A DNA stretch of 64,000 nt, taken from assembly GCA_976551045.1 (NCBI GenBank), contig CDPCPM010000060.1:4712001-4776000 (forward strand), read 5' to 3'. The translations under genes and the position numbers were made by a program. This document shows, piece after piece, positions 1-64,000 of this stretch (positions are counted from its first letter, which is position 1; every line of letters begins with the position of its first letter). This DNA is from Glaucostegus cemiculus. Lineage: Eukaryota. The notes beneath the pieces were generated by a model. It was given only the letters and a program-made list of their open reading frames with translations. It had not been told where the DNA came from and made no database searches.

Positions 1-3000
1 ATAGCCTTGCACAACTTGCAGTAAGAGCAGTCAGTGTAAGTTAATTAATGTAAAGTATACATCCATAAAATTCTATTAATATTAGATCATATTTGAATTT
101 TAACATATTTGCAGAAATTAGTACATTATTCTTTACACATCTCTCAAAGTTGACATACCTTGTGTGTGTGCTGTTGGTATCAATACTTCAACTTGTGCTC
201 TGCTGTGACACAATGCACACTGTAGCTGCACAACACATTATAACACATTTTTTTCCCCCCACACAACAGAAAATTATGAAGTAGGAAATAAAACAGTGGC
301 ACACCCACTGAGGTAAAGGAAGAAGCAAACAAGTGACATGGAACCAAGCCAGATAACAGAACTTAAGGTTGGTAGTATTCCAGCACAAAATCCAAAAGAA
401 AGCTGTGCACTTTAATCACATGAATCTTTACTATTCACATCAAGGAAACCCAAAATATATGTTCTGAGTTCAGAATTATGTTTTCATTTTACTAAATATA
501 AAAGTAAAGATTTTACTGTTAACAGAATATGATACCAAGGAAGTGAGTGTTGCAGAATCGTACTCCAAGTAGATTTGATCCTCTTTTAGTTATTCATGTT
601 TATCTTCTCACTATCTATGTAGTATATTGATAGAAGGTTAATTTTAAAATTGGTCTGTGCAGTGAGAACATTCTTATCCACCTCCATTATAAACAGTTTG
701 AATTCAGGGTAGAAAAGAGCACTATGCACCTATTCCAGACGGGTATTGCATCTCATGTGCAGTATTTTGAACCTCATGACTTTAAACTTCTGTTTAAATT
801 ATGCAAATAAGTTGGTATTTACTTAGAATCAAAACTTTAGCCATCTACCTCAGCTTTCAGTTACCACAAGTGGTTAAAACAGAGTTTAAAAAGGTCCAGA
901 ATATCTGTACAGATCAAGGTATTGTCATCTCACCTTTTAATCAGGTGAACAACATGGCAAGGTGTTCAAAAAATGTTTGATATTAATGGAAAGGATGACA
1001 GAAGTTTGTTATGCTTTTACAATTTTCATGACCAATTTCCATGCACAAAGTGTGGCACTTCACTTGATTAGTTTTATAAAATGAAGACTGTAATGAAATA
1101 TATCACAAACTTTAGCACTTTACCAATTATAAATTAGAACTAAATTGGATTTTATGATGAAAGTTCAAAAAAATTGCAAAGGCTGTGCCTTTATTTTGGG
1201 ACGACTACATCACCATACACACTGCTTACAATAAATTAGAGGTTACCTAGTACTGTGATGACAGTGGTGCTTTATTTTGAAAATGCAGTGTATTATTATG
1301 TAACATATATTTTATCTCCGGAGTTATTCACTGGAGGCAATATTTAGACTAAGTGCATCCCTCTCCTTGAAGGCAAATAATCAGTTTTATCTTTAGACAT
1401 ATTTTGTAAGGAATTAATCCACAACAAGAAAAAGAAATGAGCTTGGGTCTCATTTACCTACCACAGGGTGAGTACAAGTGGTTAATAGGTTGATGTGATG
1501 GTCCATGATATCTTTGACTATTTACTAGCAATCTGGCACCAAAGAAATTCATCTCAAACAGATCCCCCCAATAGCCAATCAACTGCTCACCAAGTCATAG
1601 TATGGATTCTGCCCACCCAGAGACATGATCCTCGCCATGTGACAACTCCAAGAAGTGAAGCAGAATTAATCCATATCCTTGACCTTTTTTTGACTTCACA
1701 AAAAGGTATTTGTCTCTGTCAGTCCTTTCAAATTTGACTGCCCTCCAATTTGTCTCCATTTTACATGTTACATAATGATATATGTGGCATGATTCTAAAC
1801 AATAGATTCATAAGGGAGCCAATTTTGGATAAATACATTTCAAGCAAGGCTGTGCCTTTGCCTCAGTACTTTCGTCAAAGATTTTCTTGTAATAATACTG
1901 CAGTGTGCATGAGTAGATAGAATGTTAACTGCCCATTTGCCTGGTTTCAACAAGGTGTGTACTGCTCATATATCATGACATAAGGAAGCCATTCATCCCA
2001 CTGAGTAGTCTCAAAGTATTCCCATCAGTCCCATCTCCTACTTATTTCCCTGCAATCTGCTCTCATCACATGCCCATCAGTTCCCCTGGATTCTTCTGCC
2101 ACTCTCCTACACTGGTGGGTAATTTAAAAATCACATCTTTTTCTTGTTGTTAAATAACTTCCATGTGGGATTAAACATCTGGATTCTGATGAGACGTCAG
2201 CAAGAGAGTGAGGCTACACTGTGTAGTTCCCTACATTTTCAATAAGTTCTCTGCACATGCTGTCTGCTCCCCACTTCACAGGGAGACAATAAATTCAGCT
2301 CTCTTGACAAAGAAGGATTGGTGGCCTCCCTGATGGATTGCTGGGTTGCAAATTGCAATACATTAAACATATCAGCAACTGCAGATAGAAAGGCAAAGAG
2401 ATTCAAGGCTACTCTGACCATTACATAAAGGGTAGGAGATTCTTGCCCTTGCCATTTGCCCAAAATGCGACAGATCCCTGAGTGAAATGTAATATCTGAC
2501 CACTACTCCCGAGTATAGAAGGAAATTGCTCTCAGAATTTGCAATACATTTAGCATAAAATGCATAAAGCATTTAGCCATTCCCAATGGGCCTTCATTCA
2601 TTCTCACTGTCATGAGCAGAGTGGCACTGCCATCAAATGCCCATGTTTGGTATATAAAAGGCTTCAGAAATACTGTATATGTATTTCAGCTTCAGTCTAA
2701 ACTTACAATCACTCCATAAACAGCACAAATTACTGGTGAGATTAATACTTCTGGGATTCCTTCAGACTGTCCCTACTTGGTGTAGTAGAGGGAGAGTCTC
2801 CTGGAGCAGTCTAGTTGTTTACAACTGTGGTTCTCTTGTACTAAACCACATTGAGTCCTACCTCTTCATCAGTCCTGTTGCACAACAACTTCTGCTGGCA
2901 AAAATCAGATGCCTGCAAAACTCACACTTGCTCAACTAACCATGATCATGTCACCCACAGGATAAGAATTTTTTTAAAAACTGGGCTACTGTGCAGATCC

Positions 3001-5820
3001 TGCTCAACTACTTAATTGTTGTGACTCTGGTCCATCACCATAGATCAAGAATATCCAGGATGAAACAAGAAAAAAAAATGCTCCAGTGCCCAATGAGACC
3101 AGCTGGGAATGGAATGCCTTGCCAACCACAGGTTATTATAACTAGGACTACTGTCGATACTGGATCAAGATGAAGAAAGCAAAAGGGATACACGTCTCAA
3201 CTCTTTGGACTATGTTTCTAGAAATTACACTTAAGTGTCCAAGAATGATCAATTTTGACTAATCTCTATATCAGGGATCAGATTCACATTGAAACACCAA
3301 AGACAAAGTCCTGAGAGTGGAACCCGGCATACTTTGGAGAATGAGTTTGTGGAGTTGGGAAATGGGAGGAGACTGTTGTTTTGTAGTTCATACAAAGTTT
3401 GTACATTGTATGCTGTGGGTTTCAACAAACATGTCCAATCAAGTGATGTAACTATTGGTTGGCCAGAAACACCAGGTGATAGTGACCTAGCTCCACACCC
3501 TTCGTAGTCTAGATGCTTAGTCAACCAGTGAAGGAGGAGAATTAGTATAACAGGTCTTGAGAGCTATTACAAATATGCCTTACATGTCCTATACCATCAA
3601 GTACTGTGGTCTGTCAGTATAACTGGACAGCAAATCCTTGTAGGCTACAGAAAGACCTAGAACACCCATTAAATAGACCAAATCCCACAAGTGGAACCAA
3701 ATAGTACAGTTTGGTTGTGAAGCAGGGGGAGCATCCTGCTGCTAAATGTCAAGTTTCACATGTATGTTTAACAATGTTCATTCACATAACCCAAGCATAA
3801 CCCAAGTTGGCAGTGCTGAGTTTTGTTCAGCACCAGTTGCTATTTTACTTCATAAGTTTTGCTCCTGCAAATCCAAATTACTAATCACACTGATGAGCAC
3901 TGAATGTATGTGGACATTTCAAACTAGAGGCATTTCACTGCCCAGAATTCCATAAGTATAGCAGAAGGAGCCCAATTTATCACTTATGACCTCTGATCAA
4001 CTTTATCAGCATTTGATGTTTTTTGCTTTTGCAGAATTAGCAATCTATAAAGTGCAGCAAATATATTTTCCAAAATTCCCATTCAATCTTTGCAGTATAT
4101 TGGTAGCTTGCAGAGTATTGGCTGTTAGAGGTGAAGATGACTTCACCTTCTCAGTGCCAGCTCTAGACTGGAGTTATACAGAACAGATTATATGTCACCT
4201 CAATGTGTGTGGAACCTACTGCGTCATCCTCTGAATTACATCACCAGTTGTAACCTTAATTCTTAATTTCTCAACTCTTTCTCACTAATTTCAAATGTTG
4301 AAAAAGATACCAGACACCAATTCTGAGTCACAGTTTGAGTTTTATGCTGCCATTGAAGGAATCTGATCTATTTGATCTCATTCTGAAATTGATTTACATC
4401 ACTCCTTAATTACCAAACAGCTCCTGAAGTTACTTATCCATATGATTTAAGGGTATTTGGGATAATGCACACAAACACATCTATCCAACATATGAATAGT
4501 TGTGTAATATAAATGAAGAAACTAGCATTCTGAGCTATGATGAGCTCAATTTAAAAAGAATGTGCACCCAATCAAATTTGTGTGTTTAGAATCCTGCTGA
4601 TAAATGTACTATTCTTTAGTGAATTGGGTGATTAACATTTCACAGAATAAGCAAAGGCACTGCCAGCTATAAGAAATAGTATGAAATTTAGAGCTAGTTT
4701 AAATATTATATCAAAATAAAAGTGAAGGTCAAGGATGAGCACTTTTTATTGGATCTCCTTACACAGCAGTGTTTCCTTATTTTAGGTTCCTTGTCTTGAA
4801 AGAAGATGTTTACCAAATTCAAAGTCCAGTGTCAACACATATTTCTGTCATTGTCAAGGTCATGGCACTTACCCAAAAGTTATTTTATTAGTCACAAAAT
4901 TTATTCTAGAAAAAGACTACAAAATACTCCTTTAAGCAACTTGCAAGCTTGATACTGCTATTAATAAATCATGCATTACCTGAAATGAACTATGTAGCCT
5001 GAAAGGAGCAATTTGACCTTGCAAGAATGGCTGATATGGCAATTTTGCCTTTAACATACAAAATCAAACTTTTAATTTAAAGATTATATTAAAAAAAACT
5101 ACTTCTTTAAATACAATAATGGAAATTGATGGGGCCACTCTTGGAAGTCTGCCAGGCCCATCATTTTATGTCTTGCAGTTCAGAAAGCCATATCGTCACT
5201 TTCCTGCCAGTGTTACTTTCCTGCCAGTGTTTCCTGTTTATTGTGACAGACTGCTATATTAGAAGTAGGTACTATAGGCACAATATTAAGCGCCAAGAGC
5301 CGAATTTCTATTAGTACACCAAGTGCATGAATTCTGAAATTCTGCAGATATTACTAGGTTCCAAATTCCACAATCGAGAATCTGGAATGTTTTATTTTGA
5401 GGCTGTGGCTGGGAGCCTGACAGATCATATTACATTCATTAACTGCAAGAAATTTTGTTTAAATTAATCCTACAATAATTTTCACATTTTATGACCTCTG
5501 TTAGTCTGACTTGCCTGTAAGAAACTGTTCATTTCTAATTTCTGTACTCTTTCCATTACATTACTTTCTCCTTTAACAAGCTGGCTTAGTATCTTAATGC
5601 AACACTATCTTACCCAGTACTGTTGCCTCATCAATATTGTTGCTCATCTGGGCCACCTGTAATGTCTATCCAACATTCATATTCCATTGAGAGTGCCAGT
5701 GGCAGAAGAAGAATAAGCAGAGTGGGGAAGAAAAAAGCAGATTTCAGCCATTTGACATCCACTTGGAATTAAACCAGATATTCAGGTCCAGAGGCAGACA
5801 TTTTCCTAATTTGTGGAGAA

Positions 5821-5929
5821 CTGCCACATTAACCTAAATCTATTCTTCTGAGCTTGAAACAGGTTATAGATCCGTTGTTTCTATAACCTATTTCAAGCTC
5901 AGAAGACAAGAGTTGGGTTAATGTGGCGG
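5821..5929. repeat. Long inverted repeat (50-bp arms, 9-nt loop)
   Basis: Arm 5821-5870 pairs with 5880-5929: 44 of 50 positions are Watson-Crick and 2 more are G-U on the + strand; loop TCCGTTGTT. Confidence 0.9.
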
Positions 5930-7224
5930 CCACCAGCTATGCTGGCTTCAAGTTCAATACTGTGCAACACCAGGCTGAAATTTGTCATGGTCTGAGAAGG
6001 CAAAATTCAGCACATTTAGAGTGGTGACTTGAAAGTCAGCTCTCCATTAATGTACAGGTGCCACTTGACCACCAGAACAGAATTAAGCAGGCGAATACTC
6101 AACATTCTGACTCCATCCACATTAGCTTCAGTTTGCAACAATCTACTGATTCAGACTGAAAGAATGATGGTTCCGACAGGACCATTGGTTTACTTGTCAC
6201 CATGGCCGTTATATTGCTGAGGAAGCACAGAAGAGAAACTGAAAGCAAATACAACAGTTTCATGCCACCAACTAAATTTTGCTGATGCTTAATTGGCCTG
6301 CTAAAAAGAACCCAGTTTCTAGGATAGGCCAGTTGTGGGGAAAAAATTAGCTTCCAATGTGTGTTACGTATTTTTTTTTACATATAGAGAAAAGAAACTA
6401 TTCAGAAGGACCCAAATGTTGGTGTGAAGGAAAATCAAAAGTAGCCAACATGAGGCCAGCAGGAAAACTAGGTTAACAACTCAGTAATTGACAGATTATG
6501 CTCCTGACATCTGTACTGTATGGCCAGTTTATCATCATCATAAAGACATAGAGGACAAATCAACCTCATTAATAATCAACTCTGTCTAATTACATTCTAT
6601 TCTTCCAACGTTTTGGGAATGGATTTAATGCAACAGGTACACATATGCCTTTGTAGTAAAATCACTGCAGTGCAGATAAAATAGTAATGTAAACAGATAA
6701 TTTTAAAATTACAATCACAGCTATTGGACATGTGAAGATTCACAATTGTTCCAAATATGAAAATTCAATAACCAGGGCAAAATCTAGTACTGTTGTGTTC
6801 TCATTAATGCCAAATTCCAATGTGTTAGGTAAATAAACAAACCCTGATATTTGAGGAAACCTTGCCAGAAACATCTTGTAATTTGAAACATCTCAACCTC
6901 TCCCTTTCTCAGCCTTTGTTTTAAAGAAAGGAGAAACACTGGTAATCACGTTTTTCTCACACATTATTCCCTTAAGTCTTGGGTGCTACTCAGTCTCCTC
7001 TCCAAAGTCTGGATATAGATAAGACAAAATAAAATAAAATATAGGAGCAGAAATACACTTTTTGAAATGGTCATTAGCAGCTTGATCTAATAAAAAGTAA
7101 AGAAATATATCATCATATGATATTTTGGTTGTTTTGGTTCAGCATAAAAACCCACTAGTACACTAGAAGAAATGCATGTGCTTCTGCCAATCATGTGATG
7201 GTATCTTTTATATCTGCAAGAGAG

Positions 7225-7390
7225 GGTGGCTAATATTTTGGCTTAACATCTCATTGGAAAGATGCATTTTTCTCAGTGCAGCAATCCCTCAATACTACAT
7301 TGAATTGTCAAAACAGATTATGTCATTTTCTTGGACTTGAATCTATAGCCTTCAGGTTCAATGTTAAGTGCTGCCACTAAGTCAAGGCCA
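7225..7390 (-). mobile_element. Degenerate Deu-domain SINE relic (SacSINE1/AmnSINE-like)
   Basis: Resembles the reverse complement of the recalled head/Deu segment (TTAACATCTCATTGGAAAGATG...CAGTGCAGCAATCCCTCAATACTACATTG...GGACTTGAATC). Identified from memory of the consensus. Confidence 0.5.
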
Positions 7391-8399
7391 GTGCAAGTAT
7401 TCCTGCCCTAGTGGTGGTTCATAAGATAGTGGGAGCTAAAAATGTCATCATTCTTTATTGGAACAAAACAGGACAGCTTAAAAACTGAAAATGATGCAAG
7501 TACACTTGCTAACTTTAAACAAAGGGGTGAAAAGGTGTTAGGTTACTTCTGGCATGTTCTGGTACAACATGATGCAGACAGCAGGAGACAGACTTTCTAT
7601 TTCCACCTGTTTTTGTTTTCAGTTACTATAAAACATCACTGGAATCTACTTTAAACCAAGTTGTAGGATGACAGTGAGGTGGGGGGATGAACTTTGGTCA
7701 GTAAAACTGACTGAGCAGTTACAAAGAAAGGAGATCATTCTGGTCTTCTGAAAGTGGGCCATTCAACCCGTTTGCTATTCAGTGAGATCATGGAAGGACC
7801 ATCTTAGCTCCATCTGCACACCTGTATTAATATCTTTTTATACTCTTATCTTGCAAAAATCTGATTCCAAGTTTATGTCTCAATATTCAACTCATTACTT
7901 TCAAAATCCTATACCGATCGATTTTTCCAGTACATTTTTTAACCAATATATTACTTTTAATTTCATCACTTTTGCTTGGCCTTTGCTTCCACATTATGTG
8001 CATTCTCTGTGTCCTCTGTAGTAAAAAGGGATACAAAATATTTATCTTCACTGCTAATTCCTCGTTCCCCATAATAGCTATTTATGCCCCTGCCATTAAA
8101 CAGCCCACATCTACTTTCTCTAGTTCATTTTTTGTTACATACTTGAAAAACCTCATGTTTCTATATTCCTTGTTAGCTATCATTCAGTTTTTGTTTTGTC
8201 CTTCCTTACCATTTCTTAAGAGAAGAGAACACACCATGCCTCCACTTAAGCTGTTAGCCTGGCATTTACCCCATTTATGGAAATGTGCCCAGGCACAAAA
8301 AACAAAGTAAATCCCATCAGTCCTCAAAGCAATGGAAGATATTGTCTACAGTACTATAAAATGCCAATAACCTACTCAATAACACCACATTAGGATTCA

Positions 8400-8900
8400 G
8401 GACCATTAGTCCAGACAAATGTGGATGGAAAAGCCAATTTCTAGTGGCATGATAAGAGTTAAGGTCATTGATGTTACGACACCATTAGTTTAAGAATGGC
8501 ACTAAGGGCCCTTAATTAGATTGAAGTAAATACAAATCAAGGAGAAAACCTTTCATTGGCTAGAGTCACACCTTGTATAAAGGAAGATGGCTGTGATTGT
8601 TGGAGCCGATCATCAGCGCCAATCTTTTGTTGCAGAAGTTCCTCAGGGTAGTCTATTCATTTGATCCAAGACCTCTGTTGCATCATAAGTTCAGAAGTGG
8701 GCTTGTTTGCCAAAGATTGCACAAATTTCTTCACAGCTCCTCAAATAATGAATTACTCCATGTTCACATGCAGCAAGATTATTCACTTAAACCTGAACAG
8801 ATAGGTTGATATGCAACATTTGTAAGGCACAATTGTGATTTACCACCAACAACGGAGAGTATAATCACCTCCTTTTGACATTCAACAGTATTACTATCTG
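8400..8900 (+). mobile_element. Old CR1/L2-clade LINE RT fragment, heavily decayed
   Basis: Residual RT-like peptide around 8540-8650 (GENLSLARV.../RKMAVIVG/VPQGS-like) with indels. Confidence 0.5.
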
Positions 8901-9165
8901 GTCCATCTGCTTACTCCACATCTGACTGGCATACACAGCAGATTCCCTGACCTTGTTTAGAAAGATACATAGTTTAATTTTCTCTCTTACTTAGGCTTTT
9001 TTTATTCATTCCCAGAAACTAAATGGTGTTAAAATGTGTAACTTTTGTTGTAAAAAGTTTTATTTTTCAAAATTATTCAAATGCATTTGAACTATTAAAT
9101 GCTTTAAAAAAAAAATCAAAAGGCCTTCCAGACATCCAGGAAACAAAGAGAAGTACTATAAATGC

Positions 9166-9535
9166 AAAAGTTGGGTGCCTTTTGTACTGAGACCAAGTAT
9201 TCACTAATAGAACAAAAACTAGGATTCACCACCCAAGGCCTGGTCACCGCTTGCAGACCATTGCCTCACAGGGTAACCACAGTAGCAAGATTTCAAGGAT
9301 AATAGATTCACTTGGCCATAGAAGGTGTGGCATGGGAAAAGCACAGGAGGGGTGAGAGGAAGCAACAAGTCTGGTCAAGCACAATCCAGCCCATTAAAAT
9401 GAAAGTGGAAAATAAACTTGATTTCACCCAATTTAAACTTTTTCAGACAAATACGTCAGTTTCCAGCACTTGTTGGTCAAAGTTTTTATTCTATCACTGA
9501 ATACTCAGTCTCAGTCCAAAAGGCACCCAACTTTT
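9166..9535. repeat. MITE-like element with 55-bp inverted arms
   Basis: 9166-9220 versus the reverse complement of 9481-9535: 49/55 identical, with a 260-bp non-coding spacer. Confidence 0.75.
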
Positions 9536-9780
9536 ACAGATATTTACTCTTTGTGAGTTTTGGGCAATTTCTCAAGATGCTTTACTAGAAACAGATAATT
9601 AGAGATGAGGTTATCAGTACCTAAAGCAAACAGGATGTGTCTCATGATTGAAAAGTACTACAATTAGTTTTAACAATTAAAAAGTCATCATGTAGATGGA
9701 ACATACAGCATGGTTCTCCTCTAATCTTGATGGTATGGAGAAATCCAACATGCAAAAAAATAGAGCCCATGTACATACAT

Positions 9781-9990
9781 GAGGGGGAAGAGAGGGGGAA
9801 GAGAGGGGGAAGAGAGGGGGAAGAGAGGGGGAAGAGAGGGGGAAGAGAGGGGGAAGAGAGGGGGAAGAGAGGGGGAAGAGAGGGGGAAGAGAGGGGGAAG
9901 AGAGGGGGAAGAGAGGGGGAAGAGAGGGGGAAGAGAGGGGGAAGAGAGGGGGAAGAGAGGGGGAAGAGAGGGGGAAGAGAGGGGGAGAAA
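9781..9990 (+). repeat. Homopurine minisatellite (GAGGGGGAAGA)x18 plus a partial unit
   Basis: Perfect 11-bp period read directly; it accounts for the spurious repetitive ORFs at 9642-10047. Confidence 0.97.
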
Positions 9991-10197
9991 TCAGAGAAAG
10001 CTTTGAGATTCATCTTTTGTCATTCATATGTATTACTTAAGAAATAAAGATGTTTATAAAATATCCAGACTGAACAGCCTAATATATCGTTATTAACAGG
10101 TTGCCTTCTTAGGCCATCTTGGCCTTCTTAGGCCATCTTTTGGGGTGAAGGATGATTTGCTTCCAGTTCTGAGGACTGGAAGGTCCCTGTACAGGAA

Positions 10198-11680
10198 TTG
10201 GCAAGTGGGGTTAAAGAAAATCCCAAGGTTTTTTTTTCCACTTATGTGAAGAGCAGAAGAATGATGAGAGTAAAGGTAGGACCGATAGAGACAAAGGTGG
10301 GAAGATGTGCCTGGAAGCTGTGGAAGTGGGTGAGGTTTTCAATGAATACTTCTCTTCCATATTCACCAAACAGAGGTGCCTGGATGACGCTGATGACAGT
10401 GTTGGTAAGGTTAATGTTCTGGAGCATGTAGATATCAAGAGAGAGAATGTGTTGGAGCTGTTAGAAAATATTAGGACAAATAAGTCGCCGGGGCCTGACG
10501 GAATAATCCCCAGGCTGCTCTGCAAGGTGAGGGGGGAGATTGCTGAAGCGTTGGCTAGGATCTTTGAGTCCTTGTTGTCCACAGGAATGGTACCAGAGGA
10601 TTGGAGGGTGGCAAATGTTGTCTCCTTATTCAAAAAAGATAGTAGGGATAGTCCAGGGAATTACAGACCAGTGAGCCTTACGTCTGTGATGGGTAAGCTG
10701 TTGGAAAGGATTCTTAGAGATAGGATCTATGAGCATTTAGAGAATCATGGACTGATTAGGGACAGCCAGCATGGCTTTGTAAAAGGAAGATCATTTCTCA
10801 CAAGCCTGATAGGGTACTTTAAGGAAGTGACCAGGCAGATTGATGAGGGCAGTGCAGTAGATGTGGTCTACATGGATTTTAGTAAGGCGTTTGACAAGTT
10901 CCACATGGTAGGCTTCTTCAAAAGGTCAGAGGGCAAGGAATCCAGGGAGACTTGGCCATGTGGATTCAGAATTGACTTGCCTGTAGAAAGCAGAGGGTTG
11001 TGGCAGAGGGAGTGCATTCAGATTGGAGGGCTGTGACCAGCAGTGTCCCACAAGGATCGGTTCTCGGACCTCTACTTTTCATGATATTTATTAGTGACTT
11101 GGGTGAGGAGGTAGAAGGGTAGATTAGCAAGTTTGCAGACGACACAAAGGTCGGTGGTGTTGTGGATAGTGTGGAGGGCTGTCAAAGATTGCAGTGAAAT
11201 ATCGGTAGGATGCAGAGCTGAGCTGAGAAGTGGCAGACGGAGTTCAATCGAGAGAAGTGTGAGGTGGTACACTTTGGAAGGACAAACTCCAAGGCAGAGC
11301 ACAAGGTTAATGGCAGGATTCTGGGGAGTGTGGAGGAGCAGAGGGATCTGGGGGTTCATATCCACAGATCACTGAAAGTTGCCTCACAGGTGGATAGGTT
11401 AGTTAGGAAAGCTTATGGGATGTTAGCTTTCATAAGTCGTGGGATCGAGTTTAAGAGCCACAAGGTAATGATGCAACTCTACAAAATTCTGTTTAGACCA
11501 CACTTGGAGCACTGTGTCCAGCCTGGTTGCCTCATTATAGGAAGGATGTGGAAGCATTGGAAAGGGTCCAGAGGAGATTTCCCAGGATGCTGCCTGGTTT
11601 GGAGAGTATGGATTATGAGGAGAGACTAAGGGAGCTAGGGCTTTACTCTTTGGAGAGAAGGTGGATGAGGGGAAACAAGA
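10198..11680 (+). mobile_element. Outer 5'-truncated CR1 LINE, left part (RT region with frameshifts and stops)
   Basis: ORF pieces contain NYRPVSLTS, SQHGFVKGRS, VDVVYMDFSKAFDK, FADD (11132-11143) and RPHLEHCVQ. The sequence breaks at ...RMRG and resumes at 14807. Confidence 0.93.
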
Positions 11681-14600
11681 GATCATTGGGATCTCTTCTC
11701 AGGAAGGTGGGACCTGTACAGACAGGACGGGTTACACCCGAACCAGAAGGGGGCCAATATCCTTGCGGTTCAGTTTGCTAGAGTGGTTGCGGAGGGTTTA
11801 AACTAATTTGTGAGGGGGATGGGAACCGGAGGAGTAGGGCAGAGGAAGAAAGGGATGGAGAAGAGTTGGATCGAGCAGGTAGAGAGGCTTTGGGGAAGGA
11901 GAGGCAGGGTGCAGGCTATAAAAGTGGTAAAGTGGATGGACTAAAGTGTGTTTACTTTAATGCGAGAAGTGTCAGGAATACGGGAGATGAATTGAGGGCT
12001 TGGATAAGTATGGGGGACTATGATATTGTAGCTATAACTGAGACATGGCTGTCATCAGGACAGGAGTGGATATTGAACATTCCTGGTTTTCAGTGTTTAA
12101 AAAGGGATAGGGAAGGGGGAGAGAAGAGGAGGAGGGGTGGCGATATTGGTCAGGGATGATGTTATGGCTGCAGAAAGGGTGGATTTTGTGGAAGGATCCT
12201 CTTTCGAGTCGGTGTGGAAGTGAGGAACAGGAAAAGTGCGGTTACACTGCTGGGAGTATACTATAGGCCCCCCGGTAGCAGTAGAGATATAGAGGAGCAG
12301 ATTGGCAGGCAGTGTTTGGACAGAAGCAAAGATAATAGGGTTGTAATAATGGGGGATTTCAACTTCCCGAATATAAACTGGGACATGCTCAGTGCCAAAG
12401 GTTTAGATGGGAACGAGTTTGTTAAGTGTGTCCAGGATGGATTCCTGATGCAGTATGTTGACAGGCCGACTAGAGGGAATGTGGTGTTAGATCTGGTTTT
12501 AGGAAATGAACTGGGACAGGTGAGGGATCTACTGGTGGGTGAGCATTTGGGGGACAGTGATCATTGCTCGATAAGCTTTAGAATTGTCATGGACAGAGAT
12601 AGGTGCAGAGAGGACAGGAAGATATTTAATTGGGGAAGGGCAGACTATGAGGCTATAAGGAGAGAACTTATGAGTGTAAATTGGTAAGTCCTTTTTGAGG
12701 GGAAGTGTACTGTGGAGATGTGGACGTTGTTGAGGGATGTTTTACAGGACGTTAGGGATAAATATGTCCCAGCGAAACAGAGGAGGAATGGCAGGGTGAG
12801 GGAACCGTGGGTGACGAGAGAGGTGGAACATCTGGTTAGGAGGAAGAAGGCGGCTTATGTACCGTGTAAGAGGCAAGGCTCGGATGTGGCCTGTGAGGAA
12901 TATAGTACAGTGAGGAAGGAACTTAAGAAAGAGCTGAGGAGAGCTAGAAGGGGTCATGAAAAGATGTTGGCTCGTAGGGTTAAGGAAAATCCCAAGGCTT
13001 TTTTCTCATATGTGAAGGGCAGAAGGGTGGCTAGGGTGAAGGTAGGTCCAATTAAGGATAAAGGTGGGAGGATGCACCTGGAGGCAGCAGAAGTAGGGGA
13101 GGTACTGAATGAATACTTCTCTTCCGTATTCACCAAGGAGAGGGGTCTGGATGACACAACACAGAGTGCTGGTAAGGGTAATGTTCTTGAGTGTGTAGCT
13201 ATCAAGAGGGAGGAGGTGTTGAAATTGTTAAATAATATCAAGACGGATGAGTCTCCGGGGCCTGACGGAATATTCCCCAGGCTGCTTCGAGAGGCGAGGG
13301 AGGAGATTGTTGATCGGCTGGTGAGGATCTTTGAGTCCTCGTTGTCCACGGGGATGGTGCCGGAGGATTGGCGGGTAGCGGATGTTCTTCACTTGTTTAA
13401 GAAAGGTAGTAGGGATAGTCCGGGAAATTACAGACCGGTGAGTCTCACGTCTGTGGTGGGTAAGCTGATAGAAAGGATTCTGAGGGATGGGATCTATGAG
13501 CACCTGGAGAGTCAGGGACTGATTAGGGACAGTCAGCATGGCTTTGTGAAGGGAAGATCTTGCCTCACGAGCCTGATAGAATTCTTTGAGGAGGTGACGA
13601 GGAAGCTTGATGAGGGTAGTGCGATGGATGTAGTCTATATGGATTTTAGTAAGGCGTTCAGTAAGGTTCCTCATGGCAGGTTTCTTCAGAAGGTCAGAGG
13701 TCGAAGCATCAAGGGGAGTTTGGCTGTGTGGATCAGGAATTAGCTTTCCTGTAGAAAGCAGAGGATTGTGGTGGAGGGAGTACCCTCGGATTGGAGGGCT
13801 GTGACTAGTGGTGTCCCGCAGGGATCGGTTCTGGGGCCTCTACTCTTTGTTATATTTATAGATGACTTAGATGAAGGAGTGGAAGGATGGGTTGGTAAGT
13901 TTGCGGATGACACCAAGATCGGCGGTGTGGTAGATAGTGTGGAGGACTGTCGGAGCTTACAAAGGGATATTGATAGGATGCAGAGCTGGGCGGACAGGTG
14001 GCAGATGGAGTTTAATCCGGAGAAGCGTGAGGTGGTGCACTTTCGGAGGACGAACTCCAGGGCAGAGTATGAGGTAAATGGTAAGGTACTTGGCAGTGTA
14101 GAGAAGCAGAGAGATCTGGGGGTTCATATCCACAGTTCACTCAAAGTTGCCTCGCAGGTGGATAAGACAGTTAAGAAGGCTTATGGGATGTTAGCTTTTA
14201 TAAATCGTGGGATTGAGTTCAAGAGCAGAGAGGTGATGATGCTGCTTTACAAAACTCTCGTTAGGCCGCACTTAGAATATTGTGTTCAGTTCTGGTCGCC
14301 GCATTATAGGAAGGATGTGGAGGCGTTGGAGAGGGTACAGAGGCGATTTACCAGGATGATGCCTGGATTAGAGGGTATGGAATATGAGCAGAGGCTTAAG
14401 GAGCTAGGGCTCTACTCGTTGGAGGAGGAGGAGGATGAGAGGGGACTTGATAGGGGTGTATAAGATATTGAGAGGAATAGATAGAGTTGACAGCCAGCGC
14501 CTCTTTCCCAGAGCGCAGATGCACAAGACAAGAGGGCATGGCTTTAAGATAGTGGGTGGAAAGTTTAGGGGAGATGTCAGAGGGAAGTTTTTCACCCAGA

Positions 14601-14809
14601 GAGTGGTTGGTGCATGGAATGCACTGCCTGGGGTGGTAGTAGAGGCAGATACGTTGGACAGGTTCAAGAGATTGTTAGATAGGCACATGGAAGAATGTGG
14701 AATAGTAGGATATGTGGGAGGAAAGAGTTAGATTGTGAGACGTTTGAAGGATGGCACAACTTGGTGGGCCAAAGGGCCTGTTTTGTGCTGTATTGTTCTA
14801 TGTTCTATG
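11681..14809 (+). mobile_element. Inner CR1 LINE nested in the outer CR1 (ORF1 3' end, full-length but disrupted ORF2, 3' UTR, tail)
   Basis: Begins with the ORF1 C-terminus DHWDLFSGRWDLYRQDGLHPNQKGANILAVQFARVVAEGLN* (11681-11806), then APE (FNARS, TETW, GDFN, SDH) and RT ([12 protein letters not shown]); ends in TGTTCTATGTTCTATG. Confidence 0.95.
11797..14731 (+). pseudogene. CR1 ORF2 (APE endonuclease + reverse transcriptase), disrupted
   Basis: ORF pieces 11866-12159, 12214-12687, 12712-13743, 13768-14463 and 14435-14731 tile a complete ORF2; in-frame stops at 12685 and 13741 and small frameshifts near 12120, 12215 and 14430. Confidence 0.92.
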
Positions 14810-15175
14810 ATAGAGGTATACAAAATATTAAGAGGAATAGATAAAGTAGATAGCCAGTGCCTCTTTCCCAGGGCACCAATGCTCAATTCAAGAGGGCATG
14901 GCTTTAAAATAATGGGTGGGAATTTCAAGGGAAATATCAAAGGGAGCTTTTTTTTACCCAGAGAGTGGTTGGTGCGTGGAATGCACTGCCAGGGGCAGTG
15001 GAGGCAGTTGCATTGGTCAAGTTCAAGAGATTGTTAGATAAGCATATGGAGGAATTTAAAACAGGGGGCTATGTGGGAGGAAGGGGTTAGATAATCTTAG
15101 GCATGGTGTAAAGGTCAGCACAACATGGTTGGCTGAAGGGCCTGTATTATGCTGTATTGTTCCATGGTTCTATGG
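14807..15175 (+). mobile_element. Outer CR1 LINE, right part (ORF2 C-terminus, 3' UTR, tail)
   Basis: Resumes with ATGATAGAGGTATACAAA (MIEVYKILRG), which continues ...RMRG at 11670. Tail TTCCATGGTTCTATG; candidate TSD GGAATT at 10194-10199 and 15174-15179. Confidence 0.9.
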
Positions 15176-18100
15176 AATTCTTTTAATGTGGGGTGACTGC
15201 TGCACACCAGCTACCACACAGAATAGACAGTGCAAAGTCTTGGTGCAATGACAAGGAGGTCTAAAATAACTGGAGACTAGGTTCTGCTGCACAGAATTAA
15301 TGCACATACATGCCGTATACAGTCCAATCTTTCCTCACCTCACCCTCATCTTCTCAATTTCTGATTCCTTCCCTAATTCATTCACCTCCTCCCTCTATTT
15401 CCATACATCTGTCCCCATTTCCCCCAAGTGCTTCCCTCAATCAGCTCCCTCCCTATTCAGTAACCTGGTCCCTCCTTTATTGCTTCCCCTATTCTATACC
15501 CTCACCCCTCCACAACTTCTGACCAGCCACTGACCTGTCGTTCTGGCTCAGCAAAGTGGTAGTCGACACACTCTACAACTACCATTGCTCATCTTCTTCA
15601 GGGCCACCATCAAATTGTCAATTATCTTTCCCTTTCTCTGCACCTATTCCAGTCAAAGCCTGCAGCCAAGCCCAAATCTCCAAATCCACAGCAGAAAACC
15701 CTGGGAGAATCTTCAGCTCCCTGCCTGATACTGCCGAATTTCAGGTCATATTCAGTGTCCTGCAGGCAGGTGTTAAGTCCGAGCATACAATTTCCCAGCC
15801 AACAGAAGTAGACCTCTTCCTACAGGAGCAGCAGCATCTCACTCATTTGCCTTCTCTGCCCAGATTATATAATAAGCCTAAACTCAGGGGTCTTCTGATT
15901 CCTGCAGTACCCGTAAACTAAGAGGGCCCATCTCCCACACTGACCCCAACTCCGTCTCCCACACACTGATCCTAAATCCACAAGGCTTCTGCCTCCCGCA
16001 TTGAGCCTAAATACACAGGTCATCTGTCTCTCAATTAAAAGGTGTGGCTATTAACATGGCAAAAAAACATTAAGGGAAGCATACTGTATTATTAATTTTT
16101 TTTTACAACAAATGAAGAATTCAGCAATCTTCCACGGTATGAATAATACCAGATGACTTTCAGTGAGTACATGCAGTAATTTAATCTCATGATTCATCTG
16201 GCAAACAAACCGTGCCAGAGTTCATGACATCATCTGAACCAGCATTTGGCTTTCTGCCTCACTCTGTATCGAGATCATTCAGAAACTTCCCAAAAATTGC
16301 AGTTGAATTATAACAGCCTAGTGCTCAGTTTAGTGCTTATAAATATAAAATTCATTCTTCTAAAAATCAATTACTCTACCAGGAAAAATGAATTTGAAAC
16401 TGTAGTCCTCCAACATTTACATGCTCAAATGTGTTGTATTTATATTTGCTTAAAGAAATCAGAAAACCTGTGTCAAAAACCTACCACCACGATAACTTGT
16501 AGAAACTCACATTCAAAAAGAAACAATGCAAGAGTATTGCATTGCTGAAGGGACAATGAATCAGCAATGATTCACACAGTGCTTGCATTGACTTTTTACT
16601 AATGTACTAAATATTTTTCCATGGAATATTTCAGAGACTGGTTTGGTGGTGTGGAGTAAGTGTGCTAGCAGTGGACTGGGAAACAAGAGGAAATGCACTC
16701 AGGACTGAATGAGTTGTGTGCCAGGTAGATGATGGATCTTGGTGTATGGAACATCATATACTTTGCTAATTTATTTTTCATCAATAAAGTGTTTTAGACA
16801 CAAGGAAAGCTTAAATTAATATTGTTGGTGACAGAATTGCTGACATTTTTATTTTAAAAGATTACTGATAGGTGTCATATGTGCCTCAGTGAGTCAGAAC
16901 CTTGCAGACTTCGTAAAAACAAATTCTATGCTAACACTCGAATCCAATTCAGAAAGAATCCTACATTGTCTTAGATGCTGTTTTTCAGATGAATCACTGA
17001 TTTGTGACCACACCCGTCATTTCAGGGAGATGCCAGAGACCTCAAGGTGCTGTTTTGAACAAGAGATGGGAAGGTCCCTCTGATATCCTGGGAAATACTT
17101 ATTCCTGAAACATTGCTCTTTGTATGACCTTCCTGTGCACGAAACTGGCTACTTCATATTATACATTGCATAAATAGTGCATGATAGTGTGTCTTGGGAC
17201 ATCATATTGTGGTGAAAATAACTTCATTTATGCAAGCGTTTACTTCTTGGAGAGAAAATACTCTGGTTAAAAAAAATGGTGCTGTTTCCATTCCAGGCAA
17301 AGTCCTGTTCAAAGGTACTGAACAACTGAAGATGGCACTCTTTGAAGGAGCAAATTACTTATTGGCAAAGCAAAGTATTTGTTGTTTAACTGATCAACTC
17401 AAAATCCTTTGCCATCAAAGAATTTTACAGCCATGGTAAGCATACTAAAAGATGTGCACCTTAATGGTGGACATCATCAGATGTCATATTGGTGGTGGCG
17501 GGTTGTCCTTGCAACATTTAAATAGATCAGGTCTTTTGTCCATTTTGACAACCCTCTCAGTATCTAGTAAAATACATCAGGAGCATGACGGAGCACTCTG
17601 CACCTTTCTAAATAACAGAAGCTCCATTTGTTAACATCTGGGGCAAAGCAACTCACTTGATTGGCGTCCGTTGAACCATCTTAACCATCCTCCCCTCACT
17701 ATTTGTGCACCATTTACAAAATGCACCACATCAATTTACTGACCTCCACAAAGCACTTTCTGAGCTTTTAGGCATGGGAATGCATCTGCATATTTGCCTG
17801 GTGTTACAATGGCATGAGCAATCTCTCTAATGTAGATTTAAAAGGCTCTAAAAATCATTAGCGGCACTCGCAAAATAGCACCGACAGGCTGCCACATACA
17901 ACATTATGTTTCAGAAACAATAAGAATTGAGGGTCAAACTTCCTACATTTCTTTGCAGCTGTGACCTTATGTGAATAATACAAGCAACACTCTCTCAGCT
18001 ACTGAGAGGATTGGCAAAGATGGGAGGGGAGCAGCAGAGTCTTTCCAGGGCAGAGGAACCAGAACAGGCTTCTGAACAATGGTGAGTTAAGGAGGCAGCT

Positions 18101-19074
18101 TCCTTGTGTAAAGGATATTTATAGCTGGAAGTTATCATTGAATTATCCCCATGAACGTCTCCACTTTTCGGAGCCTCAATGGACTTTAATGCCCCTTTCA
18201 GGTCTGACTGCAAAAACAATTATATCAATAGTTTGCCACTTTGCCATTTGAGTTTTGATTGATTTCTGCAATGCGAGTGAAAAACAAAGTGCTGTATTTT
18301 GTGCAACAGAGACAGTCTGGGTGAGGTTGCAGAATGAGTGTGACCCTACTTTTGGCTTTGAAAGCAGGGCAATGCAATGCAATGAGCTTGTACTAGAGCT
18401 TTTCCAGGTTACACAGATGAACCAGGTCCATCTTGTGGAAGGGTAGCCTACATGGTCATTGCCCATACAGGAAGCATTGCTTAAAGCGTGCCTTTCTGTG
18501 AAGCCCAGGTGGAGGATGATTTTGGTGCCATCTCTTTCTCAGATGTCATCTGCTTTTCACTGATTTCTGATCTGATGAACATTGAGCAACTTCTCCTTTT
18601 GGAAGAATTCTTCTGGGGTTTTGAGGGATCACCCACATTTTTATAGATAACCTGTTGAAATGAGCTGGGGTGTGATGACTGGGATCCCAGCTTGAGTTAA
18701 TTCCTTAAGGCTAGTTTGCCTCGAATACCCAGTTTGTTTTCCTACAATCATAGACAAAAATGTGTCTGACCCTCATAGTAATTTTCAGCAACATTGAAAA
18801 TTGGTTCTTTGAGGAATGAACAACGCCAGTCACTATTAATATAAATGGAGTGCAAATTCTCACTACAAATAAATGGTTATTTCACCATGATGGACATCAT
18901 TTGGGCAGGCTGAGCACCAGAACAACAGCGACACTAAAATCCTTCTCTAAAACAATGACCATTGACGGCAGCATTAATTCTCCAAGAAATGTGTGAAAAA
19001 TTGGTTAAGGCAGCTTTTCTGGTGTTATGCAGATGAATTTTTAGCTTGTGATCTGCATCTTTGGAAAGAAAAGG

Positions 19075-19325
19075 GCAGCAGGCACATGAGAGCACCATCA
19101 TCTGCAACACCCAAAGTCACATACCTTCCTGACTAGGAATACATCAATGATCCTACACCATCAGTGTTCAAAATCCAGCCATATCCTATCTAACTGCATC
19201 TTGGGTGTACGTTCACCACAAGGACTGCAGCAGTTCAAGAAGTGTCTCATCATCACCATCTCAGGGGTATTAATGGGTGGACATTAAGTGCTTGACTGTA
19301 TAAGCAACACTCAAATCAATCATGA
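19075..19325 (+). mobile_element. L2/CR1-clade LINE 3' end relic
   Basis: Contains GGACTGCAGCAGTTCAAGAAG...CACCATCTCAGGGG, resembling a recalled chondrichthyan LINE/SINE 3' tail. Confidence 0.5.
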
Positions 19326-20616
19326 ATAACTTTAAGAAACTTGCTCAGCACGTGCTCAGATCTGAACATTGAGACAATGACTTAAACCAGCAGCACTTAA
19401 GGAAATGCTGGTTTCAGTCATGCTTGTGGTATGAGATGTTTGGGGGGTGGGGTGGATGCAGAATGACAAATCAGGTCTCTGGAGGTTCTAGGTCCTTCAG
19501 CAAATTGCAGGCCAGGCAGCTCATGCAGGTGAATTAACAGTTCCTGCATATGCTGTCTTAACATATTCTTCTAATACATCACAAAACTCAGTAGCTTTTA
19601 GGATCAGTCTCAAGACTGAGCTGTGTCTGGTATATGACTTTTGCAATGTCTCCAAATCAAAAATAGTCCATTATTATTATCTTGTTTGGGAATACAAAGA
19701 AAAACACTGAAGATACCATTTTAATTAAAGTGCTCAAGAACCTTTTCACAACATGTCAAGTTAATTATGGAAACCATTCAATTGACTGGGGTAGTTATTG
19801 GTCACTTGTGCTAAATGAAAAACACTGTAGTGGTTGCATGTTGTACTGTACTTATGAAATTGACTTCTATGGACACAAATTTCAGAGGCAACCCTTCTAT
19901 ACTGTGCATTTAACTCATGAGACCAGGGATGAATTTCTAAGCATTTTCCCAAAAATGAAAGTGATTCAGTTGGTTAGTTTTGCAGAGATGTTAGAAATCT
20001 GAAGTTTGTTCTGAGCAATATTTCACAGCTTCCACTGTCACAATGCAGCCTTTAGCAGTTTATAAGAGTGGATATGGCTACTGTTCCCAACATGGCAAAC
20101 TATCCAAATGTTTTCTCAGCAAATGCATTTAGAATAGATCACCATCTTTCATTTGCACAGATCTATGGGTCATCCTAACATGCAACCCAGTTTCTCCTGC
20201 ATCAAAACAGAAGCTGGAAAATTCAGCCCTTAGACTTGCAATCATATTTTTGTCCAAGGCATAGCTTCCCAGCTACTGCCTCCTTCATTTCTTTGTAGGC
20301 TGCAGTTTTCCACAAGCCATTTACCATATGGACCGGCAAGACTTGAAACCTATGCTTGATGGACATGTTATTTCAATGTACTCTGATACAGGGTGCTTCT
20401 GTCATGAAATTGTCATATTCCTAAAGAGCTTCCTGTTGCATTTATGGTGAGTTTATAAGTATATTAATAAAGCTATTGAATTTTGGGTTTTTTTTATTCT
20501 TGATACTGCAAGCTAAAATCACGGTTCCCTTTTACAGATAATAGTGTACTTAGCCCAGTCCACCGTTCAAATTCCTTTTAATTTTTAATTATTGAAGCCA
20601 GGCTAAACACACTATT

Positions 20617-20695
20617 GAGAATCAGAATCAGATTTATTATCACTGACACGTTGTGAAAGTTGTTGTTTTGCAGCAGCAGTACGGTGCAAAGACAC
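20617..20695 (-). mobile_element. Rex1/Babar 3' tail fragment
   Basis: GAGAATCAGAATCAGATTTATT is the reverse complement of AATAAA plus (TCTGAT)n; similar to the 3' end at 60950-61025. Confidence 0.65.
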
Positions 20696-21629
20696 TGGAA
20701 GAATGTAACAGGTTCAGACAATGAGACTTGCATTTTCTTGTTTTGGCAGGAAAACTCTCACTATTAGAAACATATTTTATTTGCCGGGTATCTATTGTAG
20801 ATCTTCCTAGTTACAAGTGTAACCATAATAAGACACAAGGGTTACCTGCTCTAATTGTGCTGATGCTGTCTGAAATTAGTCACTTGTGAATGTGTGAAGC
20901 TGCAGCTTAGTCCTGCTCACTGTCCCTTCTATTTTTACATTCAACCAGTAAAACCCACTGTTACAGTCAACTTATCAGTGCAAAACATTTCTACTGCTAA
21001 TCAAGTGTCAGCGGTGGATTGCAACACTGGCAGAAATACAACAGTTCAGTTAGGGCATATCCAAACATAGCTGCAGTATTATTTTGTAAAATAAAAATCA
21101 ATCCCATTTAATCTGATTACTTTAAAAACTTCAAATCTCTGCCAATATTTCTGTTCATTAGAAATTAAATTCTATAATATGACTTCAGACCACAAGCCAA
21201 ATATGCTAATACAAATCTCTCAATTTCAAGCCCCAAAATCAATTCAGGATTTACAATAGTAGATTAAAAGCTAAAGAAATTAAACCAGGTACAAGCACAT
21301 ATCGCTGCAATTGCTGATGACAGCTAAAAATAAGCAGAAGAATGAAGTCACCATCTACAGCATTTACATCAGGATAAAGTAGTGTAATCTAGCCATCCCC
21401 TCTCAAGGAAGTCACCCAAAGGAGCAGAGGACCTGCACGGGCTTCCGAAGAACACTGCGCACAGGAAGCAGCACCTACATATTTTATCCCTTCTGCCTCT
21501 TCCCCCAAAATGGCAACATTTTAAATTCCCACCATCAACCAACTTTCATTAGGCTGAACTCAGAAACCTATAAATTTCCTCTCAGTTGACATACAGAGTA
21601 CATCAGTTGTTGATTTATGTTTCATGAGA

Positions 21630-22490
21630 ACACAAGCAAGAGACCCTTGAGGCTGCTATCCCATTCAACCAGATCATGGCTGATCTTTTACCTCAGGATA
21701 ATTTTCCTGCACCAAGCCCACACAAGTCCTCAAATATCCAAAATTCTATCAATCTTAGTTCTGAATGAAATCAGTGACTGTGCCATTACAAATCTCCGAG
21801 GCAGTAAATTCCAAAGATTCACCATCTTTTATATGAAGAACAGTCTTAACACTTCAGTCCTAAATGGCCTACCCTTTATTTTGAGACTGTGATCGTAGTT
21901 CTAGATTCCTTCCCCGAGGAAAACATTCCCACCGTACCTATTCTGTTGAGCCCTGCAAGAATTTTGCACATTTCCAATTCACCAGTCATTCTTCTAACTC
22001 TGAATAAACTGGGCTACTATTTTTTTTATTTTTGCTCAATCTCAGACTTGCCATCTCAGGAACCAGTCTGGCAAATCTCCACTGTATTTCCTCTACAGCA
22101 ATTTTTTGTGGCAAGGATCCCAAATTGTACACAATTCTTTGGGCAAAGTCTCACCAAAGCCTTTTAGACTTGTAGCAAGATATCTTCACTCTTACACTCA
22201 AACCTCCAGGCTATAAAGCCAAACGTACAACTTTCCTTCCTAAATGCATTAGCTTTGACTGACTCGTGTGCAAGGATGCCCAAATCCATTTGGATGTTAA
22301 CACTTCCCAATCTCTCACCAATTAAAAAATACAAAGTAGTTCTGATTTTTTTCCACCAAAGTAGATAACCTCACATTTTTCCACTTTATATTCCATCTGC
22401 CACATTGTTGCGCACTCACTCAAGTTTATTGATATCCTCTCGAAGCCTCTTTGCATTCTCATCACTCACATTCCCACTTAATTTGCATTC
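21630..22490 (-). mobile_element. Old CR1 3' fragment
   Basis: Reverse complement of the CR1 3' UTR (CCATTCAACCAGATCATGGCTGATC) and of the RT C-terminal region (TTCCATCTGCCAC = WQME). Confidence 0.75.
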
Positions 22491-22699
22491 CCAAAGCAAG
22501 AGTATAACTATTATATATCACTTTCCAAATAACTTCCTACTTCTATCCCAAGACATATTTTAATGTGAAGCAACTGAAGGGATTATTTGGTGGTTAATAG
22601 CCATGAAAAAAGTGTCAAGATTTGTTCTAAATACCAGAATGAACAGATACATGGAAAATTAACATGACAGACAACAGGACACTCAGGGTCATCCTTATG

Positions 22700-22860
22700 T
22701 CCTGAGCAGAGGTGCTCTGCAAACCTATCACTCAATCTGCCTTTGGTTTCTCCAGTGTGGAGGAGACCACATTGTGAGTACCAAACACAATGAATTAAAT
22801 TGCAAGAAGTGCAAGTGATCTGCTGCTTTGCCTCGAAGGTTTGTTTGGATCCCTGGATGG
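22700..22860 (-). mobile_element. Penelope-like GIY-YIG endonuclease fragment
   Basis: Minus-strand translation IQGSKQTFEAKQQITCTSCNLIHCVWYSQCGLLHTGETKGRLSDRFAEHLCS is a decayed form of the FTCTSSNLVYCIRC..CGLLYIGETKRRL..RF.EH motif. Confidence 0.8.
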
Positions 22861-23613
22861 TGTTTTTATTTAAACAAATTGCTTTATTTTGTGTTTCAAG
22901 TATCTCAATGGAACTTCCATTTTAACAAAGAAATGAGCAATGAAGTGCACGACTTCATAAGAGCCACAGAAATTAGTCTGGCTCCTGAGCTAAAGAAGTC
23001 AGCCTCTATCGTGTGTGGTGATACCTGGAGAGAGGTGGTTCTAGCACTATGATCTGTTGCACCAAGATGGGCAAAGCAGTGCTGCAAATTAATAATCTGA
23101 CCAGGAGCAGAATGACAGGACACCCAGCATGCTAATCCCTCCTCCTCCATTTGCCTTCACTGGGAGCAACGCTCACTTGGACTAAGATTTAAGGGCATCT
23201 CTATCATTTGTACCCTATGTATTCATGCAAACCTAACCACTGATGGGAGAGAGCCTGCCTAATGGTGGACACAAAATACTTCCCAGAAATTCCAGGGAAT
23301 GAAGAGTCTTGTGAAAAGGAGGAATTAAAGGAAATTAAAATTTGTAAATAAAATACTGGAGAAATTAATGGGGCTAATAATTTGCATCTCAGACTACTAA
23401 AGAAGGTAGCCATGGAAATAGTGGATGTATTGATTGTCATTTGCATAAATTATGTAACATTGCTAAAATATTGGAGGGTGTGAAATGCAACCCCACTATT
23501 TAGAAGGAGGGAGAGAGAACAGGGAACTGGAGACTGGTTAGCCTAACATCAGCAGCAGGGAAAACGTTAGAGTCCATTATAATGGATATGAAAACAGGTC
23601 CCTTGCAAAATTA

Positions 23614-23907
23614 GGCAGGCACAGTAGCATAGTAGTTAGCCTAACACTATTACAGTGCCAATGACCTGGTTTCAATTCCCACCACTGTCTGTAAGGAGTT
23701 TGTATGTTCTCCCCACATCTGTGTGGGTTTCTTCTGGGTGCTCTGGTTTCCTCCCACATTCCAAACACGTACAGGTTAGGAAGTTGTGGGCATGCTATGT
23801 TGGCTCCGGAAGCGCAGCGACACTTCCATGCTGCCCCCAGAATACTCTACACAAAGATATATTTCATTGTGTGTTGCAATGTACGTGTCCAATAAGTATA
23901 TCTTATC
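23614..23907 (+). mobile_element. tRNA-derived V-SINE (HE1-like)
   Basis: A-box-like AGTAGCATAGTAG, B-box-like GGTTTCAATTCC, V-domain GGAGTTTGTATGTTCTCCCC...GGGTGCTCTGGTTTCCTCCCACA and an ATCTT tail; near-identical to the copy at 30945-31220. Confidence 0.9.
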
Positions 23908-24890
23908 AACACAATCAGACAGTCATCATGGATTTATGAAAGAGCAATCATGTTTGACAAACCTACCCAAGTTTTTTTTTAAAAGAGAATGCAGCTGGTA
24001 GAACAGAGAAGCGAGAACCAGTGGATGTGGTATATCTGAATTTTAAGAAGTTCTTTAATAAAGTACCACAAGAGGAGGTTAGTGTAGAAAATTAAAGCAA
24101 ATGGGATGGAGAAAATATGCTAATATAGATTGAAAATTGGCTGACAAAAGAAACAGACAGTAGAAATATATGGGTCTGTCTCAGACTGGCAGGGTCCCAC
24201 AGGGTCAGTACTTGGGCCATGCATTTTACAAAGTCTTAACTAATGTAGTAAACAATTGCTGACAGAGGTTAACAAATATCATAGGTATGGACATTAATGA
24301 CTAAAAAGATATCCAGCCGATATTTGATAAGTGCCTGTATAAGAGGTTGTTAATAAAAATGAGGTCACTGGAAACTGGAGGCAATCTATTGTCTTGGATT
24401 TGAAAATGGCTTACAAATAGGAGATAATGGTTAGGTACTTGAAGTTCACAGGATTTGGCCAGTTGCAACCCCTAGGGATCTGCATTGGCACTTTGGCTTT
24501 CTATTATATTTATAAATGACTTGAAGGAATAGAGAGCCATGTATTAAGATGTGCTGACAACATTAAGTTAGATGATGCAGTAAATAATGCCAATAGAACA
24601 GAAAATTGCCAAGGGAAATTAATTGTATATCTGTGGGCAAACACGTGGCAAATGGAGTTCAATGTGACAAGGTGAGAGGTCATCCATTATGGAGCAGAGT
24701 AAGAGAAATCAGAGTATTTTATAAATTATAAGAAGCAGAGAACTATAGATAAAAAAAGAGAGAAATCTGAAAACGTGTGTCTGGAGGTCACTAAAGATTT
24801 GTGGACAGTTACAAAGAAATAATTTAAATGGCTGATGGCATGTTAGCCTTTATGTCAATGAGACCTAGAAATCAAAAGAATATATACATT

Positions 24891-24967
24891 ATAGAAACAT
24901 AGAAAACCTACAGCACAATTCAGGCCCTTTGGCCCACAAAGTTGTGCCGAACATGTCCCTACCTTAG
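24891..24967 (-). mobile_element. Ultra-short CR1 3'-tail insertion
   Basis: ATAGAAAC-ATAGAAA tail followed by the 3' UTR stem (CAGGCCCTTTGGCCCAC); candidate TSD TATAG at 24890-24894 and 24968-24972. Confidence 0.75.
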
Positions 24968-25840
24968 TATAGTTCTACATAGTTCAGATAGAGCTCATTT
25001 GGAAGAATATCTTGGTCATAGAAAGTGCTGCACAAATTCACCTAAATGACCACAGGACAGCTCAGGAGGACAAACTGCATAGACTATTTTCATTCTTCTC
25101 TAAATCACAGGAAACTTACGAGGAATATACTTCAAGTGTCATTGATGGAAGAATTTGATTCAGTAATAGAAATTATGTCCTCTCGTCAGTGGTGTTTTAG
25201 GTGGTGGTGCAGAGTTGATATCAAGGAAATACAAAATTGGAGGATTGGGCTATATGGGGGTTCTATCAGAATACACTTTTACCACAAGACAGATCATTTG
25301 AAAATTCTAACCCTATAATTATCTATCTTTGTTAGACAAGGTCATTAAGGATCCAGTTATCAAGTCAGTTTGGGAAATAGGGTACTTACCAGGCATCACC
25401 TGGTGGGATAATAGAATGTAGCCTGAGCCAATTAACAAATAGCCAACATAACTACTAAGGATCCAACACTAATGTGGCATCCCCATACCTTCAACTGCAG
25501 ATACATGGCAAACAGTGGCAAAGCAAAAGCCAAACCTTCTTACTTTGCACAGCGAGGCAGAGTCAGTGAAATGGGGACTGTTAGTGCTGTGTTCCATAAT
25601 TAACAGGCTTCACCCATCATAAAGCTAATTTATCAGTGGCAGAACCAAGGCTAGTGGTACAATCTTTTGAGGACAGGGACAAGACAAAATACTTTAAGAA
25701 ATACAGCTTTTGTTATTTTGTTCTTCATTAAGATACAAACTTTGTGTGGATTTAACATCTGAACATTTTTATTAACCAACAGCAGACAGCTTGCTTTCCC
25801 TCTCTTTTTACAGCCACTTCCTGTTCCCCCATGTCAGGTT

Positions 25841-25866
25841 GCATTGCCTACTGGGAACTGTAGTTC
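25841..25866 (-). promoter_or_regulatory. ZNF143/Staf (SBS) + ACTACA composite motif
   Basis: The minus strand reads GAACTACAGTTCCCAGTAGGCAATGC, matching ACTACAnnTCCCAGnAnGCAnTGC; an ETS core CACTTCCTGT lies at 25815-25824. Motif match only. Confidence 0.45.
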
Positions 25867-28800
25867 TTTATTATAACTACATAATAACACAGCTTTGAAG
25901 ATGTATCTGTCACTGGTGTTGGAGTAAACTCAGGCATGGAATGCAGACACACCCTCATTCAAATACCTGAAAAGAATTAAGAAGTTGGTTGCAAAAGATC
26001 ATAAAGGATTTTGATCTCAAAAACTTTGGTTTCGTTTCCACTTCATTGGGTAGAGACAGAATTAAATAGGCAAAGCAATGAACAATACAGACCCAATGCA
26101 GGCAAATGGGATTGGTGTAGATGGGGAAAAAGGTCAGTATGGATATGTTCTGCTGAAAGGCTTGATTCGGTGCTGGACAACTCAATGACTCTAAAATAGA
26201 CCTGGGGAAAATTGAATGACTGATGTACAAGATTACATGATGCAGGTTGTGGAGTTTGAGGGATACAAGTCTATATCCAGGTAGGCAAGTGAAAAAGGTT
26301 GGTTGCAAAGAGAATGCATTTCATCAGGGCCAAGCACTGGAAGATGAAAAATGCAAAAGTGTTAGTCAGTCTTGATGAATCATTCGATATGGGAGTTAAA
26401 GCTTAGCTCAGCTAAGAACAGAATACCAAAATAAAAAAATCCATCTGTGGATTCAATCTGAGGCGAGCATTCAGGATGGAGCTAGAAATACAACCCGAGC
26501 CACACAATTTCATGTGAAGCAAAAGGCTCATGCCTTGCCAACCTTAAGTAAAAAGATGTTGTTTCACATCTTAGATGCGATACCCAGTAGGCGTAGATCA
26601 TAGAGTCAGAGTCCTACAGCACAGACACAGGCCCCTCAGCCCACCAAGGCCGCACCAACCACCATTTGCACTAATCCCCTTTAATTCACCTCAAGATACC
26701 ATTATCACCCACACCCACCAATTCCAACACTCACTAACATACCAGGGCAAATTAGTGGCCAATTAACCTACCAACCCCCACCTTGCTGCAGTACCGCATC
26801 ACACAGAGGTGGTCTGGGGAAGGACTGAATGGACAAAACAAATTAAAATAAAATCACTGGAAATGGTAAAGCAGAGTGCCTGGTCAGTAGTGACTTTAAG
26901 TAGCAGTGGTAGAGGAGTTTTATAGCAGTAATGGGTGCTGTGGGTGGGACAGAACTGATGTACTTGAGTGAAAAATAGTAAGGAAAATAGTTGGCATTGT
27001 GAACATAGAAATAGGTGGCAATGGCCCATTTGGAAGAGGAGAGACAGAAGAGAAAAAGGTGATTCAATGGAAAGATCAAGAGCAGGCTTTTTGAGAAGTG
27101 AATGATGGCAACTAATAATGATACTCCCTTTAGTTCATCATCACTAAATGATTCTTAAATGACTTTCTCCTGTTGATTTTTTAGATTAACTGGAAATGTT
27201 TTACAACAGTCTTTTGTTTCTCAAGCACGTTGTGCAGATTAATCATTGTAACTGTAATTGTTTATAAATAGTGTAAACTGCTTACTATCAGTACCTCAGC
27301 TGGTAGTAATTGTAATTTGCCAATGATAATTACAAGTTAAAATGGCAGAAAATCATAAGGCCAGTAAGGAACCCATTAATGACAGTTGCTTGAACATATT
27401 TGCTTAGTTCTTACACTAAAATTCAAAATAAAAATAAAAACTAGATAACCGAGCTTCCTACCCCATAGAATCATGGAAGTATCTTCAGAAGGACTGCAGT
27501 GGTTCAATTAGGGATGGGTAAAAATATTAGCATTGCCCCCAACATCTAGATCCCAAAAATCAATTAAAAAGATCTGAGGGGTCAGACACTGCCTTGATTC
27601 TCATCTGAAAATTGGCACCTCTGAACCCTCGGCACTTCCTCAGTGCTGCATTGAGCTGTTAGCCCAAAGTAGAATTTGAACCCACAGTGTTTTGCACTGG
27701 AATCAATATTTCATTTATGGCCTTGACAGGAGGAACTCTCACCATTCCTCTTCCACTTCATTCTTTCTTCTGTTCCCTGGCATTTCATTATCATCTGGTG
27801 GCAAGGACTATTCCTTCATGATAGCAATGTTGTGCAGCCTATATTTCACTTCAAATCTTGAGATCTTCCTGATCAAGTACCACAGTTCTCCTCCAGTGTA
27901 GTCCAAGCAACAGAATCATTGCTTTATGACTGCTCTAATAGATTCCTTGTGGCAGCATGACTGTATACATGCTTGGTACATGTGCCAGAGTTGCATACTA
28001 AAGTTATGAACCCTTGTTGTCCTGTTGCCACCCATTGGTTTTCCCAAGTAAGTGCTGAAGTACAACTCGTATGGCAGACTGGTTGCAGGGTGAATGCATA
28101 CAGGGAGCTGGCATGAAGGCCAGGCATTGCCCTGCATGATACACTATCTACAATCACACATCAGATGCACATGAAGAGAATGAGATGACTTTCAGTTCAG
28201 CTTTATGACAGAGTTGATGCGAGGTGCATGCAAAACAATGTGCTTGTGCTCAGCAGTACCTTCCCCATGTTAGAGTTTCTAGTCTTTGCAAACCCTTGGG
28301 CTTGCTTTATCTGCTTCTTTCTAGATAAAACAAATGAACTAAAGTTATCTCCCTTTAAACATGGAGTCTCAGTGAAGCCCTTCTCCAACAGTGCATTGCA
28401 AACTCCAGGATTTTGCTAATGTCACCAGGGCCAACCTAAAGGAGCTTGGAATACAAGAGTTTATGTATGGATACATCTTTATTGAGCAGGATAAGGACTG
28501 CAGTCCTTGTGCTGAGGTTGCGACTGCAGCAATTGACAGACTTCAGTGACGAACTCCTTTATGAAGGGTCGACATCTCAAACACTGTCACTGAAGTTTGT
28601 TAGTGCATGGCGCTTCTATGTATGGATATCATCTTCTGCTGAAAGCCCTTCTCCTCCAACATCTAGCAGCTTCTCCTGCACTTCTCCCAGTCATTCCTTG
28701 CATATGAATGCATAATCATTCACCCATGTCTGGGAGCAGTAAGTTTGTGCAGAAACCTTTTAGTGAGCAGAAGCCCTTCAGCACTTCATACATTCAACCT

Positions 28801-30944
28801 GTAAGTGGTCAGGGAAGGATCCTGATGCAGTGATGAGTTTCATCAGGAATGTGGAGAATCAAAATTGCTAGAACCAACAGAAAACCATTAAAGTGGCCTG
28901 CTCAGTCCATACACTTCAGCAGACATCAACCCATTTACCAATATGTCGTTCATGGCAATTCATACCAGGAGCATGTGCTTACAACACAAATGCCATACAA
29001 AAAAAACAAAACAGACTTCTGAGTGCCCAGTTCCTCAATCCAACAGTTATAGACATACCCAAGTTATACATAATGATCTATTTCACCTATAATCATAGCT
29101 TTAAATACTCAGAATCAACATCTCTCTTCAAATGCATTTTTATTCAAATCATGTATCTCAATCTCTGTAGAACACTTGATCTTGGACTGAAAGTCGTATT
29201 CAGACATCACAAATTTCCCAGTTCTTTGGGGATTTGGACATGAATTTTCATGCCTTCTGCCCATTGAATTTGAAAAGAACTTTGTAGAGTTTATGTGTTA
29301 AAGAAGGTAAATTGAGCCACTGAAAACAGTCACCTTAATATAAGGTGGTATGTGAGATAAAACATAATTGCTGTCTCCACTGTATCATGCAGACTGTAGG
29401 TGCAAGAACCTGGAGCCCACCTCCACAGTCATCAACTAACACCAATGCCAGCCTTTTATAGTTATTTCAAAATGCTGAGGAATACCTGAGGGCAGAATGC
29501 CAAAATAGTGACTGCAACCCTGTGGCCAAGTTTAGTTGTGCTGGGACCCCTGTATGAGAAATTAGTTAAATTATTAAATAGAGGAGTGAAATAACATTTG
29601 TGATCTTCTCCCTTCTTAAGGCCATCTAAGGACAGATCTCAACTGGTTAACCTGTAAGAGCAGTGAAATGCTCCCCACAGATCAATAGAATTCTGTGCAG
29701 CTAGACATGATGCACTTAACTGATCTGTGCACTGACTCTTAATTACACTGTTTTTTTTAAATAGTAAAAAAAATCTTATGCCTTTCAGTCAGTGAACCTT
29801 TGCATAATAATTCTTAATTGTGAAGTATGGGCCTTGATTTTCACAAAGAAAGGGGTGAAAGCCCAAGAGCAGTGCTCAAGTCTGGCAAGGAGGCTTAATG
29901 CAAAGCTTCCTTTGAACTAGTCCATATACAGAATCCCACAGGACAACCAACATGTGCTTTAGCAGCAAACACCACACCTAGGGCCCAGTGTCAATAGCCT
30001 TCAGTATAACAGGGGATGGAAAGCTCAGGCCACCAGTACTAGTGGAGGGAAGGGTTCCATGGATGGAGGGAGATGTCTCTGGCCAAGAGTGGGAGGGAGA
30101 TACCCTAGTGCAAGCAATGCCCAGGGTGCCTTTAAGAGTCCTGGATGAACAATCGCACAAAAAAATCCAAAAGTAAACTTAAAGACAACTCGCAGGATCT
30201 ATTTTGTCCCAGGCATTAGTTCTCCATGGGTTTTCCTGACCACGGGACCAACATTCACCAGATTGGGTCCCCGATAACATTACTGGCCAGGGTTTGCTGT
30301 GCTTCTAGCTTCCAGGACAATCCTAGTTACTTCCTGCAGCTGTTCTGATTTAGAGTCCGGCCATGATGGGAAGGCAATGGAATCAGGGAGGGAAGTGAAT
30401 CATTAAAATTTACCCAACCTCCTATAACCTGACTTCCAAAAGATGAATAAAGTTAAAGTTGTGACTTGAAATTAAATGGATGAATGTTTTTGCATTCTCA
30501 GAATCACAGCAATCAGTCCCATCTTTAATGTTCAATTTTGCAAGATGGCTCCCAATTTCCTCCCTTCTATTTGTACTGTGGAATACCCAGGCATGTATTA
30601 ATACCAACCCCTGTGATTTGGATTAAATGATCGCATCTTTCACTGTTATCCTTGCACAAGCAAAGGAGCTTGATGAATCACATATGATTACGTAAACAGA
30701 TGGATAAGTCACAATCAGAATCACTTGCTTCCAACAGTATCAGGTATCAACAGGTTCTTTTTGAATCATATAATGGTAACACACAGAAAGAGCCATTCAG
30801 CTTCTCATGCCCGCACTACTGCTTTTTGAAGAACAATTTAATTGACCCCACACGCCCCCCACTATTTTTACCCCCAAATCCCTCTAAAGTTTTCTACTTT
30901 ATGTCCCCAACTCCCTTTTGAATGCCTGCACTAAACTCAAATCC

Positions 30945-31220
30945 AGCATGTAGCAGATAGCGTAACGTTATTACAGCACCAGAGATCCTGGTTCAATTCC
31001 CACCACTGTCTGTAAGGGGTTTGTAAGTTCTCCCCGTGTCTGTGTGGGCTTCCTCCCACATTCCAAAGATGTACAGGTTAGGAAGTTGTGGGCATGCTAT
31101 GTTGGCACCAGAAGCGTGGCAACACTTGCAGGCTGCCCCCCAGAACACTCTACGCAAAAGATGCATTTCACTGTGTGTTTCGATGTTCATGTGACAAATA
31201 AAGAAGTCTTATCTTATCTT
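30945..31220 (+). mobile_element. tRNA-derived V-SINE (HE1-like), second copy
   Basis: B box GGTTCAATTCC, V-domain, AATAAA and (TCTTA)n tail; same family as 23614-23907. Confidence 0.9.
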
Positions 31221-32563
31221 AATGCACTGAAAATCCTAAACAATCTTCCATAAGTTTTTTTTTTCCCTTTAATCACCCTGGTTCTTTGCCAGTTGACTTA
31301 AATTTATACTGACTCGTTATTCAATTTTTATAAACTGGATAAAGCCACTCTTCATTTTGTCTATTTTTAAACACCTGGATCAAGTCACCCGAGTCTTCTG
31401 TGCTGCAAAGACAGCCCCAGCCTCTCCATTTTATGTGTGTAAAAGTAATTCACATCTCGAGCCATTCTGGTAAATCTCTCCTCCACGCTTTCCTAAGCTG
31501 GTGGCCAGAACTGGATACCATACTCCAGCTGGGCAGAGTTAGTGTTTTATCTTGCTCAATTTAAACCACACTTTGATCACCCCTCTCCTATCTTCAATTT
31601 TTCTGGCAGCCCTTTACTGTTTGGCTGCCACTCAATTCTTGCTGATCTCTGGCTATTTTTAAAAGAGCAACATTAGTGCTAACTTTAAATCGAACCATCT
31701 CTGCCCATTGAATCCATGGGCCAAGATTGGTAATAAGTCTTGCTATATTCAAGTGAATTGAGTTGATGCAGCAACAATGAATATGACTGATCCCTGGACT
31801 TTCATTGGCTCCAAAGCACCAGTTCATACACTGTATATTAGAAAACAAATGCACATCTGCAAGCCATGATATCCTGCGAAGCTGATCCCCGAGAGTAGAA
31901 GTCAGCTTGAATACATAGTTAAAACCATTCAAAATGCAACAACCAATCCAAAAACCACATAACACCCAAAATTATAATTTTCTGGATATCAAAGCTGACT
32001 CAACTTGAACCTGACATATATGGTGAGGCTGAGGTTGGTTACCCTGGCATTCTGGCCAAAGAATTACAAGCTCCACACTGGCCTTGGCAATAGCTGGCAC
32101 TAGCCAGTAACGGTCTCAGTGTCACCTGGGGCAACACAACACATCTCTGCTTTGCTCAGAGTCCAACACTCTGCCCACCAACAGCTCGAGAAGCAGCATG
32201 GTGCACAGCCTTGTACCCAGCTCAAAGCAACCAAAAATTGCTCGACATGGGGAAGAGGTGATTGGGGCAAGGCTTCCCACCCAATGCAGGAACTCCTAAG
32301 CTCCAGCACTGCCTGTGCCCCTCCTCTCTGTCAAGTGTACAACTTTCCCAAAGTTATCCTGCATGTCAAGGTTGGCAGGTGGTCTCCTGAAACCCTCCCG
32401 GGCCTGCAACATGTAGGAGAATTTCAGGTAACTCTAATTTCTTCATGAGGTTACTGGTGAAGAGAATCTGTGAGGATATGATGACGTATTCATTTAGAAT
32501 CTCACTCATGTCCCCTTCATCCATGCATAGATCATCTCTCTGATCCCTGAGAAGATATATTCC

Positions 32564-33462
32564 TTGATGAAAAACACGATGATGCTGGAGGAACTCAGCA
32601 GGCCAAGCAACATCCATGGAGAAAAGCAGGCAGACAATGTTTCGAGTCAGGACCCTTCTTCAAGACTGAAGGTGTGAAAAGGAGAAGCCCAATATATAGA
32701 AGGGAAAAGCAGAGCAGTGATAGGTGGACAAAAGGGAGGAGGCGGGGTGGGCAAAAGGTGGTGATAGGTAGATGCAGGTAAGAGATAGTGATAGGTGGGT
32801 GTGGGGGAGGAGTGGAGACCAGATCCACTGGGAGATGGGTCAAGAGGTAAGGAGAGAAAAGGGGAAAAAAAGGCTAGGGAAGGGAAGAAGAGAAGCATGG
32901 GGGGGGGGGAAAGAGGAGAGGAGAGGAGAGGAGAGGAGGGGATGGGGGTGGGGTTTACCAGAAGTGAGAGAGTTCAACATTCATGCTGTTAGGTTGCAAG
33001 GTTCCAAGACAAAAAATGAGGTACTGTTCCTCATTTTCCACCTTGGAATATTGCAGACTAACAGCATGAATATTAAATTCCACCCAGTAATTCCCCCCAC
33101 CCCCCCCCCCAACATGCTTCTTCTCTGCTTCCCTTTCCTAGCCTCTCTCCTTACCTTTGACCCATCCCCCAGTGTATCTGCTCTCCCCTCCTCCCCCACC
33201 TATCACTTTCTCTTACCTGCATCTACTTATCACCACCTTGTGCCCACCCTTCCTCCCCTCTCTGTCCATCTATCACTGGTCTGCCTTTCCCTCCTATATA
33301 TTGGGTTTCCCCTATTCCTATCTTCAGTCCTGAAGAAGGGTCCTGACCTGAAACGTCGACCACTTGCTTTTCTCCACAGATGCTGCCTGGCCTGCTGAGT
33401 TCCTCCAGCATCATCATGTTTTTCACCTAGATTCCAGTATCTGCAGTCCTTTGTTTCTCTAG
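32564..33462. mobile_element. Penelope-like element derived fold-back (two inverted 3' ends) with a 10-bp TSD
   Basis: Arms 32568-33021 and 33029-33425 are reverse complements with indels. Both carry the GIY-YIG C-terminal peptide (EEQYLIFCLGTLQPNSMNVE on -, LIFHLGILQTNSMNIKF on +). GATATATTCC flanks both sides (32554-32563, 33463-33472) inside a minus-strand CR1 relic. Confidence 0.9.
33326..33361 (+). ncRNA. Minimal type I hammerhead ribozyme motif (PLE-associated)
   Basis: AGUC-CUGAAGA-AGGGUC-CU-GACCU-GAAA-CGUC-GAC: CUGANGA and GAAA cores, stem II, GUC cleavage triplet (after 33357), stem I GUC/GAC and palindromic ACGU stem III. Confidence 0.75.
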
Positions 33463-33509
33463 GATATATTCCATCCTTAACTTGTTTCTCGTAGGATCCT
33501 CATTGATTC

Positions 33510-34100
33510 TACTTGCCAAGGTCATTTCAAGAATGTAGGATTTCAGTACAAGAGCCTTGCTGAGACCATAATTGGAGTACGCTGTACAGTTTTGGTCTCC
33601 ATACTTAGAGGATATACTGCTTGTAGAGAGACTGCAACAAAGATTCATTAGATAGGTTCTAGAGTTGGCAGGTTTGCCATACAAAGAGAGATTGAGCAAA
33701 TTAGGCCTTTGTTCTCAGGAGTTCGGAAGAATGAGATGAAATCTTATTGAAACTTACAAAATTCTTACAAGGCTCAGCAGGCTGGATGCAGGAAGGATGT
33801 TTGCCTTGGTTGAAAAGTCTAGAAACAGGTATCACTACCATAGAATATGGGGTAGGCTATTTAGCACCAAGGTAAAGATTAATTTCTTCATCATAGGATG
33901 GTAATGCAAAGAGTTCTGGAGGCTAAATCACAGAGTTCATTCAAAAGTAGAAATCAATAAATTTCTGGATGTTAAGGGAATCAAAGGATAGGGTGACAGT
34001 GCAGGAAAATGGCATTGAGATACAAGGTCAGCCATGATCTTGATAAATGGCGCAGGGTTGAACAGTCAACTGGCCTACTCCAGCTCTTATTATATTGTTC
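33510..34100 (+). mobile_element. Old CR1 3' fragment
   Basis: YKSLAET/LEYAVQFWSPYLE-type RT C-terminus and the 3' UTR CAGCCATGATCTT...GGCCTACTCC. Confidence 0.75.
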
Positions 34101-35315
34101 TTGTAGCAAGAGTGGTACTCTTAAGCAAATAAGTAAAATCCAGCATAAACAGGAGGCTGTTATACACTGGTGCTTGGGTTTCACATAAAGGCTGTCTCCA
34201 GCACTTCCCTGAATAATGACGCAGAAGATTCAAGATAATCAAAGTTTAAAAGCTTTTGCCAAAATGGACATGATTATCACATCCAATCCAAGAAAAAATA
34301 AATTCTTCCTTGAGTACTGTCTGTTTGCATGGACTTGATATACTTGAGCACCAGGTCAACAGCTGCACTGCAGCAGACATCCAGCTGACAATTGGCTGTA
34401 TTACCATGGAAACACAGAGAGGAATGCTTTTGAAAGTATCCCAAACTATGCTATTAATCATTGAAATGGGCCAAAATTTCCATCCAACCAAATACAATGA
34501 AAAAGTTTAGATTTATGTCAACATAGATGTGCATGTGTTCATCTAGAGGCAAATTGTATTCAATTATTATTACAGGTATACTCAAGTAGCTCTTAAGAGA
34601 AAACAAAATATTTTAGAGTTATAGATGGTATGCAATCAGCAATGACCAGCCACGTGGAAGTGTATCTTGGAGCAGAAAGTATGCATGAAAGGTTCAAGTA
34701 TAATATTGCATAACCATAGTAGATGTTAGTCACACAAGTAACTTTACTTCATTCTTCAACAACATGAAAAAAAATTGAAGATACTGAGAGCATTATTGGC
34801 ATGACCCACAAAGAATTTAAGCTCAAGAAATCTGTGTGCCATTCACTGATAATATCAACACCTATTACATACAGAGGGAAATAAGCTGACTGCTTTGCAA
34901 GATCATTTTTAAAACATGGATGCTGCTGTGACTAATGCATGCCAGCAAATTGGAGCATTTTGACTGATTGACAGTGATTCATATTAGAACTACTTACATT
35001 CAGGTGTTGAAGGAAAGGATAATCCTGCACTGCAGTTCATAGCCTCCCTCCCACACTGGCCTCTCAGACTCCATAATCTAAACCTGCCCTGGATCTTGTG
35101 CACAAATACATTTGGTTCCCTCAGTCAAACAGTGCTCCTTGCTGCACTTTGTATCATTAATGCATATTTTCCAGATACCAGATTATAGCTAGGCCTCCTG
35201 TTATCCCATTTCCTCTGAATTTAGTATTCTCCTGTCCTTTCCATTACTTCCTTATAAATTCTTCTACCCCTCAATTCATGGTCTCCCTATTCATTAGACG
35301 TTAGTCAATAAGCAA

Positions 35316-35484
35316 GAGCAACACACAAAGGAGCTGGAGGAACTGGGGCCCAGTCCTGAAGAAGGGTCTCAAGCCAAAATTTCCCTGTCCATTTCCCTGT
35401 ATGGATGCTGCCTGACCTGCCAAGTTCCTCCAGCATTTAGTGAGTTGCTCCAGATTTCCATCATCTGCAGTCCCCTATCTCTCC
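35316..35484 (+). mobile_element. Miniature PLE-terminus fold-back with a degenerate hammerhead
   Basis: GAGCAACACACAAAGGAGCTGGAGGAACT is inverted to AGTTCCTCCAGCATTTAGTGAGTTGCTC; CAGTC-CTGAAGA-AGGGTC at 35351-35368; TCAATAA on both flanks. Confidence 0.75.
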
Positions 35485-35639
35485 ACTCAATAAATAAGGC
35501 TGATTTTAGCCACTTATTTTTGTTATACACATGTTACTTCACCCACATCCCATCACCATCTCCAAAGCCACCTTCTGTTTATTCCCACAGAAAACTTTAC
35601 CAAGTCATGTACAAATACTTCTGTACAGTTGCATAGGCT

Positions 35640-35955
35640 AAGCTTGTGTCTGCTGAAGTTTTGAAGACCAAGAGGGGACTGAATTGAAACATAAAATTTG
35701 ACAGGTCTAGACATGGTGGATGTGGAGAGGATATAGCTCAGTCTTCAGAACTCTTCTCCGAATGGCAGTGGAAGCAGAGTCTTTGAATATTTTTAAAGCA
35801 GAGATAAATTCTTGGTAAGTAGGAGGATGAAGACTACCAGAATATGCAGCAATGCAGAGTTGATGTTCTAATCAGATCATCTATGATCTTATTACATGTC
35901 AGAACAGGCTCAAGGGGCCAAGTGGCCTACTCTTGTTCATAATGCATATGCTTCT
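35640..35955 (+). mobile_element. Old CR1 3' fragment
   Basis: RGD*IET*...DRSRHGGCGE-like ORF2 end and the 3' UTR CAGGCTCAAGGGGCCAAGTGGCCTACTC. Confidence 0.65.
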
Positions 35956-38900
35956 ATTCCTTTGAGATGTTCACCATGCTTCTACTAGCGTCAGCTTTTT
36001 CTATTACTTCCTCAAATGCATTATTGATGCACTTCTCCCTGTTAAAATTTTCATTCTCCCTCTTATCCTTGTATGGTTCTAGATGCAAAGAACGTGGACT
36101 TGAGAACACCTGGCAGACAACTGCCAGATCACATTATACATCTCTAACAAACTGTCCACTACTGCATACCCAGGATAGCCCTAGAGAACAAAGACAGTCC
36201 ATAATATATTTTCTCTACCTTTAGACTCTTTGCCCTAACATTCCACTCCCACCTTCAATAAAGTTTATAATCACCCCTCTTAATATTTCCCAGCCGCAAT
36301 GAATTAGCTTTGGATGTTACATACATTGAAAATACTTTGCAAATGCAAAATGCTGTTAAGTTGCAATGGAATTTGATTTTAAGAGACAAAATTTATTTAC
36401 AAAGATAGTGCTGCAAAGATTGTGATGTAAATTTGAAATTCAATTGTTAATATGGTGTTGTCCAATTAGCTAAGAGTTCGGCTTTACTTTCTTTAACAAA
36501 CCCACTCTAAATTATTTATGACTTTCATTCAAACCTGCAACCACTTTGCTGAAATGAGAGAAGTGTTACCCAATAACAACTCCCCCCAGACCAAATGGAG
36601 GCTGAAAAATGAAGTTAATCTGAACTCAAATTGATGAAAATGTGTCTTTTATTTATCTGTATCATCTGGTTTACAAGTCCTGAAAGAGTAACCTCACATT
36701 TCGTAATGCACAGATGCTGTCTGAACCTTTTGAGTGTTTCCAACATTTACTATTTATATTTCACACAATCCTATGTTGCTTGGCACAAGAGGGGAAATGA
36801 TTAGATTTTAGACAATTACCCTAATTACACACACTGATCAGGTGACTTATCTGATGGGGAAGCAGAAGCAGAAGAAGCGATATGGAGCTTGGCAAAGCAG
36901 AACCCAGAAAAAAATATTATGCATATTATGCTGGAAGCAGCTGTGTGGATTCCACACCAGCAGTCTGTCAGGAGCCTCAGTTCCAGACAAGATAGTGGTA
37001 TGTTTTCCCAATCAGCAGATATCCATCAAAGATATTATCTAAGAATTTAATGCAGGGGAAAGTCTTAAGATTTCATACCAATTACAAAAATATCTTTGTA
37101 TTGTACTGTAGCTTTCTTGATCAAGTGAAATAATTTGTACATTACAAACTTTTAGAGATTCAAGGCTGGAGTGTCCCAAGGATGAATAAGCACATAGCAA
37201 TCAGTAAAAATCAAGTTCCATATCCCGTGGGCATTGGATAGGCTGTCACCATGAGGAGTCTCAGGAGCAAATCCTGAACAACTCCATTTAGTGTTTCATT
37301 TCACTGGCAATGTAACAGTGACCAGATTTCAAAGGCATCCCATTGGCAGTAAAGATGTCTAGAGCATTTTGAAGACTTAAACTGTTTTGTTATGTAATTT
37401 TAAGGGGAAACAAAAGTTTTAATTGAGATCATACAGGTGATTTTTACACTATCCATTTAGTGTTCGGTTAAAATCAGACATCTCTCAGGTCTAAATCCTC
37501 ACCCTTGACAGGATCCAACATGCTATAATTTTTGCTCGTTCCTACAAGCAGGCAGCCAGGATCCTTTCAATATCTGCACATCTATTCCTGATATGTCATC
37601 AGCATTTTCATCAGATCCACTGTCTAAGGAACCAGGTCAGAGAGAAAAGGAACACTGGAAGGGAAGTTTAAGTTTCATTTTTGCTTGTTTTGGAAGCTAG
37701 ATAGAACATTAATTCCTCCAAGTACCAAAGGAATTCTTAGACTTTCACTGTGGCAAACATGCCTCCCAATGTTCCCACCCAGGCTGCAAGTACTCCAGAA
37801 TAGCCAATTTCACAGACTTAACCAATTTTGGCCCTGCACAAATGCATGTCTCATCCTGCCCTGGAAAGATGGGAATTAAATGCAGGCTAGGAAGTAAAAT
37901 GCTGAACACCCCTCCACCATCACTAGTAAAATTCATTGCATTCATTCTAGTGAAATTCAGGATACTCTATTTTTCAGCTATCTGTGAAAGCAGCTTTGTA
38001 TAAAATAACATGCTGCAAATTTTGCACAAAGACAAATTTATCTGAAATGTATGTTACACTTGATCTTGCAAGATCTTTACTGCACACGCAGCTTTGTTTC
38101 AAATACATAAAAATTATATTTTCTATGTAGCCCAAAGGAAGGGATTGGTTTTACATAGCTCTAAAGTCAAAAGTGAATGCAAAGTTCTCAGTGGAATGGA
38201 TGGTTTCATCTCCTCTGAGGTCTCGATGTATAGTTCCTTATTCCTGTGGACAAAAGCCCTAATTCAGGGTTAACTTAAAGATTTGAGAAAATGAAATAAA
38301 CAAGAAAAACTTACAAAATCTGCCATGTGGGTTCACCTCAACTTCAAAAGAACAACTTCCAAGTATAGAGACATTTATGACAACTGCCAGCTTACTTCTG
38401 CTGGTAGCACTACAGTGATAAATATTTCAGCAAGAAACTGAATACACTAGTAGCCACTGCAAAATAAACTAGAGGGAAGAGCTGACAGTATGGTGTATGC
38501 AGCTGTAACAAGGCCCTAGCACAGGAATTTAGTTTGTAGTAATTAGCAGTTTTCTTCATGGACTTCATGCATTTGAAAGTTTGATGAAATCTGTTAAAGT
38601 TTATCTTCTACTTAGTTTCCCCGCCCACCTCCCAATGACTGGGTGTGTTGTGTTGATTTAATTAGAGACTGCACAGTGAGTTGAACAACAAAGCAGCTTA
38701 AAATAGCAGAAGAGATACTTGAAGTCTCCAAAAAATGAAAAAGCACTTAAAAAAAACATGAATGTCAAAACACAGATGTTTTAAATTATAAACCAAATTA
38801 AAGCACACATTCCAAAGAGTTCAGAAACAGGAGGCATATCCCAGCAAAGGACTTTCACTATATACAGTAAATTACATAGCTTTAGCTCCTTTAAAAGGTC

Positions 38901-40409
38901 CAATTAAAATCGCAATAAAACTTAGTTATCTAATATTGCAGGTTCTGGTAATACTCTCAAATCATACCTCGAGCAAACTTTTGGAAGTGTCATTGGGATC
39001 TGCCGTATTTTTATTTGCCAAAGTTAACTCCAGTGATCTATATCTGGCATCATTGTGTCAAATGCTGTGAAGTTATAATGAAAGCTGCATAAAGAAGCTA
39101 CCCTTTGGCCAAGCAAAATGGAGATGATTTGGTAATCAAGAAATCTAAAACCCACAGTTGCTGGAAATTTGAAATAAAAGTAAACTGCTGGAAATACTTA
39201 GCATTTCCTATGGAAAGAGAAACAGCTTTAAATGCTTCATGTCCAAATTCCTTCACTAGAAGGGTCTCAGACCTGAAACCTTAACTAAGATTAGTTAATT
39301 CCCTTGTCAAGAAAATTTGTTATGCAAATGGTTGTAAATGCCTGAGATTGTTGTTATTCTATATTACTCTCCTCCATTCACTGCATTGTTCCTGGAAAAA
39401 TTACAAAGTGAATGGAGGGTTGGCAGAAGTTGTTGCAGCTTCTGTTTCCTCCATTCTTTAAACAAACTTTTGTTTACTGCCCAAATTAACCATAGTCCTG
39501 TACAATAGATGGTTTACTTTGAGTCGTGTGATCTGTCCACCCCCAGCTCATTGCCTGACTTTAAGACTCTCAATACTTGATAAAAGAAAATGCTGCAACC
39601 AAGCATCAGGTCAGACAGCTTCTGTGGAGAGAGAAACACAGTTAGCATTCCAGCTCTGCAATCTTTCATCAGAACTAGAAGATGTGAGAGATACAAGAGG
39701 TTTAAAGCAACTTCAGAGGCATGGGCAAATGAGAAGATGTGCAATTGGGTAGAAGACAGGAGTGCTCAAATTAACAACAGAGATCAAGGAAAAAGCCCAA
39801 TGTGTGTTGCTGTAGGACTAATAATAGTACTGGATCAGGTATTACTGACAACAACAAAATCATCACCAGCTTATGTTGTCCAAAAAAAAACAGGTTGTAA
39901 AATATAAAAATGACATCCTGGAAAGCAGAATTCTCTAGGGTATCATCCAAGGGCTTTATGATACGAGACAATGTTCTAACCTTTTGGCCAATGAGATACA
40001 AATCTTTACTTTCATCTATTTGAACTTATCTTGCCAGCGAAGTAAAGTTTTCCCTCCACCATCTCCATTCTTCAGACAGGTTAAGCCTGGAAATCTACTG
40101 GCTCAAGCCTTTTTACTTGTTCAATGATAATACTATCGAAATTGATTCACAATCATGTATTATCTTTATTTTATGGCAGCGAGTCTGAATTTCATAGTTT
40201 GAGTATCCAGCACATCTGTCCACATGCATCAGTATCACTCACTAGGATATTGGAAGATACGTGGCAAGTTGAACTAAGTTCATTTTTAAAAGCAGAAATT
40301 TCAGAGACCAAGCCCCCTTTTTTTTCTCCACGCCTCTTATCACACAGGCCAATAGATGCTTGGAAAGCAATTGATCACATAGTACAAGTCACATGTTAAT
40401 ATGTTAATA

Positions 40410-41570
40410 TTAGCACACTGGGCTTTAACAGACCTCTCCGCAACTGGATACTGGACTTTCTCACTAGCAGTCCACAGACACTCAAAATAGGAGAAAAATC
40501 CTCGAGCACCATCTCACTGAGCACTGGCTCCCCTCAGGGCTGTGTGCTCAGCCCGCCCCTGTTCACCCTGCTGACCTATGACTGCGTGGCCAGATCCTGC
40601 TCCAACCACATTGTTAAATTTGCTGACGACACGACAGTGGTGGGTCTCATCACGAACAATGATGAGACAAACTATAGAGAAGAGGTGAAGCAACTGGCCA
40701 TGTGGTGCAGCAACAACAACCTCTCCCTGAATGTGGAAAAAAACAAGGAGATGGTAGTTAATTTCAGGAAAGGTCGCTGTGTGCACACCCCGCTGACAAT
40801 CAACGGGTCTGCGGTGGAACAAGTCAGCAGCACCAAGTTCCTGGGGGTGCACATCGCTGATGACCTGACCTGGTCCATTAACACCAAAGCCCTCACCAAG
40901 AAAGCCCAGAAACACCTCTACTTCCTGCAGAGATTGAGGAAAGTGAACTCCCATCCTTCTATTATGAAAACTTTTTATAGAGGGACCATTGAGAGTATCC
41001 TGACACACTGCATCGCTATCTGGTATGGAAGCTGCTCAGCTGCTGGACGGAAATCCCTGCAGAGAATAGTGAGAGTGGCAGAGAAGATCATAGGTGTCTC
41101 TCTACCCTCTATTGCAGATGTATATATGGACTGATGTGTCAGAAAGGCCACAAACATAATGTTGGACCCTTCTCACCCCTCCTACCATCTCTTTACACTC
41201 TTGCCATCTGGGAGAATGTTCCAGTGCATCCGGGCAAGGATGCATCCAGACTGTGCAATAGCTTCTTCCCACAAGCTATCAGAACCATGAACTCCCTCAT
41301 CCCTCCCGCCAACACCAAAGGATGCTTGGCATACAAGAATGCACCAGCACTTTACATATGTCCGTTGTTTGCTGCCTCAGTATGCTCACTTTAAGACTGT
41401 TTATTCGAGTTGCTATTTAATTTTGTGGTTCCAATGTTGTTAATGTCTTTGTGTCTCTCATTGTTTTTTTTTTAATGAGACGAGCACCTTGATCTGTGGA
41501 GTACGGTATTTCGCTCCTATACATGCTGAATGTGTATATGGAAGTGACAATAAAACTGATTCTGATTCTA
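40410..41570 (+). mobile_element. Rex1/Babar-clade LINE, 5'-truncated (RT C-terminal half + 3' UTR)
   Basis: [57 protein letters not shown]; ends AATAAAACTGATTCTGATTCT. Confidence 0.92.
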
Positions 41571-44379
41571 ATGTCTTCAAACCTTATCCACATCAACAAA
41601 TGAGACATGGTAACTAGTTTCCACAGCAAATAACACCTCAGAACACCAAATTTTATGCAAGTCACCTGGTAAAATCAGTTCAACTTCTGTTTATGCACAA
41701 GTCAATATTTTCTATAGAAAAAACCAGCTGGAACAGATAGAATATATCGTTCAATATCACCTGCCAAAGACTTTGCTCTTTGACCAACTGAAGAGTCACC
41801 AAAAAGGCCAAAGCTCCACCACAGTGGGAGCATCAAACAGGGTCACAAGAAATGAAGCAGCTGCCCTGACATCTGGGAACACCCTGCCCATAGCCAGTTA
41901 GCCTAGAGGAATTGGGTAAAGGCTGGTGCAGTCACCATGGAGAGGCACCACAGTGTCCAGACAGAGACCCACAGAGGAAATAGGAAACAGACTGTGCTCC
42001 AACTATCATCTAGTGAGAGGATACATTATTACTGCTGGAAGGTTTGCTGCTGATGGACCGGGCTTACTTCCCTATACCACTGCCAAAAATGACTGACTGA
42101 CTACCTAACTAACTTTTTCTCATCCTCTTTTGATCAAGATGCAGGACTTTTAGAAAAATAAAGAATACATATAAACTATCCCATTCAACCAAACCCTGTA
42201 TTTGATGAACAGTCAGAAACTTTGAATACTAGATGCTCCCACATGCAACCATTTTCTGCCTGATTTCTGAGGTTGCATTTCACTTGAAAATCTCTTGAAA
42301 TTTTTCAGAGAATGAAGACATTCATCAGGAGACTGCTGGGTATCTCCTGAATAACCTGGCATAGTTAATAAAGATCCATTGATTTCTTTTGGATATTTCT
42401 AAAGAAACCACCATTCCTAATCACCTCTCATTTGCTTCTGGATGACCAACCTAGACCTATCTAACTAATCTACCACCTTTCAACGAGTTTCTTCCCAAAT
42501 TGCACATTAAGGTCACTTGATACAAAATGATATTGTGTTAACATGGTCATAGAATCGCAATCACGACAACTAAATAAGGTTAGTAAAATATCAGAGAGAG
42601 CTAGAGTGGTAATAGGGTGGGGGTAGGATCTGGAGGAATAGAGAGCAGGTTGAAGCATCCTTAAATATTTATAAACAGCAGTGTAAAGGTAGAAGCCTTA
42701 CATGTTGATAATTGGCAGTAGCTACCATCACAAAATCTTCTTTTCAATAGTCACTAATTGTAAGGCTAGTCATTTCAGAGAGTTTCCATTCAGATCAAAA
42801 GGACTTACTCTGAAAATATATTGTCATTGAGGACAATGGCACCAGCTTTCATTTAATACTCTCCATAGATACTGCCTGGACACACTGAATGGTTATAGGA
42901 TTTTCTACTCCATGACAGATGGCTACAATTATTTGTACAGCTTGTGCTAAGAATTAAACAAATCAGTAATCCAATTTGGAAGCCTTCATAGTGTAATGTA
43001 ATACAATATTATATGCCAGACCAAAGCAGTTACTATTACAAATTACCACTCATTATAAAAGCTTCCTATGTGTCAGCTTTCTTAAATTTCTTCTTGCAAA
43101 TGGCACTAAATAGAAAAACATTTACTAAAATTAATGAAATTTGTCACTTTGTAGCTGATGTTTGTTTTGTTACATTGGCCTAACACAAATAGAATACTAC
43201 ATCAACCACATTAAGGATTAATAATTCTTCTAAGCAAATAATGTGCAGATTCCAGCCCTTTTATTAATTGTAACAAAGAAATCTGCAGCCTTAAAACAAT
43301 GGGTAGAAACTTTAGCCAAAGTGAGCCATAATCATATATTACTGATCAATGAAATGCACTACAGTGCAAAACTTACAAATCCCCGAGTTGGTCATTGTGA
43401 AAAGAACTGTCAGAAACAACCTCATTGAAGTTTAAGTGTCTCAGTGGAACTCCAGTATACAGAATTATTAGACACCTTCATATTTAGTAATAGACAAGAA
43501 CTAGTGTCAAGCCAGTAGACAGCTGAATGTTCAGCATACAAATCTAACAAAGTATACTAACACACACACACCCACTCACTTAAGACACCCAAACCAGCTG
43601 TAACATTCTGAAGCTATGCACTATCTTCACCAGTCCTTGTAAAAGATCAGAGACATTCTCCTGGAGCTGCTCACTGATATGCAATCCTTTTCTTCTTTCC
43701 AACACCCACATTATTGCCAGAGTTCCTTGCAGCATTGCCATGTAGTCTCTCCCTCACTATCCCCACTATATTACTGATATGATCCCACCACCCCCCTATC
43801 TCCATAGAAGTGCCAGATTGTATTTCGACACACCCACACCTCATCCCACCCCACCTCGCCCTCCATGAATCTCTAATCCTTACCCTCTCCTGGCCATAGG
43901 CTTGGCTGCAACTAAGTCTTGATGAGACAAAAATCATCATTCTCCCACCACATCTATTCCATTCTGATGCAACCTTTTAGGGTGCACAAGACTCGCTGCC
44001 CTATAACATCTGCCATATTTCCAGCACGTCCAAACACTACATACCAAATCAGCCTGGTTTCCAGAGATCAAGAACAGTGGTAGAGCAGGCAGCAACTAAA
44101 ATATCCCACAAGCACAAGCGACCAAAGATTGTTTTGGAAAGAAGTAATCTAGTTTTCAGGCAGAGGGCTGCTCACATAGCGAGGCCTGTCACATCAATAC
44201 TTCACAACTTCACTCTGGCTTTGATGAAGTGTTCTCTTCCAGTGTGACAATGAACTCAGGACCAGAAGATTAAGCTGGAATTGTTTACTTCTCCTCTTCA
44301 GATGTGAGTAATGACAACCACCACAGCAACACTGGGAAAGTGTGCAGCATGTCTCAACACATTAATGAGCATGTAGAAG

Positions 44380-45350
44380 CTTCAGAAGCCCCTGTCGTTC
44401 ATAGACCATCTCTCAGGCTTGAGGATTATTCATTTCCTATACACATCTGCGGGTTTCAAGGTGGCTGATATACAGACTCTGTCACTGGTAGGGTGGGTGT
44501 TTCTTGGAGGGGTGGGTGCATGGATTGCTTGAAAGGCTCTGCTGTTTGTGCTTGGCCTCCACATGCTCCTATCATACAGATCTGAGGTGCTCAGTGCTTT
44601 TCCAGATGATCTTTCTACACTTTGGAGAAGTAAGAAACTAAGGATTCCTGTGAATAAGTGAACAGGTTACATACTTTCCCCCAGTAACAGCCGATAATCT
44701 GCTTGGAAATCATTTGCCTGGATGGAGCTTTGAATAAAGTGCTTGTCTCAGGAGTTAGGTTTTGGGCACACAGATAACATTCCCCACCAAAAGAGATTTA
44801 TCAGAGCTTAATGCTGCATTGAGAGGACAATAATATTGGTTCACCCTTCCTGCCAATGAATTTGGAGAATCTTGTGGAAACATACTGGTGGTGCTTCTGC
44901 TATACTTTGTCATGACAAGAGGAATAAGATCATACTGCTTCGCAAACCAAAGACAGTGCCAAGTTGAGGTCTTAATCTTCAGCTTCCTCATTTACATTGG
45001 AAGCAGTGAGGGATTTCAATGATGTTTTGCCCTTGCTGAGAAGTGGCTCATGAGCTCTGATAAGTGATACGTTTTCCAGGAATGTTGATTGTTGGTGGGC
45101 AGTATTTCATAGTGGGTTCAGGTTCTTAAAAACATTTTATCTTCCAGATATCCAGTACAAGGACCATCCTCTTATGCTTTATTGGAGGAACCAATGGATT
45201 CTTGAAGCTCAGTCTCTGAGCATGCATACAAGCAAGTGTCACCTGCATGCTAAAAGTCAATGACTGAGGTTGGGATGATCTTGGTTCTGGAGCTGAAATT
45301 ATGAAAGTTCCTGTTCATCCTGTAAAGCAACTTCCCTCCAGAAAGGAGCT
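44380..45350 (-). mobile_element. Degenerate RTE-like LINE 3' fragment
   Basis: Resembles the recalled chondrichthyan RTE 3' end (CAGACTCTGTCACTGG; GAGGTGCTCAGTGC..TCCAGATG); no intact frame remains. Confidence 0.4.
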
Positions 45351-46434
45351 TGTTAGAGGCAAGGTGCAGTATTGCAGTGGGGACGATTAGAGTGCACCAT
45401 TATTAAGATTATTAAGCAGAATCTCATCTTGCATATCACTGTACAGCAGATAGAATGGGAAGGACAGCCAAATTTGAAAAGGCTTCTCCGCAATAGTGCA
45501 GATGCAAGAAGCGTGACAACATCTAGATATGTCACATGACAAATCTGTCCCAGTTTCAGATTCAAGATACAATTTGGATAAACTGTCAGAATTAGGAGGG
45601 TCACTTTTAAATTGTAATCATTCTTGAAGAAAAATATAAATAAATGGCATAATTATTCATAAAAAGTGAATTATTGGTGAGAATGTAAGATAAACAAGTT
45701 GTAAATACTTCTCTGGAAAAGCCCACAAAATATGATGGTTTCAAACTACAAAACTTTAACCACCATATTCCCCGGCTGCTAACAGAGCATCTGCCTCCCC
45801 ACCAAACATTAATGACAAGCTAACTTTGTATCTAAATTCACCAATACTGAAACTAAATTCACCAGACTTAATTCATTCAATTAATGCTCAACTTTCTTGC
45901 AATGCAGACACAGCATTACCTTATATATTGCCAAAATAATGGCATTTGAAACATTGACCCATGTGCCACTGAACACTGTTAGAACTATTTTTTCTATTAA
46001 ATTACTAACTGTTGCTGCTAACTGGGTCTTTTAATTCTTAGCTATCCTTGCAATTTTAGGCCATAATTTTAAACTTTGGATATGATAGAACAGTCTTACC
46101 CATAATTCAAACCCCAGCCATGATCCATTTTAAGCCTCAGCAAACATTCCTATGAATGACTATCAGTTATAAAGGAAGCAACACCCTCTTTCTTTACCTC
46201 TACAAAATAAAATAGATTTATATTTTAAGACCGACATTTAAAGCTTGTATTTGTCAGTAACTGAAGCTTTTTAAGCAGTCATAGGGTTGAGGAGCATATC
46301 ATATAAACCAAGTGTAAACAAAATTTCAAACATGATATATTAAGAATTCATTTTAAATTGATGCAACAGTAAATAGGAGAATGTCTTCAACTCTTAGTGC
46401 TATAGGGCTTCAGTTTTTAAATATTTTTATTTAG

Positions 46435-47297
46435 TAGATAGAACAGTATGGCAGAGGAATAGAGTTTACACCCTACAATATCTGTTCCAACCATGATGCA
46501 GAAATAAACTAATCCCTTCTGCCTGCATATCTGATCCATATCCCTTCATTCCCTGCATATTCATGTTCCCATCTAAAAGCCTCTTGAATGCCACTATCAC
46601 ATCTGCTTCTACCACCACCCTGGCAGCATATTCCAGACACTCAACACTGTAAAAAAAAAACCTTGCCCCACGCATCTCCTTTAAATTTTCCCCCTCACCT
46701 TTAAGCCATACCCTCTAGTATTCAACATTTCTCCCCAGAAGAAAGATTCCAGCTGACTACCCTGATGAACCCAAGGACTGATGAAGGGTCTCAACCCAAA
46801 ACATCGACTGTTTATTTCCCTCCTTCGATGCTGCCTGACCTCCTGAGTTCCTCCAGCATTTTGTGTGTGTTGCTCCAAATTTGTCCAACCCCTCCTTATG
46901 GCTAATACCTTCTAATCCAGGCAGCATCCCGGTAAAATTCTTCTGAACCCTCTCCAAATCCTTCACATATTTCCTATAATGGGACAACCAGAACTGCAAG
47001 CAACACTCAAAGTGCAGGTTAACCAAAGTTTTATGCACTACAACACAACTTCCTGACTCTCATACTCTGTGCCCCTAGCAATGAAGGCAAGCATTGCATG
47101 CACCTTCTTTACCACTTGATCTGCTTGCGTAGCCACTTTCAGGGGGGTATAGTCTTGGACCCCAAAGTCCCTCTGTACGTCAATGCTGTTAAGGGTCCTG
47201 CCACAAATTGTATACTTTCTCCTTACATTTAATCTCCCAAAGTGCAACATTTCATACGTGTCTGGATTAAATGCCATCTGCCATTTCTCCGCCCATA
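46435..47297 (-). mobile_element. CR1 3' fragment interrupted by a PLE-terminus cassette
   Basis: Minus-strand ORFs give MAFNPDTYEMLHFGR, HKTLVNLHFECCLQFWLSHYRK and TRGYGLKVRG; insert at about 46764-46877. Confidence 0.88.
46764..46877 (+). mobile_element. PLE terminal cassette with CpG-decayed hammerhead
   Basis: CTGATGA-AGGGTC-TC-AACCC-AAAA-CATC-GACTG followed by GATGCTGCCTGACC...GAGTTCCTCCAGCA, as in 33330-33415. Confidence 0.75.
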
Positions 47298-47799
47298 ATT
47301 GTATCTTTCAGGGTTACCAATGGAATGAATTTGGTCCAAAAATAATAACTTATTTTGATGTTATTTTATTATATACCACATCTTATCTGAATTTCAATTG
47401 GTAATGACTGCAGAGGCGAGAAAAAATCAAAATGTTACACATTTCCCTTCTTTAAGACCATCTCCAGAGATACTTTTCTTCAACCATTTGCTGATGCTGT
47501 AACCAGCATCATCATCCATCGTCAAAAACCAAAAACAAGAATGTTTGTCTTTGCAAGCAGCACCATATCTCCAAATCACCCTACTCCTTCACATGTAGCA
47601 TATGGCTACATTTCAAATCCATTCCCATCTTTCCTGCAAAACCATGTTAAAATCTCCCCAGTCAGGTTTCCACCCATTATGGAACTCCCATTCCCCAGTA
47701 GAAGCCATGCACTGTGAGGATAGCCAATGTGCATGATCCCGTCTCAACCTCTCTGTAACCATTGACTAGCTACACCATTCTCTTCTAATGCCTCCATGA

Positions 47800-48060
47800 T
47801 GTTCCCTGTGGTTCAGTTGGAATACATTTTCCATGGAGTAACAAGCGTTTTATTTTTCAGGGACTTGAGCACATGACCTGGGTTGACACTTCCATTTAAT
47901 ACCAAGGGTGTATGGCACTGGAGATGCCAATGTTTGGCCTAAAGGATAAACTATAGCTCCAGTAAATGGAAAAGATCCCATGACACCATTTGATAAATCA
48001 CAAGGAAATTATCCCAAATTGGTACTAGAAACATGCACTCAATACAACATTTCTAATAAG
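47800..48060 (+). mobile_element. Deu-domain SINE relic
   Basis: GACTTGAGCACA...GACACTTCCA...GGAGATGCC...AAAAGATCCCATGACACCATTT matches the recalled DeuSINE consensus. Confidence 0.6.
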
Positions 48061-48349
48061 TTCTCACGTAAAGAGAAAATATTGGAAACATGTCAGGCAA
48101 GCCGGCATGAAATAGGAATCCAAACAACAACCTTGGGCAAAAGCTCTTGTGGTTTTGAGGGAAATACAAGGCCTCTATGTCTGCCTCACTAGTTAGACCA
48201 CCTGAAATCACTTCAGCTACAAAAGCACAAAATCTTGAAGATGACACGAAGACCACTGGCCCTATTATAACAGTTAACTTGTCCTGCCATCACCCACTTA
48301 ACTCCCATACCACTGGCCCTGTTTTTTTATTTATAACTCCATAAACAAC

Positions 48350-49330
48350 TTCTCAGTTACCTCACTGACTCATTTTATAAAAATATTTTCTTTGTTTGGA
48401 TGGAGTTTTCCAGATACCAACAATTCTGAGTGGGAATAAAAAATTCTCCTCCTCTCCACTTAAGACATTTGCCAACATTTTTAATTCTATGACCTTTTAC
48501 CAAAACGTTTTTATCCCTTCCCACCCTGAACTAAATCTCCTATCATTTGGAAACACCAATTAATTCAACTTCTAAAAGTCCCTTTTCAAAAAAGAACTTG
48601 GTCAATTTTTCCCCAAGTTCTCCTCATAGTTGATGTTCCTTGTACCATCTAACAATCTCTTGCATTCTTCCTAATGCCTTTACATCTTTCCTGAAGTGTA
48701 GTGCTCAGAATTAACTGCAATACACTGAGAACTGACCAGTGATTTATAAACTTCCAGCATGAACTCTTTTTATATTCTGTTTCTATTATGAACTGATGTA
48801 ATCCATGTAAAGTTTTATTATCACATTGTCATTTTATCCTGCCCTCTCTAAAGGATGTGCTTATGGACACCAAGATCACTCATCTCTCAAGAGTTTTCAA
48901 AATGATATCATTTATGGTGTATTATCTTTCCATATTAATCTCTGCACCATATTTATCTCCATTTGCAATGCTACTGATCACTTAACTTTCATATAAATGT
49001 CATCCTGAATTCTATAATCTGTCCTCATCGCTCTCCATTGAGTTGCTGTGTTTTCGCTCATCTGCAAACTTTGTAATGATGCTCCCTGCACCAAACAGGG
49101 GATCATTCATACAAGTTGAATCATAAACCTAAAACCCATGCTTGGCAAACCCAGTTGCAAAATAGCTCCCTGTCAGGCAAACTCTCTTCCACCACTGCCT
49201 TAAGCTTCCTGTCACTGAGACAATTACATATCCACACCAGCACTTTCCCCTTAATTGCAAGGGCTTCCAACTTCTTTACAAAATTCCTGTACTCTGTTGA
49301 ATGTTTTCTGAAAAATCCTCATCCTACAAC
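48350..49330 (-). mobile_element. Very old CR1 RT fragment
   Basis: TCATCTGCAAACTT (KFADE on the - strand) and CAGAATTAACTGCAATACAC (YCxxF-like), highly decayed. Confidence 0.55.
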
Positions 49331-49829
49331 ATATATGCTTGGTACACACAGTAATTATAAAGAATTGTGAAGAATACTCCATTGATGAGAACGGTATCAG
49401 ACTTTCCTCCCAAGGCTACTTGATAGAGAGCTAAATCACATTTGCTTCTTGAGAGGATTCTAGGAAACAACAAATCAGTATGTTTATCAATATGTTACTG
49501 AAGAAGTTTAAAAAAACAGGGTGGGGATGGCAACATACACAAAAGATAGAAGTTCCCACTATCTTACAAAGGGAACTGCCTGTTAAGTGTTTTATTTTCT
49601 TAAGAATGAAGCTGATTGCATGGTTTTTTTGGAAAAGGTAGACAGCATCATTTCTGTAGTTTATAACAAGGCAGATTTTGAAACAGTACATAACAAACCA
49701 ATCTTGAGAGTGGGAACAATTTCAAAAGGACAGATGATTTCGTTAGCTGCAGTGTCATAACTTGTTCATGAAATCCAACAGGCAAGAAGCCCTTTTCTGT
49801 GGAAATGGGCACCTCTCGTATTTAAAAGG

Positions 49830-50150
49830 GATTTAGGAGGCCCATCTGGTCCATGCCATCTCTGAGGGGAGCAATCCCATTCCCTTTCTTTTTTAAAAAA
49901 ACTGTTCCTCTGCAACTTATTCTCTCTCACACATACCTAAGGATTCCCTTTGGTCCTTTCTGCCATTAACTTATATCAAGTGGTAGTTTATAGTGGCTAC
50001 CAGCATATCTTTGAATTGTGGGAGTAAACCATAAAACACAGGGAAACCCTCATGAAGAGAACCACATCCACACTGACAGCACCCAAGATCTGATCGAACC
50101 AGGTCGCTGGAGATGTGAGGCGGCATTCTGAACTGCTATAGCTCAGTGCC
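49830..50150 (-). mobile_element. Decayed tRNA-derived V-SINE with CR1-type tail
   Basis: TGTGGGAGTAAACC (V-domain, reverse complement) and GATCGAACCAGGTCGCTGG (B-box region, reverse complement). Confidence 0.6.
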
Positions 50151-53100
50151 ATCCACCACTGACTACTGTGCTACCATGGAGTGGGCCTGGATCCCTTTCA
50201 CATGCAGAAGGAGACCTGACACATGCCTGAAGCCCTCACTTCAGTTTGGCCCTATCCTTCAGGTGACAATCCTGATCCACTATCCCCAGTTTCACATGGT
50301 CTGCCTCCCAATGGCACCCCTATCCACTGTTTGCTTCCACTTCCTCTACCTACCCCTTACTACATCTCTTTTCCTCATCATAACACTACTCCACCCCTTC
50401 TACTCAACCACTAGACCTCAAGGCATGATTCATCCTGAATTTCCAAGAAAGCACCTTGAAAGAAATAAACATTTAATCACACTCTTTCTCCAGATTGGTG
50501 ACAATATCCACATGTCCACCAAGGTTTAAACTTAACTCCAAAATTACTTTTTAACCAACACATGTGTCACACAATCATTATAATACAGGCAAATGAGGGA
50601 GTTACTTTTGGTTAGTCCAACAGCTTGAATACTCTCCGCTCTATTCTTGGGACCTTTTACTTCGATGGTGAAGACAACAATCTCAGTACTGCACCAAAAC
50701 ATATAGGAAGGCTTGAATTCACATTCAGGTAGTCCTCTCATTCTGAATCAATTCAAACTGATCTTCTCAATTAAGATTTCTTTTTTTTTAAATGCTACTT
50801 TCCGTTCTACAACTAACCTTTTCTACAGTTTACAGTTAAAAAAAAATTCTGAGAGCTCAATTTCTTCCCCTCACCCCCTCCAAAAGCCTATAATGAAAAC
50901 AAAATGCTACTCATTTCATAGAACCAAAATATTTTGTACAATATTAAATTTGTAATTGCACATTTTCAATACCTAGTGAAGATACTGATACTGCTTCAAA
51001 GCCAACTTGATGAAAAGCAACATCATCAGATGGTTTTCTTGAAGTGTGGGGAAATTTGATGTCATAAAAATTACTGTATTCCACCTTAAATGACCAAATC
51101 CTGATATGAATTTGAAACGCATCACAAGTCTTGCAATCCATTTTCTGAACTTTTCACAAACATTGTCCTACAACTGTCACTTGAATGTGATAATGCTATA
51201 TAGTTCAAACAATAATTCCCAGTTTGGAATATTATTATTGCCAGGTACTTATACAAACCAGTAAAAGCTGCACTGTGTGCCAGGAAATAAGTAGTGTTAA
51301 ATCTTGGATAATGAAATATCAACATTCTAATAATATTTTCATCTTTCCGGTGAGGCAATTTTCTTTTGCCTGTCATGCATAATTTATCTGACAGGATATT
51401 TCATTGCCTACAAACAAACCAGCAGACTTGACATGAAAATACAAACATATCTGAAGAATCTGAAAAGCTGTGCAGTAAATGCCACCCACATCCTCATCTC
51501 TCAAAAGAACTTACCCCAGAATAAATTAAAATTCAGAACAAACTTCAAATTCTTTGCTGCTTTGCTAGCTTCCACGTCTCCTTTGAAATCCTCAGTTCAC
51601 TTTCCCAATAGAACCAGAGTTTGTGCAACTCTGGAAGAAGGAAGCAGTTTTCTTAAGAACACGAAAATCTTTTCAGACATCAAGAGATCTGAGGTCTTCA
51701 ATTTTTTTTTACCAACCACTGACAAGTTGCATTATAGGACTCCTATTTATTCTCTACCCACTGAAATAGCTCAGCAGTCCAGACTAGCCTCAGAACTTTT
51801 ATTTTGGTTGAAAGACCACATCATGCCGTCAGTCAAGCAGTGCACAGCTTTAACTGGGCTTCAGTCCAAACAGACATAAAACTATTCTAGTTGTGTCTAC
51901 TGTTACAGCCGAAATGTTCAAAAGGATTTTCTTGTGAAATCCCTGATAGTGGTTAATGGAGAGTGCATTTGGAAGATGGTTTAATGCACTTCACATCTTC
52001 AGAAAAACAAATGCAAACAAAATAATATAAATAGTATGACAAGTGTTGCTAGTGCAACAGAAGTATAAGATTAGAGAACAGATGTGCAACAAAAGCAGAA
52101 ATTCCAGGAAATACCTTGAAGAGCAATACACAATTTCAATAATACATTGCTATGTGAAACAGCCCCATGCTGTACAAATACAAAAGGTAAAAACCACGTC
52201 AATACATACCATTCACTTAAGCAGAGCTTTAACCCAGATTCCAGTAAACAGATGTTGCAGCAGTTAGACTGCTCCTGGATTGTTATATTAAATTCAGGTG
52301 TTTCCTCTTAAAGTTGCATTGTTGGCAGCTGCTAATTTGAGGCCTGCTCAGGTTTTTCACTAAAAATCCTGGCAGTTTTTTCATCAGATAATTTTAAAAA
52401 TCAAGTTAAGCACTGCTAATAAAATTGATTCATTTCTGATTTCAGACTGAAGGAATTAAGGTAAAATATGACATCTATTATTGCTGTAACATTATGTCTT
52501 ATGTTTACTTTATAGTATCTATACTCTATATAGATTTATCTACATGTGCACTTCTAATGGGATGGGTCATGCATCAGAAGCATAATCTGCACATTTGGGT
52601 GCATTGTCACCTGTTTGGGGCATCACAGGATGGTCAGTGAATGCCAGCATTAGCAGAGATGGCTACATTTCATGAGTAGTCTCTAAGGATCTGCTGAATA
52701 ATTTTTCAGCTATTGAACTGCTCAGAAGATAATTGCCAGTATCTGCAGAAATTAGTGCAATGCGATCATGGCATCTGACGTTCACTGGCAAGAATTTACA
52801 ATCATGGAACTTCCCTAAAGTGAGGAGTAAGCCATTCAACCCTTTGAACTTATGCTGTCATTCAATCAGATCATGGCTGAAATGTACTCAATTTATCTGA
52901 ACTATCTTTGTTCTATATCCCAATCATTTTCTTATTTATTTTATATTCTAAAGACTTTGTACAATTTTATTCCCATTATCTAAAGATACCAATTGTAAAA
53001 ATTGGTATTTTTAGACAATTGGAATAAAAATCAATTCAGAATTGTTGTCTTTAAAATGCTATCATATGAGACCAACAAAAGACATGTAGCGTGCCTTGGA

Positions 53101-53284
53101 ATTAATAATGTGCTATCCTTCCATTATCATCAATAGATGTGTTACAGAGAGTTAGGATTTAATTAGGACAGGTGTTTCGCAAGAAATACCTGTTCAAATT
53201 GTTTTTACTTCCACAAAGTAAATAGCTATTAACTCATTTAAAGCCAGTTGTGCTGATTTTTTCAGGCTCGAGTTTTTTTTTGGA

Positions 53285-56200
53285 TACAAGAAAATAGGAG
53301 GAGAAGTAGGCCACCAGTCCTCTTAAGCCTGCCTCACCATTCAAGGCTGATCTATGCTGGCCTCACCTCTTCTGTACCGGTTCTGCAAAAACCCTCTCAG
53401 AGGAGAAATTACTAAACACCTATGTTTTAAATGACCAACACCTTATTTTGTATCTATGTCCCCTTGTTTGTAATTCTCCCACCAGTGAAAACATCTCTAC
53501 ATCTACCTTGTCAATCCTCCATAGGATCTTGTATGTTTGAATAAGGTCAGACCCCATTCTTTGGAACTCCAAGGAATACAGATACAACCGTCTAGCCTCT
53601 CTGGATAGGACAACCCTCTTATCCCAGGAATTAACAGTGAATATCCCCTGGACCCTCCCCAGTGCTACTATATCCCTTTCTATTCATAAGGTAAGTGTTC
53701 CAAAACTGTATCCCTAACGTCACCTCATCAACACCTCATACAAATGTAAGGAAACCTTCCCATTCTTAAACTCTAACCCTTTCACAATAAACACCATTTC
53801 CTTTCTTAGCTATATGTGGACCAGCCTGCTAACATTTGATTCATGCACAGGAGCACCTAGATACCTTTGAAATTCACTCATTTTTCAGGTCTCTCTCAAT
53901 TTAGATAATAACCTAACTTTTGATTCCTCTTACTGAAGTGCATGATCTCACATTTTTCCACATTAAACTCCATTCACCAGGTTTTCACCCAATCACCCAA
54001 TCTATCTATATCCCACTGCAGAATCACAATGTCCTCTTTACAACATGCCCTTCGACATATCTTGTAACATTGCAAATTTGGAAACTTTACATTTCATTCC
54101 TGCTTCCATGTCATTAGCGTACACAGTAAACAAGTGAGGGCCAAGAATTAATCCCTGTGATACTCCACTATTTATGTCCCTCCAGCTTAATAAAGATCCA
54201 TTTATTCCAACTCTGTTTTCCATGAAACAGCCAGTTTTCAATCTAATACATTTCCTCCAGTATCTTGGGCTCTTAATTTATGCACCTTGCCAAATTCCTT
54301 TCGAAAACTAAATTCATTACAGCAGAGCCCTGGGGAGTGGTACAGAACGGAGGGACCTTGGGATACAAGTACATGGTTCACTGGAAGTAGAGTCACAGGT
54401 ATACAAGGTAGTGAAAGGAGCTTTAGGCACACTAGCCTTCATAAGTCAGGGCATTGAGAATAAAAGTTGGGAGGTCATAGTGCAGTTGTACAGGATGCTG
54501 TTGAGGCCATACTTGGAATATTGTGTTCAGTTTTGGTCACCTGCTATAGGAAAGATGTTATTAATCTGGAAGGAGTACAGAAAACATTTACAAGCAGGCT
54601 GCCAGGACTTGAGGACTGAGTTATAGGGAGAGGTTGGACAGGCTGGGACTTTATTCCTTAGAGCATAGGAGACTCAGAGATGATCTTACAGAGGTGTATA
54701 AAAATCATGAGAGGCATAGGTATAGTGAATGAACTCAGCTCCCCACCCCTGCCACCAGAGTTGGTGAATCAAGAACTGGAAGGCATAGGTTTAAGGTGAG
54801 AGGGGAAAGATTTAAGAGGAACATGAGGGGCAACTTTTTTTTTTACACAATAGTCATATCTATGTGGAATCAGCTGCCAGAGGAAGTGGCTGAGGCAAGT
54901 AGAATAACAACTTCTAAAAGACAGTTGGATAAGTACATGGAATGAAAAGGTTTAGAAGGTTATGGGCCGAATGGTGGCAAATGGGACTAGCTTGGATGGG
55001 GCACTTTGGTCAGCATGGATCAGTTGGGCGGAAGGACCTGCTTCTGTGCTGTATGATTCTATGACATCAACAAGTTCCTTTCAATCAACTGTTCTAGTCA
55101 CATCCTCAAAGAATTCAAGCAAATTTGTCAATCATGATTTACCTTTCATAAAACTATATTGAAGAGGTATGATTATATTAAGCTTTCCCAAATCATTAGC
55201 CATTTGCTCTTTGTTTACTGACTCTACTATCTTGCCAACAATGGCTGTTAAAATATCTGGCCTGTTGTTCCCCACTGTCTGTTGTCCACCCTTTTTTTGA
55301 ACAAGGGAGTTATATTGTCTGTTTTCCAATCCTCTGAATTTAGCAAGTTTTGAAATTTTTCAACCAATGGGTCTACTATCTCTGCAGCACCTTCCTTTAA
55401 AACAAAACAAAAACAAAAATGGGTGCAGGCAACGTCCCAGTGATTTATCAACCTTTCGCCCTCTGAGTTTCTCAAATACTTTATCCTTTGTGATTGGAAT
55501 TTTTATAATCATGTTATTTGAAATTGGCCCATCTATTATCTCAGGGATATTTGCTGTGTCCTCCACAGAAAAGATTTAATATTTCTGCCATTCCTGTGTT
55601 TCCTGTTATTAATTCATCAGCCTTGTTCTTCAGAGTCTCACACTTCCCTTAGCTGCCTTCTTTCTATTTATATACCCACATAAACCCTTAGTGTTTGTTT
55701 TGATAATACAGGCAGGTTTTCTCTCAAAAATCAATTTCCCCCTTATGAGTTTTAAAAAAATCTTTTGCTGCTAGATCCTAAAACTTTCCGAGTCCTCAGG
55801 CCTACCGCCACCTCATGCCACTTCATGTGCCTGACTTCTCAACTTAATGTTATCCTTGATATTCTCTGTTATTTACGGATTGTGCCCGTTTCTCATTGGA
55901 TATCTCTTTCTAATTGGAATAAATTCCTGCTGAGCATTATGGACCAGCTGTTTGAAAAGCTGCCCCTGGTCATTGATTGACCTGTCTCTCATCTTATTTT
56001 CCTAGTCTACCTTACACAACTCCATCTTCATATCATTATAATCACCCTTAAGTTGAAGAACATGGTTTTTGTCCTGTGGTGTCCACCCTCAAATTGCATC
56101 TGGAATTCTTTCCTATTGTGGTCACTATCCCCCAGGAGATGTTTAACCATAAGATCTCTTACTATTCCTTCCTCAATAATCATGACCATATCTAAAATAG

Positions 56201-56436
56201 CCTTTTCCCTGGTAGGGTCTGTAAGATACTGTTCTAAGAAGCAATTCCTGGCACATTCCATAAATTTTTCTTCTACAATGCCCTTGCCAGTTTGGCCTGT
56301 CCAAATTAAAATCTAATTGCATGTTCCCTTCAAAGATATCCTAGATATTTCCCCACTTATGCTCCACCTTATAGAGGGGTAATATTTCAGGGGCCTATAG
56401 ACGTATGTCTTCTTTCCCTTGCCTATTCATGATATC
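53285..56436 (-). mobile_element. Old CR1 (APE to 3' UTR) hosting two later CR1 insertions; continues at 60342-60420
   Basis: Minus-strand ORFs: FLEQYLTDPTREKAILD..LGDSDH, NNRPDILTAIVGK, SGVSQGLILGP..KFA; 3' UTR near 53290-53360. Confidence 0.85.
54321..55064 (+). mobile_element. 5'-truncated CR1 inserted antisense into the older CR1
   Basis: LAFISQGIE...RPYLEYCVQFWSP; tail GCTGTATGATTCTATGAC. Confidence 0.88.
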
Positions 56437-56466
56437 GGTATCTTATCCTAGATTCGATAAGATATC

Positions 56467-57090
56467 GAGAATCGGTATCTTATCCTAGATTCCGTTGGAG
56501 GGGATGACCCGGCAGAAGAAGATCATGGCAACCGGGACATTGACACCGCACCTGGTACTGTGGTCAGGGGGGTTAAGAGCAATATAGTGGTTATAGGAGA
56601 CTCGATAGTGAGGGGGACAGATAGCAGATTCTGTGAGTCCGACAATGTATCCCGGATGGTGTGTTGCCTCCCTGGTGCCGGGGTAAGGGATATCACGAAC
56701 CGGTTCCAGAATATCCTGAGGAGAGAGGGGGAACAGCCAGAGGTCTTGGTACATGTTGGCACCAATGACATAGGCAGGAAAGGAGAAGGGGTCCTGAAGG
56801 AAGAATACAGAGAGTTAGGAAGGAAGTTGAGGAGAAGGACCCCTAAGGTGGTAATCTCAGGATTGCTGCCTGTGCCACGTGCAAGCAGTAGCAAGAACAG
56901 AAAGATTTGGCAAATAAACGCGTGGCTTAGTGACTGGTGCAGGGGGCAGGGCTTCAGATTCCTGGACCATTGGGACCTTTTTTGGGGGAGGGACGACCTA
57001 TACTGCAAGGATGGGTTACACCTCAACTCAAAAGGGTCCAGAGTCCTGGCGGGATTATTTAACATAGCTGTTGGGGAAGGTTTAAACTAA
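56467..57090 (+). CDS. CR1 ORF1p, SGNH/GDSL esterase domain (N-terminally truncated)
   Basis: Open frame ENRYLILDSVGGDD...VVIGDSIVRG...VHVGTNDIG...KDGLHLN...GEGLN*; the GDS, GxND and DxxH blocks are intact. Confidence 0.9.
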   Translation, partial: ENRYLILDSVGGDDPAEEDHGNRDIDTAPGTVVRGVKSNIVVIGDSIVRGTDSRFCESDNVSRMVCCLPGAGVRDITNRFQNILRREGEQPEVLVHVGTNDIGRKGEGVLKEEYRELGRKLRRRTPKVVISGLLPVPRASSSKNRKIWQINAWLSDWCRGQGFRFLDHWDLFWGRDDLYCKDGLHLNSKGSRVLAGLFNIAVGEGLN

Positions 57091-60000
57091 TCAAGCAGGG
57101 GGATGGGACCCAGAATATTAGGGTAAAAGTAGATAGAGGAAGGCAAGAGTTTAATAAAAATAGGTCAAAGTTAGTGCGTGATCAGGATGGCAAGACGGAC
57201 AGGCAGGTAATTAATCAAGGTAACATGCTGAATGACAATAGTACAGTAAATAAGGATATTAGGTCACAGAATGTTAGACGAGAGGTGGAGGCAGATAAAA
57301 AGAAGTCCATGACAGTGAGCAGTCAGGATCGTAAGAAGGGCGAGGAAATGGAAATTAAGGATAAGTTGCTCAAGAAAGGAAGCGCAACAAAATCAACAGT
57401 GGTTAATGAGCTAAAGGTATTATACTTAAATGCACGTAGCATCAGGAACAAGGCAGATGAACTAGCAGCACAGCTGCAGATTAATAGATATGACATTGTG
57501 GCAATTACTGAGTCGTGGCTGCATGATGGATGTGACTGGGAGCTCAATGTCCAGGGGTACACAGTGTATAGGAAGGATAGGCGGGAAGGTAGAGGGGGTG
57601 GTGTGGCCATGATGGTTAGTAATGAGATAAAATCAATAGAAAGGAAGGATATTAGGTCAGATGAAGTGGAAACTTTATGGGTGGAGCTAAGGAATAGCAA
57701 GAGTAAGAGGACAGTTGTAGCTGTTGTATATAGGCCCCCTAATAGCAATCAGGAGGTAGACCATAAGTTGCGGTTAGAGATAGAAAAGGCATGTCAGAGT
57801 GACAATATCAAAATAATTATGGGTGACTTTAACATGAAGGTGGACTGGGAAACCCAGCAAGGCAGCAGTTCTCAGGAGAGCGAGTTTGTTGAATGTTTAC
57901 GGGATGGCTTTTTGGAACAACTTGTTGATGAGCCCACCAGGGGATCGGCTGTTTTGGATTGGGTGTTGTGTAATGAACCGGAGGTGACTAGAGAACTAAG
58001 GGTAAAGGAACCATTAGGAACTAGTGACCATAATATGATTGAGTTCAGAATGAAATTTGAAAAGGAGAAGCTGATGACTGGAGTGTCGACATTTCAGTGG
58101 AGCAAGGGGAATTACAGAAGGATGAGAGACGAGTTGGCCCAGATTGATTGGGAATATAAGCTTGCTGGAGGGACGGCCGAACATAAATGGGTGGAATTTA
58201 AGCAAGTAATAAAGAAAATGCAGGACAGACACATTCCAAGAAAAAAGAAGGTTTTAAATGGAAAAAGGGCACAAATGTGGATAACGAGAGAGGTGAAAGC
58301 TAAAATAAGAGCAAAAGGGAGGGCATATAAGGTAGCAAGAAAAAGCGGAAAAACAGAAGACTGGGAAACTTTTAAGAACCTACAGAAAGAAACTAAGAAG
58401 GTTATTAGAAAAGAAAAGAGAAATTACGAAATGAAGTTGGCAGAAAATATTCAAAAGGATACTAAGAGTTTTTTTAAATATATAAGAAGCAAAAGAGAGA
58501 CGTGGGTTGATATAGGACCGATAGAAAATGAGGTGGGAGAGATTATTATGGGTGATAAAGAGATGGCGGAGGTGCTAAATCAGTATTTTGCGTCGGTCTT
58601 CACGGTAGAAGATATTAACAATATACCGGTTAGTCAAGGGTCTCGAGGGACGGAATTAAAGACAGTTAAGGTTACGAGAGAGAAAGTGTTGGGGAAGCTA
58701 AATGGGTTAAAGACTGATAAGTCTCCGGGACCGGATGAGATACATCCCCGTGTACTGAAGGAAGTAGCTCTAGAAATAGTGGAGGCATTAGTGATAATTT
58801 TTCAGGAATCGATAGACGCTGGAGAGGTGCCGGAGGACTGGAAGGTCGCAAATGTAGTTCCATTGTATAAGAAAGGTGGGAGACAGCACAGAGGAAATTA
58901 CAGACCTATCAGTCTTACATCTGTGGTGGGGAAGATACTAGAATCGATCCTCAAGGATGAGGTGATGGGATACATGGAGGTGCAAGGCAAGATAGGTCCT
59001 AGTCAACATGGATTCGTGAAAGGAAGATCCTGCCTGACCAATTTATTGGAGTTTTTTGAAGAAATCTCAAGCAGGGTGGACAAGGGAGAGGCCGTAGATG
59101 TGGTGTATTTAGACTTTCAGAAGGCATTCGACAAGGTGCCGCACAAAAGACTAATTAGTAAGATGAGAGATCACGGAATAACGGGCAGGATAACAGAATG
59201 GGTGGAGAGTTGGCTGGATGGCAGGAAACAGAGGGTGGGAATAAAAGGATCGTGTTCTGGTTGGCTGCCGGTTACTAGTGGTGTTCCGCAGGGGTCGGTG
59301 TTGGGGCCCCTTCTTTTTACCTTATATATTAATGATTTAGACGAAGGAGTCAATGGGTTTGTGGCCAAGTTTGCAGATGACACTAAGATTGGGGGAGGAG
59401 TGGAGAGTATTGAGGAGACAGGAAAGCTACAGAGAGACTTGGATATTCTAGGAGAATGGGCGAAGAAATGGCAGATGAGGTTCAACGTGGAAAAATGTGC
59501 AGTTGTACACTTCGGAAGTAGAAATGGAAGGGCAGACTATTATCTAGAAGGAGATAAAATTGGAAGCACAGAAGTACAAAGGGACTTAGGGGTGCTCGTA
59601 CAGGATAACCTAAAGGTTAACCGCCAGGTTGGATCGGCAGTAAGGAAAGCGAATGCTATGTTGGCATTTATTTCGAGGGGTATAGTATATAAAAGCAAGG
59701 AAGTGTTGATGAGGCTATACGGGGCACTGGTGAGGCCTCACTTGGAGTACTGTGTGCAGTTTTGGGCCCCATACCTTAGGAAGGATGTGCTGATGTTGGA
59801 GAGGGTTCAGAGGAGATTTACTAGGATGATTCCTGGGATGAAAAAGTTTACATATGACGAGCGACTGTCGTCACTTGGACTGTACTCGTTGGAGTACAGA
59901 AGAATGAGAGGGGACCTAATAGAAACGTACAGGATGTTGAAAGGAATGGACCAAGTGAATGTGGTCAAGCTGTTTCCCTTGGTGGGGGAATCCAGGACAA

Positions 60001-60209
60001 GAGGACACAAACTTAGAATTAGAAGAAGCAGGTTCATAACAGAGATAAGGAGGAATTTCTTTAGCCAGAGGGTGGTGAACCTGTGGAACTCCTTACCACA
60101 GAGAGCAGTGGAAGCCAGATCATTGGGGATATTCAAGAAGGAAATAGATAGATATCTAATTGGTCAAGGTATCAAGGGATATGGAGATAAGGCAGGGATT
60201 TGGACTTAG
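57081..60209 (+). CDS. CR1 ORF2p: AP-like endonuclease + reverse transcriptase, uninterrupted
   Basis: The 1011-aa ORF in the track (57174-60209) is open upstream to 57063. APE motifs LNARS, TESW, YRPP, GDFN, SDH; RT motifs [12 protein letters not shown]. The start is given at the slippery site; the true initiation mode is unknown. Confidence 0.95.
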   Translation, partial: FKLIKQGDGTQNIRVKVDRGRQEFNKNRSKLVRDQDGKTDRQVINQGNMLNDNSTVNKDIRSQNVRREVEADKKKSMTVSSQDRKKGEEMEIKDKLLKKGSATKSTVVNELKVLYLNARSIRNKADELAAQLQINRYDIVAITESWLHDGCDWELNVQGYTVYRKDRREGRGGGVAMMVSNEIKSIERKDIRSDEVETLWVELRNSKSKRTVVAVVYRPPNSNQEVDHKLRLEIEKACQSDNIKIIMGDFNMKVDWETQQGSSSQESEFVECLRDGFLEQLVDEPTRGSAVLDWVLCNEPEVTRELRVKEPLGTSDHNMIEFRMKFEKEKLMTGVSTFQWSKGNYRRMRDELAQIDWEYKLAGGTAEHKWVEFKQVIKKMQDRHIPRKKKVLNGKRAQMWITREVKAKIRAKGRAYKVARKSGKTEDWETFKNLQKETKKVIRKEKRNYEMKLAENIQKDTKSFFKYIRSKRETWVDIGPIENEVGEIIMGDKEMAEVLNQYFASVFTVEDINNIPVSQGSRGTELKTVKVTREKVLGKLNGLKTDKSPGPDEIHPRVLKEVALEIVEALVIIFQESIDAGEVPEDWKVANVVPLYKKGGRQHRGNYRPISLTSVVGKILESILKDEVMGYMEVQGKIGPSQHGFVKGRSCLTNLLEFFEEISSRVDKGEAVDVVYLDFQKAFDKVPHKRLISKMRDHGITGRITEWVESWLDGRKQRVGIKGSCSGWLPVTSGVPQGSVLGPLLFTLYINDLDEGVNGFVAKFADDTKIGGGVESIEETGKLQRDLDILGEWAKKWQMRFNVEKCAVVHFGSRNGRADYYLEGDKIGSTEVQRDLGVLVQDNLKVNRQVGSAVRKANAMLAFISRGIVYKSKEVLMRLYGALVRPHLEYCVQFWAPYLRKDVLMLERVQRRFTRMIPGMKKFTYDERLSSLGLYSLEYRRMRGDLIETYRMLKGMDQVNVVKLFPLVGESRTRGHKLRIRRSRFITEIRRNFFSQRVVNLWNSLPQRAVEARSLGIFKKEIDRYLIGQGIKGYGDKAGIWT

Positions 60210-60604
60210 AATAGTAGGTTGTTGTTTTTTTTTTTTTTTTTTCCCCCCCCCACCTTCCCTTCCCTTCCCTTCCCTTTGGAGCAGACTCGATGGGCCGACT
60301 GGCCTGCTTCTGCTCCATTGTCTTGTGATTTTGTGATTTTGTGATATCAACCCAAGCTGATTTTACATTACTGTCCACCAGCTCCATATCAAGACTCAAA
60401 GCTGCTCTGATACCTTCCTCGAGTCACAATTGACACCGTTCGCTCCTTGAATAATTGTAAACATATCAGTTATCCCTCAAACAACACCATTCTAAAAGAA
60501 ATAATCTGGTCATTATCACATTGTTTTTGTGAGCTTGCTGCATGTGAATCGAATGCCACATTTGCTGCTTTACAATAACAATTATTCTTCAAAAGTTCTT
60601 ACAA

Positions 60605-61027
60605 ATTCCTACAGTTGTACAGTGGAGAGCATTCTGACCACTTGCATCACCACCTGGTATGGAAGCTTCAATGCACAGGATTGAAAGAGGCTGCAGTGTT
60701 GTAACTCTCCCCACCATCGAGGACATCTTCAAGGCGGCGGCAGCATCCATCATTAAGGATCCTCACCACCCGGGATATGCCCTCTTCTCATTACTACCAT
60801 CGGGGAAGAGATACAGGACCCTGAAGATCCACACTCAACATTTCAGGAACAGCTTCTTCCCCTCTTCCATCAGATTTCTGTACAGTCCACGAACACTACT
60901 TCGTTATTCCTGTTTTGCAGTATTTATTTATTTAGTGACTTTTAGCAATTTTTATGCCTTGCACTGTACTACTGCTACAAACAACAAATTTCACAACACA
61001 TATCAGGGATAATAAACCCGATTTTGA
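60605..61027 (+). mobile_element. Rex1/Babar 3' fragment
   Basis: YSCTVESILTTCITTWYG, IIKDPHHPG..LFSLLPSGKRYR..NSFFP; ends AATAAACCCGATTTTGA. Confidence 0.85.
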
Positions 61028-61799
61028 AGTTTTGCATTAGTTCTGAAATTATTTGAGTTATTTTGAGGTCAAGGAAGACACCAAATAAATGCAAGGTCTT
61101 TTTATTCAGAAGTCCTCTATTCTTTTCTCTTTCCTGTTTTTCATCAGCATAGTCTTCTTTGGCATGAAGATGTGGCTCTACACGTACAATAATGACTACC
61201 TCTTCTCTTGAGCCCTCCATTGCCTTTATGTTATCAGATTGCTTGTCTGACATCCAAGCTTGGCTGAGGACGAATGTAAACCAATGAACCATTTGAAACA
61301 CTAAAGTCATCAGCCTCAGTGTCGGGGAAGAATGATGCAGCATGTGCTAAAGTGTGAGACTGGTGCATTTCATGTATTTCAGCTCAGCCACTAAATATTG
61401 TTGCAGTGAATAATGAAGGAAAGGTTTGGAGAATTGCTTATGATATAAAAGGTAACTGCCAATGTGACCAAAAAAATAGTCAGATTTGTATGCGAGCCAA
61501 ACAAATTTGTGATATCATAAAATTCCTTTGCAAATAAAGGGCAATTAACAGCTTGCAAACAAGAACCATGGAATGATTTAACAGTTGAATGCCATAATGA
61601 GACACTTGATTTGTTTTCAAGTGTGACTTACATTGGGAGTAATGTAGCTGGAAATTCAATCATACAGGACTGTTTTTGTAGGATTATGCAACTGAAAATC
61701 AAGAGCTTTCTCAGAGTGAAGTGTGCTATCGACCATTTCAGTTCATTTCCTTTGAATCTGGAAATTTGACATCATAGTTCCAGACACAAGTCACCCTTG

Positions 61800-63180
61800 C
61801 AAGCCTGCACAGAAGAGTGAGAGAGCAGCAGTGATGGAGGTTTCAATCATTAGTAGGGGAGGGTGGGGAGAGGAAAGTAAGCATTTCAGTGGCTGTAGAC
61901 TCAACTCCAGGATGTGTTGTGTCCCTAACTCAGGATCAAGAGTGTCACTGGATAGCTGCAGAGCATCTGGAAAGGAAGCAGTGAACAAAGAGGTTGCGCT
62001 CCATATTGACATCAACAACATAGGTAAGGAAAGGAATGAGTACATGCAGACAAAGTTTAGGGAGCTAAAACAAAAGAGCTCAATGGTGGTAATCTCAGAG
62101 TTATTCGCAGTGACATGTACAAACAAGTACAGAAATAGGTGATTGGAGCAAATGAATGTATGGCTGGAGCGATGGTGCAGGATGAAGGGCTTTTGATTTC
62201 TGAAGCAAAAGGACAATTTTTGGGCCAGGATAGGCCTGTACAAATCAGACAGATTGCACCTCAGCAAGACTGGGACCAATATCCTCACAAGGAGGTTTGT
62301 TAGTGCTATTGGTGAGGATTGTTAAACTAGCTTGGCAGGAGATGGGAACCTCAAGCAGAATTCAAGGAGAGAAACAGAGCAGGAAGTGAAGGTTTGAAAA
62401 GTACTAAGTGAAATAAATAGACAGCAGGAACAAAGGCAAGCAGTAAATGGGAAAAATACAGAAAAAAATGTTAAAATGGAAAACTGAAGGTACCATATCT
62501 AAATGCTCACATTTGCAACGTAAATGAATTAATGGTACAAATAGAACATACTGTGTCTGTTTACTTCTAAGTGTCATTACAGAAACATGAGGAAACTGAA
62601 TGTTCAAGGAATATTTGGCAGGCAGAAAGGAAAAGGAGATGGTGAAAGGCTATATAAAGGGAGGAGATCAGTGCAGTGGTTAAAAATGATCTTAGATCAA
62701 CAGACATTATATATAATTACTGCCATTTGGGTTGGACCAAGAAAGAGAAAAGGGCAGGAAATATTGGGAGGAATTATTTATAGGCCACCAAATAGTAGCC
62801 ATAATAATGGGCATGGCATAACTCAGGAAATTAGAGGTCAGGATAACTTGGATAATATCATAATCATGGGGGACCTTTATCTATTCTTAGATGGGAGAAG
62901 TTAAATTAGTAGTAATGAGGTGGAAGATAAATTCATGGAATTAGTACAAAATGGTTTTCTTAATCAATATTTTGAAACCTAGTTTTGTTCAATGAGGAGG
63001 AGTTCATTGATAATCCTTTACAGAAGATTCACTATTGCTTGATACAATTCTTCAATCCAAAACTAGGGTCTTAAATCTAAACAAATCAAACTACAAGGGT
63101 GAGGAGTGAGAATACTTCCACAGATTGGGGAGCTTCACTAAAGGCATGGTGATGGGAATGTAGTGGCTAACATTTAAGAA
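61800..63180 (+). mobile_element. Old CR1: decayed ORF1 esterase and ORF2 APE
   Basis: RMCCVP..HIDINNIG..VVISEL, the junction GTTAAACTAG at 62321-62330, then YRPPNS..IIMGDL. Confidence 0.8.
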
Positions 63181-63181
63181 A

Positions 63182-64000
63182 AGAAGACAGGAGACAGCAG
63201 ATGCTGGAATCTGGAGCAACAAACAAGCTGCTGGAGGAACTCGGTGGTTGAGCAGCATCTGTGGGGGGAAAGGAATTGTTGACATTTCAGATCAAAACCT
63301 TATGTCAGGACTAAGAATGGAGAGGGGAGATAGCCAGTATAAAAGAGGAGAGGGGAGGGGTCAGACAGGGACCAGTGATGATTGGTGGACTGAGGAGTTG
63401 CAAAGGATGATGGGCAGATTAAGCCAGATAGGGGAGGGGGACAGATGGAGATGGGGTACAGAGGGAGGTGGGTGATAGATGGAGGCAGACAGGAAAAAAA
63501 AGAGCTGGGACAGTGATAAGTATGTAGCAATGCAAAGACTAACAGTGCTGGAATCTGATGCAAGGAAGGTGATAATGGGAACCATTAGGGGAAAGGTCAA
63601 GGGCAGATGGAACCAGAACTACATGGAGGACAGGGGAGGCAAAACATGGGTAGTAGGTAGATGGCATCAGGAGGAGCAAGGCACACGAATGGGTGGACCA
63701 GAGGAGGATCGGAAGGAGGTGGGGAGGGGGCACACAGGAAGTCTGGGTTACCCAATTTTGGAAAATTCAATGGTTATACCATTGGGTTGTCGACCACCCA
63801 AGCAGAATACAAGGTGTTGCTCCTATAGTTTGCATTGGGGCTCATCCTGGCAATGGAGAAGGCAGAGGATGGATAGGTTTATGTGGGAACAGGAATGGGA
63901 ATTGAAATGGCATGCAACTGGGAGCTCGGGATGGCCACTGCAGAGCACAGATGCTGGGCAAATCAGTCGCCTAGTCTGCAATTGGCCTCACTGATGTAGA
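63182..64000 (-). mobile_element. Penelope-like element 3' part (GIY-YIG C-terminus + terminus), runs off the window
   Basis: Minus strand: YISEANCRLGD*FAQHL..PELPVACHFNS..EQHLVFCLG..QPNGITIEFS; decayed hammerhead at 63278-63312. Confidence 0.85.

Follow-up and report, generated by a model that had tools for sequence, protein, structure and literature searches.

How does a CR1 retrotransposon make its second protein when its endonuclease is preceded by no AUG? The question was raised by a preliminary description of a 64,000-nt stretch of Glaucostegus cemiculus DNA (hereafter the window), in which a CR1 copy has a slippery heptamer at the end of ORF1. Among the retrotransposons of most vertebrates, CR1-group elements dominate, according to the portion of PMC13343379 covered here, and we found no account in the literature of how they make the ORF2 protein. 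By sequence comparison, the ORF1-ORF2 junction carries a recoding-type signal that is genuine and deeply conserved in this major vertebrate LINE family. We consider it probably a programmed -1 ribosomal frameshift site common to vertebrate CR1 LINEs, which would give an ORF1-ORF2 fusion.

The CR1 copies and their junctions

Copy A (positions 11681-14810, plus strand, as for copies B and C and their features) is a decayed, 5'-truncated CR1 LINE nested in an older CR1 copy. The older copy (10198-11672 and 14811-15174) is 80% identical to copy A and was split within its ORF2 by the insertion; loose contig ends fall at 11677 and 11681 in the comparison of read contigs with copy A. What remains of copy A ORF1 is the C-terminal tail of an SGNH esterase (11681-11806), namely the last 41 codons, which share 63% identity with copy B ORF1 (E 1e-10) and end in Gly-Leu-Asn and the stop TAA (11804-11806). 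Its ORF2 (11941-14713), which encodes an APE endonuclease and a reverse transcriptase, has the first in-frame ATG at 12010 and is interrupted by two stops (12685 and 13741) and three frameshifts (near 12119, 12220, and 14420). Because copy A is dead, features of this single copy need comparison with relatives.

Copy B (56461-60209) lies directly downstream of an older, decayed CR1 fragment on the minus strand (55060-56402), and between the two is a short direct repeat (about 56431-56492). The ORF1 esterase domain of copy B (56581-57090; PF13472, E 5e-17) likewise ends in Gly-Leu-Asn and TAA (57088-57090). The ORF2 frame (57081-60209) passes through a 110-codon linker into the APE and reverse transcriptase domains and is uninterrupted over 1048 codons, which indicates that copy B is young. 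Copy C retains a decayed junction (62321-62346), with the heptamer broken by two extra bases and a degenerate G motif at the same distance. Elsewhere, the window contains a purine-rich tandem repeat (9700-10000), whose translations repeat in several frames, and a separate, more distant LINE fragment with a reverse transcriptase (40400-41134; 27% identity to copy B ORF2).

Vertebrate CR1 LINEs end 3' in short tandem repeats, not in poly(A), and two-copy repeats at 14794 (copy A) and 60326 (copy B) fit an end of this type. Pfam searches found PF03372, PF14529, and PF00078 in ORF2 of both copies, corresponding to APE endonuclease followed by reverse transcriptase, and identified ORF1 as an SGNH esterase, the nearest named homologues of which come from rays and sharks. 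Judged by eye, both copies closely resemble consensus rows labelled CR1 in the part of PMC13343379 covered. By their sequence divergence, copies A and B are independent CR1 subfamilies, which bears out the preliminary description: ORF2 identity is 47% and synonymous sites are saturated, with 32 of 111 four-fold sites identical (near chance) and the same codon used in 8 of 34 Gly pairs and 7 of 35 Leu pairs.

The junction reads GGT TTA AAC TAA in both copies. In copy A, the slippery heptamer T_TTA_AAC (11797-11803) is in the ORF1 frame and adjoins the stop; the ORF2 (-1) frame is closed by TAG (11779-11781) five codons before the heptamer and is then open as a 48-codon linker without ATG (11797-11940), reading FKLICEGDGNRRSRAEEERDGEELDRAG...LKCVYFNARS. 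In copy B (junction 57081-57107), the TAA that closes the -1 frame is at 57060, upstream of the heptamer (57081-57087). The G-rich motif GGGGGATGGG, a candidate stimulator, lies 10 nt 3' of the heptamer, beginning at the 11th base past it in both copies (11814-11823 in copy A and 57098-57107 in copy B). The pattern of heptamer, stop, gap, and GGGGGATGGG occurs twice in the window (copies A and B) and never in 100 shuffles, a result that shows rarity only, since the pattern was derived from these two copies themselves. A third GGG lies 34 nt past the heptamer in copies A (11837) and B (57121); by eye, it is not found in all of the consensuses described below. The preliminary description had already given the heptamer and the equal spacing of the motif, the closed and then open -1 frame, linkers of 48 and 110 codons, a first in-frame ATG inside the APE domain (ISMGD), an ORF-track start at 11866 that is a TTG, and the decayed junction sequence of copy C, and our reading agrees with it on all of these, coordinates included. 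It did not mention that copy A is truncated and decayed or that the linker of copy B contains in-frame ATGs.

Conservation of the heptamer and of ORF1 protein ends

GGT-TTA-AAC is expected at about 1% from the codon usage of copies A and B, yet it is identical in both. For a wider comparison, we used the vertebrate CR1-group consensuses in Supplementary Table 2 of PMC13343379, of which the first 400 letters each were searched and the junctions read by eye; within this span, the junction is visible only in truncated consensuses. Heptamer plus stop gave 23 matches, 18 of them at the end of an esterase ORF1, where the stop is TAG in 11, TAA in six, and TGA in one. These 18 rows represent sharks, rays, chimaera, bowfin, halosaur, coelacanth, bullfrog, lizard, and crocodilians (abbreviations expanded by us). 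Because a search with heptamer plus stop is circular, two controls were run with the same consensuses. Eleven of the possible synonymous spellings of the site yielded no junction among the 54 of 60 places listed. With anchors placed outside the heptamer, 15 junction rows were found: the full heptamer stands in 13, one row begins inside it, and the remaining row, a low-confidence gecko consensus, has a heptamer short by one A. Several of the anchors were picked from rows already known, and only four of the 15 rows were new.

The same bases were compared between copy A and contigs from four sequencing runs. None of the differences listed (40 of 109) falls at 11796-11805, and the ORF1 stop alternates between TAA and TAG, with TAG at 30-92% of depth in the four runs. 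The third positions of the G motif are also fixed, and its exact 10-nt spacing is found in copies A and B and in six of the 18 consensuses; in the others visible in the searched span, it is shifted (seven), cut off (one), and absent or unclear (four). As the sequences counted are kin, P values overstate the case. Heptamer and stop are conserved as nucleotides, and a heptamer common to the ORF1 ends of distant CR1 copies suggests a -1 slip of the ribosome and a fusion enzyme.

The protein ends of ORF1 were compared in the best 150 of 5931 representatives; in 98 of these, the catalytic His block lies 20-45 residues before the C-terminus. Asn is C-terminal in 68 of the 98 (Leu-Asn 52, Gly-Asn 10, and others six). 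For 51 of the 52 residues preceding Leu-Asn, a T-ending codon exists, compared with 17% of neighbouring residues for which none does, and the residue preceding Gly-Asn is Gln in 8 of 10. Leu-Asn and Gln-Gly-Asn ends match what T_TTA_AAC and G_GGA_AAC, respectively, would impose, although these tests are indicative only because the ORF1 proteins are kin to one another. Among esterases with a standard-length tail, 45 of 49 end in Leu-Asn, which stays terminal while tail length ranges from 24 to 38 residues; swallow, lizard, turtle, and frog proteins are among the named members. None of seven ZfL2-1-like esterases ends in Leu-Asn, so the esterase fold does not need it. Unnamed esterase ORF1s ending in Gln-Gly-Asn or Gly-Asn include P0071, P0079, P0080, P0085, P0087, P0088, P0150, and P0166, as well as P0151 and P0172. 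For this group, whose DNA a search did not recover, the protein ends predict a G_GGA_AAC slippery site.

Probable frameshifting and the alternatives

Under the frameshift reading, ribosomes would translate the esterase ORF1 and most would terminate at the codon after Leu-Asn. A minority would slip one base back on U_UUA_AAC, bypass the stop, and continue through the variable linker to the endonuclease and reverse transcriptase domains, so that a single fusion of ORF1 and ORF2 would be made in a low, fixed proportion, in the manner of Gag-Pol. We infer the slip and the fusion from the features of the cassette, namely an X_XXY_YYZ heptamer in the upstream frame, a -1 frame open beyond it (48 codons in copy A, 110 in copy B, and 65 in P0197, a stingray gene model), and a site conserved beyond protein-coding need.

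A 3' stem-loop or pseudoknot is a usual but not universal part of a -1 frameshift cassette. By a folding model that excludes pseudoknots and long-range pairs, there is no stable hairpin 3' of the heptamer (z 0.73 and -1.22) and the G motif forms no G-quadruplex; G4Hunter peaks (1.6 and 1.08) are inside the range of ORF2 itself, and no Rfam family was found downstream of the heptamer. A hairpin, an Rfam family, and a predicted G-quadruplex thus found no support as stimulators. More tentatively, pausing at the adjacent stop and the G-rich motif might together replace a pseudoknot, the motif being bound by a protein or folded as a G-quadruplex. In the published material covered, a nearby stop can matter for -1 shifting (an umbravirus example), and a natural G-quadruplex stimulator was anticipated but unknown according to a 2016 review (PMC5009743). 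Observations that count against frameshifting are the missing hairpin, the AUGs within the linkers of copy B and P0197, the AUGs that overlap the stop in some consensuses, the uneven register of the G motif, and the gecko consensus that is one A short.

The lack of an AUG, from which frameshifting had been argued in the preliminary description, is weak evidence by itself, and it is the conserved heptamer that carries the case. Shuffling a linker of copy A make-up (45 codons) leaves it free of AUG in 35% of cases; the copy B linker contains three in-frame ATGs, at 57225, 57309, and 57348, one of them in good context; in some consensuses, an AUG overlaps the stop; and initiation of LINE-1 ORF2 is regarded as independent of its AUG in the sources covered. 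The earlier inference of frameshifting finds good support, chiefly in the conservation of heptamer, stop, and G motif as nucleotides, whereas the missing AUG fails as its proof. An ancestral AUG in the subfamily of copy A was also looked for, and none was seen. In the ORF2 frame, the 15 linker differences listed (among the 40 of 109 listed overall) introduce neither a stop nor an ATG; in place of the TTG at 11866, TTA accounts for 98-99% of depth in three runs and for 7% in the run that is closest; and HypSab CR1-13, a related consensus from a stingray, has no in-frame ATG in the visible part of its gapped linker, with Thr at the position of copy A's first Met. Two candidate ORF2 starts were rejected, the TTG at 11866 because it is not conserved among runs and an ATG within the G motif because it lies in the ORF1 frame.

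The linker itself looks like a loosely constrained spacer, since only five of the 15 listed differences are synonymous when read in the ORF2 frame; three create stops in other frames. The ORF2 frame is free of stops over the 45 codons preceding APE in copy A and up to the first AUG in copy B, which shuffles reproduce in 5% and 2.6% of cases, respectively. In the copy B linker, the ORF2 frame is wholly open and the other two frames hold 8 and 19 stops. By eye, the linkers of ScyCan CR1-1a and SquAca CR1-6c are in frame in the searched span; most other consensuses drop bases there and are too gapped for frame counts. P0197 has the esterase, FKL, a 65-codon linker with one AUG, and APE in one frame, a joining that may stem from a base insertion in the copy or from annotation. 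This protein is the NCBI model hydroxyacid oxidase 2 isoform X1 (Hypanus sabinus), the printed parts of which are CR1 esterase, linker, and APE, and the naming is likely a misannotation.

The rival that survives best, although we regard it as unlikely, is termination-reinitiation or an AUG-independent start. ORF2 would then be a separate protein, begun at an AUG that overlaps the stop or lies near it, or at a near-cognate codon, and the conserved bases would serve termination or ribosome retention. A start of this sort has been proposed for LINE-1, whose ORF2 initiation is described as AUG-independent in the sources covered. An AUG does overlap the stop in three of the 18 consensuses (the related catshark consensus ScyCan CR1-1a, at the equivalent of 11806-11808, SquAca CR1-17a, and SquAca CR1-6c); it is absent in copies A and B, in which the overlapping codons, ATT and ATC, respectively, are both near-cognate. 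The linker AUGs of copy B and the database ORF2 P0196, with a called start two codons past the stop position, also favour such a start. However, the overlapping codon varies freely among the consensuses (ATG, ATT, GTT, GTG, GGT, AGC, GCT, GAT, and GAA in the searched span) and loses its A wherever the runs carry TAG. That this codon is variable and the heptamer is not favours frameshifting as the shared rule, with room for reinitiation in some families. Reinitiation also leaves unexplained the perfect X_XXY_YYZ heptamer and the swap between Leu-Asn and Gln-Gly-Asn. In calicivirus-type tethering, the motif UGGGA lies some 40-80 nt upstream of the stop. Here, UGGGA occurs at -96 and -117 (copy A), -117 (copy B), and -58 (copy C) relative to the stop, and the conserved one, at +16, would be on the wrong side for tethering of this kind.

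Less probable still is that the bases are conserved for some other reason, such as a required Leu-Asn C-terminus or an RNA or DNA cis-element for packaging, protein binding, or processing, with the slippery likeness incidental. The prevalence of Leu-Asn among standard-tail esterases would fit the former, and the G motif might bind a protein in a different role; the synonymous share of the linker differences indicates little protein-level constraint on the linker. A protein constraint would free third positions, but these are fixed, and Leu-Asn remains terminal despite the varying tails, while the solved ZfL2-1 fold and seven similar proteins do without it. Nor would such a reason explain the stop-free -1 frame preceding any AUG. 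Splicing or polymerase slippage at the junction, in place of a ribosomal event, seems very improbable: CTAAT in copies A and B resembles the branch-point consensus and the P0197 model joins ORF1 to ORF2 here, but the TAG and TGA variants in the searched consensus spans lose that match, a G run stands downstream instead of a pyrimidine tract, and runs of three T and three A would be short for slippage.

Programmed frameshifting may have a wider reach, which we put forward as a doubtful but possible extension drawn from the sequences. CR1 and the esterase-LINE relatives using G_GGA_AAC would share a retrovirus-like -1 frameshift kept for more than 400 million years, with a stop-adjacent slippery site, an unstructured G-rich motif at a fixed 10 nt, and an esterase-endonuclease-reverse transcriptase fusion. 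The stimulator, protein-bound or a G-quadruplex, would have no counterpart described so far in any host-genome element.

Significance and comparison with known systems

If frameshifting is true, the working enzyme would be an ORF1-ORF2 fusion, unlike that of LINE-1, the annotated ORF2 starts would be wrong, and a membrane-binding esterase would be tethered to the reverse transcriptase. The junction is a 27-base element that is testable in one reporter assay and possibly includes a natural G-rich stimulator. A turtle CR1 element described in 1997 reportedly has overlapping ORFs, and an earlier printed suggestion of a CR1 frameshift is quite possible. No report of a CR1 frameshift site was found in the literature covered, which did not take in the 1997 papers on chicken and turtle CR1, Kapitonov and Jurka 2003, or Repbase. 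The junction is not discussed in the main text and searchable supplement of PMC13343379, and the first 300,000 of the 449,034 characters of PMC5009743 contain no CR1 match.

Vertebrate CR1 DNA was found in none of the viral contigs, GTDB genomes, plasmids, or phages, and the copy A linker plus APE start gave no match as a query. Loci returned by pattern scans (1 and 14) have no CR1 similarity and were dismissed as chance matches. A metagenome scan gave three distant loci only. In these esterase LINEs, L001 (near 1106-1250), L002, and L003 (near 1248-1450), the copies are decayed and ORF1 and APE share one frame, separated by a single TGA with C as the next base; L001 and L002 have no Met before APE. 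Stop-codon readthrough in place of a frameshift is possible for these sequences. For two LINE-like proteins, P0006 and P0222, the database gives Pseudomonas aeruginosa and a Vagococcus MAG as the source; both are probably animal DNA in bacterial records.

Canonical vertebrate CR1 LINEs have an esterase ORF1 and an ORF2 with APE and reverse transcriptase, and the same junction is visible in their consensuses (PMC13343379, portion covered). The esterase of ZfL2-1 ORF1p (PDB 4C1B; PMC3905857) has the same SGNH fold as CR1 ORF1 (E 1.5e-37); it differs in that its relatives do not end in Leu-Asn, and the searched passages of that paper mention no frameshift or ORF1-ORF2 fusion. Within the searched part of PMC5009743, U_UUA_AAC and G_GGA_AAC are two of the four shiftiest sites named. 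The shifts of the IBV coronavirus (U_UUA_AAC) and of Gag-Pol in LTR elements described there resemble CR1 in the heptamer, the -1 overlap, and a polymerase placed after an abundant first protein. Unlike these sites, CR1 is a non-LTR element with a stop right after the A-site codon and an unstructured G-rich motif, and no stable 3' hairpin or pseudoknot was found. The same part of the review describes PRRSV, in which nsp1-beta and PCBP act on CCCANCUCC, 11 nt 3' of the shift site. By analogy, CR1 has a short low-complexity motif about 10 nt downstream and no RNA structure, although its motif is G-rich, not C-rich, and has no known binding protein. Among retrotransposons, HeT-A shifts within its gag (PMC5009743), and a frameshift together with a pseudoknot is described for some Penelope-like elements, in the sources covered. 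In Dictyostelium, the APE-type non-LTR elements TRE5-A and TRE3-A reportedly require a -1 shift to express ORF2, according to a statement in a review (PMC5911963, part covered); they differ from CR1 in clade and ORF1 type. Frameshifting by -1 is known from viruses and has been suggested for other LINEs; what would be new here, as far as we found, is its use by CR1.

Follow-up and report, generated by a model that had tools for sequence, protein, structure and literature searches.

Here, we identify a conserved slippery heptamer, T_TTA_AAC, at the end of ORF1 in LINEs of the esterase-bearing CR1 type, and we suggest that the ORF1/ORF2 junction of these elements is probably a site of programmed -1 ribosomal frameshifting (PRF) that yields an ORF1-ORF2 fusion. 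On U_UUA_AAC, where ORF1 ends, a fraction of ribosomes would slip one base back and then translate the variable linker, the endonuclease and the reverse transcriptase (RT), giving a Gag-Pol-like product whose junction in the copy described below would read ...GEGLN-LIKQGDG.... From the comparison of junctions, we infer the slip, the fusion protein and its low ratio to ORF1p. The mode of LINE ORF2 translation is presented as an open question in two reviews, with the tested cases favouring reinitiation (PMC3894237, PMC3708506); frameshifting is a likely candidate for how CR1-type LINEs make their RT. A literature search whose reach ended before the primary CR1 papers returned no report of frameshifting in CR1.

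The window, i.e., the whole 64,000-nucleotide stretch of Glaucostegus cemiculus DNA analysed here, contains a young, 5'-truncated copy (family A), the junction of a second family (family B) and a decayed junction in a third, old copy. The family A copy has an APE endonuclease and an RT in ORF2, an SGNH esterase in ORF1, a short 3' tandem repeat, a 5' truncation and a target-site duplication, all traits of the CR1 type, and we take it to be a CR1 element, a name that follows the label given in the earlier note rather than an RT phylogeny. As its target-site duplication we read the 7-bp word that flanks the copy at 56430-56436 and again at 60342-60348. The copy aligns with its full-length relatives, in which ORF1 has 308-309 codons, only from 56465, and lacks ~100 ORF1 codons together with the ORF1 start and the Cys-rich N-terminal part. 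Its ORF1 profile matches the ORF1 esterase of PDB 4c1b (E 1e-38), and its ORF2 is 40-42% identical to the ORF2s of amniote-type and echinoderm-type contigs.

Table. Features of the family A copy and related junctions in the window (positions count from the first letter of the window).
Feature	Position	Strand	Remark
Young, 5'-truncated CR1-type LINE (family A)	56434..60345	+	~99% identity to full-length relatives from 56465
ORF1, 3' two-thirds, SGNH/GDSL esterase domain	56465..57090	+	Pfam Lipase_GDSL_2, E 5e-17
Last stop in the -1 (ORF2) frame, TAA	57060-57062	+	7 codons 5' of the TTT of the heptamer
Slippery heptamer T_TTA_AAC (Leu-Asn)	57081..57087	+	X_XXY_YYZ register with ORF1
Linker, Lys/Asp/Asn/Arg-rich	57081..57410	+	110 codons, -1 frame open
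ORF1 stop codon, TAA in this copy	57088..57090	+	
G-rich block, candidate linear stimulator	57098..57107	+	first base is the 11th after the heptamer
APE-type endonuclease domain of ORF2	57426..58031	+	Pfam Exo_endo_phos, E 3e-13
Reverse transcriptase domain of ORF2	58872..59522	+	Pfam RVT_1, E 5e-35
3'-terminal 8-bp tandem repeat	60323..60345	+	
Family B junction	11797..11823	+	same heptamer, stop and G-block; ORF2 47% identical to family A
Decayed junction, third old copy	62319..62345	+	heptamer disturbed; stop and G-rich block recognisable

The earlier note had read the end of ORF1 as GGT TTA AAC TAA, with the heptamer directly 5' of the stop, and had placed ORF2 in the -1 frame; both readings hold. 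The -1 frame is open from 57063 to 60209 (1048 codons) and reaches the start of the endonuclease, LKVLYLNARS, at 57411, 110 codons from 57081. The TAA that closes this frame upstream bounds where it can be entered from ORF1. TTTAAAC occurs once in the copy, and the interior of ORF2 holds six other X_XXY_YYZ words.

Several lines of evidence show that the heptamer is conserved as a nucleotide sequence. First, when ORF1 ends were anchored on the catalytic D-x-x-H region, TTTAAAC was present in 160 of 189 ends, and a later sample had it in 35 of 39 anchors, including a family in which the preceding codon is TGT. T_TTA_AAC at the end of ORF1 is a family signal and not chance. Second, we compared 20 lineages (tree length 6.5), 12 from the G. 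cemiculus genome and eight from contigs of other animals; these lineages are mutually related, and 12 rows are single copies. Because 800 kb of the genome sampled at random gave just seven ORF1 ends, the families were then gathered by protein searches. The Leu codon is TTA in 20/20 lineages and the Asn codon AAC in 19/19, with no change by parsimony. By the same count, six further conserved Leu codons changed 4-9 times each and two Asn codons 4-5 times, and conserved ORF1 codons outside the heptamer (n = 25) have a mean of 4.6 synonymous changes (range 2-9). Third, the first base of the heptamer, the third position of codons for Gly, Ala, Cys, Ser or Phe, is T in 19/20 lineages and changed once while its amino acid changed seven times; 63 third positions used for comparison have a mean of 5.7 changes and a minimum of two. 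The sole change yields G_UUA_AAC, a heptamer attributed to equine arteritis virus in the Atkins review, where U_UUA_AAC is named as one of the heptamers most prone to shifting on mammalian ribosomes (PMC5009743).

This pattern also bears on the idea that the junction reflects protein constraint, i.e., Leu-Asn at the C-terminus of ORF1p and Gly in the ORF2 frame, combined with codon bias or common descent. Leu-Asn does end 30 of 74 dereplicated ORF1 proteins, and the G-block translates to Gly in 18/20 lineages. However, the unchanging positions are the silent ones, which largely refutes this explanation, and the neighbouring Leu codons of the same region draw on 4-6 different codons. Moreover, the solved ZfL2-1 esterase aligns just to position 212 of the 216 in the profile, and related esterases end without Leu-Asn. 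We therefore consider protein constraint extremely improbable. In protein data only, the C-terminal dipeptide is compatible with a canonical heptamer in 43/74 dereplicated ORF1 proteins, against a background of 4.7%; among the ends other than Leu-Asn, 13/44 are compatible (12 Gly-Asn and one Lys-Asn). For the Gly-Asn, Lys-Asn and Phe-Phe clades, searches of viral, prokaryote genome and metagenome contigs and of the G. cemiculus genome yielded no DNA, and the suggested swap of heptamers is for this reason drawn from proteins. An outgroup search with a ZfL2-1-like esterase gave only more Leu-Asn families.

The ORF2 frame is likewise preserved from the heptamer onwards. Over 841 linker codons in 17 lineages, the -1 frame contains no stop, compared with 59 and 94 in the other two frames, while the linker varies in length from 23 to 114 codons and the family A linker (57081..57410) has no match in Pfam. 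The last -1-frame stop sits 2-7 codons 5' of the heptamer in 19/21 rows and 38 codons 5' of it in two. The earlier note had named synonymous variation in the heptamer, and linkers broken by a stop or a change of frame, as findings that would speak against a fusion by frameshifting. Across the lineages we found neither, and the proposal stands on both counts; termination-reinitiation nevertheless remains a real rival.

On that alternative, ribosomes would terminate on reaching the ORF1 stop and resume translation in the -1 frame from a nearby AUG or near-cognate codon, with heptamer, stop and G-block acting as a ribosome-holding signal and ORF2p made as a free protein. It also predicts an open -1 frame, and it has LINE precedents: reinitiation was shown for SART1, with a stop-start arrangement and a downstream element, and has been proposed for L1, with AUG-independent initiation (PMC3708506, PMC5972666, PMC5009743). 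An in-frame AUG lies 2 nt past the ORF1 stop in 4/17 lineages, all amniote-type, and 5 nt past it in one young G. cemiculus family, whose older sister lacks it; many other lineages have GTG, TTG, ATC or ATT just past the stop, a pattern expected under reinitiation, and near-cognate codons occur within the first eight codons in most lineages without a nearby AUG. The TA of the stop codon is retained in 19-20 of 20 lineages, which counts against frameshifting. By contrast, reinitiation leaves unexplained that the invariant word is an exact canonical slippery heptamer in register, that its lone variant is another known shift site, and that it is kept even in lineages with an AUG. Nor is there a conserved start codon overlapping or adjoining the stop, as in SART1 and caliciviruses: the codon 2 nt past the stop is ATG, GTG, TTG, TGG, TGT, AAG, AGT, GCA or GCG, and two lineages (B_TAC and L233) have no near-cognate start in the first eight codons. 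Between the heptamer and the endonuclease motif, AUG is absent in 7/17 lineages; the family B linker has none 5' of the endonuclease, and family C has its first Met ~130 codons inside the endonuclease. In family A, the in-frame linker ATGs lie at 57225, 57309 and 57348, and two out-of-frame ATGs precede 57225. Mammalian L1 ORF2 is thought to initiate independently of its AUG (PMC5009743), and the missing AUGs therefore do not decide between frameshifting and reinitiation. Altogether, we regard reinitiation as unlikely to be the main route, while the AUGs just past the stop in some lineages may provide a second, reinitiation route beside the frameshift.

The ORF1 stop itself is TAG in most lineages, and one young sub-lineage of family B has the sense codon TAC instead. 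There, ORF1 ends 14 codons further downstream, the heptamer and the G-block are retained, and in one real copy the reading frame stays open for 976 codons counted from the heptamer. Since the stop moved with ORF2 intact, an adjacent stop is not required. This observation weighs against reinitiation as well, though restart near the new stop may occur. Only 23 substitutions in ORF2 (11 silent and 12 not) separate the sub-lineage from its parent, and it is not cleanly a single clade in the tree.

Slippage on a heptamer is usually inefficient unless a stimulator is present, and the stimulator is the least certain part of the proposed frameshift. The earlier note had offered the G-rich block or the adjacent stop. 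The G-block is conserved in both sequence and spacing: in the family A copy, AGGGGGATGGG begins at 57097 with its G run at 57098, and the block starts at the 11th base past the heptamer in 20/20 lineages. Counted from the first base of the heptamer, positions 18, 19 and 21 hold a G in 20/20 lineages, and two of these are third codon positions in the -1 frame. The adjacent stop, dispensable in the TAC sub-lineage, would be an optional helper through slow termination. A conserved stem-loop or pseudoknot stem was not found downstream in 21 rows folded for local, nested pairing in 70-nt windows; folding z-scores ranged from -1.5 to +1.7, and a G-quadruplex was predicted in 2/21 rows. The analogy with coronaviruses drawn in the earlier note is thus confined to the heptamer. 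We suggest that the G-block most likely stimulates the shift without a Watson-Crick fold, through either a protein that binds it or a small G-quadruplex positioned at the mRNA entry channel. It is possible, though doubtful, that this represents a non-viral case of protein-stimulated frameshifting, in a repeat that ranks among the most abundant in vertebrate genomes.

The same motifs could also be read as signals for RNA processing. TTTAAA is one of the minor poly(A) hexamers, and downstream elements rich in G exist; TTTAAA could thus direct weak internal polyadenylation, with the G-block as a downstream auxiliary element, giving an ORF1-only mRNA with ORF2 started otherwise. CA is frequent just before the G-block (C in 9/20 and A in 15/20 lineages). 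However, such signals need neither the ORF1 register, nor the invariant C, nor a base-exact spacer; stronger hexamers, one silent change away, are the majority state in no lineage, and AUG-less ORF2s are not accounted for, making this explanation highly improbable. We assign an even smaller chance to ORF2 being expressed from its own shorter transcript, started at a TATA-like promoter within the element, or from an mRNA spliced at the junction. TTTAAA resembles a TATA box, and TAG past the heptamer is compatible with a splice acceptor in 14/20 lineages, but a subgenomic RNA requires an AUG 5' of the endonuclease, which 7/17 lineages lack, the TAA and TAC lineages lack AG at this position, and the upstream bases are purine-rich.

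The preferred reading, frameshifting, places these elements close to several known systems. As in retroviruses, LTR elements and coronaviruses (IBV U_UUA_AAC; PMC5009743), an in-register X_XXY_YYZ word ends a structural ORF, the polymerase ORF is open in the -1 frame and silent sites are conserved. In contrast to these systems, the host is a non-LTR retrotransposon, the stop directly abuts the heptamer, no conserved pseudoknot or stem-loop is predicted, and no protease that would cut the fusion was seen. The spacing of the G-block is reminiscent of the arterivirus PRRSV, in which, as the review describes it, nsp1beta and a poly(C)-binding protein act on CCCANCUCC, 11 nt 3' of the shift site (PMC5009743): both have a short, linear, structure-free motif from the 11th base past the shift site. 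However, the CR1 motif is G-rich, the shift site differs and stimulation by a protein is only a candidate in CR1. The Dictyostelium elements TRE5-A and TRE3-A, APE-type LINEs, are said to need a -1 frameshift for ORF2 (PMC5911963) and share with CR1 a -1-frame ORF2 in a non-LTR element; their ORF1 is unrelated, and the comparison is with a review's statement rather than with a shift site. SART1 and L1 share a bicistronic mRNA and low ORF2 output, and SART1 a downstream element (PMC3708506, PMC3894237, PMC5972666), whereas CR1 lacks a conserved stop-start overlap or AUG and its ORFs overlap in the -1 frame across the heptamer. ZfL2-1-type LINEs have the SGNH esterase ORF1 in common (PDB 4c1b; PMC3905857); the lone locus with a related esterase ending without Leu-Asn (L283) lacks the heptamer.

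If CR1-type elements do frameshift, ORF2p would be tethered to the lipid-binding ORF1p, as Pol is to Gag. ORF2 boundaries would then be wrongly drawn at the first Met, which in family C falls within the endonuclease, and engineered CR1 assays would need to retain the junction. With a 30-nt cassette, a frameshift stimulator that works without structure could be tested directly, and the moved stop, the gained AUG and G_UUA_AAC would serve as ready-made natural controls.

Upstream of the heptamer, no third position is invariant apart from Trp and Met codons, in a survey of third positions that bears on, but is not a dedicated search for, the TURBS motif of calicivirus-type termination-reinitiation. 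Within families, divergence of the heptamer looked lower than divergence upstream, a comparison that is biased by copy choice and base composition and was therefore set aside. At the 5' junction of the family A copy, a 22-bp stretch is present twice (at 56434 and 56471). Among metagenome loci, 11/23 reach the junction, with T_TTA_AAC in ten and G_TTA_AAC in one, and the ORF1s of these loci are nearest to named turtle or lizard proteins or to a sea cucumber protein.

Judged from sequence comparison, the ORF1/ORF2 junction of these LINEs is a real, ancient, nucleotide-level recoding signal, and programmed −1 frameshifting is the best reading of it and a probable one. The studied copy has the junction that the earlier note described: ORF1 ends GGT TTA AAC TAA, forming the slippery heptamer T_TTA_AAC, and ORF2 lies in the −1 frame, open for 1048 codons after its last upstream stop. 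By Pfam, ORF1 encodes a GDSL/SGNH esterase and ORF2 combines an APE endonuclease with a reverse transcriptase; the 110-codon linker from heptamer to endonuclease motif matched no Pfam family. We call the elements CR1 as a provisional label. Rays and sharks supply the nearest named relatives of ORF1, which makes a cartilaginous-fish host likely. The copy is 5'-truncated, matching full-length relatives (~99%) from 56465 onwards only and lacking ~100 ORF1 codons; the signal is therefore a property of its family (family A) and unusable from the copy's own ORF1 start. An 8-bp tandem repeat forms its 3' end, a 7-bp word flanks it on both sides, and it sits in an older, decayed LINE of the opposite strand. 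The window holds two further junctions, the intact one in a second family (family B) with 47% ORF2 identity. Around it, a family B fragment runs straight into a second copy, which starts ~41 codons upstream of the ORF1 end, and no host DNA is evident between them.

Positions of the features in the window
Feature	Position	Strand	Remark
Studied family A copy	56434..60345	+	
Start of match to full-length relatives	56465	+	
Duplicated 22-bp piece of 5' end	56434 and 56471		
Older host LINE	55060-56402	−	decayed
Last stop of −1 frame	57060	+	
Heptamer	57081-57087	+	
End of open −1 frame	60209	+	
Family B fragment	10299-14713		two abutting copies
Family B junction	11797		intact
Third junction	near 62320		decayed

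In this 2.85-Gb genome the junction is identical in 30/30 family A loci, including the window copy; in 28 of them the −1 frame runs on to the endonuclease motif, and two carry internal deletions. ORF1 ends were gathered from 800 kb of arbitrary stretches and six protein searches (two queries held the terminal Leu-Asn, and four ended before the junction) and were anchored by a profile ending 14 residues upstream of the stop. TTTAAAC lay near the anchor in 160 of the 189 ends left after removal of five duplicates; the others are mostly old, rearranged or wrongly anchored copies. A later sample with junction-free queries gave the heptamer at 35 of 39 anchors (36 loci), the misses being two false second anchors and two single-base changes. 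In old copies of family D (L172-L199), the G run immediately 5' of the heptamer often lengthens or shortens, putting the junction out of register. L016, L023 and L050 have large internal deletions, that of L016 joining the G-rich block 3' of the heptamer to the far end of ORF2, and private indels place both ORFs of L050 and L032 in one frame. Full-length family A ORF1 (L007 and relatives) has a ~17-residue direct repeat at codons ~75-115, where it separates the Cys-rich coiled-coil part from the esterase. Three ray gene models (P0035, P0037 and P0044; transmembrane protein 204 and ABHD14A-like isoforms) contain a piece of the ORF1 esterase, either by exonisation or as an annotation artefact.

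Several lines of evidence point to a nucleotide-level signal at the junction. First, the synonymous-site check proposed in the earlier note bore the heptamer out: the Leu codon is TTA in 20/20 lineages and the Asn codon AAC in 19/19. The lineages comprise eight family majorities and four single copies from this genome, and eight single contig copies; they share ancestry, with one genome supplying 12 of them, and so amount to fewer than 20 independent draws. L262, L267, L281 and a family B sub-lineage discussed below were excluded. Second, the base preceding TTA-AAC is T in 19/20 while its codon encodes Gly, Ala, Cys, Ser or Phe. Third, with the last three columns withheld from tree building, the Leu and Asn codons changed 0 times and the preceding base once. 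Conserved Leu codons elsewhere, six in all, changed 4-9 times; the mean was 4.6 (minimum 2) over 25 conserved codons and 5.7 (minimum 2) over 63 third positions. Fourth, after seven freely varying bases 3' of the stop (4-8 changes at each), G is found in 20/20 at positions 18, 19 and 21, counted from the first base of the heptamer, and two of these are third codon positions of ORF2; the spacer between heptamer and G-block has a constant length although multiples of three would preserve frame. The majority ORF1 stop in this set is TAG or TAA, never TGA; the TGA stops seen were all in single old copies, L281 among them.

Continuity of the −1 frame likewise held: over 841 linker codons in the 17 lineages with a matched endonuclease motif (linkers of 23-114 codons), it contains 0 stops, against 59 and 94 in the remaining frames. 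Of four unmatched rows, a variant of the motif lies in frame in two, a stop immediately precedes it in the third and the contig runs out in the fourth. The main rival, AUG-independent or near-cognate reinitiation after termination, appears unlikely. Its chief evidence is AUGs near the stop, together with the frequent GTG, TTG, ATC or ATT there. An AUG lies 2 nt 3' of the stop in four lineages (amniote-type) and farther along the linker in six, including family A; in seven there is none before the endonuclease motif. In another family, family C (majority reading, seven copies), the first Met is codon 182 and the motif lies at 49. Frameshifting and reinitiation may act together in AUG-bearing lineages. 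One young family (L306-L336; ORF1 frame of 338-346 codons) gained an in-frame ATG 5 nt after the ORF1 stop, within the G-block region, and kept the heptamer; its older sister lacks that ATG, providing a natural control for reinitiation versus frameshifting.

The excluded family B sub-lineage bears on both readings. In 21 of 38 copies the stop is replaced by TAC, and ORF1 ends 14 codons further on. These copies are younger (median 2.0% from their own majority versus 3.4%), and do not form a perfect single clade in the tree; 23 ORF2 substitutions separate them from the TAA form, of which 11 are silent, 12 are not and none makes a stop. Their majority reading is open for 978 codons from the heptamer, with its first Met 3' of the endonuclease motif, and one of 13 copies fetched in full is open for 976. 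In this young, expanding lineage the heptamer-adjacent stop is therefore dispensable, which weakens both its suggested role as stimulator and the idea that stop and restart keep a fixed geometry; ribosomes may restart near the relocated stop.

As to a stimulator, the folding of 70-base downstream windows did not exceed that of shuffled sequences (z −1.5 to +1.7, 21 rows), which leaves a classical pseudoknot unsupported on a model of local, nested pairs. A G-quadruplex was predicted in 2/21 rows (G4Hunter-type scores 0.84-2.04). The G-block begins at base 11 after the heptamer, the same distance that PMC5009743 gives for a C-rich, protein-bound motif in PRRSV, an arterivirus, and by analogy might act like it. 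Programmed −1 frameshifting here would combine a canonical heptamer with no canonical structure, in a LINE clade.

A full-text literature search listed no report of CR1 frameshifting; an earlier proposal may exist in the original papers on turtle CR1, SART1, L1 and the esterase. The first 300,000 of the 449,034 characters of PMC5009743 do not mention CR1; they rank U_UUA_AAC among the most shifty sites and describe the L1 ORF2 start as thought to be AUG-independent. The portions consulted of PMC3894237, PMC3708506 and PMC5972666 treat LINE ORF2 translation as an open question, with reinitiation for SART1 and L1; those of PMC5911963 have Dictyostelium TRE5-A and TRE3-A requiring a −1 frameshift, those of PMC5405496 suggest +1 frameshifting, reinitiation or readthrough for Paramecium LINEs, and those of PMC11835228, PMC4255032 and PMC3905857 do not treat the esterase-ORF1/ORF2 junction. 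A 30-nt cassette and natural controls make the open question of ORF2 translation testable.

The junction extends to other animals: of 23 loci from a metagenome scan, 11 reach it, ten with T_TTA_AAC and one with G_TTA_AAC (for equine arteritis virus, the same part of PMC5009743 gives G_UU(A)); eleven stop short of it. Best matches among named proteins make L265-L270 amniote-type (turtle, lizard) and place L261 and L263 nearest to a protein from a sea cucumber; L264 falls in an unnamed clade. In named ORF1 proteins of lizards and turtles, a terminal Leu-Asn lies as far from the catalytic His as it does here. Of 74 dereplicated ORF1 C-termini, compared as proteins only, 43 end in a dipeptide encodable by a canonical heptamer, versus 4.7% of internal dipeptides; with Leu-Asn ends set aside, this holds for 13/44 (12 Gly-Asn, 1 Lys-Asn). 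More Phe-Phe and Lys-Asn pairs occur at the equivalent position, followed by short tails. The remaining metagenome locus, L283, comes from a different esterase clade and lacks the heptamer: its ZfL2-1-like esterase ORF ends TGA CTG with 73 more codons open in the same frame, and in this clade, represented by a decayed copy, stop readthrough is a possibility.
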